From a virus (lineage: Duplodnaviria; Caudoviricetes): 64,000 bases of DNA. This document shows positions 1 through 64,000 of this stretch, one piece after another (within the stretch, counting starts at the first letter, position 1; every line of letters begins with the position of its first letter). The notes below the pieces were generated by a model. That model did no database searches and was not told the DNA's origin. It saw only the letters and a list, made by a program, of their open reading frames with translations. The translations under genes and the position numbers were made by a program. The stretch lies in IMG/VR virus record IMGVR_UViG_3300025735_000003, positions 21,607 to 85,606 of that record; one strand, written 5' to 3'.

Positions 1-102
1 CATCAAAATCTAGGAAATGATACCCCGACACTTTACTCCACACAACCAGAGTTTTATCTTTAATAGATTGATTTGTGTACTCTTCAAAGTCGTTGATGTT
101 AT

Positions 103-378
103 TCATTTTATCATCCTCAATTCAACAGTCATATCAACCTTCCCCGGAATACCTTCCAGCCATTTGTTGAAGAAGTCCATAGCCTGTTGACCCTCTGCAC
201 AAACACTTAGGTAGAATGTGTCTATACGTCTTGGGTATTTACCGTTTGCATCAACGAGGCTGTAGTCAACATTAATAGTAACCTCATCCCATGGTAACGA
301 TTTTGTATATTTCTTCAAAGAGAAGTGATCTAGAAAATCACCCTCAACCGTACCAGTTGCACTGCTCCAGACACTCAT
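103..378 (-). CDS. hypothetical phage protein
   Basis: ORF in a tightly packed minus-strand early cluster; overlaps the next gene by 4 nt. Confidence 0.7.
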   Translation of the reverse strand: MSVWSSATGTVEGDFLDHFSLKKYTKSLPWDEVTINVDYSLVDANGKYPRRIDTFYLSVCAEGQQAMDFFNKWLEGIPGKVDMTVELRMIK

Positions 379-557
379 TTCACCAACTCCTGCGCATATA
401 TCATCGCATCACTCACATTTCCAAATGGCTTAGCAATGTTGTTAAAGATTACTGTCCAAGTGCCGTTTTGTTTGAATGGGAGGATTCCCAATCCGTTCAT
501 GACCATTAGTTGGTTTGAATTACTCATTTGATATGCTCCTTGCCACACACTGTACAC
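375..557 (-). CDS. hypothetical phage protein (start may be internal, MSNSNQ)
   Basis: Coupled ORF in the operon. Confidence 0.55.
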   Translation of the reverse strand: MYSVWQGAYQMSNSNQLMVMNGLGILPFKQNGTWTVIFNNIAKPFGNVSDAMIYAQELVK

Positions 558-769
558 TTATTATAGCTGTCATCACAATTATTGTGATAGTCCCAACCAT
601 CTACCACTTCTTTCGTTGGGTGTGTGCAAACCTTTTGAGCCTCTTGTCTTACTTTGTAAATCTCTTGAAGTCTGGCTTTGTTCTTAGCTTCTTGATTTTT
701 AACTTCTTCTTCATGTGAAGCAAGAGCACTTTTATAGGCAACCATCAAACTTTCTGCTACGATATTCAT
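524..769 (-). CDS. hypothetical protein with C-terminal Cys/His cluster
   Basis: CTHP...CTVCG motif; operon packing. Confidence 0.65.
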   Translation of the reverse strand: MNIVAESLMVAYKSALASHEEEVKNQEAKNKARLQEIYKVRQEAQKVCTHPTKEVVDGWDYHNNCDDSYNKCTVCGKEHIK

Positions 770-770
770 C

Positions 771-971
771 TCAATTCACCTTAATCATAATGGCATTACG
801 CCAAACAGTTGGATAAGTAGCATACTCACGTTGATCCAATACCCCATGAACACGGATACCAGATTCTGTGTAACCATCGGAGATTATTGCAAATCCTTCA
901 CCCTCAGGAGTAAAAGGATCTTCCCAATCTTGAAGAACAACTTTACCCATCCAGCCGAAATCAATATTCAT
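771..971 (-). CDS. hypothetical phage protein
   Basis: Operon packing. Confidence 0.6.
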   Translation of the reverse strand: MNIDFGWMGKVVLQDWEDPFTPEGEGFAIISDGYTESGIRVHGVLDQREYATYPTVWRNAIMIKVN

Positions 972-1029
972 TTAACACCTCGTGCCAAATCGATTGCATT
1001 ATTAATATCTTCTTCGCTAGACTCTGTGC

Positions 1030-1725
1030 TCAAATACATCTTGTTATTACTCCCATAGAAGCTTCATTTTTAAGTCTACTAGCTCTCGCTAAAAGTGAGT
1101 CTGCCACATTCTCTTGGTAAGAGTACATATATTTTGGATCAGTGTACCACCATTCTACGGCTTGCTCAATAGCCCTTGCTTTATTTACCTGCCAAAATCT
1201 GTGAGCTTCTTCTTTTGTTTTGAAGAATCCGCTCACTTGTCCGCTAGGTAGGAATACAGAACTACAATTGACAGCATAGTCAATACTTGTTTTCTTTTTA
1301 CCCTTATATACTCGTAAGCATACGCCTGTAGGAAGATCACGATCTTTTTGTACACTTCTAATGAGCAGCAAGTTAATAACTTTTGGTACAAAGCTGCAAG
1401 TTTCTGGTGAATATATTTTATTACCTTGCACCAAGATGTCCTTGTCGAGCTCCAGTCCTTGCCATACTTGTGTGTTCATCCACTCCACGAATTTGCTTGC
1501 ATAAAGCCAATCCTCACAAGTATGTACTCCAAAATAACTTGAAGTTTCTACACTGTACCTTTTGGCGTATGCCCTATCCATCATATGGCCCCATGCAACG
1601 TAATAGGGACATTTCCACATATCCACCGCCTTTACCTTGCCATTTACTTCTTGATATGTGGTCTTGCAGTATTGATAATCAAGATCATTAATGCCGACGC
1701 CATGTACTATTCTAGTCTTTACCAC
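1030..1725 (-). CDS. HNH-type homing endonuclease-like protein (paralog of 27517-28131)
   Basis: HGVGIND...CPYYVAW...LDKDIL..GNKIYSPETCSFV signature shared with the 27517 ORF. Confidence 0.65.
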   Translation of the reverse strand: MVKTRIVHGVGINDLDYQYCKTTYQEVNGKVKAVDMWKCPYYVAWGHMMDRAYAKRYSVETSSYFGVHTCEDWLYASKFVEWMNTQVWQGLELDKDILVQGNKIYSPETCSFVPKVINLLLIRSVQKDRDLPTGVCLRVYKGKKKTSIDYAVNCSSVFLPSGQVSGFFKTKEEAHRFWQVNKARAIEQAVEWWYTDPKYMYSYQENVADSLLARASRLKNEASMGVITRCI

Positions 1726-1936
1726 TTAATTTACCCATCGCCTTGTCAATTAAACTATTAAGCTCCACATCCGTGTATTCCTGATGCCCCATCCCACAAA
1801 AGAAGTCTTTAGAGTTGTCTGTCAAGCTATCCCACTCAATAGCGCACTGAGACAGGAAGAATGTCCAACGAGCACTATTCAATTTCTCATCTTCTGGTAC
1901 ACGTTTGCTCACTACAGCCTTGCGTGGAGTTTTCAT
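1712..1936 (-). CDS. hypothetical phage protein
   Basis: Operon packing. Confidence 0.6.
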   Translation of the reverse strand: MKTPRKAVVSKRVPEDEKLNSARWTFFLSQCAIEWDSLTDNSKDFFCGMGHQEYTDVELNSLIDKAMGKLSGKD

Positions 1937-2118
1937 TTTAGATTGACTCCTTCAACTTGATAATTTCTTTTGTGGTGTTCATAATCGAAGGAGTACTGTT
2001 CAATCATCAAATCTCTATGGATAACAGCATCTTCGAACTCGTAATAGGCGTCCAGCAATTTGGTTTTAGTTCCATCAATATCATCCCACCAAATTTCCTT
2101 TACAGTATAAATTTTCAT
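1933..2118 (-). CDS. hypothetical phage protein
   Basis: AGGAG RBS; downstream of a promoter. Confidence 0.65.
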   Translation of the reverse strand: MKIYTVKEIWWDDIDGTKTKLLDAYYEFEDAVIHRDLMIEQYSFDYEHHKRNYQVEGVNLK

Positions 2119-2196
2119 AACATTCTCTCCTATTTATCCTACATAACATACCTATTTCATTTATTTCAGCGCTTTAACGCCATGTCTTGTGTGTTG

Positions 2197-2225
2197 ATTA
2201 TGATGGGTTGAAAGGAAGCTGTCAA
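2197..2225 (-). promoter_or_regulatory. sigma70-like early promoter
   Basis: TTGACA-N17-CATAAT on the minus strand. Confidence 0.75.
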
Positions 2226-2382
2226 GAATTACTTGAATAATATTTCTGACCTTCTTCTGTCTCCATCCATTTATCATGGTGTTCACACATTTTGTCATAA
2301 TCGTGACAAGCTGAGTCCCACATTGTCCACTCTTCTACGGGTTTATTTTTATAGTCTTGGTTATATTCTAGATTTTCATAAT

Positions 2383-2571
2383 TCATTTTGTTTTCTCCTC
2401 ATTATCAATGAAGAATTTACATTCTTTTACAGGATCTTTAATCGAGGCTTCCATGCATATCCACGGCTGATATCTAGGAGCAGCCTCTACCAAAGACCGA
2501 TAGCAAAGTTCCTTTCGTGGGCAGTTTGTGCCGGGGCACTTGGAGAACACGCTCATTCTGAATAATCCCAA
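2383..2571 (-). CDS. small Cys-rich phage protein
   Basis: KCPGTNCPRKELCYR...C pattern. Confidence 0.6.
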   Translation of the reverse strand: MGLFRMSVFSKCPGTNCPRKELCYRSLVEAAPRYQPWICMEASIKDPVKECKFFIDNEEKTK

Positions 2572-2785
2572 TCAAGACAGAAATCTTCATATTCACTACT
2601 TTCTAGCCACTGAGAGTGTATTGAGTCACAGTCTCCTGATGGTGTATATTTATATAACCAATCTTCAAACGCCCGCTGTTCTGCATTCTTTAAATCTTTG
2701 TTCATCACTCTTCTCCCAAATCAAACTCAAACGCTTCAATAATTAGCTCAATTTCAAATGTGGTCATAGACCAAACCTATTCCAC

Positions 2786-2814
2786 ACTGTACCATCATCG
2801 CACAATGCTGTCAT
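2786..2814 (-). promoter_or_regulatory. possible sigma70 promoter
   Basis: ATGACA-N17-TACAGT. Confidence 0.45.
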
Positions 2815-2882
2815 CACAAAATTGCACTGAGTATCTTGTACATTCTCAACACCTGTCACACAGATTTGAATGATTTTACGTG

Positions 2883-3104
2883 TCATTTCTCTTCCCCATT
2901 AATTGTCTGAATAACTGTAACTTTTAATTTAGTCATATCCTCTGCACAACCTGCAACCAGTCTAGGCCCAAGCCACGTAGGAACAGTGACAGTGAAATAA
3001 TAACCCTTTTGTTGAGCACATGAGATCATTATTTTATAGTAGTCGGGGGATTGGAGGTTGCATCCTGACAAGAGCAAAACTGATAATAAGAGAATGTATT
3101 TCAT
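2883..3104 (-). CDS. predicted lipoprotein
   Basis: MKYILLLSVLLLSG-C: basic N-terminus, hydrophobic stretch, lipobox LSGC. Confidence 0.7.
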   Translation of the reverse strand: MKYILLLSVLLLSGCNLQSPDYYKIMISCAQQKGYYFTVTVPTWLGPRLVAGCAEDMTKLKVTVIQTINGEEK

Positions 3105-3391
3105 TAAAATAAATCTCCTTTTGGATAAGTCGTTACTGGAGTGAACGGAAGGGTCTTGTCCATTACAATCATCTCTCCAAACATAATATAATCAGAGAAA
3201 CAAATCCATTCTACATCGTAATCTTTGAAGACTTCTTTGTGAGCAGTGTTCATCACAATAACACACGTTCTTGTATCAAACCAAGATGGGAGCTTTAAAA
3301 GTTTGATTAACTCTTCTGTTGCTGGTGGTTTGTATTCTTCAAGCAACCCGAGCATACCTTGGATTTGGCTGATTTGGTTTTCTGTAATCAT
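3104..3391 (-). CDS. hypothetical phage protein
   Basis: Operon packing. Confidence 0.65.
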   Translation of the reverse strand: MITENQISQIQGMLGLLEEYKPPATEELIKLLKLPSWFDTRTCVIVMNTAHKEVFKDYDVEWICFSDYIMFGEMIVMDKTLPFTPVTTYPKGDLF

Positions 3392-3813
3392 TTCTTACTC
3401 CTATATTCTTCAGGCCAAGGTTGGTCACAATGACGACAGTGATTGAATCCCCACATATGAAGTCCACCAGTTTGTGGACAGATTGAACAATCATCTGGTG
3501 GGTAGTCGATGTACACAGTCTTAGGTTGTTCTTCAGAGTCGTCAATAGATCCAAACGATTCAAACCCACCAACACCTAGAACACAGTCTAAGTAATCGCT
3601 ACCTGTACCGCTGTAAGTGTGTCCCTGTTCAGCTTGTGCTACCTGTTGAGCAGCAACCCAGCCTTGCCACTTTAGATTGAATTCCCCGATTGCTCCTAGT
3701 GGATATTTGAACCTGTAGTCTGTATGTTCGAAGTACAGTCCCATTTGCTCTGAATAAATAAACCCTTCAGGTTTTTGGAAGAACTGTTCAAATTGTTGTT
3801 GGTTCATTTCCAT
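3388..3813 (-). CDS. hypothetical protein with C-terminal Zn-finger-like motif
   Basis: CSIC...H...CRHC; GGAGG RBS. Confidence 0.7.
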   Translation of the reverse strand: MEMNQQQFEQFFQKPEGFIYSEQMGLYFEHTDYRFKYPLGAIGEFNLKWQGWVAAQQVAQAEQGHTYSGTGSDYLDCVLGVGGFESFGSIDDSEEQPKTVYIDYPPDDCSICPQTGGLHMWGFNHCRHCDQPWPEEYRSKK

Positions 3814-4143
3814 TTAGCCTCCAAGTGTTTGTAGACATCAATGAATGCACGTTCCAATGCATAGAATTCATCATCGTGAACTAGGCTGACGATAGTCTGT
3901 ACAGATGGAATATCTGCAAATTCTTCAGCTACTAAGATCTGGAAGCTTTCGTACTCGTCTTGTTTTGTGTAGTATTCTGTCATTCTGGTTTCTCCAATTC
4001 TCTAGTCAAACGTTCAACCTCATTCCGAAGATATTCATTATCGATACCTAGGTAAACAATAACCTGTGCTGCTGACATACCAGCGAAACCAAGGTGGTTG
4101 CTGGCTTCCATAGCCTCATCATACCAACATTTATAGTCGTTGT

Positions 4144-4353
4144 TCATTTCATTTCTCCTATAATTGCAACTCTGCGGAAGTCCCTTCGGAATAACTTGTG
4201 ACTAACCATTGGAATTTTCATCCAAGCAAAACAATCTGTCATCTTAACTACTTCGCCTGAATACAAGTATGATCCATTATCAGCACCAAATACAACTTTA
4301 TCGCCTACTCGTATTTGTTTATTATTCACGTCAAGCGGCAGTGTTGGTAGCAT
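4144..4353 (-). CDS. hypothetical protein (YopX/SH3-like small beta fold possible)
   Basis: LDVNNKQIRVGDKVVF motif. Confidence 0.6.
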   Translation of the reverse strand: MLPTLPLDVNNKQIRVGDKVVFGADNGSYLYSGEVVKMTDCFAWMKIPMVSHKLFRRDFRRVAIIGEMK

Positions 4354-4541
4354 TATTCTTCTCCGTACATATGTCTATAGCTCATCATTGTATTCAAGTA
4401 GTCCTCATAAGATGAGTGGTCAATATCTTCCCAATTACCTTTTGGGTATTCATAGCTGACTGTCAGAAACTCCTTGTCGCCTTTGTACTCTTCGAATTGC
4501 TCTCTTGTGTAAGCACTCATTTTAAATCCACTCCGGTTCAT
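4353..4541 (-). CDS. hypothetical phage protein
   Basis: Operon packing. Confidence 0.55.
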   Translation of the reverse strand: MNRSGFKMSAYTREQFEEYKGDKEFLTVSYEYPKGNWEDIDHSSYEDYLNTMMSYRHMYGEE

Positions 4542-5016
4542 TTCTAAGGCTCCAACTTACACTAATCGGCTTCTCTCTGCAAGCCCATTCACGGAATTTC
4601 TCACGGAGATAGGCTTTATAGGCAACCGTCTGATCAAAAATCCCCAATCGTTTATACTCATCATCCATACACATAGCAAATGGGTCGAGCGGTGCTCTTT
4701 TAATATTGCATGGAAGCTTATCCAGCACAGATAGTAGCTCAGAAGTCTTATGAATCTTTCCTGTGCGAAAGGTGTATTCATTGCAAAGAGCTTCGAAGTG
4801 AGCATAGAGCCATTGGTAGTTTCATGAGGTTGAGCGGGTCCAGACAGCGCTAGGATGGTTACGATGAGTAGGTTTGTATCCAACCTGAATACCGTCCAAT
4901 TCAAAGTGTACAGTAGACAGCAATTGGCTAGCCTCAATTATCATTTTTCGGTTATGTACGTCACAGTGGTCTTGTGCCGATTTGATTGGGCAAATGTCGG
5001 TGACAAAGATATTCAT
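4522..5016 (-). pseudogene. pyrimidine-dimer DNA glycosylase (DenV/Pyr_excise-like) gene with one in-frame TGA at 4822-4824
   Basis: Manual translation is continuous in one frame: MNIFVTD..DHCDVHNRKMIIEASQLLST..YKPTHRNHPSAVWTRSTS*NYQWLYAHFEALCNEYTFRTGKIHK..LDKLPCNI..PFAMCMDDEYK..AYKAY..W. Confidence 0.8.
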
Positions 5017-5049
5017 GAGAAGGCCTCTGTGTGAATGGCTGATGTGAGA

Positions 5050-5078
5050 ATAATACAGACAAAAGAAAAGGCCGTCAA
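5050..5078 (-). promoter_or_regulatory. sigma70-like promoter
   Basis: TTGACG-N17-TATTAT. Confidence 0.7.
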
Positions 5079-5085
5079 GCGGCCT
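5060..5085 (-). terminator. intrinsic terminator overlapping the -35 of the next promoter
   Basis: AGGCCG-CTTGA-CGGCCT stem followed by TTTTCTTTT on the minus strand. Confidence 0.7.
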
Positions 5086-5258
5086 GTAGGGTTATTTGTG
5101 TTTATCTGCTTCAGCCATTAATTCCTTAGCAGTCTTCGCAATACGTTCTTTCCAAACCTTCTCAGCCTCTTGCCAAGTATTCCTGTTGTAATTGCAAGGA
5201 CCAACAAGATTCGCTGCTACAAGCATGTATTGGTCAAATCTTGACATTTCATTGTCCA

Positions 5259-5477
5259 TCACTTTTCCTCGTATTTAGATTTATCACAGGACAAGATCAT
5301 TTCAGCTTGTCCTTCCCAATTAAAATTAAGCTGGTCGTGCATATCTTTGTAAGAGAACCCTAGACGTTTCATAGCATGGAGTGCTTCCTTACGAGCTTCA
5401 AGGAAATCTCCCCACCACTTGTACGATTCGTCAAATTGTTTTAGTTCCTGTTTGTTCATATCAATACTCCAAATCAT
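5259..5477 (-). CDS. hypothetical phage protein
   Basis: Operon packing. Confidence 0.55.
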   Translation of the reverse strand: MIWSIDMNKQELKQFDESYKWWGDFLEARKEALHAMKRLGFSYKDMHDQLNFNWEGQAEMILSCDKSKYEEK

Positions 5478-5952
5478 CAGGATTAAAATTACTTTCAGGA
5501 TAATAATTCACATCAGACATGCTGTCAAGTACATCTTCAGGGAAATCGTATTCAAATTCCAACATCTCAACGACTACAACAGCCTTTTGGCTTCCTTTTT
5601 TCTTATCCTTATACCACAACTGTAGGTTTGGCACATATGTATATACGTTTTTAGGATAACCATTAAAGCGCTTCTTATATACAGTTGTCAAACCATCTTC
5701 AATAAACTTGCGTAGAATATTCCCTGTTGCCTTCAAGTCCATGTTACACATATCAGCGATAGATTGCTGCGTGTCGTAGTATTCATTTCCTAGACTTTTG
5801 AAGAAGTCAAATCTATTTTTAAGATGTGCGTAAATAACCTTATCACTAAGGTTCATCTTGACACACTCACCGTTACTATTTACATACCCACCAGCATTAA
5901 GCAGCTTATAGGGCATCATCAGAAATTGATTTTCGTTTCGTTGCTTTGTCAT
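5461..5952 (-). CDS. winged-HTH protein resembling phage/plasmid replication-initiator N-termini
   Basis: FLMMPYKLL..LSDKVIYAHL..YYDTQQSIADMCNMDLKATGNILRKF (HTH) and an acidic tail. Confidence 0.6.
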   Translation of the reverse strand: MTKQRNENQFLMMPYKLLNAGGYVNSNGECVKMNLSDKVIYAHLKNRFDFFKSLGNEYYDTQQSIADMCNMDLKATGNILRKFIEDGLTTVYKKRFNGYPKNVYTYVPNLQLWYKDKKKGSQKAVVVVEMLEFEYDFPEDVLDSMSDVNYYPESNFNPDDLEY

Positions 5953-6015
5953 ATTTCACCTGCGTTCTTAGAGTTCTTTTCATTTGGTTGTGATTCCTAA
6001 AGTTCTTAGTTTCTA

Positions 6016-6144
6016 TTAATTATTCTTCATTTCAGACACCTCCATAATTTTAAACATACACTGCAAAATGAAAGACTGACGTGACTTGCTGCCACGATTC
6101 TGGTCAATCCAAGTAAGCAAGTGTTTAGGAATAATAAGGCTCAT
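6016..6144 (-). CDS. small ribbon-helix-helix (CopG/Arc-like) protein
   Basis: MSLIIPKHLLTWIDQNRGSKSRQSFILQCM, a beta-helix-helix pattern; 42 aa from the ATG at 6144. Confidence 0.5.
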   Translation of the reverse strand: MSLIIPKHLLTWIDQNRGSKSRQSFILQCMFKIMEVSEMKNN

Positions 6145-6413
6145 TTTGTATCTCTCCATAAGGATAATTTCGTATGGGGTGAAAATGCCCATACACATTC
6201 ATATCTCTTTCACTTCGTTCTGGCACACAAACAATATTAAGATCATACACCTATGTGATGCCGAACGCAAGACAAAGGCATGCAATTATGCAATCAAAAG
6301 AGAAAAGCTCTTCGCTCTGCTCATGTCGTGCTCCGCTCTTGAATTGTACGCTATCTATTTATCAATCTTATTATTTCAATCTATCTCATTCAATATAATT
6401 ATTGGTGTGAAAA

Positions 6414-6456
6414 TACCCATAGGGTGTGTGGCGAAAGTACCTACAGGCTATGGGTA
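6414..6456. repeat. 9-bp inverted repeat TACCCATAG / CTATGGGTA in a non-coding spacer
   Basis: Arms at 6414-6422 and 6448-6456. Confidence 0.8.
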
Positions 6457-6464
6457 GAAAATGA

Positions 6465-6665
6465 CTACAGAGGCTCTTCCCATTGAATCACAATCTCATC
6501 AGTCTTGTAATCATGAAACTCAAAGTATGTCAATCCATCTTTAGGCTTAGGATTTAGCACACTGTCATTACAAGGAAATCCTTTCTCTTTTAGTAGGTGC
6601 ATGATTGAACAGTTAGGTGGTTGATTTAGGATATCACCCATTCCTATACGAATCTCTTTAATCAT
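6465..6665 (-). CDS. hypothetical phage protein
   Basis: Operon packing. Confidence 0.6.
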   Translation of the reverse strand: MIKEIRIGMGDILNQPPNCSIMHLLKEKGFPCNDSVLNPKPKDGLTYFEFHDYKTDEIVIQWEEPL

Positions 6666-6856
6666 TCCTCAACCTCCAAGAATTCCCAAGTGTCTACCAC
6701 ATCTTTATCATATGTGTAATCATAAAAACCATTACCAATAATAAATTGGTGGCTTGTTTCTTCAAAGGTGATAACTGGATCTACCCAATCTTGTGAACCA
6801 TCTTTAAATGTTACGTGAAACTGTTTCATATCAATCTCCTTAATTTGTACAACCAA
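6662..6856 (-). CDS. hypothetical phage protein
   Basis: AAGGAG RBS before the internal Met (MKQFHV). Confidence 0.6.
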   Translation of the reverse strand: MVVQIKEIDMKQFHVTFKDGSQDWVDPVITFEETSHQFIIGNGFYDYTYDKDVVDTWEFLEVEE

Positions 6857-7088
6857 TTTATTGATAAATCATCTCACATTCACCCCTCAAATAGCAAGGA
6901 AATGAAGATGGTATTATTTCAAGTGGTTAGGGTTTAACTTGAAGATTGTTCATCCTCAAAAAGTTTCATGTCCTCTACAAACCTCTCTACAGCTTCCTTG
7001 CTAGCATTGATTTCAAAGAAACGTGTTTCACCTACTTGAATAAAATCATCCGCATCTAATGTGAAACCATAACCTTCTTTATCATCAC

Positions 7089-7415
7089 TCATTTCCATTC
7101 CTCTCGATTACGATATTGGACAGTCCCATCTACAAAATACATAGGCTCTTTAGTGCTATAATTCTTAAGCCAAACACCTGTATTAACCCAATGACTCCAA
7201 AGCATGTAGGATTGTTCAAGTGTAAGCTTCCAACAATTCATCTTAACATCATCAGGGATTTGCTTATCCCATGTGTCCTCTGTGAACATCTGTAGAGTGA
7301 TCTTGGCATCTTCGTTCATCAAATAGCGACCAGAATTGTACCTTGTGTACCAAGGCTGAGCTACTGGTGACGGTTTAGGTTTCTTATTCCAGAACATCAC
7401 TCTTCTCCCTTCCAT
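7089..7415 (-). CDS. hypothetical phage protein
   Basis: Operon packing. Confidence 0.6.
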   Translation of the reverse strand: MEGRRVMFWNKKPKPSPVAQPWYTRYNSGRYLMNEDAKITLQMFTEDTWDKQIPDDVKMNCWKLTLEQSYMLWSHWVNTGVWLKNYSTKEPMYFVDGTVQYRNREEWK

Positions 7416-7588
7416 TCCACATCATAAACAGGACACACATCAGACAACATCCTGACGTACGTATCATAATCCATAAAATTCCCTACCAAGAAGAATATTC
7501 CCTGACTATTCATAACAATCATCTCTCCCTCTTTCAGCTTAATCTTCTGTCCCGTAGATGTGTCGATTATTTTGAATTTCTTTTTCAT
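7397..7588 (-). CDS. hypothetical phage protein
   Basis: Operon packing. Confidence 0.6.
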   Translation of the reverse strand: MKKKFKIIDTSTGQKIKLKEGEMIVMNSQGIFFLVGNFMDYDTYVRMLSDVCPVYDVEWKGEE

Positions 7589-7812
7589 TTAATCTGACCC
7601 TTCTCAAGCTCATCCATTACAAAATTCCAGCCGTTTCGTCGCTCTAGATCAAACTTGACCAATTCGTACATTTTGACTAAGGTTGTGGTCTTGATGCTGA
7701 ATCGGGCACCATCTACGTCAGTGAACGTACTGTAATATTGGTTTGGGTTGGCTGACTGGTAATCTTCAATAGTCAGTCCTTTATCGGTAATTTTCATGGT
7801 GCTTCTCCTCAT
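7585..7812 (-). CDS. hypothetical phage protein (first gene of the leftward operon)
   Basis: GAGGAG RBS upstream of MKITDK. Confidence 0.6.
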   Translation of the reverse strand: MRRSTMKITDKGLTIEDYQSANPNQYYSTFTDVDGARFSIKTTTLVKMYELVKFDLERRNGWNFVMDELEKGQIK

Positions 7813-7826
7813 TGGTTGATGTGCCT

Positions 7827-7855
7827 AGAATAACGTCATCAGATCATGCTGTCAA
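7827..7855 (-). promoter_or_regulatory. leftward sigma70 promoter of a divergent pair
   Basis: TTGACA-N17-TATTCT. Confidence 0.75.
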
Positions 7856-7886
7856 GCACCCTTTTCGAAAAATCTTCTGACAGAGT

Positions 7887-7926
7887 GTAGATAAATCTAC
7901 CAAACAAATTTGCTAGACAAATCTAC
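7887..7926. repeat. operator-like direct repeat, first copy palindromic
   Basis: GTAGATAAATCTAC (7887-7900) and CTAGACAAATCTAC (7913-7926). Confidence 0.65.
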
Positions 7927-7990
7927 TGAATAAATGTGCCCAGGGGGTTTCCCCTGAAATGAGAGCTTAGAGAATATTTTAAATCAACCC

Positions 7991-8019
7991 TTGACAGGTG
8001 TGGATCTGAGGGGTAGGAT
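7991..8019 (+). promoter_or_regulatory. rightward sigma70 promoter of a divergent pair
   Basis: TTGACA-N17-TAGGAT. Confidence 0.75.
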
Positions 8020-8062
8020 TGGTGTATCTGAAGTAAATCAATGAACGTTAAGGAGTAGTGAA

Positions 8063-8539
8063 ATGGGCATGTACACAGGTCTTCGTGGTAAAATCACCCT
8101 TAAAGATGATAGCTTGAGCAAGGTAATTATTGAGAAAGATTTCGATTGGGGTTCTATCAGAAATTCTTACTTCAATGAAACCGTGTCAGCATGGGCGAAT
8201 GTTGGTCGTTGCAATTTTATTCCGTTTGGTGCAGTCTGCTATATGCCAGATTCTTGGGGCGATTGGTTCCAGACAGTTAATGGCCTAACCTTGACATTCT
8301 GCTGCTCACTGAAAAATTATGAGCAAGAGATGCAGACATTTATTGACAAGCTACTTCCAGAGGTTGCTGAAGATTGGTCACTGGAGAGCTTGTATGAGGA
8401 ATCGGCTTATAGTACACTCTACAAGAAGGGTCAAGAACCAGATGAAGAATTCAACACATATAAAGATTATGATCCGTATGACCAGTACGAAAGAGCTATC
8501 GAACAGAAACCTTTCACGGATGTGTTCAAGCTCTCTTGA
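8063..8539 (+). CDS. conserved hypothetical phage protein
   Basis: AAGGAG RBS; MGMYTGLRGK N-terminus typical of phage hypotheticals. Confidence 0.75.
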   Translation: MGMYTGLRGKITLKDDSLSKVIIEKDFDWGSIRNSYFNETVSAWANVGRCNFIPFGAVCYMPDSWGDWFQTVNGLTLTFCCSLKNYEQEMQTFIDKLLPEVAEDWSLESLYEESAYSTLYKKGQEPDEEFNTYKDYDPYDQYERAIEQKPFTDVFKLS

Positions 8540-8616
8540 CCCCTCACAAACAATGTGACAAGATGCTGTGACTTGTAGAAATGTAAGCAAACAAATTTGA
8601 ATGAATTATTAATGTA

Positions 8617-8886
8617 ATGCTATGCAGCGAAAGCTATTCTAAGAGTAGTGGCTGTGGGAGAGATGGGATGATTTCAGGATATGTGTTAGCAAGGCAAACT
8701 GCCGTAGAAATGCCTAATGGTGCTCGTAGTGAGCTAGGTTATACACTTTTGGATGGTGTTGGCGTATTCCACTCTATTGAAGAGGTGTATGAAGTCATCA
8801 AGGATTTGAATTTACCTCTTGGCTGGGTGGCTATGTCGGTAGACCAACTTCTTCCGGGTTATATGCTTCCAAAGGAGAATAAATAA
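8617..8886 (+). CDS. hypothetical protein (start probably at MISGY)
   Basis: Operon packing. Confidence 0.55.
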   Translation: MLCSESYSKSSGCGRDGMISGYVLARQTAVEMPNGARSELGYTLLDGVGVFHSIEEVYEVIKDLNLPLGWVAMSVDQLLPGYMLPKENK

Positions 8887-9152
8887 TGAGTATGCATCAA
8901 GAGATTATGAATATTCCTGTACCAAAATCGGTTATCCACAATCTTGAGCATCCTGATTGTAAAGACATGTTTTCCGCCCATTCTTACAAGATTGGACATC
9001 GAGACGCTCGCCATGCGGCTGCTGAATTGTCTTTGAAGGCTGAAGCTAGGATTGAGGAGATTGAGTTGCTCCTGAGACAAGCAAGGAGTATGGTTAACGG
9101 GGCCAGTGATGAGTGGCACAATAAAGTCGCTGAAATTCTGGGGAATAGATAA
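8886..9152 (+). CDS. hypothetical phage protein
   Basis: AGGAG RBS; YKIGHRDARHAAAEL motif. Confidence 0.7.
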   Translation: MSMHQEIMNIPVPKSVIHNLEHPDCKDMFSAHSYKIGHRDARHAAAELSLKAEARIEEIELLLRQARSMVNGASDEWHNKVAEILGNR

Positions 9153-9382
9153 TGGAATACATGGAAAGCATGATGCAGAATCAACTGGAAGCTTCGCTTG
9201 CTTTTGAGAAGCAATGTGAGGATATTATTTTTAAGCTGGACGAGATTGCACGAAATGCCTGTCGTTATGAATACGGACTTCCTACACACGATTGTCCTGA
9301 ATTTCAGTTGATGAAGTATGCGATTCGGGATATTCTTTATGGTAGTCCTGTTGAAGCTAACGGGTTTAGTTTGGAAGATTGA
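9152..9382 (+). CDS. hypothetical phage protein
   Basis: Coupled start/stop. Confidence 0.6.
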   Translation: MEYMESMMQNQLEASLAFEKQCEDIIFKLDEIARNACRYEYGLPTHDCPEFQLMKYAIRDILYGSPVEANGFSLED

Positions 9383-9492
9383 TTAATATTCTTTGCAGGG
9401 TGTTGGAGGGGAGAAGAGCGTGAGTACGCGAAACAAGTTCGCTGTCATTCAGTCGCCATTGGGCTTTAAAGGCAATTAGCTAGGAGAGAATT

Positions 9493-11139
9493 TTGAGTTA
9501 TTTTAAAAAGCTAAAGGAGCGAGAAGTGGAAATTTTTAATAAAGAAACAATTGAAGATGTTAAGCAATATGCGTCTGTTGATGCACCGGAACGTGGAGTA
9601 CGTAAAGCTACTCTTGAGCGTTTTGGTGTTAAAGTTGCTGTGTCTGAGAAAGATGGGAAAACACCAGAGGCTTTCTATTTCCCTTCTTACAATCAGAAGG
9701 GAAAGGTTGTTGGTTACACAAAACAGGATGTGACTAAAGGGAAAGATGAGAAAGGTCACTGGTCTGCTGTCGGCAGTGTTTCAATTGGCAATAAGTTGTT
9801 CGGCCAAGAAGTTGCTGAAAATATTAATCGGAAACGTACTAATCTTATCTGCTCGGAAGGCCAATGGGACACACTGAGTATTTACCAAGCTTTGTGTGAC
9901 AATGTAAAGGGCACTAAGTATGAAGGTATTGAACCACTTGTTGTAAGTATCCCTTTGGGTACAGCTAATGCTGTTGAAGCTTTGCTACACAACGAAGAGT
10001 ACATTAAGAGCCACGATAGCCTGACTATTTTCTTTGATGATGATTACTGCACACCAGCAGAGACAAAGAAAGGAATTATGAAAGGCCACGAAGCCCGTGA
10101 AGCTGTTGCGAATGCTTTTGTAGGTTCTGGTTTGTCTTTGATGACAGTAGTTCCAGCAGACGGGCTGAAAGATGCTAGTGATTATCTACAAGCTGGTCGT
10201 ACTGAAGAATTGGCGAAACTTGTTCAATTCGGTAAGCGCGCTTATTCAGCAGAAAAGATTGTTAAAGCTTGTGATATCAGTCTTGAAGAGCTGCTTGAGC
10301 CGCGTCCAGAGGGTGTGTATGTAAACAGCTTTCCTAAACTGATGGACAAATTACACGGCTTCCGTATGCGTGAATTGGTGTTGCTAACAAGTCCTAGCGG
10401 TGTTGGTAAATCGACAGTGACTTCTATTTTCGCTAGTTCTTTTATGGAGTCTGGTGAAAAACTCGGGATGATCTATCTTGAAGAAACCAACAAAGAAACA
10501 ATGCAACGATTGATTGCTTCTAAACTTAAAGTTAGTTATTTGAAGTTCAAAGATAAACCACTTGAATGTGCAACACTGGAACAAATTACGGCAGCACGTA
10601 ATGAAATTGTAGATAATGATCTTCTTGTTATGTTGGGACACTTCGGTAGCTTGCCAGTAAGTGAGCTGATGAACAAAGTTAAACATATGCATTTGGTTGA
10701 AGGGTGTAAGTACATTCTTATTGACCACTTGAGTATGGTAGTTAGTGGCAGTCATGTTACAGACGAACGAAAGGAGCTTGATATTGTAATGACAGAGTTG
10801 GCAGCCTTTTGTGCAGCTAACGATGTTTGTGTTATTGCGGTCAGTCACATTAACCGAAGTGCAGCGGAACAATTCAAACCACCGAAAGGTAATGAAGACA
10901 AGCCGTTTTGGGTAAAAGTTACGAAGGAGATGATGCGAGGGAGTAGTGCTCTGGAGCAATTGAGTTTCGTTATCATTGGCTTGGAGCCACAGATTATGCC
11001 AGACCGCTCACGCGGTAATGTACGACTGACTGTTCTGAAGAACAGGCCTTGGAGCTATCTTGGCGTCGCTGACGAATTTAGTATTGATGAAAACACTTGG
11101 GAGGTATTGCTTGCGCAAGAAGTCCCGGAAGATTTTTAA
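9493..11139 (+). CDS. T7 gp4-like DNA primase/helicase (TOPRIM + SF4 helicase), no N-terminal Zn-binding domain
   Basis: SEGQWD and FFDDD/DASDYL TOPRIM acids; Walker A SPSGVGKS; ILIDHL; VSHINR; GSSALEQ; LKNR. Confidence 0.93.
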   Translation: MSYFKKLKEREVEIFNKETIEDVKQYASVDAPERGVRKATLERFGVKVAVSEKDGKTPEAFYFPSYNQKGKVVGYTKQDVTKGKDEKGHWSAVGSVSIGNKLFGQEVAENINRKRTNLICSEGQWDTLSIYQALCDNVKGTKYEGIEPLVVSIPLGTANAVEALLHNEEYIKSHDSLTIFFDDDYCTPAETKKGIMKGHEAREAVANAFVGSGLSLMTVVPADGLKDASDYLQAGRTEELAKLVQFGKRAYSAEKIVKACDISLEELLEPRPEGVYVNSFPKLMDKLHGFRMRELVLLTSPSGVGKSTVTSIFASSFMESGEKLGMIYLEETNKETMQRLIASKLKVSYLKFKDKPLECATLEQITAARNEIVDNDLLVMLGHFGSLPVSELMNKVKHMHLVEGCKYILIDHLSMVVSGSHVTDERKELDIVMTELAAFCAANDVCVIAVSHINRSAAEQFKPPKGNEDKPFWVKVTKEMMRGSSALEQLSFVIIGLEPQIMPDRSRGNVRLTVLKNRPWSYLGVADEFSIDENTWEVLLAQEVPEDF

Positions 11140-11161
11140 ATGAAACGATAAGAGGTAATGC

Positions 11162-12076
11162 TTGAATATAATTTACTTACTAACAAACTTAGACAGAACT
11201 GAAGGCCGGAGGTTTTATGTAGGATCAAAAGCTGAATGTTTTATTGAAAATATAAACGGTATCGATAGGATTGTATCAGCAAAGACTGGACTTCCTTACT
11301 ATGGGAGTAGCTCTTGCCCTTTAATGAAAGATGATATGGCAAAAGGAGCGAGACTTTCAGCAACTATCTTAGAAGAAGTTCCTAACAAGAAACTCTTACT
11401 CGAAACAGAGGATAAGTGGATTGTTGAGCTAGATGCTGTAGAATCTCCTGAATACTATAATATTTCCTACGCTAGAATTGGTGGACACACAATCGACCAA
11501 ACCGCAATGTACAATATGTACGGAGAAACTATTGTGGGGTACGGTAAAGCAGTGTCTTCTTTGAATAAGAGACATAATACAGCCAAACGATTTGGACATA
11601 AAAACCTAGGAGAATTTTGTGTATGGATTTATAGTGAAATACTTTCAGGTAAGACGAGCGCTCAAATTGCCAGAGAGATTGGTTGGAACCGTTGGGAGCC
11701 TTACCGGTACATGAAAGACTATGATATGACTAAATGTTTGAATGAATATTGGGAAGAAGATCATGAGTTAGAAAGAGAAATTCGTCTGTTAATTGCCGAA
11801 GGTGTTTCTGCCCGAAGAATTGCAGAGCTGAAAGGGCTTGAATTACCCACCGTATGTCTGTATATTGGAGATTATGACCAAGTGCACACGAAAGCATTCT
11901 TAGTAGCTCAAAGACGTGGACAAACAAAAGAAGAACTCGAAATTCAGGTTACTAAGCGAATTCTGCAAGGTGCAGGCTTTACAGAAGTTTCCCGTGAGCT
12001 TAGTATCAATGAAACAAGTGTGAAACGATATTTCTTACGTTATGTTCGTGCAAATTTGGATCACAACAATCTTTAG
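11162..12076 (+). CDS. GIY-YIG (Seg-like) free-standing homing endonuclease with C-terminal HTH repeats
   Basis: IIYLLTN..FYVGSK; YYGSS; EDKWIVELDAVESPEYYN. Confidence 0.75.
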   Translation: MNIIYLLTNLDRTEGRRFYVGSKAECFIENINGIDRIVSAKTGLPYYGSSSCPLMKDDMAKGARLSATILEEVPNKKLLLETEDKWIVELDAVESPEYYNISYARIGGHTIDQTAMYNMYGETIVGYGKAVSSLNKRHNTAKRFGHKNLGEFCVWIYSEILSGKTSAQIAREIGWNRWEPYRYMKDYDMTKCLNEYWEEDHELEREIRLLIAEGVSARRIAELKGLELPTVCLYIGDYDQVHTKAFLVAQRRGQTKEELEIQVTKRILQGAGFTEVSRELSINETSVKRYFLRYVRANLDHNNL

Positions 12077-12085
12077 GAGAAATAA

Positions 12086-14383
12086 ATGAAACGGGTTGTA
12101 TTAGACATTGAAGCTTCAAACCTTATTCAAAACGCTTTGGATTATACGAAACTGCCATACCGATTGAGAGGTGACTTCAATGTCTGGTGCGTCGTTTGCA
12201 ATGACGTTGACACCAAAGAAGTTACTACATTTGTAGGTGAAGAGCAGATTAAAAAGGATCTGCCTAAATATCTTGAGAACGTTACAGAGATTATTGGTCA
12301 CAATTTAATCTCATATGATCTTGTAGTCCTTAAGTTGTGGGCAGATATTGATTTTACTGTAGGGTATTTGGGTGAGTCTGATTCTATTAATGGAAATTCT
12401 GTAAAGATTTGGGATACGCTTGTACTTTCTAAACTCCTTTACAGTGCAACTATTATGGAACACTCTCTAGGAGCTTGGGGTAAGAAGTTTGGTAATGAGA
12501 AGATCGATTTCCATGATTTCTCTAGATACTCAGAAGATATGCTCACATACTGCGTACAGGATACGGCAGTCAACGCACAACTGTTCTTCAAACTGATGGA
12601 AGAATATAATAGTTATACTTGGCAACAAGCTTATGAGATTGAAAAGAAACTGATGGAGATTACTTTCCGCCAGAGTGAGTATGGCTTTAAATTCAACAAA
12701 GAGTTAGCTGAAGAATGTGTTGTTGAGTTGACTCAATTGATGAAGGATATTGCAGTGCAGGTTGATCCACTCTTGCCACCAAAGAAACTGAATAAAGGTG
12801 ATGTGAAACAATATATCCCACCAAAAATTCAATTTAAAAAATGTGGTAATGTTTCTGCTGTGATGGAAAAATGGGTTGAGAAGCATGGAGGTAAGATTGA
12901 AGATCGGAAAGTTGAACTGTATGGTAAAGTATATGAACTGCCGCTTGAGCAAGAACCGATAATCACAGAAGGTGTAGCCTCCATTGATGATATGGAGCAT
13001 ATTAAATGGCACCTTATGGAGTTGGGTTGGGTTCCGATGCAACACAAAGAGCGAGATTTGACAGTTGACGCTAAAAAACGGAAACGTACCGCTCAAGAGT
13101 ATCAAGACACTGTTGAACGTTATGTAAAACAATGTGAGGAAGGTTTGTTTGGACCATTCCGTTATGATGTTCTTGAAACAACACCAACTAAAATTAAAGC
13201 TATGCTTCTTGCAAAAGACACAAAGAAACCTGTACGAGTTCCAACAAGCCCTAGTTTGACAGTTGGGGTAGAAAAGGAGATTTGCCCTAACCTTATTGCA
13301 ATGGCTGATAAATTTCCATTTGCAAAACAGGTAGTAAACTACTATACTTATAAACATCGTAAAAATTCTATTGCTGGCGGTGTAGATGAAGATGGAGAAC
13401 CAACAACCGGTTTCTTGAGTCAACCTAGGATTAACACTGATGGGCGTATTCAAACGCCATGTGACACCAACGGGGCCGCCACGAGCCGCTATTTACACAA
13501 AATCGTGTGCAACATTCCTCGTGTTACATCACTTTATGGTGATAAGATGCGAGCACTTTTTGGAGTAAATCGTGAAGCAAAACAAGTACAATTGGGATTC
13601 GACTTCTCAAGCCTTGAAGCCTTGTGCCAAGCGTCGTTTTGTTTGCCTTACACTAAAGGTCAAGAGCTTGCAGAATCATTGCTTGCAGAAAAACCGAATG
13701 ATGTTCACAGTGTGACTGGTCGTAAGATGGGTGTAGACCGTAACACAGCTAAAAGTTTGAACTACATGTCGATGTATGGGGCACAACCTCCTAAGATTGC
13801 CAAGGCACTGGGGTTGACGCTGCCACAAGCACAGAAGTTGTTTAATGACTATTGGGAAGCTGTACCTGCACTTGGTGAACTCAAGAAACGAATTGAAGCT
13901 CACTGGGAAAGTAATGGGCAGAAGTATATTCGAGGCATGGACGGACGTAAACTTTATAGCCGCTCTCGGCATAGTTTAGTCAATCTGGCCTTTCAAAATG
14001 CTGGAGCACTTGCTTCAAAGTACACTGTGGTATTTATTGACAAGATTCTGAAAGAACGTGGTATCCTAGGTAATCCTTTTGAATTTGATTGCCATGCGAT
14101 TCCATCGGTAATGCAAATGATCGTAAACCACGACGAAGGACAATACAGTGTCCATCAGAAATTGGTAACGTTTAAAATCTTTGAAACTGAAGAAGAAGCA
14201 AAGAAAGCACAGACACCAGACTCTAGCGCTGTTTGTCATGTAAAAGATAAATATTTCCTTGCATATTCTCCAGTAGCTGTTATTATACGTGAAGCAATTG
14301 ATGAAGGGACTAAGGTATTGAATTTCCGGGTGCCGTTGGGTTTTGAGTGGCAGGTTGGGGATAATTGGGCTTCCTGTCACTGA
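12086..14383 (+). CDS. family A DNA polymerase with 3'-5' exonuclease
   Basis: Exo LDIE, GHNLISYD, YCVQD; motif A DFSSLE; motif B RNTAKSLNYMSMYG (Tyr at the 762-equivalent position); motif C NHDE. Confidence 0.95.
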   Translation: MKRVVLDIEASNLIQNALDYTKLPYRLRGDFNVWCVVCNDVDTKEVTTFVGEEQIKKDLPKYLENVTEIIGHNLISYDLVVLKLWADIDFTVGYLGESDSINGNSVKIWDTLVLSKLLYSATIMEHSLGAWGKKFGNEKIDFHDFSRYSEDMLTYCVQDTAVNAQLFFKLMEEYNSYTWQQAYEIEKKLMEITFRQSEYGFKFNKELAEECVVELTQLMKDIAVQVDPLLPPKKLNKGDVKQYIPPKIQFKKCGNVSAVMEKWVEKHGGKIEDRKVELYGKVYELPLEQEPIITEGVASIDDMEHIKWHLMELGWVPMQHKERDLTVDAKKRKRTAQEYQDTVERYVKQCEEGLFGPFRYDVLETTPTKIKAMLLAKDTKKPVRVPTSPSLTVGVEKEICPNLIAMADKFPFAKQVVNYYTYKHRKNSIAGGVDEDGEPTTGFLSQPRINTDGRIQTPCDTNGAATSRYLHKIVCNIPRVTSLYGDKMRALFGVNREAKQVQLGFDFSSLEALCQASFCLPYTKGQELAESLLAEKPNDVHSVTGRKMGVDRNTAKSLNYMSMYGAQPPKIAKALGLTLPQAQKLFNDYWEAVPALGELKKRIEAHWESNGQKYIRGMDGRKLYSRSRHSLVNLAFQNAGALASKYTVVFIDKILKERGILGNPFEFDCHAIPSVMQMIVNHDEGQYSVHQKLVTFKIFETEEEAKKAQTPDSSAVCHVKDKYFLAYSPVAVIIREAIDEGTKVLNFRVPLGFEWQVGDNWASCH

Positions 14384-14479
14384 TAAAACAAATCCAAAAT
14401 ACCTGAAAATACCGCTGTACAAACCCAATAAATCATGCGAGAATAGATAGTACAAATTAAATTGTAAAGGAGAGAAGAG

Positions 14480-14887
14480 ATGGGATGCTTTAGTTTTCTA
14501 TGTAAGAAAAGTGGTAAAGCTGCATTAAGCACTAGTTTTGATGGAAGCCCTTGCTACCTTTTCTTGCTGAAAGATGGTAAGGTCATTGAAGAGATGTACG
14601 GTAACTATGACAGTTACGGTTGTGTGTTTGACGAGAATGGAGAATCATTTGAGTGGAGTATTCCTTGGCATTCAGTCTGTGATTTGATGTTTGATGAACG
14701 GAATCTTGGTAATGGTATTGCAGTTATTCTGGATCATTACTATGATGGCGTCCTCCCTACAACACGAAGTGAGGGTGATCCAAACCAAGGATGGGGCAGC
14801 TATGAAGAAGACGGGGAAGACCTGATGGGAAATTGTTCACCCAACAAATTTCCCAAAGTTGAAAACCCATACCATAAAGTTTACTGA
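14480..14887 (+). CDS. conserved hypothetical phage protein
   Basis: AGGAG RBS; MGCFSF..YGNYDSYG. Confidence 0.75.
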   Translation: MGCFSFLCKKSGKAALSTSFDGSPCYLFLLKDGKVIEEMYGNYDSYGCVFDENGESFEWSIPWHSVCDLMFDERNLGNGIAVILDHYYDGVLPTTRSEGDPNQGWGSYEEDGEDLMGNCSPNKFPKVENPYHKVY

Positions 14888-15073
14888 GGAGAAATAACAT
14901 GCAAATTAAATTCAACTACACAGTACAAGATTCCAACAACCTGTTCGCAGATGATATTCCAAGCCGCTCTATTGCTCGTGAGGAGCTTCGCGAGATTAAA
15001 GCATTGGGTTACAAAGATGCTAAGATTGTTCGCGAAGAGTTTGTAAAGATTTCTGAGAAGGTAGTGCGCTAAT

Positions 15074-15331
15074 ATGGGTACAGTAACCCTTCGCGATTCT
15101 GTAGAAAAAGTTGGTGATGCATCAATTTCCACTGTAGAATATACCTTCTCAGATATTCAGGACTTTCTACTTTGGGAGTCCAGTAAAAGAGACGCTATGA
15201 ATCAAGCTGTAAAGAGCTTTGTTGATAGTCAATTGTTTGGTGGGTTTGAAGAGCCTGTTGAGGAGGTAGATTCTGCCGCATCTGCTGTAGTGGATATTAA
15301 TGTGAAACCTAAAAAGGAGAAGCTACATTGA
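15074..15331 (+). CDS. hypothetical phage protein
   Basis: Operon packing. Confidence 0.6.
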   Translation: MGTVTLRDSVEKVGDASISTVEYTFSDIQDFLLWESSKRDAMNQAVKSFVDSQLFGGFEEPVEEVDSAASAVVDINVKPKKEKLH

Positions 15332-15628
15332 AAGCACTGTCTGTATTTGGCATCATCATTGCTGCAATTGTAGGGCTGTTTCTGTTTGCAATCTACAATG
15401 CTTGGGTATTGACAATCTTGTGGGGGTTGGTTCATTGTCCCACTTGGTGTTAAAGCTCTTAGTATTGCTCATGCATATGGCTTTACACTTGTAACTGGTT
15501 TGATCCTTAGTACTCGTGGTATTAAAGAGAACAAAGGAAAAGATGATTGGGTGAGCAGTATTGTCACTTGGCTGTTGCTGCCACTTGTAGCCCTGTTCTT
15601 TGGCTGGATTGCTGTAGGCTTTATGTAA
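15328..15628 (+). pseudogene. small multi-TM membrane protein gene with a +1 frameshift in the G5 run at 15422-15426
   Basis: AGGAG RBS then TTG: MKALSVFGIIIAAIVGLFLFAIYNAWVLTILW; removing one G continues GWFIVPLGVKALSIAHAYGFTLVTGLILS...WIAVGFM*. Confidence 0.7.
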
Positions 15629-15706
15629 AGAATTTAGCGAAAGCTAAATATACCCTCACAATAATGTGAACAAAACTTATACACAACTTAATAGAGAAAA
15701 TTAAAT

Positions 15707-16426
15707 ATGACTACTTCTGTAATTGTAAAGCAACTTCCTAAAAGCGGTACTTTGGAAACTTTTAACGTGTACATCTTGAACACGCCTGTGTTCTATGCAT
15801 CGGTACATGATGTCCGCACCAAATATCAATCGACAGACAAGGAGTTCAGCCTTCAATCCTTTGTAAGTGAAGAAACTAAGGACAAATTGATTGATGAAGT
15901 GATGTTGAACAAGAGTTTTGCTGAAGTTGGTGTGACAAAGACCAGTAAAGCGCCCCGGCGCATCAAGTTCCCCCTGTCTTCTCAAGTTGAGGAAGGGAAA
16001 GTAAACTACGATGTTGTCAAAGGTATGCATGGTTTCACTGTTGCCAAACCTGAGTTTTCAAAGAAAGGCAATAAAATGACCGTCAATGTCATTGATAAAG
16101 ACGGTAATGCCTTCACTGATAACATCGGTAACGGGAGCATCTGTACGCTCAAGCTGTTTGGTTATAAAAACGTAGAAGGTCAACTGACTGTTACAATTGA
16201 TACAGTCCAAGTGATTGAGCACGTAGCTTATGAAGGTAAAGGTTCGTCTGACTCTGTTGATGATGATGTCTTGGGTGTTAGTTACAAGGTTAAGAAGACT
16301 GAGGCTAAGCCTGCTGAAAAAGAAGAGGAACAAGAACTTCCAACTCCAGCGGCTAAACCAAAAGCCAAGGCTGCTCCACAGCCAGCACAAGACTTTGACA
16401 GCTTCGATGATGATATTCCCTTCTAA
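15707..16426 (+). CDS. single-stranded DNA-binding protein (T7 gp2.5-like)
   Basis: IGNGS motif, acidic flexible tail ending DDDIPF, position after the polymerase. Confidence 0.75.
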   Translation: MTTSVIVKQLPKSGTLETFNVYILNTPVFYASVHDVRTKYQSTDKEFSLQSFVSEETKDKLIDEVMLNKSFAEVGVTKTSKAPRRIKFPLSSQVEEGKVNYDVVKGMHGFTVAKPEFSKKGNKMTVNVIDKDGNAFTDNIGNGSICTLKLFGYKNVEGQLTVTIDTVQVIEHVAYEGKGSSDSVDDDVLGVSYKVKKTEAKPAEKEEEQELPTPAAKPKAKAAPQPAQDFDSFDDDIPF

Positions 16427-16482
16427 ATCAAGCACTTAGGAACTTTAGGACAGGGATTGTCCACTTATTTAAGGAGAGATTT

Positions 16483-16734
16483 ATGACAACAGATATTCAA
16501 TCCATACTGAACTGTCCACTAGAAGAAAATGATTCTGGGGCAGATACGGTAAAAGGGTATCTTAAAGCACTTCTGTCTACATTATGGGACGAAGGTGAAG
16601 GTTTTAGTGGTAAACGCCCATTTGGTAATTCGGGCTGGGAGTACGACCTTACGGATGCATTGATTGACAACAAACTTGCACAAACCCGAAGTGAAGCTAA
16701 GAAACTGATTTTCAAAGCTATCCAAGCAATTTAA
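16483..16734 (+). CDS. conserved hypothetical phage protein
   Basis: AAGGAG RBS; EGEGFSGKRPFGNSGWEYDL motif. Confidence 0.75.
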   Translation: MTTDIQSILNCPLEENDSGADTVKGYLKALLSTLWDEGEGFSGKRPFGNSGWEYDLTDALIDNKLAQTRSEAKKLIFKAIQAI

Positions 16735-16751
16735 ATTATTAGGAGAAATAT

Positions 16752-17003
16752 ATGAAAGAGAAACAAGCACTGTTTGATCGTACTTACCAGCTGGAACAAG
16801 AAATCCTCACTCTGCAAGAGGATCTGAAAGAGTTGAAATCAGAATTCACTTACGAGAAAGAATACAACACTGATGGTTTCCCTAAAGCCGATGTTGCAGA
16901 TATTATGAAAGCAGCTAAGGCTAAAGTGAAACAGGATGACTTGAAAGCTAAAGCAGAAGAATTTAGTAAGCTGCAAGAGATTCAGGATTTGTATTCGAAG
17001 TAA
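16752..17003 (+). CDS. helical protein, possibly DsbA/GapR-like dsDNA-binding
   Basis: AGGAG RBS; coiled-coil pattern; function is weak inference. Confidence 0.45.
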   Translation: MKEKQALFDRTYQLEQEILTLQEDLKELKSEFTYEKEYNTDGFPKADVADIMKAAKAKVKQDDLKAKAEEFSKLQEIQDLYSK

Positions 17004-17009
17004 AACTGA

Positions 17010-17231
17010 TTGCCCCGAAAGGGGCTTTCTTATAAGGAGAAAGTTATGGGGTATGAAAAGACACACGACGGTGTAATGAACAACATTGAAAGTCTAACAG
17101 AAAGCCTTTACGGCCTAGACTTCCCTGATTATGTAGACACTAAAGAATACCAAGACATGGCACACTCTATCTTCATGTTCCTGAAAGCGGCTGAAGAAAA
17201 AGACTTTATTTCGGTGCGTGATGATGAGTAA
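17010..17231 (+). CDS. hypothetical protein (likely start at MGYEK)
   Basis: AAGGAG RBS before the internal Met. Confidence 0.55.
   Translation: MPRKGLSYKEKVMGYEKTHDGVMNNIESLTESLYGLDFPDYVDTKEYQDMAHSIFMFLKAAEEKDFISVRDDE
17012..17030 (+). terminator. intrinsic terminator
   Basis: GCCCC-GAAA-GGGGC-TTTCTT. Confidence 0.75.
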
Positions 17232-18228
17232 ACTAACATCTATTATAGACCTAGATTACGTAAAGTATGCCTCTGCATCAGTTGGTGAGAAACGTTCTAT
17301 CATCGTCACGCACAAATCATCTGGACGCGAAAAGGAGTTCAACACACGAACAGAATTCTACGGACGAGATAAAGCAAAGTCTGGCGGCTGGCTTGGCGAA
17401 CTAAATGCAAAACGTGACAGTCCATTTGCGGTAGACGAGTTTGATATTGTTGATCGTCAAGTTGCTGAACCAATTGATCATGTATTGCAGATTGCAAAGA
17501 CTCAAGTTGAAGGTGATCTAAAGAGGCTTGGTACAAACAAATACAAAGCGTTCTTGGGTAAAGGTGATAGCTTCCGAGTAGAACTGTCTACACTCAAGAA
17601 ATATAAAGATAACCGAAAGGATATGCTTCGCCCCTTGCATATGGATGCAGTTACAGAGTATCTTGAACGTAAGTTTAAAGCTGAGATTGTCACAGGTATT
17701 GAAGCTGATGATCGTTGTGTAATTGAGGCTTACAATAATCCTAATGCTGTAATTCAGGGTTTGGATAAAGACTACTATGGACAACCAGTAAAGTTCTTCA
17801 ACGTCAATCGACCAGAAGAGGGTATTCAAGACTGCAATCAGTTTGGTAGCTTGTGGCTCGATGATAAAGGAGACGTTCGTGGTATTGGACGTATGCACCT
17901 TTATTGGCAAGTAGCTTCAAATGATACATCAGATAACTATGCTGCAAACTGTTTCTCAGACATTAAGTGGGCAGGAAAATCAGCCTATAAAAGCTTAGTA
18001 GAAGCTAAGACTGACTCTGAGGCATGGAACAAGCTTAAAGAGGTTTTCCAGCACCTTTATCCCGAGAAAAGGACTGTTTTAGGCTGGAGAAATTATCCTA
18101 TTGAAATCAGTTGGGATTATGTTTTGAATGAGATGTTTATGATGGCTAGGATGTTGAAGGTTGAGGGTGAAAATATTAATGCTTATGATGTGATGGATAA
18201 ATTGGGAGTTAGTTATGGAGATTCCTAG
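17218..18228 (+). CDS. 5'-3' exonuclease (T7 gp6/T5 D15-like)
   Basis: IDLD, EADD, DKDY and DTSDNY acidic motifs. Confidence 0.85.
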   Translation: MMMSKLTSIIDLDYVKYASASVGEKRSIIVTHKSSGREKEFNTRTEFYGRDKAKSGGWLGELNAKRDSPFAVDEFDIVDRQVAEPIDHVLQIAKTQVEGDLKRLGTNKYKAFLGKGDSFRVELSTLKKYKDNRKDMLRPLHMDAVTEYLERKFKAEIVTGIEADDRCVIEAYNNPNAVIQGLDKDYYGQPVKFFNVNRPEEGIQDCNQFGSLWLDDKGDVRGIGRMHLYWQVASNDTSDNYAANCFSDIKWAGKSAYKSLVEAKTDSEAWNKLKEVFQHLYPEKRTVLGWRNYPIEISWDYVLNEMFMMARMLKVEGENINAYDVMDKLGVSYGDS

Positions 18229-18886
18229 TCAAATTAAGAACAGAATAGGAGATAAATCTGGAAGACTTACAGTAGTTGCCTTTGAGGGGTTCAGGGATTT
18301 TGCTAACACAAGTCGGCAAACTATGTGGAAGTGTCTTTGTGAATGTGGTACAGAAGTGGTTGTACAAGGAAGCGGTTTATATGGTAATAGTAAATCTTGT
18401 GGGTGCTGGAACCGAGAACGGGCAGCAGAGCATGGCAGGACAGTATTAAAAAAGGCAAATACAAAACATGGATTAAGTCAACATCCTCTATATGATGCAT
18501 GGGATGCAATGATGAATCGGTGCTTCAATCCCGAAGATAAGGATTGGGATAACTATGGAGGTAGGGGTATAGGTGTTTGTGAACGGTGGAAGACAATTAC
18601 AGGTTATGTAGAGGACTTGGTTGAAAGACCAGAAGGCTATACTCTGGATAGGATTGATGTAAACGCAGACTATAGTCCAGAAAATTGTAAGTGGTCATCA
18701 TTTAGAGAGCAAAATCTTAACACCCGATTTAATAGGGATTTCCCAAATGTTTATCCTGACGGTAATTCTTGGAAAGCTATTTTCCAATGGAAGGGTGAGA
18801 AATATTATGTAGGCATGTTCCCAACAGAAGAACTTGCTAATGATGCTTTACAGATCAAGTTAAAACAGGTGGGTTGGTATGACTGA
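18215..18886 (+). CDS. HNH homing endonuclease with N-terminal CxCxCG module and AP2-like C-terminus
   Basis: WKCLCECG..SCGC; YGGRGIGVCERW; TLDRIDVNADYSPENCKW. Confidence 0.8.
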   Translation: MEIPSQIKNRIGDKSGRLTVVAFEGFRDFANTSRQTMWKCLCECGTEVVVQGSGLYGNSKSCGCWNRERAAEHGRTVLKKANTKHGLSQHPLYDAWDAMMNRCFNPEDKDWDNYGGRGIGVCERWKTITGYVEDLVERPEGYTLDRIDVNADYSPENCKWSSFREQNLNTRFNRDFPNVYPDGNSWKAIFQWKGEKYYVGMFPTEELANDALQIKLKQVGWYD

Positions 18887-19421
18887 TGAGAAATACCAAC
18901 CTTGGGTGGTCTACAATAATATATGGAAGACTAAGGCAGCGTGGTTGAGTTGGTTAAGGGGGGGTATAAGACGTGCTCTGTGGAATCGGTCACCAATTAA
19001 GCTTGAGTTTATCAAGAAATATAGACGTAAGATTAAGAACCCTAATCCCAAAGGTAAAGTGAAAGAGGTTTGGGGTGGCATTTGCAATCTCTGTGGTGAT
19101 GAATTTCCTAGTAATCAGTTGAACGTTGACCACCGAGAAGGACAGAATGGTTTGAGGGAGCTTTCTGATTTACAATCTTTTATGGAAAGTATTGTACTTG
19201 TGCAGGAAAGTGATTTACAATTCGTTTGTCTGCCATGCCATAAGATCAAGAATTTACAGGAAAGAACAGGAGTAGATTTCGAGACAGCACGAGTGGAAAA
19301 AGCTGTAATTGAAATATGCAAAAATAAGCAAGACAAACAGTGGCTCTTAGATAAAGGCATCACACCACTAGGGAATGCTAAGTTGAGACGCCAACAAATC
19401 ACTGAGGAGATGATGAAATGA
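18879..19421 (+). CDS. HNH/endonuclease VII-like nuclease
   Basis: CNLCG..VDH..LQFVCLPCHKIK. Confidence 0.7.
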   Translation: MTDEKYQPWVVYNNIWKTKAAWLSWLRGGIRRALWNRSPIKLEFIKKYRRKIKNPNPKGKVKEVWGGICNLCGDEFPSNQLNVDHREGQNGLRELSDLQSFMESIVLVQESDLQFVCLPCHKIKNLQERTGVDFETARVEKAVIEICKNKQDKQWLLDKGITPLGNAKLRRQQITEEMMK

Positions 19422-19584
19422 GCGAAGTCTATGTAGTAACAAATCCAGAGCTTGGTTGGGATTGTGTTGTAGCTGTCTTCAAATGTGATGATGTTTCTAA
19501 AGAGCATCTCAAAGAAGTATTTCCTGAAGGTGAATATGTAATTCACTATCCACGAGAAGTCCACAAAGATACTGGAGAATTTCA

Positions 19585-19827
19585 ATGACCAATAAAACAA
19601 AGATGAGCAACCTTGAATCTTATCAGGAACTAACTATTCAAATCTCTACGCTTAATCTTAAGCTTGATAAAATTCTAAGTTTGTTGAATAAGCCCGAGCT
19701 TAGTAACCAGCCGCTAGAAATTATGAGTCTTAATGATATAGTTAAGCATAACGAAAAGGTAGCAGAAAATTTGTTCTCAGCCCTTATGAAATCAGATAAT
19801 GAAAAGTTTCAGGAGGATTTCAAATGA
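19585..19827 (+). CDS. hypothetical phage protein
   Basis: Operon packing. Confidence 0.55.
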   Translation: MTNKTKMSNLESYQELTIQISTLNLKLDKILSLLNKPELSNQPLEIMSLNDIVKHNEKVAENLFSALMKSDNEKFQEDFK

Positions 19828-19931
19828 TTAAAGATTATTGGACAGCAATCTTCTGGTGTGAATTTATCCAGTTTAGTGTTTATTTTAATGTGTGGTGCTC
19901 AGTCTTGGGTGTGTAACCGGAGGATCTAGAT

Positions 19932-20147
19932 ATGTCAGTTATAGAGATGTTTCCAAAGAAACCAGACACAGACAAATCAGTTGATCACACTATTTCTAAG
20001 TTAGATTTTTGGATCGGGAGGAATCAGATCATATCGAGGGACTTCCATCAATTCAGTGTTTATCAAAAGCAGGAGACGCTGGACACTGTGCTTGACATCA
20101 ATAACAAACTTTATCAGCTTATTTTAGAATTGAAGGGAGAGATTTAA
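19932..20147 (+). CDS. hypothetical phage protein
   Basis: GGAGG RBS. Confidence 0.6.
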   Translation: MSVIEMFPKKPDTDKSVDHTISKLDFWIGRNQIISRDFHQFSVYQKQETLDTVLDINNKLYQLILELKGEI

Positions 20148-21050
20148 TTGAGTGAAGTAGAATGGAAACAACAAGCAATTGAACTAGCTAAGACAGGCAA
20201 GAGTTGGAGGAAGATTTCCGAGTTGTTGGACAAACCACGCTCAACTGTTTCTGATTACTTGCGTAAAGAGTTCAGCCAAGTTGTTGTAGACAACCGTCGT
20301 TCTTCAGAAACTTATTCTGTACGAAAGAACGATAAAGTTGAACATGACAACAGTCGAATCTTGTTGATCAGCGATTTGCATATTCCTTATCACCACCAAG
20401 ATGCTATTGATTTCTTGAAGCACTTGAAAGATAAATACAATCCAACACGAGTAATCTGTTTGGGTGATGAGGTGGATGGTCACGCCTTGAGTTTTCATGA
20501 TAGTGATCCAGATTTGCCAAGTGCTGGTGATGAAATTCGTCAAGCTTTGCCTGTAATTGCAGAACTGTTCAAGATCTTTCCAAAGATGGATATTCTTGAA
20601 AGTAATCACGGCAGTTTGGTATGGCGTAAGGCTAAAGTATTCGGTATTCCGAAGCACTATATCAAAAGTTACAACGAAGTGTTGGGCGTAGATAGTGGTT
20701 GGAAGTGGAGCTTTGATCTTACTGTAGATTTACCAAATGGTCAGAAATGCTATATGCATCATGGTAAGACAAGTAATATTATCCAACTTAGTCAACAGAT
20801 GGGGATGAATGCAACTCAAGGCCATTACCACGAGACCTTCAAGATTGATTACTGGGGCAATAGTACAGGACTTTATTGGGGTATGCAGTGTGGTTGTTTG
20901 ATTGATGATGACAAACTTGCATTCAATTACAACAATGTAAATATTAAACGTCCAATCATAGGGACCGGGCTGATTATTGACTCTATGCCTGTATTGGAAC
21001 CAATGCGGTTAAATTCAGAAGGAAGGTGGGTAGGTGCAAAAGTTAGTTGA
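20148..21050 (+). CDS. calcineurin-like metallophosphoesterase with N-terminal HTH
   Basis: SDLH, LGDEVD, SNHG, HG, GHYH; HTH SWRKISELLDKPRSTVSDYL. Confidence 0.85.
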   Translation: MSEVEWKQQAIELAKTGKSWRKISELLDKPRSTVSDYLRKEFSQVVVDNRRSSETYSVRKNDKVEHDNSRILLISDLHIPYHHQDAIDFLKHLKDKYNPTRVICLGDEVDGHALSFHDSDPDLPSAGDEIRQALPVIAELFKIFPKMDILESNHGSLVWRKAKVFGIPKHYIKSYNEVLGVDSGWKWSFDLTVDLPNGQKCYMHHGKTSNIIQLSQQMGMNATQGHYHETFKIDYWGNSTGLYWGMQCGCLIDDDKLAFNYNNVNIKRPIIGTGLIIDSMPVLEPMRLNSEGRWVGAKVS

Positions 21051-21696
21051 TTTGACAGGGAAAACTTTCGGTCGTTGGGTGGTTATTTCTAGAGGTTTGG
21101 ATTATACTTACCCTTCAACCGGTAAAAGCGCACCTCGTTGGAACTGCCTTTGCGAATGTGGTAAAGAAAAGTTGGTGCATGGAGCGCACCTTAAGAATGG
21201 CACAAGTATTAGTTGTGGATGCTACAACATTGAACAAAGCTCAACTCACGGCCTTTCTCATACCCGTGTGTATAATGCTTATTGGCATATGAAACGAAGA
21301 TGCTCTGAAGATGCAGCACCGAAAGATAAAGAGCTTTACTTTGATAAAGGTATTGGTGTATGTGAACGATGGTCCGATGTTGTAGTGTTCATTAAGGATA
21401 TGGGAGAATGTCCAGATGGCTACGAACTTGAAAGGATTGATGGCAGTCTAGGGTACAGTCCTGATAATTGCATTTGGGCAAGTGAGTTTACTCAAGCACA
21501 GAATAGGTCAACATTCAAGAATAATACTTCTGGTAAGACGGGTGTTGCTTGGAGTCCACAACACGAGAAATGGCGTGTTGGAATCTCTCATAATAAGATC
21601 CGTTACGAGGGTGGGTTGTACTCAGACTTTGATGAAGCTGTAAAAGCAAGAGAAGCTTTAGAACTTGAACATCTTGGATATATCAAGGAGAATTAA
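21034..21696 (+). CDS. HNH homing endonuclease with AP2-like C-terminus
   Basis: DLTGKTFGRW..WNCLCECG..SCGC; LERIDGSLGYSPDNCIWA; NNTSGKTGV. Confidence 0.8.
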   Translation: MQKLVDLTGKTFGRWVVISRGLDYTYPSTGKSAPRWNCLCECGKEKLVHGAHLKNGTSISCGCYNIEQSSTHGLSHTRVYNAYWHMKRRCSEDAAPKDKELYFDKGIGVCERWSDVVVFIKDMGECPDGYELERIDGSLGYSPDNCIWASEFTQAQNRSTFKNNTSGKTGVAWSPQHEKWRVGISHNKIRYEGGLYSDFDEAVKAREALELEHLGYIKEN

Positions 21697-21835
21697 TTGA
21701 TCGATTACAAACTCTACAAGACAATTGAAATATTAGAATTAACTGTTGACAACCTTAGCCGTGAAGTCCATACTCTTAAACAACAGCAAGCGGATATGCT
21801 TGAGCAGATTAAACGATTGAAGGAGGCTGTATCGA

Positions 21836-22345
21836 ATGACGACTGTAAGTGAATTTAAGGTTGGAGATAAAGTAAAAATTAAACAAGAGATGTGGGAGCA
21901 ATATGAGGATGCTCTTAGTAGACTTGGATTTCAGTCACCTAATATATTTGAGGGCTACGAAGTCTCCCTAGTATTTGAGAACCAAAAAAGAATTTCCCTC
22001 AAAGGTTGTTCTAATGCATATAACTCTGAGTATTTTGAAGTTTGTGAAGTTGAGTCGACTACAGAAATGGTGTTTAAAAAGAAAGCTAAAGTAAAATCAG
22101 ACGGCGGCAGTTCATCCTACTACGAACTTACTATCACCAATAAAGCTGGCGAATCAATCAAGTGTGAAACTGGGGACGTGATCCGTGCATTGGTTGGTAA
22201 TGACTTTGACTTTGGAAACTGTGTAAAAGCCCTTCGACGTATGTACTTGGCAACACTCGGTATGGGCAAGGAAGGGACAGACATTCCTTATGATTGTAAT
22301 AAAGTTCGATACTTCCTTAGTGAGATTGAACGGGTGAATAAGTGA
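21836..22345 (+). CDS. DUF3310-like (T7 gp1.7-like nucleotide kinase family) protein
   Basis: DGGSSSYY..FDFGNCVKALRR..GKEG..YDCNKVRYF. Confidence 0.5.
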   Translation: MTTVSEFKVGDKVKIKQEMWEQYEDALSRLGFQSPNIFEGYEVSLVFENQKRISLKGCSNAYNSEYFEVCEVESTTEMVFKKKAKVKSDGGSSSYYELTITNKAGESIKCETGDVIRALVGNDFDFGNCVKALRRMYLATLGMGKEGTDIPYDCNKVRYFLSEIERVNK

Positions 22346-22857
22346 CCAGCATTATCGCAGTGGATGTGGACGACTGCATTATTGACATGCGTCCACTGTG
22401 GATCAACTATTGTCAAGAACGTTTTGGCTATGTTAAATGCCCAATCACTAGTTATAATCTTTGTGATTATTGGGGCGACAAAGCAATGGATTTCTGGAGT
22501 AATGAAAGTCTTTATGATAATCTTACTCCTAATCCACAAGCTGCAAAGACACTTAGTAAATTGAATGATATAGATTATGAGGTTGGATTTTGTTCATATA
22601 CTAAGAAAGGCCATTTTTCAAGTAAATGTGATTTTATTAATACATATTTCCCTTACAGGAAGTTCATTCTAAACACTAAAGAAAAGAATTATACAAGGTG
22701 TGATTGGTTTATTGATGATAGAGCATCTAACCTTGTGATTCAACCAAGTAGTGTAAACACAATCTTGTACAAAACAAATGTTGAGAATGAGGAGAGAGAT
22801 GTAGATTTTGTGACAGATTCGTGGGAAGATGTTTACAGTATTATTGTTAATAATTAA
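22342..22857 (+). CDS. HAD-family 5'(3')-deoxyribonucleotidase
   Basis: IAVDVDD motif I; FIDD motif IV. Confidence 0.8.
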   Translation: MTSIIAVDVDDCIIDMRPLWINYCQERFGYVKCPITSYNLCDYWGDKAMDFWSNESLYDNLTPNPQAAKTLSKLNDIDYEVGFCSYTKKGHFSSKCDFINTYFPYRKFILNTKEKNYTRCDWFIDDRASNLVIQPSSVNTILYKTNVENEERDVDFVTDSWEDVYSIIVNN

Positions 22858-22866
22858 GGAGAAGTT

Positions 22867-23352
22867 GTGAAAGATTTGCCAAAGCTTTACAAGAACATTG
22901 TTGATTGGAACAAGAAGGCTGGGAGCCGCTATGAACCATTCGATACAGTTGAGTGGTGGAGTAAGATGGGGCTTCAATCAAACCTCCTGAAAGAAGAGTC
23001 TGGAGAAGTTGGTGAAGCTGTAGAGTATTGTGATGCAGAGAATCTTCTTGCTGAAGCTTGTGATGTCTTTGTTATCTGGTCTTACCTTGTTAATCAACTA
23101 GAGAAAGCGGGTTATAATGTACAAGGCGCAATTGAAGAGATTGGGCGAGTAAATAACACAAAGATTTTCAACACTTACACCGATGCTTCTGATACACTTG
23201 CTTGGTATGAATCTAAAGGTGATGATGGGTATTATATTGAAGAGTCTTACTTGAACAACCTTCCTTACTACACAGTCCGAAATAAGAACGGTAAGGTAGT
23301 TAAACCAAAGGACTTTGTTAAAGTAGATTTGAAGGGGTATGTACCTAAATGA
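22867..23352 (+). CDS. MazG-like / PRA-PH-like nucleotide pyrophosphohydrolase
   Basis: LLKEESGEVGEA..EACDV. Confidence 0.7.
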   Translation: MKDLPKLYKNIVDWNKKAGSRYEPFDTVEWWSKMGLQSNLLKEESGEVGEAVEYCDAENLLAEACDVFVIWSYLVNQLEKAGYNVQGAIEEIGRVNNTKIFNTYTDASDTLAWYESKGDDGYYIEESYLNNLPYYTVRNKNGKVVKPKDFVKVDLKGYVPK

Positions 23353-23531
23353 TTATAGCTACAGTGTCGACAGAACGTGGTAAACTTAAGTGGCAAGATA
23401 TTGTGAAGACCAAAGAAGATTATAAGCTTGCATTTAATTCTGGAATGGCTTATGTTTGGTGGGAAGATTTTCCATCTGTAAAAGAGTTTGAAGAGTATTT
23501 GAATAAGGGGAAAGAAGTTGTCGCAGATTAA
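23349..23531 (+). CDS. hypothetical phage protein
   Basis: Coupled ORF. Confidence 0.55.
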   Translation: MIIATVSTERGKLKWQDIVKTKEDYKLAFNSGMAYVWWEDFPSVKEFEEYLNKGKEVVAD

Positions 23532-24225
23532 AGTAGAGTTGTTGGATCATATGGGTGATGATCTTCGTGTGGCGAACGTAGCACGAGTGAGCTTTGGTAA
23601 GTGGAAAGAAGAGATTGATGAAAAAGATGTAAAACTTATCAACTACCTTGCAGCACATGAGCACAACAGTCCATTCCGGCATGTACAAATTAGCGTTCGG
23701 TGTAAAGCTCCTTTGTTCCTTGCACGTCAACTTGTAAAGCATTGCGTAGGACTTAGTTGGAACGAAATTAGTCGTCGATATGTGGATACAGACTTTGAGT
23801 TCTATCATCCTGAAGAGTGGCGAGCACGTCCAGAGGGAGGCATTAAACAAGGGAGTGGCACTGAGGTTATTGACCAACTGAATGTTGCTTTTATGTGGGA
23901 CGAAAAAGATGGTGAACAAGAGTGTGTCGGTACACAGTCCATTCATGATGCATATCAAGATCTTGTAAGTTACACAATTGAGTTTTATGACTTACTCATT
24001 AAAAATGGTGTGGCACCAGAAATGGCTAGGATGTCACTTCCTCAGTCAATGATGGTTGATTGGGTATGGACAGGAAGTCTTGAGGCAATGTACAATGTTT
24101 ATCGGTTGCGCTCAGGGGAAGGCGCTCAAGAAGAAGCTAAAGATTTCTCAGGACAATTGAAACAAGTTATTGAACCAATCTTTCCAAATGCTTGGAAGGC
24201 TCTTGAAAGTAGTAAGGAGAAATAA
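23518..24225 (+). CDS. thyX: flavin-dependent thymidylate synthase
   Basis: HNSPFRH; RQLVKH..SWNEISRRY; APEMARMSLP. Confidence 0.93.
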   Translation: MSQIKVELLDHMGDDLRVANVARVSFGKWKEEIDEKDVKLINYLAAHEHNSPFRHVQISVRCKAPLFLARQLVKHCVGLSWNEISRRYVDTDFEFYHPEEWRARPEGGIKQGSGTEVIDQLNVAFMWDEKDGEQECVGTQSIHDAYQDLVSYTIEFYDLLIKNGVAPEMARMSLPQSMMVDWVWTGSLEAMYNVYRLRSGEGAQEEAKDFSGQLKQVIEPIFPNAWKALESSKEK

Positions 24226-24226
24226 A

Positions 24227-24430
24227 ATGAAATTTAAAGAACAATCAGATTATGCAATTGCAGCTTGGATCAATGATTTGCTGAACATCATTAAAGTCCG
24301 TAGTTTCCTGCTGAATAAAGAAGATAGCTTTCTAGTCTTCATGGAAAACAGTAAAGAGTTCCTAGATTACTACCTTGACAGCTACAGCCCTCGTGAAGCT
24401 TATGATGCATTTGATGGAGAAGAAGTATGA
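24227..24430 (+). CDS. hypothetical phage protein
   Basis: AAGGAG RBS, ATG at 24227. Confidence 0.6.
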   Translation: MKFKEQSDYAIAAWINDLLNIIKVRSFLLNKEDSFLVFMENSKEFLDYYLDSYSPREAYDAFDGEEV

Positions 24431-24828
24431 GCAGTAAGAATTTTAATTTCCCGGTAAGTGAATATGATCAATACCTTTCCTTTGTCGATGTTGAGCAACA
24501 TCCTGAATGGCAAGAAGCTTGGAAAGCGCAAGATAAAGAAAAAGTAGATGCAATTCTTTATAGCTTTGGGGTTGACCTAGAAAATGGTTACGAAGTAGAG
24601 ATTAATACCCACCGAACACGACTTACACAGAAAGTTGAATATGGTCCTCGGTTCTCCTTTAGTGAACGACAAGATAAAGTTTGGAAAGAGTCCGGTATGA
24701 GTATTGAAGACCAGATTCGTAATTGTGGTGATATCTCTTTGCAGAATATGCTCAGTGGAATGAATAAGTTTGGGTTTGGCAAGTGTGATACAGTTAAGAC
24801 AGTTGAACAATTGGCCTCAGAGTTTTAA
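24427..24828 (+). CDS. conserved hypothetical phage protein
   Basis: Coupled ORF. Confidence 0.65.
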   Translation: MSSKNFNFPVSEYDQYLSFVDVEQHPEWQEAWKAQDKEKVDAILYSFGVDLENGYEVEINTHRTRLTQKVEYGPRFSFSERQDKVWKESGMSIEDQIRNCGDISLQNMLSGMNKFGFGKCDTVKTVEQLASEF

Positions 24829-24856
24829 TATTTATTTAGTAATTAAGGAGTAAGAC

Positions 24857-26875
24857 TTGAAACACATTGAACTACAACAGACTTCCTACGAAATTTGGGA
24901 AAAGAAGTATCAGCTTAAAGATGAACATCAACAACCATTTGACCTAAACATTGAAGATACTTACAACCGAGTTGCAACAGCTCTTGCTGAACCTGAAAAG
25001 GATTCGGAGTATTGGAAAGAGAAGTTTGCTTGGGCTTTGCGTAACGGTGCAACTCCTGCTGGTCGTATCATGTCTAACGCTGGGGCAGGAGCTTATAAGC
25101 CAGCAACTAGTTTGATTAACTGTACAGTAAGTCAGATTGTTGGTGATGGGATGCAAGATATCCTTGATTCTGTAATGCAAGCTGGTATGACGTTAAAAGC
25201 AGGTTGTGGTATTGGTTATGAGTTCTCTACACTTCGCCCTAAAGGTGCATTTGTAAGTGGTGCTGGTGCTCACACTTCTGGTCCACTAACATTTATGGAT
25301 ATCTTTGATTCCATGTGCTTTACCATTAGTTCTGCTGGTGGTCGCCGTGGTGCTCAGATGGGAACGTTTGCTGTGTGGCACCCAGACGTTGAGGACTTCA
25401 TTAAAGCTAAACGTGAAGATGGTCGTCTACGTCAGTTCAACTTGTCGCTACTGATTGATGATGAATTCATGGCTGCTGTTAAAGCAGAAGGTAAATACAA
25501 CCTAGTCTTTCCAGTAAAACAATCTGAAGTTGATCGTGATTTGGTTAAAGCTGAAACTGTTTATAAGAAACGCTTTTGGGAGAAAGAATACTGCCTGAAA
25601 CAAGATTACATTATCAATGATGAAGATATGATCTTGTGCAAAGTGTACAAACAGATTGAAGCCAAAGAGTTGTGGGATACAATGATGCGTTCCACTTATG
25701 ATTACTCTGAGCCGGGCTTCTTGCTGATTGATCGTATTAACGAGTACAACAACAACTGGTTCTGTGAAGAGATTCGTGCGACGAACCCATGTGGTGAACA
25801 GCCACTACCACCAGAAGGCTCATGCTTGCTTGGTAGTATTAACGTAGCAATGTTTGTTATTGATCCTTTCACTGGTAAAGCTCATTTTAACTGGGATAAG
25901 TACAAAGAAGTAGTTCGTATCTTTACTCGTATGCTTGACAACGTAGTTGAGATTAACGGTCTTCCTCTTGAGGGTCAACGTAAGTCGATTGGATACAAAC
26001 GTCGTCACGGTATGGGCATTCTTGGTGTTGGTAGTGCGTTGTCTTTGCTTGGTGACACATACGGTTCTGAGAGTTCGATTGCTTTCACTGAAGAACTTAT
26101 GAAAGTTATGGCTGTTGTTGGTAACGAAGTTGGTATTGACCTCGCTGTTGAGAAAGGTCCAGCTCCAATCTTTCATGACACAACGAATGGTGTGAGCAAT
26201 AAAGTGTTGTGGTGTGCTGGTAAGTACATGGCTAAGATTTGGGAAGTTGCTCCAGAACTTAAAGAGAAAGCGTTGCAATATGGTTGCCGCTTCACTCACC
26301 ATACATCGATTGCGCCAACTGGCACTATTAGTTTGTCTTTGAACAACAACGCAAGTAATGGTATCGAACCTTCGTTCTCTCACAAGTACACACGTAACGT
26401 GATTGTAGAAGGTAAGAAGTCCAAACAAGCAGTTGATGTTTACAGCTATGAAATGTTGTTCCATAAAGAGATTACTGGTGAAGATGTTGTACCGGCTACA
26501 TTCAGTACGGCAGATAACGTAACAACATACGCTCACGTAGATATTCAAGCAGCAGCACAAAAATGGTGTGATAGTAGTATCTCCAAGACTATTAACGTTC
26601 CATCTGATATTGCTTTTGATGACTTCAAAGACATCTACATCTATGCGTATGACAATGGTTTGAAGGGCTGCACCACCTTCCGCTTTAACCCCGAAGCCTT
26701 CCAAGGCGTATTGGTTAACGAAGAAGACCTTGAAGCTACAACATACATCTTCAAATTGGATGATGGTAGTGAAGTAGTTGCAAAAGGTAATGACACAATT
26801 AATTATGCTGGTGAAGAACACTCAGCTGCAAACCTGTATGATGCAATTAAGGAGAACTATTTTGGCAAGTTTTGA
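24857..26875 (+). CDS. nrdJa: class II (B12-dependent) ribonucleotide reductase, catalytic chain
   Basis: GRIMSNAG, LINC, TNPCGEQ, CLLGSIN, IAPTGTIS, NGIEP, SISKTIN, LKGCTTFR. Confidence 0.92.
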   Translation: MKHIELQQTSYEIWEKKYQLKDEHQQPFDLNIEDTYNRVATALAEPEKDSEYWKEKFAWALRNGATPAGRIMSNAGAGAYKPATSLINCTVSQIVGDGMQDILDSVMQAGMTLKAGCGIGYEFSTLRPKGAFVSGAGAHTSGPLTFMDIFDSMCFTISSAGGRRGAQMGTFAVWHPDVEDFIKAKREDGRLRQFNLSLLIDDEFMAAVKAEGKYNLVFPVKQSEVDRDLVKAETVYKKRFWEKEYCLKQDYIINDEDMILCKVYKQIEAKELWDTMMRSTYDYSEPGFLLIDRINEYNNNWFCEEIRATNPCGEQPLPPEGSCLLGSINVAMFVIDPFTGKAHFNWDKYKEVVRIFTRMLDNVVEINGLPLEGQRKSIGYKRRHGMGILGVGSALSLLGDTYGSESSIAFTEELMKVMAVVGNEVGIDLAVEKGPAPIFHDTTNGVSNKVLWCAGKYMAKIWEVAPELKEKALQYGCRFTHHTSIAPTGTISLSLNNNASNGIEPSFSHKYTRNVIVEGKKSKQAVDVYSYEMLFHKEITGEDVVPATFSTADNVTTYAHVDIQAAAQKWCDSSISKTINVPSDIAFDDFKDIYIYAYDNGLKGCTTFRFNPEAFQGVLVNEEDLEATTYIFKLDDGSEVVAKGNDTINYAGEEHSAANLYDAIKENYFGKF

Positions 26876-27464
26876 GATCACCAATAAAATCACTTCCGTA
26901 CATCTTGGTGATAAGAAAGAAAAAGCTCTTGAGTTTGATAAAGTAATCATCACTAACGTTCCACTTCCAGATGATGCACAAGCCCGTGTTAAAACGCTGA
27001 AAGCTGAGGGTAAAAAGTGGTATGTAACCGTCGTTTACCACCCAGAGTCTACATTGCCCTTTGCTATGTTTTGCCTCACTAACAACAAGGAAAAGACCGC
27101 ACAAACGAGTGATGCTGTTGAACGTCTACTGGTATTGGCTCGTAAGTCTGGGATTCTTGAGGAGCATGTTGTAAGTCTTGAAGATAAGATGTCAGCAGAT
27201 AGCAATGTAAACAAACTCACTCGTGCAATTAGTTTGCTACTTCGTCACCGTGTACCGATCCAGAACATCGTATTTACATTGGATCAAATGGATAACATCT
27301 TTGTTGGATCGTTCCTCTTTCAAATCAAGAAGTTTCTTTCTTTTTATGTAAAGGATGGTGAAAAGGTTGAAGGTGGTACTTGTGGCGATTGTGGCAGTAC
27401 ACACCTAGTTTACTCAGAGGGGTGCATGACTTGTGCAGATTGTGGTTCAAGCAAGTGTGGCTAA
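26862..27464 (+). CDS. nrdJb: class II RNR C-terminal chain (TSCPD + Zn ribbon)
   Basis: AAGGAG then TTG at 26862; ends CGDCG..YSEGCMTCADCGSSKCG. Confidence 0.8.
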   Translation: MASFEITNKITSVHLGDKKEKALEFDKVIITNVPLPDDAQARVKTLKAEGKKWYVTVVYHPESTLPFAMFCLTNNKEKTAQTSDAVERLLVLARKSGILEEHVVSLEDKMSADSNVNKLTRAISLLLRHRVPIQNIVFTLDQMDNIFVGSFLFQIKKFLSFYVKDGEKVEGGTCGDCGSTHLVYSEGCMTCADCGSSKCG

Positions 27465-27480
27465 TTAAGTAACACAAATA

Positions 27481-27502
27481 GCCCGCCTCGTGCGGGCTTT
27501 CT
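27481..27502 (+). terminator. intrinsic terminator
   Basis: GCCCGC-CTCGT-GCGGGC-TTTCTT. Confidence 0.75.
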
Positions 27503-27516
27503 TAGTAGGAGATTTT

Positions 27517-28131
27517 ATGAGTGATAGTTTGGTCTACGGTGTAGGCATAAATGATGCTGATTACACAGTACAAATAAATGAGTTTGTAGGTTTTGATGCA
27601 AGAGGAAAGAAACTGTATAAATTAGCTTGGATGTGTCCCTTTTATAGCGTTTGGCACAATATGATTTCCCGCTGCTACTCCTCATCCTATCAAAAGCGGC
27701 AACCATCTTACGTGGGTTGCAAAGTAGACACAAGGTGGTTGAGATTTAGCACCTTTAAGATCTGGATGATCACGCAACCGTGGGAAGGTAACGCCCTAGA
27801 CAAAGATATTCTATTTCCGGGTAACAGGGACTATAGTCCCGATGCTTGTGTTTTTGTAACTCAAAAGGTTAATAGCTTTTTGGCTGAGAGAGGTAATGAC
27901 CGTGGTGAATACCCAATTGGGGTAGGCCTTCATAAACAGTCTGGTTTGTTCAGGGCTAGGTGCGGTGACACAGAAGGAGGCAGACAAAATCTGGGATACT
28001 TTCAAACACCTGAAGAGGCTCACCAAGCTTGGTTGTCTTACAAATTAGAACAAGCTAGGATATTAGCATCAAAACAGACAGACATCAGAGTTGCAGAAGC
28101 TCTGGTCAAAAGGTACGAGGATTATAAATAA
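27517..28131 (+). CDS. HNH-type homing endonuclease-like protein (paralog of 1030-1725)
   Basis: YGVGIND..CPFYSVW..LDKDILFPGNRDYSPDACVFV; AP2-like C-terminus. Confidence 0.7.
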   Translation: MSDSLVYGVGINDADYTVQINEFVGFDARGKKLYKLAWMCPFYSVWHNMISRCYSSSYQKRQPSYVGCKVDTRWLRFSTFKIWMITQPWEGNALDKDILFPGNRDYSPDACVFVTQKVNSFLAERGNDRGEYPIGVGLHKQSGLFRARCGDTEGGRQNLGYFQTPEEAHQAWLSYKLEQARILASKQTDIRVAEALVKRYEDYK

Positions 28132-28323
28132 ATGGACTACATTGAACTAATGGAAAAGGTAGGAACACAATCAAACGTAACTCACTCTTGTCCAAGCTGT
28201 AACCAGCCTGTTCGATGCGACATTATGCTAGGTAAAAACATCTGTTGGTGCTTCAGTGTACAGAGCAAGGGATTGGAGCTGAACGACGTTTGTATGTGTA
28301 AAAACTGCCTTAACAAAGCTTGA
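28132..28323 (+). CDS. cysteine-rich CWC family protein
   Basis: CPSC..C..CWC..CMCKNC. Confidence 0.75.
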   Translation: MDYIELMEKVGTQSNVTHSCPSCNQPVRCDIMLGKNICWCFSVQSKGLELNDVCMCKNCLNKA

Positions 28324-28347
28324 CACAATAAAATAATCTGCTATCCT
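28320..28347 (+). promoter_or_regulatory. sigma70 promoter with extended -10
   Basis: TTGACA-N16-TATCCT with TG at the extended -10 position. Confidence 0.6.
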
Positions 28348-28348
28348 A

Positions 28349-28390
28349 GACCGTACTGAGCAGAGATGTTCGTGCGGTCTTTTCTTTTGG
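28349..28390 (+). terminator. intrinsic terminator overlapping the predicted TSS
   Basis: AGACCGTAC...GTGCGGTCT followed by TTTCTTTT. Confidence 0.7.
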
Positions 28391-28400
28391 AGAATTTAAA

Positions 28401-28715
28401 TTGAGATTAACACGCAAGCAATTCCTAAGCGACTCCCCGAGAGTTGAAGATATGGAAGATTCTTCTTGGTATCGTGACAACACTTCTGTAGAATCTCAAG
28501 TACAGATTGGAGACTGCTCACAGAAGGTTTATCTTAACTTTGATGTAAATAGCACAGAAAATCTTAAGAAGAGACTGGACAAGCTTGATGTGTTGATCAA
28601 TAATCTACAAGAGCTTAAAGAGAAGCTTCCATTACTTTGGGATGATGCTGTAAAGAATGCTGAAGCTTATAAAGAGACTAATAGGGAGAAAGAAGATGAA
28701 AAGTCCGTTGGTTGA
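28401..28715 (+). CDS. hypothetical phage protein
   Basis: GGAG RBS, TTG start. Confidence 0.65.
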   Translation: MRLTRKQFLSDSPRVEDMEDSSWYRDNTSVESQVQIGDCSQKVYLNFDVNSTENLKKRLDKLDVLINNLQELKEKLPLLWDDAVKNAEAYKETNREKEDEKSVG

Positions 28716-28878
28716 CGTTGCTGCTATCTTAATCTGCATCCTTGCAGTAGTGCTGATTGGTCAATATTATATTCACAAGAAAGATAAAGAAATGAGTTTA
28801 CAACAGCTTGATAAACGTATAGAATTGAAGGAACAGTCTATCCCTGAGTTTGAGGCTGCCGTAAAACACACTGAATGA
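28696..28878 (+). CDS. single-TM membrane protein
   Basis: Hydrophobic VAAILICILAVVLIG. Confidence 0.6.
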   Translation: MKSPLVDVAAILICILAVVLIGQYYIHKKDKEMSLQQLDKRIELKEQSIPEFEAAVKHTE

Positions 28879-29576
28879 GGTATAAAATGAGACACTTTCT
28901 ATCTGCAACACTTATGTTCCTAACCCTAGCTGTATTCACTATAAATGCGAATGCTACAGTCACATGGATTCTGCTTGGCGATAGTATCATGTCGGATGTA
29001 CCGGGAGGTACAGCAAGTCAGTTATCAATCAATCTTGTAAGTAATGAGAGAGATGTTATATTCAAGAGTATCGCATCTCCCGGTATAGGACTGGGGCAAT
29101 CTGGTCAATATGGTTATAATACTAATAGTCTTGATGATACGCTGACTCGCATTGGTGGATTTTACAGTGCATACCACGGCATCATGATTCAAGCTGGTAC
29201 AAATGACTATTCAATGAATGTGCCTTGGCAAGACACTTATTCATCGTTAACAAGAATAATGCTTCATGCCCGAAATCACGGGAAAAAAGTTATGGTGTTA
29301 GATCCACTGTGGAGGAACGGGGAAGGCAATAAAAATACACTGGGCTATGACCTAAGTACTTATCGGTACATAATGAAAACTGTCTGCACTAAAGATTTTG
29401 CAGACGTCTGTCGGTTTGCTCCAAGGGAGCACACTTTCATGGGTACAAGTGCAGCATGGAACTACTACAAAGCAGAGGAGGTGACGAATGGCACACAGTT
29501 GCACCCTAACGCTACAGGGCACCGATACATGGCGGATTGGATTAAAGCGGAAGGTGCTGAGTTTGGTTACTTTTAG
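28875..29576 (+). CDS. exported SGNH/GDSL hydrolase
   Basis: Signal peptide ending ANA; LGDS, GTND, LHPN. Confidence 0.8.
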   Translation: MRYKMRHFLSATLMFLTLAVFTINANATVTWILLGDSIMSDVPGGTASQLSINLVSNERDVIFKSIASPGIGLGQSGQYGYNTNSLDDTLTRIGGFYSAYHGIMIQAGTNDYSMNVPWQDTYSSLTRIMLHARNHGKKVMVLDPLWRNGEGNKNTLGYDLSTYRYIMKTVCTKDFADVCRFAPREHTFMGTSAAWNYYKAEEVTNGTQLHPNATGHRYMADWIKAEGAEFGYF

Positions 29577-29604
29577 TCTTTCAGTGGTTGATAAATTTTA
29601 AGCA

Positions 29605-29645
29605 AAAGAAAGCCTCGCTTCCCATTGACGGAGAGCGAGGCTTTT
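29605..29645. terminator. bidirectional terminator at the convergence of the middle and late operons
   Basis: AAAAGAAAGCCTCGCT...AGCGAGGCTTTT. Confidence 0.85.
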
Positions 29646-29702
29646 AAATAGCTGAGATATAGTGAATGGCGAGGCTTTTAAATAGCTGAGATATAGTGAA
29701 TG
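29635..29702. repeat. perfect 34-bp tandem duplication
   Basis: GCGAGGCTTTTAAATAGCTGAGATATAGTGAATG at 29635-29668 and 29669-29702. Confidence 0.9.
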
Positions 29703-29747
29703 GCGTCACTATTCAAATGTCTTCTAGGGAAGTTCTTATTCTTAGAT

Positions 29748-30089
29748 TTAATTATTTGTCAGAGTGTTGATATTATTGTTGATTACTTTCTGACTCAATT
29801 TCTTATCTTGCTCTAACATATCAACACGCTTAGTCAACAAACTAATCTGTCCGCTACTTGTATTCTGATAGTTATCTTGTTTCTCATCTGTTCTGTTGAT
29901 TCGTGTTTCCAGATAGGCAGTGTTGTTACCAACCAACTTAACCATCTCTTGCTTTGCACTCTCAAGCTTATTACTGAAAGCTAGGCTATCATCACCAGAC
30001 TTATTACTAATAAAAAGAACAGATGCCATAAGGATTAGGACAGTGAAGTGAATAATGTCAATCGCCCTCTTAAGAATATCCCATCCCAT
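29748..30089 (-). CDS. single-TM coiled-coil protein in the lysis cassette
   Basis: N-terminal TM IIHFTVLILMASVLFI. Confidence 0.7.
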   Translation of the reverse strand: MGWDILKRAIDIIHFTVLILMASVLFISNKSGDDSLAFSNKLESAKQEMVKLVGNNTAYLETRINRTDEKQDNYQNTSSGQISLLTKRVDMLEQDKKLSQKVINNNINTLTNN

Positions 30090-30101
30090 AAGTGAAGCTC
30101 C

Positions 30102-30416
30102 TTAGTTCTTATTCTTTATGCTGCCTAGATAACGATCAAGCTGACGCATAATGTCTTGTTGATTAGAGTCAATTCTTTGTGCTAGGTTAGAAAAACCTGC
30201 ATCCATTCTGCTGTTAGTCCTGACTTCCATCTCACGCATATCTGACTTCCCAACCTTATCCATCTGAAGGAGGACAATCTTGTCATTAGCAGAACGTACA
30301 TCATTTACAACATCTTTATAGGCCATGCCCATATATGTAACCACTAATGTGAGCAAGGCTATACAAGCACGCTCCCACAGGTTATTCATCCGTTCATTAG
30401 CACTATCATTTGGCAT
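30102..30416 (-). CDS. single-TM coiled-coil protein in the lysis cassette
   Basis: ATG at 30416 (MPNDS); TM ACIALLTLVVTYMGMAY. Confidence 0.7.
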   Translation of the reverse strand: MPNDSANERMNNLWERACIALLTLVVTYMGMAYKDVVNDVRSANDKIVLLQMDKVGKSDMREMEVRTNSRMDAGFSNLAQRIDSNQQDIMRQLDRYLGSIKNKN

Positions 30417-30696
30417 TGTAGAGTTCCATCTGAAATTTCTTGTTCTTACGGATAGCATCCATCTGTTTTTCCCACAAACCAATACAACCCACATTCTTGT
30501 TCTGTGCAAGAGCTAGGTCAATCAAACTCTCACCGGCAGGTTTAGCACGGCAAGGGCTCACAAGAAGTACATCACTTGGGTAGACATTCGTTATCATTGG
30601 GGTAGGTGGTGCAATAACCTTGTTTGAGCAGCTGGACAATACGAGGACTAAGCAACCCATCGTCAGGTAGGACAGAACTTTCTTTAAGACTTTCAT
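30406..30696 (-). CDS. o-spanin (Rz1-like lipoprotein)
   Basis: Lipobox LSSC, Pro-rich segment, overlaps the i-spanin. Confidence 0.8.
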   Translation of the reverse strand: MKVLKKVLSYLTMGCLVLVLSSCSNKVIAPPTPMITNVYPSDVLLVSPCRAKPAGESLIDLALAQNKNVGCIGLWEKQMDAIRKNKKFQMELYNAK

Positions 30697-31006
30697 TCTT
30701 AATTATCTCTTGTTTTACTTGAGGCTTTGGTAATCTTAGTTTCTCAATATTGTCAGATACCACTTCAATTTTAGTTTGAAGATCTTTTTTCTCAGCTTCC
30801 ACTTCAACTACTGAAGTATGATCAATCTTACAGCTCAAATCCTTTAAGTTAAGGGACTTTTGCATATCAGAATTGACGTTGATGGCTTGGGTAAGTGCTT
30901 CCACAGCTATCACTTTATCGTCGTGTAGAGATAGAGAAAGCCAACCTAAAGCTGCTGTACTTGCAGACAATCCAAGGATAATGTAGAACGTTAAACTATT
31001 GAACAT
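30572..31006 (-). CDS. i-spanin (Rz-like)
   Basis: N-terminal TM (MFNSLTFYIILG...), coiled coil, C-terminal Cys pair. Confidence 0.75.
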   Translation of the reverse strand: MFNSLTFYIILGLSASTAALGWLSLSLHDDKVIAVEALTQAINVNSDMQKSLNLKDLSCKIDHTSVVEVEAEKKDLQTKIEVVSDNIEKLRLPKPQVKQEIIKNESLKESSVLPDDGLLSPRIVQLLKQGYCTTYPNDNECLPK

Positions 31007-31241
31007 TATCCTCTTCCTTATCAGAGCTTTGCTTAATAAATTTACCAGCAGCACCTAAGCAAGCAACAAACCCCATTGCTAGAATAATGTATGTAGGGCT
31101 CAATGAAACAAGCCCCATACCAAACGCTAGACTAAGGCCGTAGGCAACACTGAGGAGGACAGTGCCAACTAACGATAGGAAAGAGTAAGACTTCAGATGA
31201 GCAATAGGATTATCAATTATCTTTGGTTTCTTTATCTTCAT
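30996..31241 (-). CDS. putative holin/pinholin
   Basis: Two to three TM segments, basic N-terminus, directly after the endolysin. Confidence 0.6.
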   Translation of the reverse strand: MKIKKPKIIDNPIAHLKSYSFLSLVGTVLLSVAYGLSLAFGMGLVSLSPTYIILAMGFVACLGAAGKFIKQSSDKEEDNVQ

Positions 31242-31779
31242 TGGCTAAATCCTTTACTTCTTGTGGAACATCACCTATGCACCATAGGTACTCTGCTGAG
31301 GCCCTGTTAATCAAACCTTTGATAACAACCTTTTCACCTTTCATGTTCTTGCCATAAACCCATTTGTTAAGTTCATCGCAAACAAGGTCGTGTCTACCAG
31401 CATTGAAATACTTCAGCATTGTGCTAGATTGCAGATTGCCAATCCCCTTGTTAAAGGTGAAATCTAGCATTGCTCCATATTCCCAATCTGACTTGAAAGG
31501 AACTTTAGTAACAGAGCGCAGTTGTTTATCGTGTTTGATAAGATCATCTGCATACTTCTGAATACACTGATCATAAGTAAGAGACTTCCCAACCTTAACA
31601 TCTGGTCCCGTACTTCCTAGACAAATAGTAGGAACACCACCTGTATCTAGGTAAGTTTTCAGAACAGGTTGCCCATTAGGTGCCTCAGAAGGTGCTGTCA
31701 TAAATGCACCGACTAATGCCAAGGAGCTAGCAAGACCAACCCCAAGAAGCTTTTTATACAAATTAGAGTTGATGCTCAT
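31213..31779 (-). CDS. SAR-type endolysin (GH24 lysozyme)
   Basis: Gly/Ala-rich N-terminal SAR helix; E..YLDTGGVPTIC; FTFNKG; WVYG; GLINRA. Confidence 0.88.
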   Translation of the reverse strand: MSINSNLYKKLLGVGLASSLALVGAFMTAPSEAPNGQPVLKTYLDTGGVPTICLGSTGPDVKVGKSLTYDQCIQKYADDLIKHDKQLRSVTKVPFKSDWEYGAMLDFTFNKGIGNLQSSTMLKYFNAGRHDLVCDELNKWVYGKNMKGEKVVIKGLINRASAEYLWCIGDVPQEVKDLANEDKETKDN

Positions 31780-31792
31780 ATTACCTCAATAC

Positions 31793-31954
31793 TCAGATAA
31801 ACAAAGATTTCATAGAGTCCATAAAAGTGATATACCGAATATCATCTTCCTCCACCTCACCAAGATTTTCCCAAACCTCTGGATCTTGCTCACAAGTAAA
31901 CACTGTAGAAACAGTCTCTTCTGTACTATCAGAAAAAGCAACGTATATAATCAT
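31793..31954 (-). CDS. small tail-fibre-associated protein (53 aa, below the ORF-track cutoff)
   Basis: MIIYVAFSDSTEETVSTVFTCEQDPEVWENLGEVEEDDIRY, immediately after the fibre gene. Confidence 0.65.
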   Translation of the reverse strand: MIIYVAFSDSTEETVSTVFTCEQDPEVWENLGEVEEDDIRYITFMDSMKSLFI

Positions 31955-31961
31955 ATTAATC

Positions 31962-33068
31962 TCAGACTGTGTAGGAGCTTACATTCACCACGACATTATA
32001 CGTCCCCAACGAGGCCACTCCACGATAATAGAGGGTTTGAGGGGTTGCAATAGGTATAGAGGGGAAAGAGCTTACCATTGTTGCGTTAGCTGTTGGGCTA
32101 GTTGTTCCACAAGCCACCCTGCCGATTTCAAGGGAAGACCCAGATATAACCAAGCTGCATCCAGCCCCCGCGCTGGAAGACCCAACAGTAAAATCTCCCC
32201 GGCAGGAATTGGCATTTCTAGGAACTACAGCAGCAATAGAGAATGATGTCAAACTAGCCTGTTGAGTAGATGTAGCCAACACCGTATTTGTCAGTAAACC
32301 AACTTCTCTGCCAGCCTGTACATACTGCACGAACTGGTTACTTCCATTTGTAGGAAGTACACTTATAAGTGCAGAAGAAGTATACCCCGAAGGCATGTTT
32401 ACGCCGGGGTAGACATTTGAAAGCACCACACTTGTTGCGTTCACCCCCAACAACGCACTAACACCAGTAGTGGGGTTGTAAATAGCATATACACCAACAT
32501 AGCCAGATGTTGGTGCAGCCCCAGTATCCATTCCACCAACCCCTACCGTTGCAATATTTAAAGATTTACTGAAGGATGATAGCTTATATCGTGCACCTGT
32601 GAACCCCACCCCGACAACCAGCTCATCTGCCGTAAAAGATGTTGTGGTGCTAGCCGCAGCAAGAGAGGACTTTAAGTTCAGCTCTTTCCCTACAATAGTT
32701 CCAGCTGCTGCAAGAGCTGCTGAATCAATCCAAGCTATTTTCCAATAAGTGTCGGTGGTGTCTGTGGTGGGGTTCTGCCCGAGACTGTCTTGGACCGCTA
32801 CATAAACTACACCATCAGATCCTTGCACATAAGAACGCACGCCAGATGTGGTAAAATAATAGTTAGATGCAGCATCCCATTCACTAATCCCTTTCTGAAA
32901 TAAGTGCAGAATTGCATTGTCTTGACGATTCTGGAGAAAGTTTTCCCACTGAAAAGGTGGTACTTCTGCTGTCCAACCTGTTTGAATTTTAACATTACTT
33001 GGTGATACAATTGCACCACCAGAAGACCACTGGTAGGAGAAGTCTGGTTTTACAACTTCGTTAGCCAT
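31962..33068 (-). CDS. tail fibre protein
   Basis: KIQTGW..PPFQWENFLQN..KGISEWD baseplate anchor; follows DUF2612. Confidence 0.85.
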   Translation of the reverse strand: MANEVVKPDFSYQWSSGGAIVSPSNVKIQTGWTAEVPPFQWENFLQNRQDNAILHLFQKGISEWDAASNYYFTTSGVRSYVQGSDGVVYVAVQDSLGQNPTTDTTDTYWKIAWIDSAALAAAGTIVGKELNLKSSLAAASTTTSFTADELVVGVGFTGARYKLSSFSKSLNIATVGVGGMDTGAAPTSGYVGVYAIYNPTTGVSALLGVNATSVVLSNVYPGVNMPSGYTSSALISVLPTNGSNQFVQYVQAGREVGLLTNTVLATSTQQASLTSFSIAAVVPRNANSCRGDFTVGSSSAGAGCSLVISGSSLEIGRVACGTTSPTANATMVSSFPSIPIATPQTLYYRGVASLGTYNVVVNVSSYTV

Positions 33069-33083
33069 TAATATATTTCCTTG

Positions 33084-33833
33084 TTAGAGGAGCTGACCAT
33101 ATTGTCCGCCCAACGATAAATCACTTAAATCTCCATAACCTTTGGCGTTAGGAGCACCTTGAAAACCAAAGAAGTTTTCAGCAATAAATTGTCCAAAGTT
33201 AATTCTTACACCAATGGGTTTAGGAACAAACCTTGAAGGATAACCTGAAGAGTAGGATGTATAATTTAGTAGCACCCTCTCAAACGAAGTAAGGACACGC
33301 CCCATCATCAATGTAAATTCAGCATTACCTTCCGCAACCACTAGATTAATATCAATACCGAATACGAATTGCATGAATTCAATAAATTGGTTTGGTGTAG
33401 CATTTGTATTGTTCTTAATAATTTTAGCTTTGATAAACAGACGGTATTGCTCGTCTGTAAGGAGTGTGTTCCCAGCCAGTGGATTGTTGATGTCGTAATA
33501 AGGTCCGCCAAGAGATGGGTTATCCAAATCACCATAGGACTGAGCATCTGGATAACCTTGGAAGGCAAAGAATACAAGGAGTGCTGTATCAATAAGCTCT
33601 CTCGGTTGACCAACAATATCTCCAATGATGTCTAGTTGAGCACCAACAGCAGTGTCGATAGATCGTTCTTGCATCAATTGACGGAAGACTTCTTGAAGCT
33701 CAATCTTGCCACCGAGGAGGAGTTGGAGGTACTTGTCAAACACCGGGTGGTCATCAGTTTTGAACTGTTCAGTTACACGAGAGCGAGCAACTTCTAGGTA
33801 CTCTTGAATCTCAAAAAGGTTGACTTCTGACAT
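33084..33833 (-). CDS. baseplate wedge subunit (DUF2612)
   Basis: IDTAVGAQLDIIGDIVG; LTDEQYRLFIKAKI; PKPIGV. Confidence 0.85.
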   Translation of the reverse strand: MSEVNLFEIQEYLEVARSRVTEQFKTDDHPVFDKYLQLLLGGKIELQEVFRQLMQERSIDTAVGAQLDIIGDIVGQPRELIDTALLVFFAFQGYPDAQSYGDLDNPSLGGPYYDINNPLAGNTLLTDEQYRLFIKAKIIKNNTNATPNQFIEFMQFVFGIDINLVVAEGNAEFTLMMGRVLTSFERVLLNYTSYSSGYPSRFVPKPIGVRINFGQFIAENFFGFQGAPNAKGYGDLSDLSLGGQYGQLL

Positions 33834-33842
33834 ACAACCTCC

Positions 33843-35282
33843 TTAAGTTATAATGATGTTTACGCTTGAAATTGAGGCAATACTGTCGAAGCTAATTGGA
33901 ATATTAATAGTTCCAACCGGACTTGGAGAGGTGCCAATAGTGAGTGTGTTAACTTGATGACCGCTGACTGCGTTTATTGGGGTGTAGACACGGCTATATA
34001 TGACATCATCCCCTGTGCCGAAGTTAGCGGCAAAGTATGCAAGGATGTTAGAACGAATAAGATCATTACCATTAGCTGGGAAGTTCACATCTGTAGTGAT
34101 ATCCATGCTAATGTAGGTAACAACTGGGTTTGGACGTGAGAAACTAACAGCGTGAGGAGAACCTTGCACGTCATTAATGTTTACAGTGGTATTACCGTAA
34201 CTCAAGATACCAACAGGCTTATTGTTCCAGATTGCATTAGCAATATCTGTAGACAACCCACCAGAAACAATGGGGAGGAAGCTGTGTGCAGGGACGCCAT
34301 TACCATCTACTACGCTTGTATCATTCTCATAGATAGTGACTTCACTCACATTATCAAGATTGATAAGAGCAGAGTAGATGGCATCTAATGTGTTAGTTGC
34401 TCGATCAAACTTACCGTTACGAAAGCGTAAACGAAGCTCTTCATCCGTTTCACGATCTTCACCGGGAGTTGCAGCAACTGGGTTGTTTACACTATCCCAT
34501 CCAAGCATCGGTGTAAGAATGGTATCAATAGTATTTGCTGGTTGAACAATGATGCCAGAGTCTACAGCAACCACTTCCCCGACGGTTCTTACCTTGTTAA
34601 TACCAAGATTAACAGAAGTAGTGAAGCTTACGGTCTGGAAGATATCATTACGATCAATTACAAGCGTGGTGCCAACAACAGAAGAAGTCAGTGTTGGGTG
34701 AGCACCAGCAATAACACTTTGCATTCCAGAAAGAATCTCTGCGAGCGTAGCACTCGCATCAGATGTAAATGTGATGGTGTTAGAGGTTGTTGTATTGGCA
34801 TAAGTGATGGTGTAAGCAGTGCTATTCTGTAGGGTGACTACGGAGATGGTAATGCCGCTAGCGTTGCTGGCTGCTAGAGAAATCGCGCCAGTTGTAGTGA
34901 ATTGCTCACCAGTTGTAGAGCTACTTACAGTCTGTCCTACAGGGATAAGTGTATTAGTGTCACCAGCAACTAGAATAGACGAAGTAGTGAAGGTTTGCTC
35001 TTTACGTGTCAGACCGGCATAGGCTACGAGGTTATCAAGAGCAATGCCCGTAGCAGAGTTTGGGTCAAAGGCTGCGTAGACTTCTTGGGCAGCTTCCCAT
35101 AGGTCGGCTTCACTTGGGGAATCTAATGCAATCAAACGGCCTAGAATAGAGCTGGAGGACGTGTCAACAATATCTCCAACAGCTACTAAGTCTTGGAATA
35201 GCTGGACAGCAAGGGCGGCTTTATCCCCATAGATTTCAGTAAGCCTTTTAATTATAAATCCCGCGTCTGTTACGCCCGCCAT
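33843..35282 (-). CDS. baseplate J-like protein
   Basis: ATGIALDNL; GEDRETDEELRLR. Confidence 0.88.
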   Translation of the reverse strand: MAGVTDAGFIIKRLTEIYGDKAALAVQLFQDLVAVGDIVDTSSSSILGRLIALDSPSEADLWEAAQEVYAAFDPNSATGIALDNLVAYAGLTRKEQTFTTSSILVAGDTNTLIPVGQTVSSSTTGEQFTTTGAISLAASNASGITISVVTLQNSTAYTITYANTTTSNTITFTSDASATLAEILSGMQSVIAGAHPTLTSSVVGTTLVIDRNDIFQTVSFTTSVNLGINKVRTVGEVVAVDSGIIVQPANTIDTILTPMLGWDSVNNPVAATPGEDRETDEELRLRFRNGKFDRATNTLDAIYSALINLDNVSEVTIYENDTSVVDGNGVPAHSFLPIVSGGLSTDIANAIWNNKPVGILSYGNTTVNINDVQGSPHAVSFSRPNPVVTYISMDITTDVNFPANGNDLIRSNILAYFAANFGTGDDVIYSRVYTPINAVSGHQVNTLTIGTSPSPVGTINIPISFDSIASISSVNIIIT

Positions 35283-35295
35283 ATCTTTGAATCCT

Positions 35296-35670
35296 TTAAA
35301 TTATATTGTTTAGCGTAATCAGAGATGTATTCTCACCATTCACCACTTTGGCTTGAAACACTAAGGAATACTGTCTGTTCTTGAATGTAGACTTGAAGGA
35401 GACAATTTCCTTAACACCGACTTCCGAGAGAATTTGGCTTTGAAATATTAGGTCAGTAGCGGCTTTACTTACTTGCTTGTGGCCGAGCAAAGATTGAAAG
35501 TAGGGAACACCATAAGTAGTGTCCCAAAACCACTCTTCCAAAAAAGTCTGTAGCCGAATACGCAAACGTTGTTCTACAGTTTGAGTAAATGGTTGGGTTG
35601 TATATTCTTTAGTGAGAGGGCCGTTAAAGAATACAGCATCGTTGGTTTCAACTATAAGTAGTAGATCCAT
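35296..35670 (-). CDS. baseplate wedge / sheath initiator (gp25/W-like)
   Basis: RLRIRLQTFLEEWFWDTTYGVPY. Confidence 0.8.
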   Translation of the reverse strand: MDLLLIVETNDAVFFNGPLTKEYTTQPFTQTVEQRLRIRLQTFLEEWFWDTTYGVPYFQSLLGHKQVSKAATDLIFQSQILSEVGVKEIVSFKSTFKNRQYSLVFQAKVVNGENTSLITLNNII

Positions 35671-35671
35671 A

Positions 35672-36418
35672 TTAAATCATTGTCCCCGAAGTTCCTGTAC
35701 CAACCGTAACACCTGTATGCTTATGCAGGTTGATGTTAATAGTATTAAGTATGTAAGTTCCAGTTTGAGTGTAGTCACCCTGCTGAACAATCTTACCTAT
35801 CCACAAGGTATTGGGTACATCCACCGTCATAGTTTCGGCATTAAGATTGATACTTTCAGAGGCATTCACAGTGGCGTTGGCACAATTAATGATTACATCT
35901 TTGTTAGATGTATTAATCTCAATATTACCATCAGCTTTAATTCTTACTTCAGCTTCAGAACCACCGACATTGGAGAACATGACAGTATCTTTAGTGTCAT
36001 GAGTAAGAACATGCTTACCAACACTGTTTACTGATACGCCGGGAGGCTGGATACCGGGAATAAAGATTGCATCCCCTTTATCCATCTTAGCAAAGTTCAT
36101 TGGGCTTGCTGGTCTACCATTACCACCCTTCCAACCATCCATATTCCTCATAGAGAAAATGGCTGTCCCAGTATCTCCGGGGTTGATTGGGAAAGTCATG
36201 CCGCCAGTATTGCTTACAGGAAAGGAGATTGGAACACCAAGAATCACAGTACGTTCTTTAATAGTCCCATCTTTAAACTTTTGATTAATAGTTGGTTGGA
36301 TGTCTACAGTAGAACCATCTCTTACACTAACTACAATACAAGGGATTGCTGTGTAAAGGTTATTAATTTGAGAGTTAAAGGCTGACACTATAAGATCTTG
36401 AATAACATCTGTTGTCAT
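35672..36418 (-). CDS. baseplate spike (Gp138-like)
   Basis: N-terminal OB fold, beta-helix, terminal HKH motif. Confidence 0.85.
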   Translation of the reverse strand: MTTDVIQDLIVSAFNSQINNLYTAIPCIVVSVRDGSTVDIQPTINQKFKDGTIKERTVILGVPISFPVSNTGGMTFPINPGDTGTAIFSMRNMDGWKGGNGRPASPMNFAKMDKGDAIFIPGIQPPGVSVNSVGKHVLTHDTKDTVMFSNVGGSEAEVRIKADGNIEINTSNKDVIINCANATVNASESINLNAETMTVDVPNTLWIGKIVQQGDYTQTGTYILNTININLHKHTGVTVGTGTSGTMI

Positions 36419-37305
36419 TAAGTGGTTACCTTCTCTAGTGCCGTTGCTCTTATTTCCGTATACCAGTCATTGGAACGCCATCCGCCAGTATGACGAAGGT
36501 CATCTACTCGGAACCAACCTGTAATAAGGGAGTCTTCAAGTTTGATGATATCTCCGGCCACAATGTCAGGGTTCAATAGAATCTTAAGTTGAACACCGGG
36601 TTTACGGGCTTGGTCTTTCTTTGACCTACGCTTATCACCAGCAACACGATATGCTTTATCCATCAACCCTGTATAACGAGAGATGACGTAAGCTTGTGGG
36701 AAGTTCTCGGTGTTTGCCCTATCAATGTTGTGCAGGTAAAGAGTGTCACCCTCAACTTGCCAATCTACAGCGTACTTTTCAGACAGCTCGTCAAGCATCT
36801 CGCGAGGAGTACCCATTAAAGGGTAACCGTAGATAATTGGATTATTAAGGTTAGTTCCGTTGTACAACCCACGAGAGACACCCGGAAGATTCTTTCTAAT
36901 AGCTTCAGCTACATCTCTAACTGTACCACCCGGAGGAACCAACTCACTCAACACTTGGTGATTAAGTTCTGTGTACCCAGCCCCCATCTGAATTTGAGTA
37001 ACCCGGTCAGCACCACTTTTACGTGTACTCACGTTAGTTACTTTACCAGAGAATAGAAGCTTTATCCCGCCTGTATCTTTATAGCCAGTAGAGAAGGAAG
37101 CAACAGGGTAGTCTAAGTCAAGTAGTTTTAATGATTCATCTGAAAGATTATAGATTTCAATGGCTGCTGAGTTTGTTCGCTTTTTATTATTCGTGCTTTT
37201 GCTGATATCAAAGGTAACTTGCAAACTATCAACTAACAAACCTTGTTTATTTTTGTAATCCCCAATGATTAGTTGGTAGACTCTGTTTCGTTGATAAATT
37301 TCCAT
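36418..37305 (-). CDS. baseplate hub
   Basis: Position; LEIYNL-like motif; LLNPDIVAGDIIKL. Confidence 0.75.
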   Translation of the reverse strand: MEIYQRNRVYQLIIGDYKNKQGLLVDSLQVTFDISKSTNNKKRTNSAAIEIYNLSDESLKLLDLDYPVASFSTGYKDTGGIKLLFSGKVTNVSTRKSGADRVTQIQMGAGYTELNHQVLSELVPPGGTVRDVAEAIRKNLPGVSRGLYNGTNLNNPIIYGYPLMGTPREMLDELSEKYAVDWQVEGDTLYLHNIDRANTENFPQAYVISRYTGLMDKAYRVAGDKRRSKKDQARKPGVQLKILLNPDIVAGDIIKLEDSLITGWFRVDDLRHTGGWRSNDWYTEIRATALEKVTT

Positions 37306-37307
37306 GT

Positions 37308-37643
37308 TTACTCTTCGTCGTCATAGATATAAAAGAATGAGTAAAACTGATTGATTGAATCAGGATACCTTTTATAAGCTTCAGTTTTAATTTCAGCTTT
37401 CTCTTCCAACCAAAAGAAACCAGTTAGCGGGAAAGTGGCATAGTCTTGTAGAATTGGATAATCTGGAACCATAGCCATACTGGAAACAATCACTTCATTA
37501 TCGGCTGTCAACAGTGTAAGAAAGTACAACTGACAGCGTTCATTGTAAGTGAATTGCAGCATATAGGATACGCCTTGCAAAGCCACAGGATACTCATAAA
37601 ATGCATCTGGAAATAAGTCCAGTGAGATATATTTAAGTGCCAT
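37308..37643 (-). CDS. baseplate/virion structural protein
   Basis: Position; YMLQFTYNER motif. Confidence 0.7.
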   Translation of the reverse strand: MALKYISLDLFPDAFYEYPVALQGVSYMLQFTYNERCQLYFLTLLTADNEVIVSSMAMVPDYPILQDYATFPLTGFFWLEEKAEIKTEAYKRYPDSINQFYSFFYIYDDEE

Positions 37644-38422
37644 TATTGCACCACCGTAGCTTGTCTTAGTGGGTCAGTTTCTTTAGGTGAGGTTGTACCA
37701 GCACCAACATCTTGTGGTGTGCTGTCTTGTTTACCTTTCATACTCTTCTGTGAAGCTTTCTTAAGCAGTATGTTTGAAGGGATCCGAGTCTTCTTAAGAT
37801 AGGCAAAAGTCACTTGTTCAAAAGTGATGTCACAATACAAACCATAGCCACTGTTGGCATCTTCTTTGAAGATGATATTTGTGATTACAAGTCTGTTGAT
37901 AATCTTCTTGAGCAGTTGAGCATCAAATTCAAACAACCGAACCAGTTGAATATTAGGATCAAATTGTCCAGTGTCTTCGTTGAAGATTTCCCCAGATATG
38001 AGGCTAACCAAAGCATCACGAATCTGTTCAGTGAGGTCAATCCTTGCAGGATCCATTGCAACATCAGGAGTACTATCAGGGAGGAACTGACCAATACTGT
38101 CTGGAATAAACCTTTTAAGAACACTAGAATCTGTAGAATTTACAGAGACAGCAATAGGAGCTTCTTGGGAGTTGAATGGTGCATTACCGGTGTTATCTTG
38201 AATTAGGTAAGTACCAGTGGAGATATCAACACCAGAGATTACACAAGATAGGGTAATTTTCAAGTTGTCCCTGATGAAGTGGTCAGTGATGTTGACCCCT
38301 GAGTCTACCGGGTGTTTCGTTACCTTACCACTATAGTTCTGTGTGTATACTGTCACAGAGTCTAGGTATACAAACCCACCTGTTTCCTCATTATCTTCTC
38401 CCCAGCGAATTGCCAAAGACAT
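37643..38422 (-). CDS. Dit-like tail tube initiator
   Basis: VTKHPVDSGVNITDH motif. Confidence 0.75.
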   Translation of the reverse strand: MSLAIRWGEDNEETGGFVYLDSVTVYTQNYSGKVTKHPVDSGVNITDHFIRDNLKITLSCVISGVDISTGTYLIQDNTGNAPFNSQEAPIAVSVNSTDSSVLKRFIPDSIGQFLPDSTPDVAMDPARIDLTEQIRDALVSLISGEIFNEDTGQFDPNIQLVRLFEFDAQLLKKIINRLVITNIIFKEDANSGYGLYCDITFEQVTFAYLKKTRIPSNILLKKASQKSMKGKQDSTPQDVGAGTTSPKETDPLRQATVVQ

Positions 38423-38436
38423 ATATTACTCCTTAA

Positions 38437-40335
38437 CTATTCTTTTTCGGGGAAGTTAACAGTTGCTTTTTCTAGTTGAGCCCTGAACCAATTACCCAAG
38501 TCTTCTGCTTGAGCTTCAACGTCCATATTAGCCAAAGTAACAGGGTCCACATTAATACTGATATCAAACTGCTGTGTAACTATTGGTTGAGATGCTTCTT
38601 TAGCTTGGTCCATAGCCATAGCTTTCTGATTTTCATCATACATCTCTGGTTTTTGGTAGAAGATTGAGTCAGGTTTGTCATAAACTTCTTGACCACGAAC
38701 TCGTGCATTGTTCAAATTGATTTTAGTATTCTGCCAAGCGGCGCTAAGAACCCCAGCAGGACTTGTATAAGACCCTAATCCAAATGGGTCAATCTTGTCA
38801 ATCTGGTTGAACGTGGTGGGCGTACCTAAAGGGTCTAAACCCCCGCCAACTTCAGCAGGTTTATTTTGAGCTTCTTTCCACCTTTGAAACTCAGCAATAG
38901 CTCCGAGAATAGTTGCAATTTCTTTGGATGTGGATTGTAAGTTCGGGAGGAAGTCAAACTTAATGGTGGAGATGTCAGTAAAGATTTGTTTGATATCTTT
39001 CCAATCTTGTTGTAGTTGTTTTGTTTTATCAACACCCAGCCATTCAGCAACTAAACTATCTTTACCTTCAAGCGCTCGAATGAAAGACTGTGGGAAAAGA
39101 AGAAGATCGTCAGCCCATTTAGTGGCTTCATTAAAGCCTTCAGCAAGACCCTTAACCAGACTACCACTTTCACTTAAGCCTGCGTTTAGTGTACGAAAGA
39201 TGCGGGCAAAACCCTCTTCTACACCGGCGTTAGATGCCACAATAGCCATATCACTTACGGTATTCTGGTAACGTGCTTGTTCAGCTTGTGATGCCTGTGA
39301 GGCTTTAGCAAGTCCGGGCTGGGATTTCTGACTGGCAATGTCAGCAGCTACGTTAAGAATATCACCACGAACTTGACCTTTCTTCATTGCAGCTTCAAGA
39401 GCAATGATTGCCTTACTTCCTGTGAGATTACCACCCGTCTTTTGCTGCCAAGCTTGCGCAAAGATATCTTTAGCTCCCGGAAGGCTGTTACCAAGTTGTT
39501 TGGTAAGTTCTTCAGCTTGGAGCTTATCTTTACCCGCAATCTGACTCAAGGCGTTAAATACAAGTTTTTGTCTTGCTGGGCTTAGTTTGTTAACTCGTCC
39601 ATACTCAGCAAAACCTTTGAAAATATTCTGGGCTTGCTTTACTGTACCACCAGAGCCAAGAAGGTTAGAAGTTAGTACGTTGAAGTCACCAGAGGACTCA
39701 AGATAATTAAAACCCACTCGGTTTGCGGTGCTGCGCAGCCAATCAAAAGATTGTTCACCTTGCTGTGCCGTACCACCATTACCCATGATAACAGCTTGTG
39801 TCTGTAGTTGAGCGGCTACAACTTCTTGGTTTCTTTTGTTTAAGGCATTGAGCCCATACCCACCCAAACCCAGTGCAATGGCCGGTCCCAGTAAACTAGG
39901 CATTCCACGACCACGAGTAGCACCAGCAGCAACGCCAGTAATAGCCGCTTCTCTATTACGACCTCTTGGAGCAGGAGCCACGACCCCCGGTACATGTGGG
40001 CCAGTTGGTACTTGAGGAGTAATCCGCATAGGGTGAGCCATGCCAGCTCTAGCCATTGCAAGACCAACAGTTTGATTCAAAGCAGCTTGATTGACAACAA
40101 ATCTGTTAATATCGAAGACAACACGATTGCTAGCTACGTCCAAGGCAGTACCAAGAACTCTTTCAAGCTTGCGTTGATCAACTGTGAAGTTGCCAATACC
40201 AAAGTTCAGAGAGTTACCAAAACCACTAAATTTCTTAAGTCTCTTTTCCAGTGTCTCTAAGGCTTTATCAACCTTTTTAAGACCTTTAGTGTCGATATTA
40301 AAACCGATTGACGCGAAGTAGGTTGCAATATTAAT
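38437..40335 (-). CDS. tape measure protein; the frame is open to 40335, where the RBS-positioned codon is ATT
   Basis: Tape-measure core (LSQIAGKDKLQAEELTKQL); GGAG-N9-ATT-AAT-ATT-GCA-ACC-TAC-TTC, upstream in-frame TAA. Confidence 0.85.
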   Translation of the reverse strand: MNIATYFASIGFNIDTKGLKKVDKALETLEKRLKKFSGFGNSLNFGIGNFTVDQRKLERVLGTALDVASNRVVFDINRFVVNQAALNQTVGLAMARAGMAHPMRITPQVPTGPHVPGVVAPAPRGRNREAAITGVAAGATRGRGMPSLLGPAIALGLGGYGLNALNKRNQEVVAAQLQTQAVIMGNGGTAQQGEQSFDWLRSTANRVGFNYLESSGDFNVLTSNLLGSGGTVKQAQNIFKGFAEYGRVNKLSPARQKLVFNALSQIAGKDKLQAEELTKQLGNSLPGAKDIFAQAWQQKTGGNLTGSKAIIALEAAMKKGQVRGDILNVAADIASQKSQPGLAKASQASQAEQARYQNTVSDMAIVASNAGVEEGFARIFRTLNAGLSESGSLVKGLAEGFNEATKWADDLLLFPQSFIRALEGKDSLVAEWLGVDKTKQLQQDWKDIKQIFTDISTIKFDFLPNLQSTSKEIATILGAIAEFQRWKEAQNKPAEVGGGLDPLGTPTTFNQIDKIDPFGLGSYTSPAGVLSAAWQNTKINLNNARVRGQEVYDKPDSIFYQKPEMYDENQKAMAMDQAKEASQPIVTQQFDISINVDPVTLANMDVEAQAEDLGNWFRAQLEKATVNFPEKE

Positions 40336-40349
40336 GGTATGTTACTCCG

Positions 40350-40627
40350 TCATTTCGGTTTATTTTTATCAGCTTTAGCTTTATCTGCTGCTTGCTTTGC
40401 AAATGAGTCGTGGATGTCAAGAAGTTCTATCATTTGCAGCATCTGCCTTGTAGAATACTTCCAATCCATCTCAGCGGCTAGCTCAAGACCACCTTTCTCA
40501 TGCATAGCAATTCGATAGATGCTCCAATGCTGAGAGAATGTACGATCAATTTCTTTTTCTAGCTGTGTTGGTACTTTGCCCGATACAGACGGATCAATTA
40601 CTCTTCTGTATCGGGTGCCTGAAAAAG
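40350..40627 (-). CDS. tail assembly chaperone GT extension via -1 frameshift
   Basis: The -1 frame is open from CTTTTTC (40621-40627) to TGA at 40350; an 11-bp hairpin follows the slip site. Confidence 0.7.
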
Positions 40628-40918
40628 TTCTTCGAAGTTAAAGTTCAGCACCTCTTTATAAAGCTTGTTGAGGCGAGCATATTTACGAGAGAAGAAAATA
40701 TCAAAAGTCTTTTCAGTGATTTGCATATTATCTTTAGAGACATAGTTGCAGATGATTTGTTTCATCTGACTCAAATCAGCCTTACCTTCATCAATCGCTG
40801 CCTGATGCTTTTCAATAAACATCAAACCTTTGGTTGCAGGCATAGCACTTACTAGATAGTCTTCACCATCTACGGTAATAGTTGTTTGTTCTAATACTTG
40901 AAACTGTGGAGCTGCCAT
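40598..40918 (-). CDS. tail assembly chaperone (G)
   Basis: Position between tube genes and TMP. Confidence 0.8.
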   Translation of the reverse strand: MAAPQFQVLEQTTITVDGEDYLVSAMPATKGLMFIEKHQAAIDEGKADLSQMKQIICNYVSKDNMQITEKTFDIFFSRKYARLNKLYKEVLNFNFEELFQAPDTEE

Positions 40919-40934
40919 TTATTTTATCTCAGAA

Positions 40935-41429
40935 TTAAAATAGATCACTTACGAAATCAGTAGCCTCGTCTAAAAGAGTATCAAATATACTAGAAGGACG
41001 AGCATTGCCACCGATGCTATATGTTGCAGTAGATAGGGCATATATCTCCCAATTACGGTACTCAAACTGACCAGAAAAGGATGAGGTAGGAAACCCTGAA
41101 ACGAAAGCTTCATTAGATGAAAATACACTTCTTCCTGAGTTATCCTTAAGCATCAGTGTCAGTCTACCTGTTCCGAACAACAAGTCTTGTTCGTGAATAC
41201 TAGATAGTACATCGTTCCCTTGAGAGGACTGTATAAGGGATATATATAAAGTAGCAGATGAGTCTTTATTACGAACTCGGGTATTCTTACCTCTAATACC
41301 ACGAATAGGAACAAAACCTTTTGCATTTCTGCTGATTGTTATGTTCTCCCAACCAGTGAACTGATAGCCGCTGATAGTCAGTACCACATCTTTAGGCGAA
41401 TAGGTATTTACAGTGAAACTATTCGTCAT
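40935..41429 (-). CDS. tail tube-like protein (DUF3277 family)
   Basis: TYSPKDV motif. Confidence 0.75.
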   Translation of the reverse strand: MTNSFTVNTYSPKDVVLTISGYQFTGWENITISRNAKGFVPIRGIRGKNTRVRNKDSSATLYISLIQSSQGNDVLSSIHEQDLLFGTGRLTLMLKDNSGRSVFSSNEAFVSGFPTSSFSGQFEYRNWEIYALSTATYSIGGNARPSSIFDTLLDEATDFVSDLF

Positions 41430-41926
41430 CGGAGTATGTCCTCAATCACTGGGATGCCAATAGATGCAATATTCAACAAGTCTTGCAAAATCCCACTAGC
41501 GTCTTGGTTACTACCAATGTTAATGGCAGCTTGAGAAGAACGAAGTACCCAAGTGCGTGTATCAAAGTTTGCACTTTGTACCATACTGGGGATACCTTCT
41601 ATCCAAGTATTAGTTGAAAAGAAGATGTCGGTTCCAGATAAGTCTTTAATAAATAAAGGAAACTTGGCTCGTTGTGTTAGTTCATCCAACTGCCAAAGTT
41701 TTGTTAACACATCATTAGAGGTTGAACCTCTGTGGAGTGTTAGTGAGATGGTGTAGGTTTGACTATTACTGTACAATCTAGCAACACTACCATCTGCTGT
41801 TTCAGTGGTACGGTACGGCATTCTATCTTTTGTGACAGTAATGAATGTACCATCCGCAAAACCATTTAAAGGGATACCAAAAGCTAGACAATTCACATCG
41901 TCAGGGCAATAATTACCAATGTCCAT
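41426..41926 (-). CDS. tail tube-like protein (DUF3277 family)
   Basis: NYCPDDV; GFADGTFITV. Confidence 0.75.
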   Translation of the reverse strand: MDIGNYCPDDVNCLAFGIPLNGFADGTFITVTKDRMPYRTTETADGSVARLYSNSQTYTISLTLHRGSTSNDVLTKLWQLDELTQRAKFPLFIKDLSGTDIFFSTNTWIEGIPSMVQSANFDTRTWVLRSSQAAINIGSNQDASGILQDLLNIASIGIPVIEDILR

Positions 41927-41936
41927 AAAATCTCCT

Positions 41937-41976
41937 TAAATAAAGGGGTGTTTGAGTAAACTCAGTTTATCACCCC
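41937..41976 (-). terminator. terminator after the tail tube gene
   Basis: GGGGTG...CACCCC stem then TTTATTT. Confidence 0.7.
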
Positions 41977-41985
41977 TAATAACAA

Positions 41986-42519
41986 TTAAGGATTTAGTCT
42001 CCACCGACTTTCAACGGTCCCACCCGCTGCTTCTACAGCAGCAACTTCGGCCGGAGCCAATGGCATGTTACCGCCTACAAACAAATCACTACCAAACAGA
42101 TAGATCTGCCAGCCGCGAGTAGAGGTTTCAGAACCAAACTCCACAGTTGGAGGTGCAGCAATGATTGCACTGTTAGAAGACACAACAGTTTGACCACTCA
42201 AATCCTTGATGGTTACGGAAAACACCCAAGTGTTATCTGTGGTATTAGCATCGGCAATTTGAAGTTGTTGCAGAACGGTGTTAGATGGAGAGTATTGATG
42301 TAGAGTAACATCAACAGTCATACCAGTAACGCTACGCTTGACACGACCAAAGGAGTTAGATTTACCAACTCCTTGATATGGCGTCGAGCTCGGAACCAAT
42401 CGATTCATGGATACGAAGGTGCTATCTGCAAAACCAGAAACGCTGTGGGTAAAGTCATCCTTAGAAATTACAATTGTAAAATCATCAGGAGCATAATTAC
42501 CAATAAAATTAGAACTCAT
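41986..42519 (-). CDS. major tail tube protein
   Basis: NYAPDD; GFADSTFV; follows the sheath gene. Confidence 0.82.
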   Translation of the reverse strand: MSSNFIGNYAPDDFTIVISKDDFTHSVSGFADSTFVSMNRLVPSSTPYQGVGKSNSFGRVKRSVTGMTVDVTLHQYSPSNTVLQQLQIADANTTDNTWVFSVTIKDLSGQTVVSSNSAIIAAPPTVEFGSETSTRGWQIYLFGSDLFVGGNMPLAPAEVAAVEAAGGTVESRWRLNP

Positions 42520-42535
42520 TGATTAATCTCCGAGA

Positions 42536-43819
42536 TTATACAGAAAGGTAGAATTGGATAGCAACGGATCGGATAGCACCTTGCAAGCGAGCACGGATCA
42601 CAAATACACCCGCAGCACGTTGGGCACGAAGAGTTGCGGGTATCGACAATACGGGTGGCGTCTGCACGGTCCATCCCCTGTCAATCATGCCGTTACTTTC
42701 AGCCAAAGAAAGGACAGATCGGATTTCATTTTCAACAATCAAAAGGCCCGGATCAGTCATCGGAATTTTCAAACTGTTGATAATACGGAAGTAAATACCT
42801 TCCTGAAGTCGTGCTTTCAACCAGTCTTTCGAAATTTGAATATCAATCGGTTTTGCATCAAACATGTTACCGTCTTGGAAGACATCAACACCGCCTTTAC
42901 GGCGGAAGAAGTTCCACGATTTAGCACGCAAGTTAACAATCTGGGTCGAGCTAAGGATACTACGAGTAACGCCTACAGCACGCTTAAAGTCCCAATCATT
43001 AGAGCCCGGAGTAACAGCAAGCTGACTGCCGGACCAAGCTACTTCAGGGAATTCAGTTGCAGCAGTTGCAGACCATACACCAAATGTACGACCAGCGGAT
43101 TTAGCATTAAGTTTGTAGCCAATATCCGTAACACCAGAGGTAGGTGCTACAACATCAGCAGAGGAAAGACCATAGATCTTATCCATTGCTTGAATGGTAT
43201 CAGATAGAGCTTCTTGCTCAGCAACCACTTGGGTTTCAGCAGTCAGTTCATACCAGATATCATTATCAGCATCAACAGCAAGAAGAGCAGCAGGCCAAGT
43301 TTCAGTGGATGTGTTTACACCAACAAGGTTGGTTGAAGTAAGGACACTCCAAGCTGTACCCAGCACAGTGGTGGTAAGAATCAGTGTGGTTGTGCCAGTA
43401 ACAGTGATGCCAGCAGGAGAACCAATAGCTGCTTTCAAACCAGTTACGATAGTGGTTGCAGTAGCACCTACACCAGAGGTAAAGGTGTAAAGTACGTCGT
43501 TAAGAGTTACAGTGTAAGCTGTGTTGTCTGCCACAGTTGGAGTGAAAGTTACACTATCAACTTGGCGGCGACCCACAACGATAGACGGTGGTGGGGCACC
43601 AATAACAGAGTCTTGGCCAAAGGCTTTACTAGCCATTTTATAAACATTACTAGTAGTAGCGAAATCACCACCAACCTCAGTAATATTCAGATAGGTACGG
43701 GCACGTTCAGCAAAATTAGTAAACGTAGCAAGGATAAGGGGAATTGCGAATGATGCGGTTGCGATAGCTGTAGTCTGGTCGGTAATAACAACGGAAACTA
43801 CGTCGTCCAAGTCACTCAT
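42536..43819 (-). CDS. tail sheath protein (DUF3383)
   Basis: VIGR-type motif; PGSNDWDFK; IDIQISKDWL; KIPMTDPG. Confidence 0.88.
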   Translation of the reverse strand: MSDLDDVVSVVITDQTTAIATASFAIPLILATFTNFAERARTYLNITEVGGDFATTSNVYKMASKAFGQDSVIGAPPPSIVVGRRQVDSVTFTPTVADNTAYTVTLNDVLYTFTSGVGATATTIVTGLKAAIGSPAGITVTGTTTLILTTTVLGTAWSVLTSTNLVGVNTSTETWPAALLAVDADNDIWYELTAETQVVAEQEALSDTIQAMDKIYGLSSADVVAPTSGVTDIGYKLNAKSAGRTFGVWSATAATEFPEVAWSGSQLAVTPGSNDWDFKRAVGVTRSILSSTQIVNLRAKSWNFFRRKGGVDVFQDGNMFDAKPIDIQISKDWLKARLQEGIYFRIINSLKIPMTDPGLLIVENEIRSVLSLAESNGMIDRGWTVQTPPVLSIPATLRAQRAAGVFVIRARLQGAIRSVAIQFYLSV

Positions 43820-43850
43820 ACTTATGTGATCCTTTGTTGTGTAGCCATTG

Positions 43851-44390
43851 CTACGGATAAATGATACTTTCTGGAATTTTTATAATTACTGGAATCTCTG
43901 AAGCCTCATCAGCAATGACTACGCCTTCAACAACGTCAACAAGTTGGTCAGTAATAACGATGTAGTTAAATGTTACATCAAGATTATGATACTCAACCCA
44001 TTTAGTATCTCTTTTCTGAGGGGCCCTACGAATCTGGCTTTTCCTCATCAACCCTAGTTTATTTCTTTGTAACTCTAAACGAGTAAGGGGGTTGTTATTA
44101 ATGTTCTGTGTGAAGCTTTGTGACATACCACCACTCAGACTACCAACAAAACTAAACTGAACCATCAACTCATAAGCCACTTGAAACGTCAATGTTTCAT
44201 TAGTGTTGGCTAGGGTAGAAGTACTATGGTGGCCTTGTTGTTCAATATTAAGAATATTTACAACAACATAACTCTCAGCAGGTTCTGATCCCCCGTTATG
44301 GGAGAAAATAACTTGAGGGTTTGTAAACTCTGAGAGTGCTGCCAGAGCAACTTTACGGACACTTGCACGGACATCGCTATAAACTGACAT
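43851..44390 (-). CDS. tail terminator / neck protein
   Basis: Position upstream of the sheath gene. Confidence 0.7.
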   Translation of the reverse strand: MSVYSDVRASVRKVALAALSEFTNPQVIFSHNGGSEPAESYVVVNILNIEQQGHHSTSTLANTNETLTFQVAYELMVQFSFVGSLSGGMSQSFTQNINNNPLTRLELQRNKLGLMRKSQIRRAPQKRDTKWVEYHNLDVTFNYIVITDQLVDVVEGVVIADEASEIPVIIKIPESIIYP

Positions 44391-44872
44391 CAGTTACTCC
44401 CTTTCTTATCTACTTTAAAATCAATAGACTCATAAAGAAGTCCGCTATCAATCAGTGGGTTATCAAAACCTTTAAGGTCAACCGTATATGGGCTGTTTCG
44501 TGGGGAATCCCACATCTCAACAGCTTCTTTCAAGTCGCCCTTAGCCATGGCACCAATCCTTGTGTACTCTTGTTTGAAGGTGCTTTTTCCCTCAGCAATA
44601 CGTTGAATGCTTTCAACAAAGTAAGAGTCATAAAGTCCTTTTTTAATAGGGGCCATAAAACCAACTCTGATAGCTGGTCGTGTTGGAATATTCTGAGCTG
44701 GAACGCCTTCCTCTTGCCATTGCCAAACTTGAGCAACAGAGAGGTTGTCGTTATCACTTCCGTAGTAAGTAGGCTCAATAATACCAACTTGAACTTCTAA
44801 TTGACTACCCTTGAGAAGTTCCTTCTTCATCTTCTCCCAACCAGACTTATCAACCTTCAACTTAAAAGACAT
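44390..44872 (-). CDS. neck / tail completion protein
   Basis: QEEG..IPTRP; PLIDSGLLYESI. Confidence 0.78.
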   Translation of the reverse strand: MSFKLKVDKSGWEKMKKELLKGSQLEVQVGIIEPTYYGSDNDNLSVAQVWQWQEEGVPAQNIPTRPAIRVGFMAPIKKGLYDSYFVESIQRIAEGKSTFKQEYTRIGAMAKGDLKEAVEMWDSPRNSPYTVDLKGFDNPLIDSGLLYESIDFKVDKKGSN

Positions 44873-44885
44873 TGTTCACATCCTT

Positions 44886-45254
44886 TTAGTTTGGGGTGAG
44901 TTCTATGCGGGCTGCTTTACCTTCCCAGTGATCCCTCGGACCCATCTGATATCGCCGAGTCTTCATCATTTCATAGACTTCGCCATTCCATGTAAATCTA
45001 TCAGCTCCATATCCGGCCGACCCTTCCTTTTTGTGGCGAATTTCTTCCGAAGTAAAGAACCACAACCACTCCTTGGTTCTATCAGATTCAGGCATGATGC
45101 TCACTTGATAGTCTGTGAAAGGGTGGACGTTTGCTTGGACTGTCACAGATGTTTCAGAACCTTCAACCCAATCACCGTCTACAAACGATCCTGCTGACTG
45201 TCTGGTGATGACTACAGGAGTTTTTCTAACTAGAGTGAATTCTGCAATTGACAT
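44886..45254 (-). CDS. head closure protein
   Basis: Position; GSFVDGDWVEG. Confidence 0.72.
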   Translation of the reverse strand: MSIAEFTLVRKTPVVITRQSAGSFVDGDWVEGSETSVTVQANVHPFTDYQVSIMPESDRTKEWLWFFTSEEIRHKKEGSAGYGADRFTWNGEVYEMMKTRRYQMGPRDHWEGKAARIELTPN

Positions 45255-45265
45255 TTAATTCCTCC

Positions 45266-45763
45266 TTACTCAAAAGCATCCAATTCCCATCCGATAAACT
45301 GGATGGCTGAATCAATGCCAAAGAATGTAGAAGCATCTCGTGTTGAGTTACCATGATTATAAGGCTTCTCACCCTTATCAAATCCTTGATAAATAGGTTG
45401 GATATTATTATCTTGATTGCTGTCATTATTGAACATGTCAGCTTTACTAATACCACCAGCATAAGGGATGATACGTGTAGACAATAGGCTTGCTGGGGTC
45501 TTGATAATATTCTGTAGAGCAGCTAGGTAAGCAGTAGAATAGCTGTTCCACACTTCATAGTTTCCTGCCCTTTCTCGGGTAGGATAACTAGCAATTCGTA
45601 ATGAAATAATGATTGCAGCTTTAATTGCAGCTTGCCAAACATCACCACTAGTTGTTTCTAAAAGATATTCGTAGGTTTCATCATCTAGGATTGGATATAA
45701 CGGATTGCCCGGAACATCACCCACAATTATTTTAACCTTGTCTACATCTGTAAGGGCCATCAT
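45266..45763 (-). CDS. head-tail adaptor
   Basis: VKIIVGD..ILDDETYEYLL; PYAGGIS. Confidence 0.78.
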   Translation of the reverse strand: MMALTDVDKVKIIVGDVPGNPLYPILDDETYEYLLETTSGDVWQAAIKAAIIISLRIASYPTRERAGNYEVWNSYSTAYLAALQNIIKTPASLLSTRIIPYAGGISKADMFNNDSNQDNNIQPIYQGFDKGEKPYNHGNSTRDASTFFGIDSAIQFIGWELDAFE

Positions 45764-45783
45764 GCCTCCTTTTATATTTAAGG

Positions 45784-45804
45784 AGGGCAGCGTTAGTCTG
45801 CCCT
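45784..45804 (-). terminator. terminator-like hairpin
   Basis: AGGGCAG/CTGCCCT stem. Confidence 0.55.
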
Positions 45805-45809
45805 TTATA

Positions 45810-46070
45810 TCAACTTGCAGGCATAATCCCGGCAGTGATCAGTTTTGTCAGCAAAGCATTGTAAGCAGTGGTCACGGCTGTGAGGTCTGCAAATGCTGGA
45901 GACTGTTGTGCAGTGAAAGTAATTTGCTTAACTTTACCCGCGACAGTAGTGGTAGCTGCTGGAGTAGTTGCTGCGGTATCGCCAGCATTTGCCTCAGTTA
46001 CTACACGGTCAATTACATTGAAGACATCGCCCCAAGAACGTTCTTGGATAGTTGTTTTTACAATAGCCAT
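45810..46070 (-). CDS. head fibre/decoration protein
   Basis: AATTTVAGKVKQ..YNALLTKLITAGIM. Confidence 0.75.
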   Translation of the reverse strand: MAIVKTTIQERSWGDVFNVIDRVVTEANAGDTAATTPAATTTVAGKVKQITFTAQQSPAFADLTAVTTAYNALLTKLITAGIMPAS

Positions 46071-46097
46071 TCTAAGCTCCTAATCTATTTAAACTGT

Positions 46098-46119
46098 AAG
46101 GGCACCAAACGATGCCCTT
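46098..46119 (-). terminator. terminator after the major capsid gene
   Basis: AAGGGCA/TGCCCTT stem. Confidence 0.65.
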
Positions 46120-46133
46120 TATTCCAAGACTTA

Positions 46134-47177
46134 TTAAGTCGAAGAAATCAGTTTAACCAGTACTTGTGGCTGAGTGACGAAGTACAGAGGAGAAGTCTCA
46201 ACTTGCATTTCGTGGAACTCGTCTTTAGGATCGGTGAACTCATAGGCGAACATTTCAACACCAACGCCATTAGCACCACCAAGCTTGTTACTTGGGCCGT
46301 AGTAACCACGGAACAGATCATTTACAACTGGCAGTACGTGGCCAGTGTCGGTAGCAACAGCTACTTCAGTGGTGTCGTTTGGCAGTTTAAAGATGTGATC
46401 GTAGGTGATGAAAGTTACACCTTTGTAGGTGAACTGATCTACCGAGCCCCAAGCCATGAACTGGTTAGTGCTGTTACGGTTGATTTCAACTTGAGAAGCG
46501 TAGTACAGATAAGCTTGACGAATCTGTGGGTGGCTAACCAGTTTATCGAAGAACGAGCCGTCAACAACAACACGAATACCGCCGCCAATGGTGGAACCAG
46601 TTTTCAGGTTGGTTTGCAGGTAGCGCTTCAGTTGCGAGATTTTAGCGTTAACGTCGGTAGTTGCATCACCGAGGTCAAAGTCAATCACTTGTTGGGTGAT
46701 ACCAAACTGGGTGAACATGTCTGCAATTACAGCACCATCAGGGGTCTTCATGATACCCTTGGCGGCTTGCAACTTCATGTACTCAAGCGATTGCTCAACT
46801 TGTGCACGCATGTCGGTCAGTTTCTGTACACGAACACGGGCCAGTTGCTCAGGAGCGTCTGGGGTGCCCGGCATACGCCAGCCTTGAATATCCTCAGGAG
46901 TGATGTAATCACTATGTTTGAAGTAAGCCAATGGCAGCGAGAAGGTTTCAACCTTACGGTCATTACCTTTGGTGGTGTCACGGGAACGACGGCTTACTTG
47001 TGGGAGCAAGGTGGTGTCGTTCATGCTCTTGTCAAAGACAATAGCGGTTTGCGAAGTACCTTGAGTACGGAACAGGTTCATGCCGCCGATCAGGCCAGCT
47101 TGGTTGTCAATGTTGTTTACTTCTTCGGTCCAGTCTACGAGCTGGAAACCATTACCAAAACTGCGGGTAGTAGCCAC
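46134..47177 (-). CDS. major capsid protein (lambda E-like HK97 fold)
   Basis: 347 aa, strong codon bias, ETSPLYFVTQPQVLV C-terminus. Confidence 0.9.
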   Translation of the reverse strand: MATTRSFGNGFQLVDWTEEVNNIDNQAGLIGGMNLFRTQGTSQTAIVFDKSMNDTTLLPQVSRRSRDTTKGNDRKVETFSLPLAYFKHSDYITPEDIQGWRMPGTPDAPEQLARVRVQKLTDMRAQVEQSLEYMKLQAAKGIMKTPDGAVIADMFTQFGITQQVIDFDLGDATTDVNAKISQLKRYLQTNLKTGSTIGGGIRVVVDGSFFDKLVSHPQIRQAYLYYASQVEINRNSTNQFMAWGSVDQFTYKGVTFITYDHIFKLPNDTTEVAVATDTGHVLPVVNDLFRGYYGPSNKLGGANGVGVEMFAYEFTDPKDEFHEMQVETSPLYFVTQPQVLVKLISST

Positions 47178-47204
47178 TATAGGTTATCCTTTTATCTATT
47201 TAAA

Positions 47205-47633
47205 TTAAGCGAATTGGTTAGGCTGGTCGAGAACCTGAATACCAACAGCTTCCATCTGTGCATACACAGCAGCAAGCTCCTGAGCAGTGTCAACGGATGC
47301 ACCAAAAACAAGATAGGATTTGCCTACACCAGCAGGGCCACGGAACAGAACGGTAACAGAGGTGTCGGTGGTTGCAGCGATGGTTTGCTTGTTATCACCA
47401 TCTGGTTTGCCAATATAAATACCAGCAAAGTTTTGGCTACCATCAACAGCAGTAGCTTCAAGGATTTTATATTTACCAGTTGCAGTTACCAGACCAAGAA
47501 CAGTACCAATCGTGTAGGATTTGATAGCTGCTTCGTTAGCAGTAACTACTTTACGGCAGTGGCCGTATTCAGGATGATCTTCATATTGCAGTACAGCGCC
47601 GAGGCGAGTAGAGCGAGTGTCAATTGCAGCCAT
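47205..47633 (-). CDS. head decoration protein (lambda D-like)
   Basis: IGTVLG..ATAVDGSQNFAGI; directly before the MCP. Confidence 0.8.
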   Translation of the reverse strand: MAAIDTRSTRLGAVLQYEDHPEYGHCRKVVTANEAAIKSYTIGTVLGLVTATGKYKILEATAVDGSQNFAGIYIGKPDGDNKQTIAATTDTSVTVLFRGPAGVGKSYLVFGASVDTAQELAAVYAQMEAVGIQVLDQPNQFA

Positions 47634-47675
47634 ATTATTTGAAACTCCTAGCTAGGATTTTATTGATAAACAATA

Positions 47676-48629
47676 TTATTGTTTTTTACTTTTGTTAATA
47701 AGTTCACCAACAAGATTCAGACCAGCTTCTTCTTGTTTCTTCGGTTCACCTTCACCGCTTACGCCTTTCTCTTTAAAGAGATCGGATTCTGTTTCAGCTT
47801 TGGATTTAGCACCCAGAGCTTTCAGCATTACTTCAAATGCTTCATCGTTCAGAGACTCAGTAGCCTTGTAAAGAGCTTCAGCTTCTTCATCACTACCAAG
47901 AGCAGCCAGTTTCTCTTTACGAGCTTTAGCTACAACTTCAAGTTTCTCAGCTTTGAATACAGCAACTTCTTCAAGGGCTTTAACCAGTACTACTTCTTTT
48001 TCTACAAGCTGTGCTTTAAAGATTGCTTCAGCAGCATCAACTGCTTTCTTAATTTCTTGTTCCAAAATTTCTACCTCTGATTTTTTAAGTTCTTGAGCTT
48101 CAAACATCTTAACCAGATGCTCTTGCGTATCTTTGTTTTGAAGGGCTTTAGTTACAAGGCTATAGATTCCTTCTTCAAGTTTGTCTTCCGCATCTTCAGA
48201 CAGAAGCATTTCCCCACTAGTCGGTTCATACGAAATAGACCGAGTCATAGGTTTGGCCAAATCACCAAGAGTGACTTTTCCATCTACAAGGGTGTAATCT
48301 ACTGAAAACAATCCACCCTCACTACAGAAGAGAACAATAGAATCATTATAATCTTCTACATACAGCCAATGGTCATCATCACCGAAAGCTTCACGTACTG
48401 CACTGGAAAGTGCATCACTAACTTTGGATGCGAACATTGATTTGTTAACAAGAGATTTATCCAGCCCAAGAGCCTTCAAAGATTTCTCAACTTCGTCAGT
48501 AATGGCAATGTCAGACTTCATGAGAAGGGAGACGTTACGGCCATTCGCCGCACCTCCCTGCAAAGTGGCATGGGTCAGTGCTAGATGAGGACGTTTACTA
48601 TCATCTTTTGTTTTAATAATCAGAGGCAT
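47676..48629 (-). CDS. scaffold-like head protein
   Basis: Long acidic/Lys coiled coil between the protease and decoration genes. Confidence 0.65.
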   Translation of the reverse strand: MPLIIKTKDDSKRPHLALTHATLQGGAANGRNVSLLMKSDIAITDEVEKSLKALGLDKSLVNKSMFASKVSDALSSAVREAFGDDDHWLYVEDYNDSIVLFCSEGGLFSVDYTLVDGKVTLGDLAKPMTRSISYEPTSGEMLLSEDAEDKLEEGIYSLVTKALQNKDTQEHLVKMFEAQELKKSEVEILEQEIKKAVDAAEAIFKAQLVEKEVVLVKALEEVAVFKAEKLEVVAKARKEKLAALGSDEEAEALYKATESLNDEAFEVMLKALGAKSKAETESDLFKEKGVSGEGEPKKQEEAGLNLVGELINKSKKQ

Positions 48630-49132
48630 TATTCACCACCATCGAATGTGACATTGGTGATTTCACCAGTCTTTTGGTTGATCTTTCCTTTACCACCAAT
48701 ACTTACACCACCAATAACACCAGCTTTCTTAAGGTTCCAAAGATCCTCGCTGTGGTATTTAATCTTGGCAACCCAAGTACCAGCTTTAATAACTTCATCT
48801 GTCTGAATAACTTTTACGTCCAATTCCTTCTGAACCCAAGTGGATTCAATAGTGAACGAATCAGTTTCTTCCATGTGAAAGAGGTTAGAATTAACAACCC
48901 CTTTCTCCAAGTTCAGATTGAAGTTTTCACAAGCTTTTTCAATAGTGTCTTCAGACATCCATTCCCCATGAGCATCCTTCACTAGAGGCTCATAGACAAC
49001 TTCATAAGACACCATCTCTTCGTTGATTTCTTCAACGACTGGTTCGTTAGTTGTGGCACCAAAGTATTTCTCAATGAACTCAGCGAATCCTTCAAGAATA
49101 CCTTTTTTAACATTTTCTGTTTCAATACTCAA
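48629..49132 (-). CDS. prohead protease (XkdF-like)
   Basis: VYEP..DAHGEW..NLFH..GTW..GVSIGG. Confidence 0.8.
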   Translation of the reverse strand: MSIETENVKKGILEGFAEFIEKYFGATTNEPVVEEINEEMVSYEVVYEPLVKDAHGEWMSEDTIEKACENFNLNLEKGVVNSNLFHMEETDSFTIESTWVQKELDVKVIQTDEVIKAGTWVAKIKYHSEDLWNLKKAGVIGGVSIGGKGKINQKTGEITNVTFDGGE

Positions 49133-50611
49133 TTAGGTATTCTCCGAATTGGAAGTTGAACTATCACCACTACCACCATCAGCCTTACCTGTTCCAGATG
49201 GCAATCCTGAAGTCATCCCTTCACCTGCGTTAGATGTAAAACCCGTTAGGGTTTCTTGATAGTCTTCCAACTCATCGTCAGTTTTGATTCTGTCAGGAAG
49301 ACCAGCAAACTCAGCAATCTTGTTGATGTTACCCGGAGTCTTCTGAATAAGCCCTTGACTACCAGCACGCTGAAGATATTTAGACAATACATCTAAGTCT
49401 TCTTCTTTGATTTGGTCGTATTCAAACTTTGGCAATCTGTCGAGGGGAAACCCATTCAAAGCAAATAGTTGTGGGATAAGATCATTATTAAGAGGATCTT
49501 GAATCTCTTTCAGATAACTTTCCACAGCCATGTGGACAATAGAAGACTTAGAGTCAGCAAGGTTGAACGAACCACCTTTACTATTACCCATTTGCAAGAT
49601 GTCTGCAAACAATGCTTGAAGGATCTTGTTATCCCAACGAGTGATTGCTTTGTCAGTATCATATTGTGAGGCGTTAGGAGGGCCAATCAATTCAAAATCA
49701 AACAAGCTGTTATTCTGGTCATCATAGAACTTAGGCATGATAATACATGCTTGTTCGTTGTTCTGAAGATTACGACCAATGTTCTTAAAAGCTTCTACTG
49801 TAGCCATTTGGTCAGCAGTAGCATCAGCCTTAAGATAGTCAGCAGGAATATCGAATTTAGGAATACCACCCAAGCCACGAGTAATACCAACAGCTTCAGA
49901 CTCTTCAATCTGCTTACGATATCGCCAAGCTTTATATACTTTGCTTAGAGGAGAACGACCTTGTGGGTTGTCTCGGCTAACATCTGTACGGAACAGAAGA
50001 AACTTCTTACGTTCGATATCAATCTGGCCGCCATATTCTTTGCTGTTAGCTAGGCGATAACCATCAACTAGAAAACTTGTGTCTTGTACAACCCCGTCAA
50101 GACTACGGCCATCATCACTAAACAACCAACGATAAATAGTGGTTTGAGAACGAGTAGCAAGTTTAGCAATGCCTACAAGACCATCATCAAAGCGACTACC
50201 TGTGGACTTACGTCTGCGTCTATAAATCTTCTCTTGAATTGCATATCCGTATGTGAACATGCTGGTTACTTCTTTAATAAAGGAGAACCAACTGTGATCC
50301 ATATCATCCATACATTGTTCAAGGAACTTAACTTTCTTTAGGTCATCTTCTGTAGGATCAGAGGGAGGAACAACTTTCCAATTAACGCGGCTAATCATCA
50401 TAGAGAACAAAGAGAGAGCAGAAGCGATTGTTGCATCTTCTCCCATTTCTTGGTAAGTACGGTTTGCACGAGGCCATTGTAAATCTTTCCGCATCTCCTC
50501 TAGGATAATACCATCAAACTCACGAAGACCCGTCCAGCCTACCTCCGACATCTTCATACGAAGAGCGGGATTATCACCGGCAGAGAGGTCTAGATTGTCA
50601 TTTTCTGCCAT
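49133..50611 (-). CDS. portal protein
   Basis: Follows TerL; NPQGRSPLSKVY motif. Confidence 0.88.
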   Translation of the reverse strand: MAENDNLDLSAGDNPALRMKMSEVGWTGLREFDGIILEEMRKDLQWPRANRTYQEMGEDATIASALSLFSMMISRVNWKVVPPSDPTEDDLKKVKFLEQCMDDMDHSWFSFIKEVTSMFTYGYAIQEKIYRRRRKSTGSRFDDGLVGIAKLATRSQTTIYRWLFSDDGRSLDGVVQDTSFLVDGYRLANSKEYGGQIDIERKKFLLFRTDVSRDNPQGRSPLSKVYKAWRYRKQIEESEAVGITRGLGGIPKFDIPADYLKADATADQMATVEAFKNIGRNLQNNEQACIIMPKFYDDQNNSLFDFELIGPPNASQYDTDKAITRWDNKILQALFADILQMGNSKGGSFNLADSKSSIVHMAVESYLKEIQDPLNNDLIPQLFALNGFPLDRLPKFEYDQIKEEDLDVLSKYLQRAGSQGLIQKTPGNINKIAEFAGLPDRIKTDDELEDYQETLTGFTSNAGEGMTSGLPSGTGKADGGSGDSSTSNSENT

Positions 50612-50638
50612 GTTATTCCTTAAAAAGATAGGCTATAA

Positions 50639-52066
50639 TTAGAAATTAAACTCGTTCATCTTTCCCAGTTGTGGGACAGAAAAAGTTGGAATATTCAGTT
50701 TCTGTGCCAAAGTAATAAAAGCATCACTTGTAGCATCGACCTGATCATCTTTGTTATTTCGAGAGCCGTCGAAACCTTCTAGCTCACTGAAATAATCCTT
50801 GTTCCATTCAGCATCAACATAATCTACAAGACCGGCTTCAGCAGCAGCAGCAAATGGTTGGAATCGGACTGTTTTGGATTTGTTAGTTGGACGCATTCTA
50901 GCGTGGAAACCTTCAGCAAGAAGATCCTTAATCATCATCTGTCCAGCAGCTTTACCAGCTTGACCGGGTTCTTGAGGGAGTAGGATATTTGTACCTTCTG
51001 GATCATTTACAGCGCATTCAATAATCTTTTGCATTACTTCGCCATAACGTGCCCTGAAACGAACAACATCAACGACAATGTAGTGTAAAGATTTTGTCTT
51101 TGCCATCAAGACGCCAACAGTCCAGTCAGGATTTGGATTCAGGTCACTGGGAAGTGTTCCTGCAATATCCCATGCTCTGCAATATGAAATAATGTTTTGT
51201 TCAAACATCTTCACAGGTTGCATCCAGTCTTTTTTTAGCATGCCCGATCCAGAGGGGCGGACAAACCAGTTCCCGTAGAGGTAGCGCTGGACATCTACAA
51301 ACGGCTTAGCCTTAAGTGTAGAAATGTAACCTCTGTCGTTCGCAAGCAATACTGGATTGTCATAGCAAGTGGCACTAATAAAAGTGAAAGTTTTAATACC
51401 ACTTTCTTCACCTTCACCATATATCGCTTCTAATTCTTTACGATCATCTGCCCAAATGTACTTACCATCTTCCACTACATAGTAGCGAGTAAGACCGTCT
51501 TTTGTTAGATCAGGCGTACCATCTTCTTGAAGATAAGGTCTAATCCAATCAAGAGCGAACCAATCTGGGTCCGGGTTGCACGTAAGCACCATTTGTTTCT
51601 TATGCTTAGCTCGTGCGGATCGAATACGAAGTCCTAGATACTCAATACACACTTGGGAGAAGTGTGTGGCTTCGTCAAATAACACAAAAGTATATTGTGC
51701 ACCTTGGTGCTGGAACCTGTTTTGATCATGTTCCATGTGAGAGAACTTAATACTACCACCTGATGGAAATGTGATCTTCAAGTGTTTTTGATTAACTTTA
51801 ATGTTCTCTTTGCCGAATACATAAGCATATAGTTCGCAAGCTGTTTCCCACAGACCCCCTTGAGCTGTAAGCTCACCGGTAGTCTTCCGAAAGATGACCC
51901 CGCGCAGATAAGGATCGTCTGCGAACTTAAGAGGATAAAGCAAAGCTACGTAACTTTTTCCTGAGCCCATTGCCCCACCTACAATAGCCGTATCATTCGA
52001 CTGATGGAGTATGAGATTTTGTTTTGGGCTACTAGGCCCTATTGCCGGTTGTTCTAAATCTTCCAT
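50639..52066 (-). CDS. terL: terminase large subunit
   Basis: GGAMGSGKS, FDEATH, CNPD, AWD, DDQVDA. Confidence 0.93.
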   Translation of the reverse strand: MEDLEQPAIGPSSPKQNLILHQSNDTAIVGGAMGSGKSYVALLYPLKFADDPYLRGVIFRKTTGELTAQGGLWETACELYAYVFGKENIKVNQKHLKITFPSGGSIKFSHMEHDQNRFQHQGAQYTFVLFDEATHFSQVCIEYLGLRIRSARAKHKKQMVLTCNPDPDWFALDWIRPYLQEDGTPDLTKDGLTRYYVVEDGKYIWADDRKELEAIYGEGEESGIKTFTFISATCYDNPVLLANDRGYISTLKAKPFVDVQRYLYGNWFVRPSGSGMLKKDWMQPVKMFEQNIISYCRAWDIAGTLPSDLNPNPDWTVGVLMAKTKSLHYIVVDVVRFRARYGEVMQKIIECAVNDPEGTNILLPQEPGQAGKAAGQMMIKDLLAEGFHARMRPTNKSKTVRFQPFAAAAEAGLVDYVDAEWNKDYFSELEGFDGSRNNKDDQVDATSDAFITLAQKLNIPTFSVPQLGKMNEFNF

Positions 52067-53140
52067 TTAAAATCCTTTAGAAAATTCTACCCACTTAGGA
52101 TCTTCTTGAGGAATCCAACCATCTAGCCATTTAAGTCTAGGGTTAGTGAAGAAAGCCAAACTAACATCATCGTTATGGGTTTGATTATAAATCTTTGTAA
52201 AAACTTTAAGTCCGGGCTTATCAAACTCTACCCAAAGATTGTAAAAGTAATCACACATGGACCACTTAGTTAAAGACTCTTCAGTCTGTGTGGCTAAATT
52301 CTCCCAAGGCTTTTGTTCTCTTGCCTTCATGGATTCTGAGATTTGTTTAAGTAGTTCGGGAGGATGAGATTTACCAAACATATGATGATCTTCTCCATAC
52401 CGCATAGATTTCATCATAATCTCACGAGTTTCCTCTGACCAACCAATACCTCTACGGGCATCACCCATCTTTTTACAATGTTCTTCTGAGAATTTAACTC
52501 CGAAAGATGGGTGATCTTCTCCGCGAAGATAGTTTCTAGTCTTAAATTTCTCTTTGGTTTCTTCTGTATGTTTCTTTCCAAAGAATGGGTTATTTTCCCC
52601 AGTATAAGTTTTGCCCAACTCAACTAGCAGACAACCGCAAGATTGTGTATTCTTAGTTGTTAGACTTCCACCCACTACAGTAATAATATTTCCACAATCA
52701 CACTGACAAAGCCATCTTACTTGTCGGCTTCCACTTGGAGATTCATAAAAGTCAGCAAGTTCTACTACAGTAAGTTTTGTAAACTTTTGTCCGACTAAAT
52801 CTTTATAAGACTTCCCTCGGCGTTTTTCAGAAACCTTCTTAGCAAAATCTTGTTTCAAAGCTTCATACAAATATGAGTTAACTTTACTAATTGCACGATT
52901 GCTCATCATCATTGCAGCGTAAGCTAGTGCGGGAACTTTTGGATAAATTTTCCAAAGTAGCATATGAGCTATGAAATGCTCACGTCCACTTAGCATTACT
53001 AGATTATCAGCTTCATTAGTTCCACCAACAGAGCGAGGAACAATATGATGAATTTCAAAGTAACCTTCATGTTGACTTTTATCAAGACCCCGAACTTTGG
53101 CTTTTTCTACAAGTGCATTATAAATATTTTCGTAATTCAA
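52067..53140 (-). CDS. HNH homing endonuclease with NUMOD3 repeats
   Basis: EIHHIVPRSVGGTNEADNLV..REHFIAH; CQCDCG..SCGC; four GKKHTEETK-like repeats. Confidence 0.85.
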   Translation of the reverse strand: MNYENIYNALVEKAKVRGLDKSQHEGYFEIHHIVPRSVGGTNEADNLVMLSGREHFIAHMLLWKIYPKVPALAYAAMMMSNRAISKVNSYLYEALKQDFAKKVSEKRRGKSYKDLVGQKFTKLTVVELADFYESPSGSRQVRWLCQCDCGNIITVVGGSLTTKNTQSCGCLLVELGKTYTGENNPFFGKKHTEETKEKFKTRNYLRGEDHPSFGVKFSEEHCKKMGDARRGIGWSEETREIMMKSMRYGEDHHMFGKSHPPELLKQISESMKAREQKPWENLATQTEESLTKWSMCDYFYNLWVEFDKPGLKVFTKIYNQTHNDDVSLAFFTNPRLKWLDGWIPQEDPKWVEFSKGF

Positions 53141-53237
53141 AACTTCATATCTCCAACTAGATTAAATTAGGTGAGAACTAGTCGATTGTATCGGCAATCA
53201 ACAGGGCTTGCAATCCCGTTCGCTCTCATTGTATTAC

Positions 53238-53579
53238 TTAAATAATTTCATTCGCTTCCAAGAACTGGCGAATGACTTGTTGCCTATCGCGACCTGTGAT
53301 CCCATGAATCTTCTTAGCCATGGCTCGCAGTGCATCCCAGTCCATCGCTTCGAGAGCTTCTTTAGTCCACTCTTCCTTAATAATCACCACCTCAACACTA
53401 GGTTCACTCTTAAGAAACTCTTCTGTAGTGATTGTCATCACACACGCATGTGGATAGTCATTAAAGAATCGTTCTTTCTTGTCCAACACACCACCCTTCA
53501 CAGAGTATTTGATAATGTTGTCAATAAAGTTGTGACCATAGTAATCTTGGCTGGTAATCAGCAATTTGTATTTATTCAT
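53238..53579 (-). CDS. hypothetical protein with a C-terminal Rho-N/HeH-like helical motif
   Basis: LEAMDWDALRAMAKKIHGITGRDRQQVIRQFL; AGGAG RBS. Confidence 0.65.
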   Translation of the reverse strand: MNKYKLLITSQDYYGHNFIDNIIKYSVKGGVLDKKERFFNDYPHACVMTITTEEFLKSEPSVEVVIIKEEWTKEALEAMDWDALRAMAKKIHGITGRDRQQVIRQFLEANEII

Positions 53580-53616
53580 TTTTAATCTTCTCCTTGTTTG
53601 TTTCTTTGATGGGAGA

Positions 53617-53646
53617 AGTGTATCAACTTTGAAGGCTGTTTGTCAA
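53617..53646 (-). promoter_or_regulatory. sigma70-like promoter upstream of the packaging/head genes
   Basis: TTGACA-N18-TACACT. Confidence 0.6.
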
Positions 53647-53711
53647 CCCTTTTAGAAAATAATTATAATAAATTGCTCTATATTTCAAGAGCAACCTATA
53701 TATCTACTTAT

Positions 53712-54083
53712 CTATGCAGCCAAATAAGCTTCGCCAATGGCAATCACATGAATCACAGTGCCATCTGGAACAGTTCGTGTAGTTGCCCCAAGTGCCAATA
53801 GGTTAGCGCCGCGAATTCCATATCCAGCAGCGCCTGTAGTAGTTGGTGTAGAACTCAACGAAGCCCAAGCTCTGTCATAGACGTTTGCTGAAGACAACAC
53901 AGCAACTGCTGTCACAATAGGAGCTTGTGCAAAGAAAGGACTTGAACCTTCGCCTGTAAAAGTTACAGACCAAGCACCGCCTGTAGTTGTAGTAGTTCCC
54001 ATCCAGATGTTAGGAGACAGCTTATTAGTTGTCTCTGCATTCAGAAAGACATTGGGACTAGAGTGTTCATAAGGGGTTGTCAT
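53712..54083 (-). CDS. small virion/fibre-associated protein
   Basis: Thr/Gly-rich; GAWSVTF..APIV motif resembling H-type lectin/gp53-like tips. Confidence 0.6.
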   Translation of the reverse strand: MTTPYEHSSPNVFLNAETTNKLSPNIWMGTTTTTGGAWSVTFTGEGSSPFFAQAPIVTAVAVLSSANVYDRAWASLSSTPTTTGAAGYGIRGANLLALGATTRTVPDGTVIHVIAIGEAYLAA

Positions 54084-54128
54084 TTAATTCACCTCTACTT
54101 TATTATCGTTCTTATTGAGTGTTAGTTA

Positions 54129-56267
54129 TCAAATGATAGTATATGTGTAGGTGAAGAAATGATCCCTTACAGATGCTGTTGTTGTAAAGAAGGTAAGCTG
54201 TGCTCTGTCGTTAGTGGCGTCTGCCAAGACAATACCCGACTGTTGGCTTTCCCAGCAAGAGGAAGTACCCGCACAATTCTCTTCAGCACTAAATGCCGAG
54301 GCAACAGGAAGACTCATTCCAAGTTTTGTTACTTGTCCGTTAGTGTTGGGGTCAATAGTAAGCTTACCAGAAACAGTGACTGTGCTACCAACCCTCATCC
54401 ATTGACACTGGAATGCAGTGGCAGTAACAATGTTAGCCACACTTGTCAGGGTAGGAGTGTATGTACCAGAGCTGAGGTTTGGAGTGCTGACAGTAATATC
54501 GTTAGCATTCTGTGTGACTGTAACGCCACCAGTACCAATGATAGAACGCAGTGTCACAGCCCCTGCTGTGTTAGCGTCGAATACTGAGCTACCACCACCA
54601 CTTGAAGCTACAGACTTGACATTGTATCCATTTGTTGTCAAGTAAGACCCTACACGAGCATCTGTGTAATATAGGTTGGTTGCTTCAGCAATATCACCCG
54701 TTACCAGAGTGACAGTGCCTGTCTTAGCATTGACACTTTGCACTGGGGCTGCTGCACTGGCTTCTGCTGTAGTTGTGTACTGAGGATGTGGATCAGCAGC
54801 AGCATTGTGGTTGGTGATCGAAAGGTTGATAGCTGTTTGTTGAGCTGTAGATACAGGTTTGTTTACATCGCTTGTATTGTCTACGTTTCCTAAGCCAACA
54901 TCAGACTTCGTAGGCATCTGTGTAAGCTTGCCTGAGCTATCCAGAGTAGCAATACCATTTGCTACATCAACGTTCCTTGTAGCTACGTCACCAAGACCTA
55001 AAGTAGCTCGTGTTGCAGCAGCAGAAGTGTCGTCTAGGATTGTACGTGCAAAAGGTGTTAACGAAGTTTGGGCAAATGCGTCCACGCCAGTTGAGTATGT
55101 CAGCCCATCAACAGCAGTCACTTGCGCAGCCAAGGCTGTAAGTGTGGTATCAGCAGGTTGAGCACCAATACTGGTGGTATCTACAACAACAGCACCGAAG
55201 CCTCCATTAACTGTCAGAACAGCGTCTTGAATGGCTGTTTTAGCGAGCTTATTGGGGCTTAAAAGTGATTCAAGCTTAGCTTTGACATTGGTAGCGGTGT
55301 AAACGTTATCGGTGACTACATTGACGAAAACACCCGGTTGAATCATAGCTGAGAAGTAGGGAATACTTGTTGCACTACCCTTCAAAGCTACACTATCGGC
55401 ATAGATCTCAAACTTAATGAGCATCCCGGCTTCAAGGTTGAGCGGAGTATCGCCAAAGGCTACTACGTTATCTCCCAACACCCAACTCATTCCACCGAAG
55501 CCTTCTTCCCAAGCTTGTCTGTTAGGGAAGTACTTAAGTGCTACTCCTGTGCTAACAAGACTAATCTTAGCTCTGACGTTTGTCATTGGAGCATAGGTAC
55601 GGAACTTCAGAGAGTGACTTCGCGCCGTATTCTGAACTGTGTAGTTGAAAATTAGAGGATTATCAGGAATGTTTGTAGTGTCAACTGGCTGTGCAACAAA
55701 TTCTGTCTGACCTGCTGTCAAAAAGAAAATGTGAGGTTCAGAGGAGGCAGCGCTTGGAGGTGTGAAGAAGTCCACAATGGTATATAGGTTGCCGTTAATA
55801 TGGTTTGTTAGGCCAAGGAAACCAGATACTTCTGAAAGAGTGAGTGCTTCACCAAATGTAACAGAGCCGCTTTCAACCGTGAATCCCGGTGGAGCTAAGA
55901 TGCTACCATTATCCAGTACACGCATGTTGGAACCGCCAAAGGTTCCGTCCAATTTCTTATAAGGGATTTCACCGATAGGCACCCCAGCAAGAGATACAAC
56001 CTCGCCGTTTGGACCTTGTACAACAGGAGTGATATCTGTCCACACCCCAGCAATACGGCACATGAACTTTGTGGTTAGTTCTACATCCGTATAGATAAGG
56101 CGAATCAGAAGGTCACTGTTGCTATCGTAAACAGCAAGATTCCCCGGATTACTTGTGAAATAACTATCTCGTGCAGCTTCAGCAGCGGCTAGGTTAGCAC
56201 CTTCAAAGTCATGAGTCTGTGGACCCATCCGAAGGCTACGGCTACGTGGAAAAGGAGTAATAGACAT
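54129..56267 (-). CDS. mosaic fibre-like virion protein (712 aa)
   Basis: Fibre repeats: LTPFARTILDD..RATLGLG, KSDVGLGNVDNTSD, DPHPQY, VQSVNAKTGTV, NLYYTDARV, SGTYTPTL. Confidence 0.75.
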   Translation of the reverse strand: MSITPFPRSRSLRMGPQTHDFEGANLAAAEAARDSYFTSNPGNLAVYDSNSDLLIRLIYTDVELTTKFMCRIAGVWTDITPVVQGPNGEVVSLAGVPIGEIPYKKLDGTFGGSNMRVLDNGSILAPPGFTVESGSVTFGEALTLSEVSGFLGLTNHINGNLYTIVDFFTPPSAASSEPHIFFLTAGQTEFVAQPVDTTNIPDNPLIFNYTVQNTARSHSLKFRTYAPMTNVRAKISLVSTGVALKYFPNRQAWEEGFGGMSWVLGDNVVAFGDTPLNLEAGMLIKFEIYADSVALKGSATSIPYFSAMIQPGVFVNVVTDNVYTATNVKAKLESLLSPNKLAKTAIQDAVLTVNGGFGAVVVDTTSIGAQPADTTLTALAAQVTAVDGLTYSTGVDAFAQTSLTPFARTILDDTSAAATRATLGLGDVATRNVDVANGIATLDSSGKLTQMPTKSDVGLGNVDNTSDVNKPVSTAQQTAINLSITNHNAAADPHPQYTTTAEASAAAPVQSVNAKTGTVTLVTGDIAEATNLYYTDARVGSYLTTNGYNVKSVASSGGGSSVFDANTAGAVTLRSIIGTGGVTVTQNANDITVSTPNLSSGTYTPTLTSVANIVTATAFQCQWMRVGSTVTVSGKLTIDPNTNGQVTKLGMSLPVASAFSAEENCAGTSSCWESQQSGIVLADATNDRAQLTFFTTTASVRDHFFTYTYTII

Positions 56268-56276
56268 GATCTCTCC

Positions 56277-56552
56277 TTATACCAACAATTGAACAGAAAG
56301 AGCTGTGTTACCTAACTCTACTGCTTTAGCCCAAACGATATCCGTTTCATTCTCAATCACAACAGTTGCAAGAGAGGTTAAGAGGTAGCCATTCTCAGAG
56401 GAAGCTGCTGGAAGAGTTGGGGAGATAATAATACGCACAAAAGAATTCCCTTTGTTTTGAATAACAAGAGGGGAACCTGTGATGAGGGATGTTGCTAAAT
56501 TAAGGTTTTGGTACGCTGTACCTGTCAGTACAATGTTCGGGATTGTTGCCAT
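56277..56552 (-). CDS. small beta-rich virion-like protein
   Basis: GGGAG RBS; LVIQNKG..VRI pattern. Confidence 0.65.
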   Translation of the reverse strand: MATIPNIVLTGTAYQNLNLATSLITGSPLVIQNKGNSFVRIIISPTLPAASSENGYLLTSLATVVIENETDIVWAKAVELGNTALSVQLLV

Positions 56553-56639
56553 ATTGCTATCTCCCTTTAGAGATGACCCTTTGGGCCTTATTTTTATTGT
56601 GTTGTAAAGGAATACGAGATAGTACTACATACATCTACC

Positions 56640-56935
56640 ACTATAAAATAAGTACTGAATCTTCCACGCTTCCTGAAATTCAGCTCTATCCTCACAAGAT
56701 TTGAGGATCTTCTCCACTGCTCTGCACTATTCACAGAAGTCATTTTTATTAGCTAACCGCCAGATTAGCTTTCTGAATGAACTAGGCAAAGTTCTCAGAT
56801 ACCAAGCACGCAGGCTTGATTAGTTTTGTCTGTCCTTTCAGAAACGACTGGAGGCTACCAATCTTCTCAGACAAATTCTTTTCAGTAACATAAATTCAGC
56901 ACGATATCACTGCTTCTGATTTCGTGCGAGTTTCT
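56640..56935 (-). ncRNA. candidate structured RNA (about 300 nt hairpin array)
   Basis: No credible ORF; at least seven adjacent stems, with G-U pairs favouring the minus strand. Confidence 0.5.
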
Positions 56936-56937
56936 TG

Positions 56938-57345
56938 TTACTCTTCGTCTTCGTCAGGTTCAACGAACACTAACGACAAACGAGGTTTCATTTCAGCCTT
57001 GATCTGCTCAGGAGATTGCTCTTCCTCTTCAGTATCACGCTTCCCTTCAGCACGAGCTTTGAAGTTTGTAATCTCATCACTACTCGCTGCTTTTTCAACG
57101 CTTACAATGGAGTTAATGATCCACTTTGCGCTTGCAACAGATTCAGAGTTTACAGTTTCATTCTTAAGACTTTTATCAATCAAAGCAAGGGCGATATCTT
57201 CGCGTTCACGAAGCTTGTCAGCCAGTTCACGGAGTTTGCTCTTTTTGATTCGAACTTTACTATTACCGCTAACATTTCTGTTTGAACGTGGTCCATCAAA
57301 CCTTGTATCAGGTGATGGATTGCTATTCTTTGGAGTTTTAGCCAT
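56938..57345 (-). CDS. putative terminase small subunit / DNA-binding protein (135 aa from MAKTPK)
   Basis: Basic N-terminus with TRF motif, helical core, acidic tail; heads the late operon; identity is inference. Confidence 0.5.
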   Translation of the reverse strand: MAKTPKNSNPSPDTRFDGPRSNRNVSGNSKVRIKKSKLRELADKLREREDIALALIDKSLKNETVNSESVASAKWIINSIVSVEKAASSDEITNFKARAEGKRDTEEEEQSPEQIKAEMKPRLSLVFVEPDEDEE

Positions 57346-57369
57346 ATTTAAATACCTTTGAATTAATAA

Positions 57370-58036
57370 AATTCTTTCTAAAGAACACTCACAGGCAATA
57401 CCTGCAATACATAAAGATATGAGAATGTTCTGTAGAAAGCTCACTGGCACTCGGGAGAGGGCAAGTACCAATGAGTAAAGACATACTTGAGGAGAAGCAA
57501 GCTGTCTTTAAGGTCCGGCATAGGATAGGAGGAAGACGCCGGGAGGAAACATAGCATTAATAGAATTTCTTCTTAGTTGCTATGGTGAATTCGTAATCCT
57601 GTCTGGTCCGTTACAGGAGGAACGTTTCGCTTATGGAAGATACAGCCATATCACTATCTTCTTAATGGCGAACTGACACAGATGAGTATTATGGCTCTCA
57701 CCCTAGTAAGTCTTAAATAAGTACTCTGCTCACCCTCCCAACCGACATTCACTTTTGGAGGCTACGCGACCTAATAAGGTTTCGACTTATTACAAAGTCT
57801 CGTCAGGCGTGTTAAATAAGTGTGAATGCTGAATACCTACTTGCAGAGCGGTGGTATTGTACGCTCGTAAAATTAACGCTGGTGTTGTTTATCTCGTCCT
57901 TATCACGAGGTGGCAGAATCCAGCAACTGCGCATTCTTTTATACTTTCACAGAAAACAGCATTAGCCGTGTCGCTGGGGTAGAATTCTGCTTTCTTTGCC
58001 CAACCAATATTCCTTGCTCTTCAGGAGCTTTTCACA
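57370..58036 (-). ncRNA. candidate large structured RNA or leader (about 670 nt)
   Basis: Consensus promoter upstream; no credible ORF; about 13-14 stems including nested ones; pyrimidine-rich loops. Confidence 0.6.
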
Positions 58037-58042
58037 GTACCT

Positions 58043-58070
58043 ATTATACAGATTTATTCCTGAATGTCAA
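58043..58070 (-). promoter_or_regulatory. consensus sigma70 promoter
   Basis: TTGACA-N16-TATAAT. Confidence 0.85.
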
Positions 58071-58100
58071 CTAATATCTTTCATTTCGTCATAAAAGATT

Positions 58101-58277
58101 CTAACTATCTGAATCAGGCATTACTTTCTTAAAGACAGTTCCATAGTAGCTGATGGTTTCATGTTGATACTCCCAACGGAATGCACCGTCTAGGAATTCT
58201 TCCAAACTTCCATCAATATCACAACTGCAATCAATATCTTCGTTGCCACAAGAAGGGCAATAGTTTAACTCACCCAT
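58101..58277 (-). CDS. small Zn-ribbon-like protein (58 aa)
   Basis: MGELNYCPSCGNEDIDCSC; AAGGA RBS. Confidence 0.6.
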   Translation of the reverse strand: MGELNYCPSCGNEDIDCSCDIDGSLEEFLDGAFRWEYQHETISYYGTVFKKVMPDSDS

Positions 58278-58310
58278 TCTTGGGATTCCTTTAGTTAGGT
58301 CAATGAAGTA

Positions 58311-58340
58311 AGAGTATCAGTAAATTGACGTCCGTGTCAA
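58311..58340 (-). promoter_or_regulatory. sigma70-like promoter
   Basis: TTGACA-N18-TACTCT. Confidence 0.6.
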
Positions 58341-58357
58341 GTGTTTATAAAAATAAA

Positions 58358-58801
58358 TTAAATATTTCTATCAAAAGCATAATACCTATCTGATGCAACT
58401 TGTGGCGTTAGCTCTTTGGCTGCCCTCTGATAGTAACTCTTAAAGAATAACTTAGCCCGTTTCTTATCAAACCTTTCTTTCAAGAATCTCTTAGAATATT
58501 TCCAAGCAATGTACTCTTCTTTCAAAATACAATCTGTACGGAGGTGAAAAGATTCAACAGGTTCAAGACTGCAATTCTTTATACAGCGTTTGTAAATCTT
58601 ATCCCAGCGACGTAAGTGTCCAACCTCGTGCATAAAGCTATCAATGAATTTAGGATAGAAGGGGTTTATGAGAATCTTCTTGTTGTAGTTGTCAAAACTA
58701 TATACACACTCAGCACCTTTCATCCAATGAAAAGGATTCCACTTTATACCATATTTCTTGCAGACACTGATGGCTAGCAGCCAATCTTTGATTAGTTTCA
58801 T
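58358..58801 (-). CDS. putative zinc metallopeptidase (HExxH)
   Basis: FMHEVGH plus downstream EEYIAW. Confidence 0.6.
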   Translation of the reverse strand: MKLIKDWLLAISVCKKYGIKWNPFHWMKGAECVYSFDNYNKKILINPFYPKFIDSFMHEVGHLRRWDKIYKRCIKNCSLEPVESFHLRTDCILKEEYIAWKYSKRFLKERFDKKRAKLFFKSYYQRAAKELTPQVASDRYYAFDRNI

Positions 58802-60057
58802 ACAACAACACTCTTTTTATAAACTTCACCTTCATCTTTCCAACTAATAGTGACTGGAACCCACTCCTCAACACCAAACTGTTCCCGGAAGCTATCACCC
58901 ATTGCTTTAGTAAGAAGATCAATATCACTTCGTTTTACAATGAAGCTGTCATGCACGGGAAGGCACGGTTTACCTTGTTCTACAAAATGCTTCAACACTT
59001 TATGTGCAAGCCAACTATCATCATTCTGCAATCGTAGACCATAGCTGTCATCCCGACAGAAGTACTTAGTAAACTTAGGGAAAGCTTCCATAACAATAAA
59101 GTGTACATATGCGCCCTTGGTGAAAGTCATTTCAGGATCATCTTTATATTTTGTAATTTCTTCCTGAATAGCTTTCTGTGCCGCTTTCTTATCTTTCGCA
59201 TTGAACATGATGTTTACAGCAAGCTTGACGATCAGACGATTCATGTCCGTTTTCTCATCATCGGGCAATATATCCATATACACATCTTTTGGAAGATTGA
59301 ATGTATCAATACCTTCTTTAGCTGCACATATACGGAAATGTAGGGAGTTGTAATCGACTTCTACAATCTCTTCACCATCAATAGTGATTTCAAGACGTGC
59401 TGATGTCTTCTTATTCTTGATACGAAGTACATCTGACTTATAGAACCTACCACCATGATCCATATCTGTGTTAAAGATACGGCAATAGAAATTAGTGAGA
59501 GGTTTAGCATCACCAACACGAATGATACAGCCTTCATTGATCTTATTTAATTTCTCTACAAGATCAGCAGCCTCTTTAAGCCGTTGGGTATTAAAGAAAT
59601 TAGTATCCAATCCATTCTCATCACGAAGCTGAATTGTTTGGTATGCAGACATATAGCTTGTATATGCAATATCTGCTTGCTCTTGATCAGTACAGAATTC
59701 TTTAATAAACTCGTCTGTAGGTACAATATAGCTCACTGTTCTCTTCTCCTTAATTCTGTGTCCGTTACCAATAACGTTAATAGCATAACCCATCTCTACA
59801 AGAAGATCAACACATTTAATTACTTGTGCTGGATTCAGGTTCTTCTTGTTTGAGTTTACATTAGGCTTGTACTGCTTACGTCTTGAGTATACCAATCTAT
59901 CTTGTTTCTTAAGACAAGCAAATATATTGGTTATGATTACACTCATTACACTAGGATATCGTACACCCATACCTCTTACCTTATTACTCACTACCACACC
60001 AACCTTAATATTGTATGTTAGTAGTCTTGTACTTACGTTATTCTCTTCCTCCTCCAC
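58798..60057 (-). CDS. minimal family-A / T7-RNAP-like polymerase domain protein
   Basis: GGRFY; VEVDYNSLH (motif A); RLIVKLAVNIMFN (motif B); LQNDDS; PVHDSFIV (motif C). Confidence 0.7.
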   Translation of the reverse strand: MEEEENNVSTRLLTYNIKVGVVVSNKVRGMGVRYPSVMSVIITNIFACLKKQDRLVYSRRKQYKPNVNSNKKNLNPAQVIKCVDLLVEMGYAINVIGNGHRIKEKRTVSYIVPTDEFIKEFCTDQEQADIAYTSYMSAYQTIQLRDENGLDTNFFNTQRLKEAADLVEKLNKINEGCIIRVGDAKPLTNFYCRIFNTDMDHGGRFYKSDVLRIKNKKTSARLEITIDGEEIVEVDYNSLHFRICAAKEGIDTFNLPKDVYMDILPDDEKTDMNRLIVKLAVNIMFNAKDKKAAQKAIQEEITKYKDDPEMTFTKGAYVHFIVMEAFPKFTKYFCRDDSYGLRLQNDDSWLAHKVLKHFVEQGKPCLPVHDSFIVKRSDIDLLTKAMGDSFREQFGVEEWVPVTISWKDEGEVYKKSVVV

Positions 60058-60182
60058 CTATATCTCCTCTCTACCATATGGGGGTCCAAATTAGCTACAA
60101 GCCTTACAGGACGTAGCCTACAGCCATATCCCAGCTATCATAGTTGTGTTTTAGTGCCTTCTCTCAAGCACAATGTCCAACT

Positions 60183-60211
60183 ACAATGACACACATAAAA
60201 TTCCCTGTCAA
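60183..60211 (-). promoter_or_regulatory. possible leftward promoter
   Basis: TTGACA-N17-CATTGT (weak -10). Confidence 0.4.
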
Positions 60212-60256
60212 CCCTCCCACAACATTATTTTTATTCCAAACAAATCTATTCACTGC

Positions 60257-60285
60257 TTGCAATCCATCCTCAACAGTGCTATCCT
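60257..60285 (+). promoter_or_regulatory. rightward early promoter
   Basis: TTGCAA-N17-TATCCT with extended TG. Confidence 0.65.
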
Positions 60286-60310
60286 TTGTACATCAAATAG
60301 GAGAACCCAA

Positions 60311-60475
60311 ATGGAAATTAAGGTAACACCAAGCTTCGCTCTAGAGGTTGCACGTAAGCTGATTGCTCAAGGATCTTATTTTACGCTTGAGCACACCAAG
60401 CACCACACAATCGTGGTGGCCTCAAAGGAAGACTTGAAGAAGGCTGGTGAATTTAATGAACTGAAGAGGGTTTAA
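60311..60475 (+). CDS. hypothetical early protein
   Basis: AGGAG RBS, MEIKVT. Confidence 0.6.
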   Translation: MEIKVTPSFALEVARKLIAQGSYFTLEHTKHHTIVVASKEDLKKAGEFNELKRV

Positions 60476-60802
60476 TAATGCCCATCATCCACTTACACAC
60501 CTACCGTCTCCTGAAACAAATCCTTGAACAAGCAGATAAGGTTGTGATAGTGTCGGTAACACGAGAGGATGGGAAGCAAACGACATACACGTATGTGAAA
60601 CGTAAACAAACTGAGAAGGGAGAGAGTAAATGACAGATAAACAATTTCTAACGTGGATTCACGAGCGCTTGGTTCACGTTTACCATGAGGACAATCACAT
60701 GGATTACATGTGGAAGCTTCGTGCTATCATTCAAGCTACACCAAAAGACCGGACAACACCAAATGTTATTGGTGAAACCTATCTTGAGGGGATGACAGCT
60801 AA

Positions 60803-61084
60803 ATGAACGTGCATTTTGAAATACTGATGACTGAGATAACCTTAAACAAAGAGATGTCTTTCTACAACCATTTGTTTTGGGATCTGAAACCTAACCGTTC
60901 TGGTATAACCTACTTTAAAGAAATCTATGACGATGTTGATGAACACTCAGCCTTCTACGAGTTCTTCCGTAATGGTGAGTTGATCTGCACAGGAGAAGGT
61001 GAGGGAATTGACCAAACAAAGATTGGTGTTGGAGGAGTTAGTGTTTATGTACATATTCATTACCCGGAGCATCTGTTAAAATGA
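60803..61084 (+). CDS. hypothetical early protein
   Basis: Operon packing. Confidence 0.6.
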   Translation: MNVHFEILMTEITLNKEMSFYNHLFWDLKPNRSGITYFKEIYDDVDEHSAFYEFFRNGELICTGEGEGIDQTKIGVGGVSVYVHIHYPEHLLK

Positions 61085-61256
61085 CCACCACATTCCGAGA
61101 CAAAGACATAGACGAAATCTTCGTTATCCATTCACCAAACAACACTCTCCTCCACATAAGCTACTTAGGTCCAACGGAGGAGACATTCTACACAAGGGCT
61201 GATATAGTGAGATTGCTTGATATTATTGATGGGAAGGAAGAGGGAGTGATGAGGAA

Positions 61257-61517
61257 ATGAATACTAGGAAATTTAGAGCATGGGCTGTAGACTTAGAGTA
61301 CACAGACGGCGAGAAGGTAACTGCCTATTGGGACTTCACAGCCGGGGTGCATTGGTGGAATGATTGTTGTATTCCAAGTCACCCAATACAGGAGGTTTGT
61401 GTTCCCAATGAGTCCTATAAAAATGAGTGGGTTAAAAGCTACTCTGATGTTTATGTTGTAGAGATAACACGAACACCTAAAATTGAAGAGATAATTAGGA
61501 TAGAGAAACTTAGATGA
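61257..61517 (+). CDS. hypothetical early protein
   Basis: GAGG RBS. Confidence 0.6.
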   Translation: MNTRKFRAWAVDLEYTDGEKVTAYWDFTAGVHWWNDCCIPSHPIQEVCVPNESYKNEWVKSYSDVYVVEITRTPKIEEIIRIEKLR

Positions 61518-61581
61518 AACAAACACATACAAATACGCCGTACAAGCTGGGATAAACTATTTAAAAATAAAGGAGACGCTG

Positions 61582-61857
61582 GTGAATAAACTGATTTCTG
61601 AAATTGAGAATATCTATAGACAAGTGTTAAAAGAACAGGGGAGAATCCCTTACACTCAAGAAGGTTTTTCATTTCTGTTAAAAGAAATGAATAAATTGTT
61701 ACCTGAACAAACTTCCTACAGTCTTAGCATTGAAGACCTTGACGAATTTTCCGCAGAAGACAGATTGCTACGTAGATTACCTAAAATTACTATTAGTATT
61801 AAAAGAACAACTAAAGAGACTAATGAATCTGTGGTGGTTTGGAGGGATTTGGTATGA
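61582..61857 (+). CDS. hypothetical early protein
   Basis: AAGGAG RBS. Confidence 0.6.
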   Translation: MNKLISEIENIYRQVLKEQGRIPYTQEGFSFLLKEMNKLLPEQTSYSLSIEDLDEFSAEDRLLRRLPKITISIKRTTKETNESVVVWRDLV

Positions 61858-62078
61858 CAGACTGTGTTAAACCTAATACATTGAAACACTTGTTTTACAT
61901 GGCTCAAGGGTTTGGTGCTTGGCAGCACTTCAATTATTATCTTGAACGTTACACGCAACTACCCCTGTTGAAAGACAGAGAAGATATTGATAATATAAGC
62001 AGCTTGTATTGCATGGCAAACAAGGATAAAATTGTCAGACATCTGGCTAATGACTTATTTGGGGTGGATTTGAAATGA
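61854..62078 (+). CDS. hypothetical early protein
   Basis: GGAGG RBS. Confidence 0.6.
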   Translation: MTDCVKPNTLKHLFYMAQGFGAWQHFNYYLERYTQLPLLKDREDIDNISSLYCMANKDKIVRHLANDLFGVDLK

Positions 62079-62377
62079 CCTACCTATTCCTTTGGCTGAT
62101 ATGTGCTACATGCAGCTTTTATCTACTCAAAAACTACGTCTCATCCAACCTGCGACAGATAGGCATCCCAGACGCTAGCATCGCCACAGCTATGAGAAAT
62201 GCCGCTAAGAAAGACGCTTCGATTGAAGAAATCTACAATGCTACAGACAATACAATCAATACAGCATTTTGGACAATTATTTTAGTAGAAAATCTATTGC
62301 TTTGGCCTATGACATTGGTTATGCTTGTTTGGTGGCAGACAATAGATAAACAAGACTTTTCGGATTTTAGGGGATGA
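62075..62377 (+). CDS. two-TM membrane protein
   Basis: Hydrophobic N- and C-terminal segments. Confidence 0.65.
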   Translation: MTYLFLWLICATCSFYLLKNYVSSNLRQIGIPDASIATAMRNAAKKDASIEEIYNATDNTINTAFWTIILVENLLLWPMTLVMLVWWQTIDKQDFSDFRG

Positions 62378-62378
62378 T

Positions 62379-62597
62379 ATGAATAAGTGGACACAAGCGC
62401 TACCAAAGACATCTGGATATTATTGGTTCTCAATGGAATATGAAGATCATCCCCTGTGCCTTTATTTTGAAGTTCAATATGGTGTTGCTGAGACATACGG
62501 ATATTTTTACAATGATCCTCTGACGTGCGATACCTCTAAGGGTTACTATTTTTCAGAGTATCCAGTTGAGCCTCTTGGATGGGAGGATAAACAGTGA
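62379..62597 (+). CDS. hypothetical early protein
   Basis: PKTSGYYW motif. Confidence 0.65.
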   Translation: MNKWTQALPKTSGYYWFSMEYEDHPLCLYFEVQYGVAETYGYFYNDPLTCDTSKGYYFSEYPVEPLGWEDKQ

Positions 62598-62779
62598 CTG
62601 ATAAACTCAACCCAGAAGACATGCCCATAATTGAAGGGCTTGACTTATCTAAATGTAAAGAGTTCCACATAGAAGACTATTTTCTATCTTCACATGGAAC
62701 ATTTGACACAAACGATTGCATTAGTCACGAAGACATGCTACATTTATTTAAAGTGAAGGAGAATGAAGTTGACAACTAA
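62594..62779 (+). CDS. hypothetical early protein
   Basis: GGAGG RBS. Confidence 0.55.
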   Translation: MTDKLNPEDMPIIEGLDLSKCKEFHIEDYFLSSHGTFDTNDCISHEDMLHLFKVKENEVDN

Positions 62780-63164
62780 GATTCAGTATGAAATGGTGAT
62801 CACAGATGCAGACAGCACCCTGACAAGTCTGCATACCCTTGAAGCAGCTATTGATCAGACAGACTTGATACTAGATGGTCAAGTTACAGTGGCAGAGAAT
62901 GCTCTACTGGCTATCATCAGTTCAGCTCAAGATAAGCTTGACCTTATTGAACAGGAGGAAGTGATGGATAATTTCCTTGCTGAAATGAAAGTGGTGTTTG
63001 ATAAGTATACTGCTAAGATTGAGTTGGGGAGTACTGAAACAGGATACGGTGAAAATTGGGGTGGTGCAGGCACTACTGGCGTGAAGTTCACAGTTACATT
63101 TGAGGGGACAACAGCAACTAAAGAGATTAATAAGTCTGTGATTGTTAGTGGAGATTTGGTGTAA
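62763..63164 (+). CDS. hypothetical early protein
   Basis: AAGGAG RBS. Confidence 0.65.
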   Translation: MKLTTKIQYEMVITDADSTLTSLHTLEAAIDQTDLILDGQVTVAENALLAIISSAQDKLDLIEQEEVMDNFLAEMKVVFDKYTAKIELGSTETGYGENWGGAGTTGVKFTVTFEGTTATKEINKSVIVSGDLV

Positions 63165-63415
63165 TGGGATTTCATCTAGACGTAACAGTTGAAAAAGAAT
63201 ATATTGACCACGGTCATGATGGTAAGCCATACTACCACGAAGAAATTAATATGACTGGTAATGGTGTTTGTGATACTATCTGCATTAAACAGGGTGAGAA
63301 CGTAATTGGTATGTCTGTGTGGCAGTTTAAAGATTTGATTCAACAGCTACGAGGTACATCATTTTGGTGTTATGCAGCACTAGACTACAATAAACTAGGA
63401 GATTCACCACAATGA
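63164..63415 (+). CDS. hypothetical early protein
   Basis: Coupled ORF. Confidence 0.6.
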   Translation: MGFHLDVTVEKEYIDHGHDGKPYYHEEINMTGNGVCDTICIKQGENVIGMSVWQFKDLIQQLRGTSFWCYAALDYNKLGDSPQ

Positions 63416-63663
63416 AACCACAAGAGATTGACAAGCTGAGGGCGTTGGATACCACAGGCTGCAATGGTACTATCCAAGCAGTCTTGATGGACCCCAACAT
63501 CAACCAAGCACATTATGCAGATGTTTTATATTATTTATTGAGTAAAACCTTGGAAGAGAAAGCTTACTTGGAACGAGCTAATATTAAACTAACTAATGTC
63601 CTGAAGAGTACACATCTCTATGATGAGCTTGACTGGGCACTTGAATTGGAGGATAAGGTATGA
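63412..63663 (+). CDS. hypothetical early protein
   Basis: AGGAG RBS. Confidence 0.6.
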   Translation: MKPQEIDKLRALDTTGCNGTIQAVLMDPNINQAHYADVLYYLLSKTLEEKAYLERANIKLTNVLKSTHLYDELDWALELEDKV

Positions 63664-64000
63664 AATTCAGTAAAGAATTTTGGTGGGAATATCTGCTAGA
63701 AACTGACTTAAAAGATTTATCTAACAAAGAGGAAGAATTGGAGGTACTAAAACAAGTATTCTATTGTGGTTATATTTGTAGACAATCTGAGGATACGATG
63801 ATTAGGAATGAATTGGAACGACTTAAGAATATGTGAAATAATTGTTTAGAAAGCTTGCATAATAGATTGAAGTGTGGGAAGCTAGAGATGTTGGGAAAGT
63901 GGTGAAGCAAAGAAAAGGTGTGGAAATTTAATTATTGAGAAGGAAATAAGTGCATGGGAAGTCGCGAGAGAGCGTTTGTAGTACAAGTTGACGGTCAGGA

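Follow-up and report, generated by a model that had tools for sequence, protein, structure and literature searches.

What does a phage keep in some 690 nt of gene-free DNA between a strong promoter and the first gene behind it? The question is raised by an uncultured phage whose minus strand carries such a gap, ending at an ATG at position 57345 of the window, as we call the whole stretch of 64,000 nt that was analysed. The large terminase of this phage shares ~43% identity with its counterparts in Pseudomonas phages of roughly 95 kb, and a blastn search with the region found no match among 50,697 records of cultured phages. An earlier note on the same DNA had proposed one ornate non-coding RNA of about 670 nt, or else a very long leader of the following operon. 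Our analysis favours a different answer: with a probability of roughly three in four, the gap is a slot for stable RNAs, filled by a mosaic of four pieces, namely a leader, a knotted RNA with a hammerhead ribozyme in it, a spacer and an array of five hairpins.

The promoter (58043..58070, minus strand) consists of TTGACA at 58070-58065, a 16-nt spacer and TATAAT at 58048-58043, and its match to the sigma-70 consensus is complete (12/12), exactly as the earlier note had it. Such a promoter would place the transcription start near 58036. The sister phages L005 and L006 have a homologue of the promoter (93-96% identity) ahead of their tRNA-Asn and tRNA-Thr. Co-oriented structural genes, extending over more than 20 kb, lie downstream of the gap. 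The first downstream gene (56938..57345, minus strand) encodes 135 aa behind a weak AAAGG ribosome site. Its former label, TerS-like, had to be dropped: the product has no Pfam or PHROG match and no similarity to the real TerS used for comparison, which is encoded in L135 after the same knotted RNA as that described below.

Two further features of the neighbourhood deserve mention. A homing-endonuclease gene of 357 aa (phrog_655, E 2e-59; 52067-53140, minus strand) immediately precedes the gene for the large terminase (50639-52066), in which the terminase profile match begins at profile position 145; the idea of a TerL split around the endonuclease gene was rejected, the ORF further upstream having no terminase match. 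A second non-coding gap follows the 135-aa gene (56553-56937, minus strand). It scores z -3.1 on the minus and -2.4 on the plus strand against shuffles and has GUAGCCUCCA and AGUACUUAUUU in common with the knot module, the model of which found no match when run on it.

Taken as a whole, the region between promoter and ATG reaches a minimum free energy of -203.5 kcal/mol on the minus strand (z -4.8 against shuffles), and the plus strand scores z -1.2. Together with many G-U pairs and compensatory changes that preserve pairing, this asymmetry bears out the claim of strand-specific selection at the RNA level. It also makes it extremely unlikely that the gap serves as a DNA-level element (a pac or cos site, an origin, a recombination hotspot). 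Non-coding DNA before packaging genes often harbours pac or cos sites, and among relatives a mosaic junction falls in this region, but the preserved RNA pairing speaks against such elements, and the terminal repeat is elsewhere, as 127 bp at the contig ends of the 85.6-kb IMG/VR record, whose bases 21607-85606 make up the window. The same low probability applies to a run of translated micro-ORFs. No credible ORF stands behind the promoter, as had been noticed before; the longest one up to the ATG has 40 aa and overlaps the covarying ribozyme.

To locate the folding signal, the stretch was split at boundaries suggested by homology, with 100 dinucleotide shuffles per piece. The excess of stability is concentrated in piece D (57590-57346, minus strand; z -9.5, while the opposite strand reaches -2.8) and present more weakly in the hammerhead/knot piece (57871-57715, minus strand; z -2.6), while piece A (58036-57872, minus strand; z -1.6, 6/100 shuffles being as stable) and piece C (57714-57591, minus strand; z -1.2) fold like shuffled sequence. 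Most of the stems that had been listed as standing wall to wall can indeed be drawn, but the folding signal is confined to the knot piece and D. Evidently, a strong folding score of a whole region can conceal a mosaic of unrelated modules.

The modules are also separable in other phages. Relatives were fetched via neighbouring genes and proved mosaic in this region. Hammerhead and knot occur without the hairpin array in L095, L135, L137, L145, L146, L148, L150, L151 and L153; conversely, L010, L138, L140, L139 and L142 have the array but no knot. In L018 the order is knot, tRNA-Pro, tRNA-Leu, module D. Since the modules occur apart and tRNAs can intervene, we regard the gap as a composite stable-RNA and leader locus and not as one ornate RNA.

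Could the gap nevertheless encode a single large RNA of ~670 nt, acting in trans and comparable in its single fold to GOLLD or ROOL? The minus-strand-only score of the whole region would fit such an RNA, and so would its position, because GOLLD and ROOL are often found near tRNAs (PMC5737381) and the region is a tRNA slot. However, only two modules supply the folding signal, they separate elsewhere and admit tRNAs between them, A and C are without homologues apart from the short part of A treated below, and no conserved long-range pairs between modules were found. The comparison with GOLLD, ROOL or phi29 pRNA did not hold either, there being no Rfam 15 match to these families at E up to 10 in 56800-58600. 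We therefore judge a single RNA very unlikely. What survives of the earlier proposal is a non-coding region with conserved structure, which is in part the leader of the next gene; the undivided 670-nt molecule does not.

The catalytic centre of the mosaic is a type I hammerhead domain (57764..57810, minus strand), the core letters of which are invariant in 12/12 aligned sequences, only N7 alternating between C and U. Along the minus strand, stem I (ACGC/GCGU, 57810-07 with 57767-64) leads to the core CUGACGA (57806-00; C3-U4-G5-A6-N7-G8-A9), stem II (GACUU/AAGUC, 57799-95 with 57788-84), the core GAAA (57783-80), which includes G12-A13-A14, stem III (CCU/AGG, 57779-77 with 57772-70) and finally U16.1 and C17 (57769-68) of the GUC cleavage triplet. 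Stem I is open; stems II and III are closed by loops. The A15.1-U16.1 pair is present in 12/12 sequences and H17, read from the aligned homologues, is C, A or U, never G. Compensated on both sides are 2/4 pairs of stem I, 7/8 of distal stem I, 4/5 of stem II and 3/4 of stem III. The conserved core, the A15.1-U16.1 pair with its non-G H17 and three covarying helices together place the domain in type I.

The chemistry of hammerhead cleavage is established, and the hammerhead numbering puts the predicted self-cleavage site at 57767..57768 (minus strand), after C57768 (GUC/G). The predicted products are a 5' piece of ~269 nt, counted from the presumed start, and a 3' piece that begins with a 5'-OH at G57767. 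Stem III has 3 bp in this copy and 1-2 bp in some homologues; hammerheads with a stem III so short can require dimers or extra contacts. A pseudoknot between loop II and stem I, of the Perreault type, was considered and rejected, the complementarity (by eye) being limited to three near-identical copies and absent from distant ones.

The hammerhead also settles two stems of the earlier note, which had paired CAUUCAC with GUGAAUG around UAAUAAG/CUUAUUA. The outer stem covaries; in the hammerhead it forms the distal part of stem I. The inner one is contradicted: its bases form the covarying stems II and III, and the sequences of L095, L135 and L146, read directly, offer no matching complement.

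At gathering threshold, Rfam assigns no family in the whole window. Its best approaches are Hammerhead_3 with 26 bits (E 0.009, against a gathering threshold of 48.5) and, in L018 and L019, Hammerhead_HH9 with 23.4 bits (threshold 52). The Rfam hammerhead models seem poorly suited to the type I forms of phages, since a hairpin-validated type I pattern match in L041 went unreported by Rfam. A generic pattern retrieved 74 other viral type I hammerheads, all hairpin-validated, which share with ours the flanks CGC-CUGAYGAG...CGAAAC...GUC-GCG; CGC precedes CUGA in 74/74, though the pattern does not demand it. Type I architecture is thus common in viral contigs. In loci retrieved by this pattern, other ribozymes score above the Rfam thresholds (twister-P5, twister-sister and type II hammerhead, at L041 1370-1423, L034 556-626 and 1081-1152, and L098 1246-1309), which makes L041, L034 and L098 ribozyme-rich phage regions.

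The hammerhead does not stand alone. Pattern scans of IMG/VR and JGI metagenomes, in which GAAA, UH and the stems were not required, returned 11 distinct homologues, and the resulting alignment of 12 sequences delimits a double-pseudoknot RNA of ~136 nt (57723..57858, minus strand) with the ribozyme built in. Its elements follow each other in the order c', P1 5' strand, AAGUA, c, a, hammerhead, b, a', b', GGUGA, P1 3' strand. Helix c'/c (57858-53 with 57837-32) encloses the 5' strand of the closing helix P1 (57849-43 with 57729-23); a/a' (57829-22 with 57752-45) is the distal stem I; hairpin b/b' (57761-57 with 57738-34) encloses a' and is thereby knotted with distal stem I. Twice, then, a hairpin loop pairs with a distant strand, giving two interlocked pseudoknots, and all four helices covary. 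The stretches AAGUAGG and GGUGAGC are invariant.

How firmly do the sequences support this fold? In the nested helices together with b/b', 95.6% of the alignment cells are paired, as against 30-40% in slid controls, and 22/33 pairs have changed on both sides, a count equalled in 0/500 shuffles. Helix c'/c is paired in 98.6% of cells, with 3/6 pairs compensatory. The alignment is model-based, and b/b' and c/c' lie outside that model, so that their pair counts are not biased by the fit. RNAalifold alone recovers P1, a/a' (distal stem I), stem I and stem III. By nearest-neighbour energies, this copy has its minimum (-43.8 kcal/mol) in a fold other than the conserved one, which reaches -28.7 kcal/mol with pseudoknots uncounted; this calls for caution wherever a structure is read from folding energy alone.

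On this comparative evidence the hammerhead/knot module is a real RNA under selection, and conservation with compensatory changes across distant phages leads to the same conclusion for module D. Neither matches an Rfam 15 family at threshold or was found in the literature searched; both are short enough for direct biochemical tests. The covariation in homologues that the earlier note expected is present in both modules and absent from its GAGCG/CGCUC stem, which does not rise above controls; nor does the use of this 5' hairpin as a switch against P1. Its stem GCAGAAU/AUUCUGC, enclosing CCAGCGAC/GUUGCUGG, is incomplete in L013 and L018, which retain the 3' arm without the 5' arm.

Several further candidates came to nothing. 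Knot anchors run against 185,579 species genomes in search of prophage copies gave two matches, both of them false positives in coding sequence; the metagenome matches L149 and L152 are rejected by the covariance model; and the sole extra match within this genome (15 bits) lies, judged by eye, inside an endonuclease-type coding sequence. A K-turn reading of AAGUAGG/GGUGA misfits the consensus by eye. For a form without the hammerhead, the conserved anchors spaced by a 30-60-nt interval had 0 matches in IMG/VR. By eye, a possible hammerhead-less half-knot was seen in L142 around 11420-11500 (minus strand), ~50-120 nt upstream of its module D: a hairpin GUGUACC/GGUACAU whose loop segment GUUCUGG can pair with CCAGAAC just downstream.

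The genomic surroundings of the modules give the slot its character. L011 has six tRNAs in it and L012 four, and in L010 and L004 a tRNA-Thr directly precedes the module D homologue. (At L011 6716-6778, within the 1.7 kb that separate tRNA-Gly from five further tRNAs, there is also a sub-threshold match to YrlA, a Y RNA-like RNA, with 39 bits and E 4e-5.) The knot module is upstream of tRNAs in L018 and L153, while L151 has it within an array of five tRNAs, flanked by tRNA-Tyr and tRNA-Ser; it behaves there like a gene of the array. Our phage itself is without a tRNA gene, both within the window and across the entire 85.6 kb of the genome (ARAGORN and Rfam RF00005).

Is the knot, then, a device for processing tRNAs? 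Five complete or near-complete sister genomes bear on this. The carriers of the module, G000 and G001, are complete ~86-kb genomes without tRNA genes, and the three sister genomes that do have tRNAs (1, 2 and 6 in the same slot) are without the knot module. The retention of the knot in two complete genomes devoid of any tRNA gene is new here; it argues against a role in tRNA processing or maturation as such, tRNA trimming being disfavoured for the same reason, and favours a function that belongs to the knotted RNA as such.

Other neighbours of the knot are the small-terminase gene (L135), tail-fibre-region genes (L013 and L146) and an intrinsic terminator that follows it directly (L095, L137 and L150). 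These positions bear on another explanation, by which the gap is a cis-acting leader that alters RNA polymerase or termination in the late operon, like HK022 put or Bacillus EAR, with the knot, the array or both conferring resistance to terminators or Rho. An untranslated RNA of 690 nt would otherwise be open to Rho, the leader would immediately follow a strong promoter and precede over 20 kb of structural genes in the same orientation, and knot homologues precede TerS, tail-fibre genes and tRNA arrays. Against this, the knots that run straight into a terminator have no operon to serve. A device that, like put, would act while tethered to polymerase also sits uneasily with a ribozyme that cuts the nascent transcript within the element. 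On balance we hold an antitermination leader to be unlikely.

Not all of the gap carries a structure of this kind. Segment A, the 5' leader (57872..58036, minus strand; 165 nt), gives no hint of structure under selection. Recurrence is limited to its last 68 nt, which the closest relatives share at 97% identity and alongside the knot; this shared part belongs to one recent recombination block. Segment C, the spacer (57591..57722, minus strand; about 130 nt), occupies the place where L018 has tRNA-Pro and tRNA-Leu. Neither ARAGORN nor the Rfam tRNA model detects a tRNA in it, and it has no homologue among about 210 fetched loci. By eye, two of its hairpin loops, 57696-57690 and 57650-57644 (minus strand), are complementary over 7 nt (AGCCAUA/UAUGGCU), and a kissing contact between them is possible. 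A viral scan for this loop-loop motif returned 58 matches, approximately the chance expectation and none similar to C. Segments A and C make up ~40% of the length and have neither significant folding nor homologues beyond the 68 nt of A. They may be filler or decayed sequence.

Decay has also been considered for the gap as a whole, as the remains of a tRNA array consisting of non-functional debris and a selfish ribozyme. The slot holds 1 to 6 tRNA genes in sister genomes and none here, and the shuffle-like folding of A and C and their isolation are what debris would look like. But no tRNA remnant appears in Rfam even at E 10, and debris does not account for the knot and module D, which have been conserved with compensatory changes across distant phages. 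Decay would therefore hold for A and C only, and even so we consider it possible rather than probable. The preferred reading remains the mosaic stable-RNA slot, in which two of four pieces are under selection.

The second maintained piece, module D (57374..57584, minus strand), is an array of five hairpins: H0 (57584-50), H1 (57542-15, loop CUUCCUCCUAUCCU), H2 (57510-476, loop CUUCUCCU), H3 (57475-40, loop CCCUCUCC) and H4 (57439-374), all on the minus strand. The same plan is found in 8 phage loci. Here the earlier reading by eye was accurate: its stems CAUAGCA/UGCUAUG, CCGGCG/UGCCGG and UAAAGACA/UGUCUUUA, and those at 57440-57475 and 57374-57439, recur in the 8 loci with differing stem sequences. 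By RNAalifold, 20/41 pairs are compensatory, in H0, H3 and H4. The loops of H1-H3 carry a CUCUCCU-like, anti-Shine-Dalgarno-like motif in 24/24 cases across the 8 loci, on stems that are unrelated. Module D lies upstream of the 135-aa gene family in five loci (its homologues come after the array in L010, L138, L140 and L142) and of a tail-fibre gene in two. The AAAGG site of the gene next to it is a poor partner for CUCUCCU loops, so that a cis role of module D is not evident. As a possible phage RNA with three mimics of the ribosomal RNA tail on display, the array is a clean candidate and lends itself to tests.

From what the analysis demonstrates, namely the promoter match, the modular make-up, the covarying folds and the intact ribozyme core, we infer how the locus might operate: the start at 58036, real self-cleavage, what becomes of the pieces and what the loops do. 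Transcription would begin at the consensus promoter, and the strongly promoted untranslated stretch would read into the structural genes. The hammerhead would cut the nascent RNA after C57768 and detach the promoter-proximal ~269 nt. This 5' piece would end in a 2',3'-cyclic phosphate; the RNA beyond the cut would carry a 5'-OH, with the b/b' hairpin following immediately. P1, a/a' and stem I, ~19 base pairs in total, could hold the two knot halves together. Further along, the three middle loops of module D would present CUCUCCU as a mimic of the anti-Shine-Dalgarno tail of 16S rRNA, and might find their partners in ribosome sites of the AGGAG type or else in a protein.

Going one step further, we suggest, tentatively and with less than even odds, that the knot is more than a scaffold for the ribozyme and functions as an RNA by itself, nicking itself into a two-piece, nuclease-resistant particle, which acts on the transcription or RNA-decay machinery where late or tRNA operons begin, or as an anti-defence decoy, and that module D is a multivalent anti-Shine-Dalgarno RNA reprogramming translation. 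If this were true, the knot particle and the three-loop array would be new classes of RNA in many uncultured phages.

How do these elements compare with known systems? GOLLD, ROOL and phi29 pRNA resemble the region in being phage-associated non-coding RNAs. The region differs from them in that no covariance model matches, a phi29-type packaging context is lacking, and the fold is modular: one conserved fold does not span the whole RNA, 2/4 segments being without homologues. T4 species 1 and 2 are stable RNAs in a tRNA cluster, and the knot module is like them a non-tRNA RNA in phage tRNA clusters. Theta (HDV-like) ribozymes, which adjoin phage tRNAs and have been proposed to trim tRNA 3' trailers (bioRxiv 10.1101/2023.06.13.544163), share with it the presence of a self-cleaving RNA in a phage tRNA cluster. 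They are, however, a different ribozyme class, and the knot module persists in phages that have no tRNAs.

For module D, the closest parallel is ar14/NfeR1 (RF02344; PMC10746234), a group of alpha-proteobacterial sRNAs with three hairpins and a shared anti-Shine-Dalgarno loop motif. Both display the same kind of pyrimidine-rich, anti-Shine-Dalgarno-like loop on three hairpins with unrelated stems. The motif is CUCUCCU here and not CCUCCUCCC, and the Rfam ar14 model gives hairpins 2 and 3 20.5 bits (E 0.37), far under its threshold of 58.8. Moreover, ar14 is a free-standing bacterial sRNA gene, whereas module D lies in a phage mRNA leader and has two flanking conserved hairpins. By its loops, the likeness reads as functional analogy and not as family membership; that of S. 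aureus RNAIII to module D is looser.

Hammerheads are known from phages, where they cut long transcripts (Perreault et al. 2011, PMC3088659). The type I hammerheads of phages and prophages (PMC3088659; Rfam clan CL00010) have the same full core, three helices, open stem I and GUC triplet as ours, and likewise lie between genes within long transcripts of the phage. Ours differs in the large internal loop of stem I and the very short stem III, in scoring below all Rfam hammerhead thresholds and in its frequent location in a tRNA-array slot. It is also embedded in a larger structure: here the ribozyme is an integral part of a strongly conserved double pseudoknot, set where phages keep their stable RNAs.

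Follow-up and report, generated by a model that had tools for sequence, protein, structure and literature searches.

An undescribed family of phage non-coding RNAs with three anti-Shine-Dalgarno-like pyrimidine loops

Introduction

RNAIII of Staphylococcus aureus, a 514-nt RNA that is controlled by quorum sensing and also encodes hld, carries UCCC loops in H7, H13 and H14, and the C-rich loops of RsaE/RoxS-type sRNAs act on Shine-Dalgarno (SD) sequences. The endoribonuclease RegB of bacteriophage T4 is aimed at GGAG in the SD sequences of early mRNAs and takes advantage of the fact that genes expressed later use GGAG less. To our knowledge, a role has been established for very few of the regulatory RNAs made by virulent phages, and no such RNA is known to target ribosome-binding sites (RBSs) globally. 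Phages also carry, beside their tRNA genes, small stable RNAs that processing releases from a common precursor: species 1 and 2 of T4 (rnaC and rnaD), and ncRNA1 and ncRNA2 of PAK_P3, which lack a transcription start site of their own and are abundant late in infection. The closest described relatives in design are the cuckoo RNAs of Alphaproteobacteria, which include alpha-r14/ar14 (RF02344), RSs0680a-d (CcsR1-4) of Rhodobacter and SmelC397/NfeR1 of Sinorhizobium. In these cuckoo/ar14/CcsR RNAs, two to four adjacent hairpins with variable, covarying stems present an anti-SD-like motif in loops of 9-27 nt, and they are thought to act on RBSs, the sites on which RNAIII uses its UCCC loops (PMC4615179).

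Here we analyse a 64-kb stretch of phage DNA (the window). It is the end portion of a virus record that spans 85.6 kb and carries direct terminal repeats. An initial annotation of this sequence had pointed to three consecutive minus-strand stems with pyrimidine loops, and had read them as a possible RNAIII-like silencer of translation. Comparison with relatives places these loops in a larger structured element, which represents an undescribed family of ~220-nt phage non-coding RNAs. What is new is a phage-borne, tRNA-array-embedded RNA with multiple anti-SD loops.

Results

The three loops are part of a five-domain RNA whose stems covary

All three stems lie where they had been placed, and their pyrimidine loops are predicted to be single-stranded. 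The extent first given to the structure, 186 nt from 57440 to 57625, had to be redrawn, as the family unit here is a five-domain RNA of 221 nt on the minus strand (57592-57372), and not the whole ~690-nt transcript (Table 1). There is no ORF inside the element.

Table 1. Positions of the element, its domains and its neighbours in the window
Feature	Position	Strand	Remarks
Sigma-70-type promoter, TTGACA-16 nt-TATAAT	58043..58070	-	12/12 matches; predicted start near 58035
Conserved 5' module, 224 nt	57716..57939	-	~95% identical in L132/L310 and L311/L312
Candidate type I hammerhead ribozyme	57746..57828	-	Core and compensatory stems; Rfam score sub-threshold
Putative hammerhead core with stems II and III	57806-57770	-	CUGACGA 57806-57800; stem II 57799-57784; GAAA 57783-57780; stem III 57779-57770
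Putative hammerhead cleavage site, GUC		-	Predicted cut between 57768 and 57767
Putative hammerhead stem I, ACGC/GCGU		-	Distal helix CAUUCAC (57828-57822)/GUGAAUG (57752-57746)
Window-specific spacer	57593..57715	-	No homologue in relatives; holds UUCCUCCUG (57614-57622)
5' box	57585..57592	-	GAAUUCAC(C) here, (A)GUUUCACC in most homologues
P0 hairpin	57550..57584	-	Covarying stem, conserved purine-rich loop (AAGA...AAAUUCUA); helix 1: 5/6 pairs changed on both sides
P0-P1 linker, UUUCCUC	57543..57549	-	Part of the GUUUCCUCCC stretch 57550-57541
P1 hairpin	57515..57542	-	Loop CUUCCUCCUAUCCU at 57535-57522; helix 1: 4/4 pairs compensatory
P2 hairpin	57476..57510	-	Conserved base (C)UUAAAGA/UCUUUA; loop CUUCUCCU at 57497-57490; covariation helices 2-4
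P3 hairpin	57440..57475	-	Loop CCCUCUCC at 57461-57454; covariation helices 5-6
P4, long terminal hairpin with three-way junction	57374..57439	-	Helix 7: 11/16 pairs compensatory
First downstream gene, 135 aa	56938..57345	-	No family; weak SD AAAGG without GGAG

Relatives were gathered with DNA patterns and with three proteins as queries, namely the terminase, the product of the downstream gene and a protein encoded nearby, and were screened with nhmmer together with a covariance model (R1) built over P1-P4. Two gapped DNA patterns run on viral contigs gave mainly chance matches, of which nhmmer kept few true homologues among the matches listed, and a metagenome scan for further homologues yielded only L280 and L283. 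The family now comprises at least 23 distinct homologues, all of them in viral or metagenome contigs and all from uncultured relatives. In each of the 15 relatives whose genomes reach a completeness of 90% or more (84-93 kb), R1 identifies exactly one true copy, the second R1 matches in those genomes being P4 read on the opposite strand, and terminase identity among family-bearing genomes goes down to ~50%.

The first 17 homologues each fold independently into the same five domains (17/17), and so do three distant ones. When homologues were aligned by sequence (MAFFT), 39 of 56 base pairs were changed on both sides, and the covariation score of 0.462 compared with 0.08-0.125 for slid partners and was reached in none of 500 shuffles. 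A model-fitted alignment, which leans towards structure, gave 36 changed pairs out of 48, with 84% of cells paired versus 39-53% for slid partners. Covariation is seen in every helix and, on this comparative evidence, the RNA structure is proven by covariation. The predicted folding energy of the 221-nt element is -77.3 kcal/mol, against -41.5 +/- 3.9 kcal/mol for 300 dinucleotide shuffles (z = -9.1). Three CUCC-bearing pyrimidine loops were found in 0 of 300 shuffles, with no such loop in 274, one in 24 and two in 2.

The initial annotation had called for a comparison of loop and stem conservation, and here the outcome is clear: loop sequence is conserved while the stems covary. Across the family the pyrimidine loops of P1-P3 measure 7-20 nt, and the stems beneath them vary freely. 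In the window these loops consist of C and U only, the P3 loop being the best-conserved of the family (CCUCUCCU), and their predicted probability of being unpaired is 0.99-1.00 for the element, against 0.82-1.00 for the 690-nt transcript as a whole. P4 combines a base, UUUCU/AGAAA, that hardly varies with an upper stem that covaries. A predicted terminator at 57407-57389 turned out to be an inner arm of P4. We rejected P4 as an intrinsic terminator: its base is A/U-rich rather than G+C-rich, and the U-rich tail that follows it here (AAUUUUAUU) is absent from most homologues, so that P4 is no general terminator.

Two linkers had been grouped with the loops at the outset. Both are present in the sequence, but GUUUCCUCCC is CU-rich in only ~10 of 17 homologues, and is no family feature, while UUCCUCCUG is not conserved, belongs to the window-specific spacer and is partly paired in the minimum-energy fold.

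Comparison with described RNAs

In an Rfam search of the whole window at gathering thresholds we obtained no match, and a permissive search returned only sub-threshold ar14 and hammerhead matches, with nothing useful in 56500-57000. A literature search for an Rfam family or a paper describing the phage RNA likewise found none. Neither blastn of the region nor tblastn of the downstream protein gave a match in 50,697 phage records, and a search for hosts, with the terminase against genome contigs, gave no match. The closest cultured terminases, from Pseudomonas myophages, are only ~43% identical, so the phages that carry the RNA form a clade without a cultured member.

The design of the phage RNA is like that of the cuckoo family, since P1-P3 are three adjacent hairpins, but the flanking P0 and P4 set it apart. 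Although ar14 is the only Rfam model that aligns at all, to P2-P3, the score of 20.5 bits (E = 0.23 in a 1.1-kb search) is below the gathering score of 58.8. The cuckoo motif CCUCCUCCC is in none of the phage loops listed, which carry (C)UCUCCU instead, and cuckoo RNAs reside in alphaproteobacterial replicons, whereas the phage RNA is single-copy in the tRNA cluster of a lytic phage. With a sub-gathering score, another motif, extra domains and another host, we rejected membership in cuckoo/ar14, and see no homology.

The comparison with RNAIII holds only by analogy. Like RNAIII and RsaE/RoxS-type sRNAs, in which several C-rich (UCCC) loops pair with multiple SDs, the phage RNA is a multi-hairpin molecule; its motif, however, is CU-mixed and complements GGAG(A), unlike the UCCC of RNAIII. 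Membership was rejected in the light of the missing coding sequence, the element containing no ORF, and of the lack of any sequence or Rfam similarity. CsrB/RsmY/RsmZ were rejected as relatives because the transcribed strand is the CU strand, GGA occurring 0-3 times per element and never in the three loops. The likeness to rnaC and rnaD of T4 and to ncRNA1 and ncRNA2 of PAK_P3 is positional: rnaC and rnaD have no pyrimidine loops, and neither they nor the syntenic tRNA/ncRNA region of PAK_P5 show similarity to the element, so that both were dismissed as relatives.

The element is encoded on the minus strand, upstream of a long gene block

The element sits in a gap of ~750 nt without ORFs (58100-57346, minus strand), bordered by a 58-aa ORF on one side and a 135-aa ORF on the other. 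The latter opens a 27-kb block of genes on the same strand, among them those for the tail fibre, a homing endonuclease, the large terminase and the portal. In relatives the position after the element is taken by the 135-aa gene in some genomes and by a tail-fibre-like gene in others.

The RNA strand is the minus strand, which the initial annotation had also favoured. The perfect promoter and the orientation of the genes agree on it, the flanking tRNA genes of relatives are oriented as the element, and U-G alternates recurrently with C-G at several pairs. In addition, of 17 homologues compared with their complements, 16 fold more stably as the element strand, the mean difference being 7 kcal/mol. 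The RNA predicted to start at the promoter, about 690-695 nt long, has a fold z-score of -5.2. That the promoter is a consensus sigma-70 one hints at expression early in infection, not late; with such an early-type promoter, a role as a late switch or timer fits only if the RNA accumulates slowly and gradually.

tRNA genes and a candidate hammerhead flank the element

Although no tRNA genes were found in the 64-kb window, tRNA genes are close neighbours of the element in relatives. The 5' box abuts the encoded CCA of a tRNA without any spacer in five of them (L004, L010, L170, L240, L311), in L011 a tRNA-Arg ends 8 nt upstream of the 5' box, and in L208 a tRNA-Gln begins 3 nt after P4. Two tRNA genes in L311 stand where the window has its spacer. 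Since the 5' box directly follows tRNA CCA in relatives, it is likely a processed 5' end, and the nucleases that process tRNAs would define the ends of the element. Taken with the variable downstream gene and the non-conserved U tail, this adjacency means that the element behaves as a module of a tRNA array, and the genomic context favours a stable RNA made by processing over one that is solely a leader.

Further upstream, the conserved 5' module holds a covarying CCUCC/GGAGG hairpin (CUUCC/GGAAG in L311) and what is likely, judging from its sequence, a hammerhead ribozyme. Besides this window, two other phage genomes (three contigs) have the candidate upstream of the element. CUGACGA, GAAA and GUC of the hammerhead core are all present, which accounts for the conserved positions C3 to A9, G12 A13 A14, the A15.1-U16.1 pair and H17 at the cleavage site. 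The topology is that of type I: loops cap stems II and III, stem I is open, and stems I and III show compensatory changes. A core-based pattern search, which held stem II fixed, recovered three sequence variants with an invariant core and C, U or A at N7. Their stem I reads ACGC/GCGU here, UACGC/GCGUA in L311 and AUUGA/UCAAU in L309; distal stem I reads CAUUCAC/GUGAAUG here versus CAGACAC/GUGUCUG in L311, and stem III has 4 bp here versus 14 bp in L309. The score with Rfam Hammerhead_1 is 21.1 bits, below the gathering score of 34 bits, L309 and L311 have no Rfam hammerhead match at gathering, and the minimum-energy fold of the region favours an alternative rod. A type III assignment (26 bits, sub-threshold) was discarded, as its stem I hairpin cannot form and type I fits.

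The conserved loop motif complements the GGAG core of ribosome-binding sites

Across 54 pyrimidine loops from 20 homologues, CUCC is present in 52, UCUCC in 49, UCUCCU in 43 and CUCUCCU in 34. The near-invariant tetramer CUCC is the exact complement of GGAG, the core of the SD sequence, and UCUCCU complements AGGAGA, as found in the RBS consensus of the phage itself (AAGGAGA). At 29 of 53 sites the base after GGAG is A, AGGAGA occurs in 19 of 112 RBS windows, and UAAGGAG is common. The loops had been described as matching the CCUCCU core of the anti-SD; they are indeed anti-SD-like, but the conserved core is (C)UCUCCU, with CUCC, not CCUCC, as its invariant part. As the canonical 16S CACCUCCU is not the conserved sequence, "anti-SD-like" is accurate and "anti-SD copy" is not. 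Within the RNA itself GGAG is found in 0 of 17 elements checked, in which CUCC occurs 3-6 times per element, so that the loop motifs have no internal partner and stay free.

Computed loop-RBS duplexes have a mean energy of -9.1 kcal/mol versus -6.3 kcal/mol for intragenic controls, and the loop-RBS energy correlates with the 16S anti-SD energy (r = 0.69). With this correlation, the complementarity between CU loops and SDs is generic, and specific targets cannot be singled out. The longest match, 12 nt of perfect pairing between the P2 apex and the RBS of the ORF at 7585-7797 (-21 kcal/mol), is reduced to 7 nt in the only orthologue found; it thus provides no target covariation, and is possibly a chance match.

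GGAG is rarer in genes downstream of the RNA

In this genome, GGAG is present in the RBS windows of 10 of 29 genes of the downstream (late) block versus 29 of 48 others (p = 0.035). The direction is the same in each of four other genomes, with GGAG rarer downstream of the RNA: 53 of 132 late versus 169 of 280 other RBS windows carry GGAG, with a pooled p = 1.4e-4 in a test in which orthologous genes are counted repeatedly and gene calls are crude. The share of GGAG-type RBSs is thus 34-40% in genes downstream of the RNA versus 60% elsewhere, and ~40% of late genes retain GGAG. The SD of the gene immediately downstream is never GGAG in the homologues read (AAAGG, UAGGA, UAGGG, UAGG).

Discussion

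Because the loops exactly complement the GGAG signal of ribosome-binding sites, the RNA probably interferes with translation. Our leading reading, put forward tentatively, is that of a multivalent anti-SD RNA directed at GGAG sites and derived from the precursor of a tRNA/ribozyme cluster. From the comparisons above, we infer how such an RNA might be expressed and processed, how it might base-pair with SDs and what the biological outcome could be. It would be transcribed together with the phage tRNA/ribozyme cluster, here from the consensus sigma-70 promoter, and would be excised from this precursor by the enzymes that mature the adjacent tRNAs, possibly, in this genome, after self-cleavage of the upstream hammerhead. 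P0 and the three-way junction of P4 might serve as a stable scaffold that holds the three loops exposing (C)UCUCCU. The free loops could then pair with AGGAGA-type SDs of the phage and presumably of the host, and such pairing would block 30S binding on several mRNAs simultaneously. Since GGAG is commoner in non-late genes, the accumulated RNA would preferentially damp translation of the host and of early and middle phage genes. A more specific version, in which a stable, tRNA-co-processed RNA of a lytic phage masks the GGAG SDs of host and early/middle mRNAs and spares late genes of AAGGA type, we regard as an unlikely, if attractive, extension.

Part of the element lies outside this explanation, since the conserved sequence of P0 and P4 is unexplained by base-pairing with SDs. 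Sequence conservation in P0 and in the base and junction of P4 suggests recognition by a partner other than mRNA, and a short motif repeated at variable positions in loops of 7-20 nt is the pattern of a protein sponge. The UCUCCU loops might therefore bind a pyrimidine-specific protein and titrate or recruit it, as CsrB does CsrA; ribosomal protein S1, Rho (which reads YC dinucleotides), a cold-shock or KH-domain protein or a phage protein would be candidates. The failure to find target covariation also speaks for such a scaffold. We nevertheless judge it rather improbable, as the invariant tetramer complements the SD core and the phage RBS consensus exactly, GGAG is strictly avoided within the RNA, and the GGAG bias between gene classes is not something that a protein sponge predicts; moreover, we know of no bacterial protein that specifically reads UCUCCU. 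If the strand were reversed, the loops would read AGGAGAG and contain GGA, which is why a CsrB/RsmZ-like sponge for CsrA/RsmA on the plus strand, with GGA/GGAG loops, had been offered as an alternative. The promoter, all neighbouring genes and the abutting tRNAs are on the strand of the element, conserved pairs switch between U-G and C-G, nearly every homologue loses stability when folded as its complement, and Rfam gives no CsrB/RsmY/RsmZ match on either strand; the minus-strand evidence thus rules this proposal out for practical purposes.

Two other readings give the element a more local or a defensive role. It might be a cis-acting leader of the structural-gene operon that controls stability or translation of the downstream mRNA or read-through by RNA polymerase or, in a variant, offers a standby or S1-binding platform to a weak-SD first gene. 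In most genomes the same-strand block does begin 15-60 nt after the element, its first gene invariably has a weak SD that lacks GGAG, and with no conserved terminator after P4 transcription probably runs into the genes. Yet the downstream gene differs between genomes, L134, L139 and L240 have no gene start directly after the element, and in L208 RNase P cleavage at the tRNA 3 nt beyond P4 would detach it; the tRNAs that abut its 5' end fit a processed, separate RNA, and to mask a single SD the RNA would not require three redundant loops. We therefore consider a leader improbable. Phage tRNAs are known to counter host nucleases, and an RNA that sits in a tRNA cluster and whose loops resemble the anti-SD sequence might act as a decoy of the 16S rRNA 3' end, absorbing a factor or a defence nuclease. 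This seems very unlikely to us: conservation is of CUCUCCU and not of the universal CACCUCCUUA, closed loops present the motifs where a free 3' end would be expected of a mimic, and we know of no nuclease acting on the 16S anti-SD tail that such a decoy would absorb.

A whole clade of ~90-kb phages has this RNA as a single-copy core feature, and its three identical loops make the multivalent anti-SD reading cheap to check. If it is true, phages would have an RNA-based route to reprogram translation, long-puzzling stable RNAs in phage tRNA clusters would gain a function, and synthetic biology a compact, portable translation damper. The version that spares late genes would make the RNA an RNA-only counterpart of T4 RegB, serving as a translational timer or host shut-off device. 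A similar GGAG bias is seen here, and the likeness is a functional analogy only, RegB being a protein nuclease that cuts, whereas the phage agent proposed here would be an RNA that masks. The exchange of neighbours on the 5' side suggests, in addition, that a tRNA or a hammerhead upstream may be interchangeable processing modules that release a non-coding RNA; L311 has both, with the hammerhead module first, then two tRNAs, the element and a tail-fibre-like gene.

A candidate hammerhead ribozyme upstream of the CU-loop RNA

The conserved module lying 5' of the CU-loop RNA (the conserved 221-nt minus-strand element) contains a candidate type I hammerhead ribozyme with GUC at a predicted cut between 57768 and 57767. 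The copy in the window scores under Rfam thresholds; across three hammerhead sequence variants on viral contigs the core is kept and changes in stems I and III are compensatory, and in L309/L313/L314, an unrelated contig, the same candidate ribozyme is flanked by two protein genes. Immediately 3' of the predicted cleavage site is a hairpin (GCCUCC...GGAGGGU) that covaries to GCUUCC...GGAAGGU in relative L311. Because its loop contains the 3' strand of the distal part of hammerhead stem I, a pseudoknot-like arrangement is implied.

A segment of roughly 110 nt on the 5' side of the candidate hammerhead is about 95% conserved in relatives L132 and L311, to the same degree as the candidate itself. 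It is predicted to be structured, gave no family match in an Rfam search, and could be either a portion of the ribozyme module or a distinct RNA.

Features around the CU-loop RNA and elsewhere in the window
Feature	Position	Strand	Remarks
Candidate type I hammerhead	57746-57828	-	within module 57716-57939
Other candidate hammerhead copies	L310:5741-5768; L311:279-306; L309:7606-7633
5' segment	57830-57939	-
3' hairpin	57725-57762	-
Small Cys-rich ORF (CxxC...CxC)	58101-58277; L010:1698-1880	- (window)	just upstream of tRNA/ncRNA locus
ORF-free stretch	56553-56937	-	downstream of 135-aa gene
HNH/homing-endonuclease gene	52067-53140	-	immediately upstream of terminase gene, abutting
Large terminase gene	50639-52066	-

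Predicted target of the P2 apex

The strongest predicted target within the window is the ribosome-binding region UGAGGAGAAGCA (about 7800-7815) of the minus-strand ORF 7585-7797, a perfect 12-nt complement to the apex of hairpin P2 (57499-57488) with a predicted duplex energy of -21 kcal/mol. The match falls to 7 nt in L288, the single orthologue found.

Other features of the region

In several relatives (L009:2590-2730, L170 and L132), ...AAUACCA or ...AUUCCA immediately precedes the 5' box, the likely processed 5' end of the CU-loop RNA, where no tRNA is called; such ends are perhaps remnants, degenerate or tRNA-like, still able to guide processing of the 3' end. The small Cys-rich ORF is conserved in at least two genomes and has no family match. 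Downstream of the 135-aa gene, the first after the CU-loop RNA, another ORF-free stretch of about 385 nt gave no match in Rfam and carries GUAGCCUCCA at 56849-56858, a sequence that recurs past the predicted hammerhead cut. About 570 nt free of ORFs (53141-53711) precede the HNH/homing-endonuclease gene, and the PHROG profile match of the large terminase begins only at position 145.
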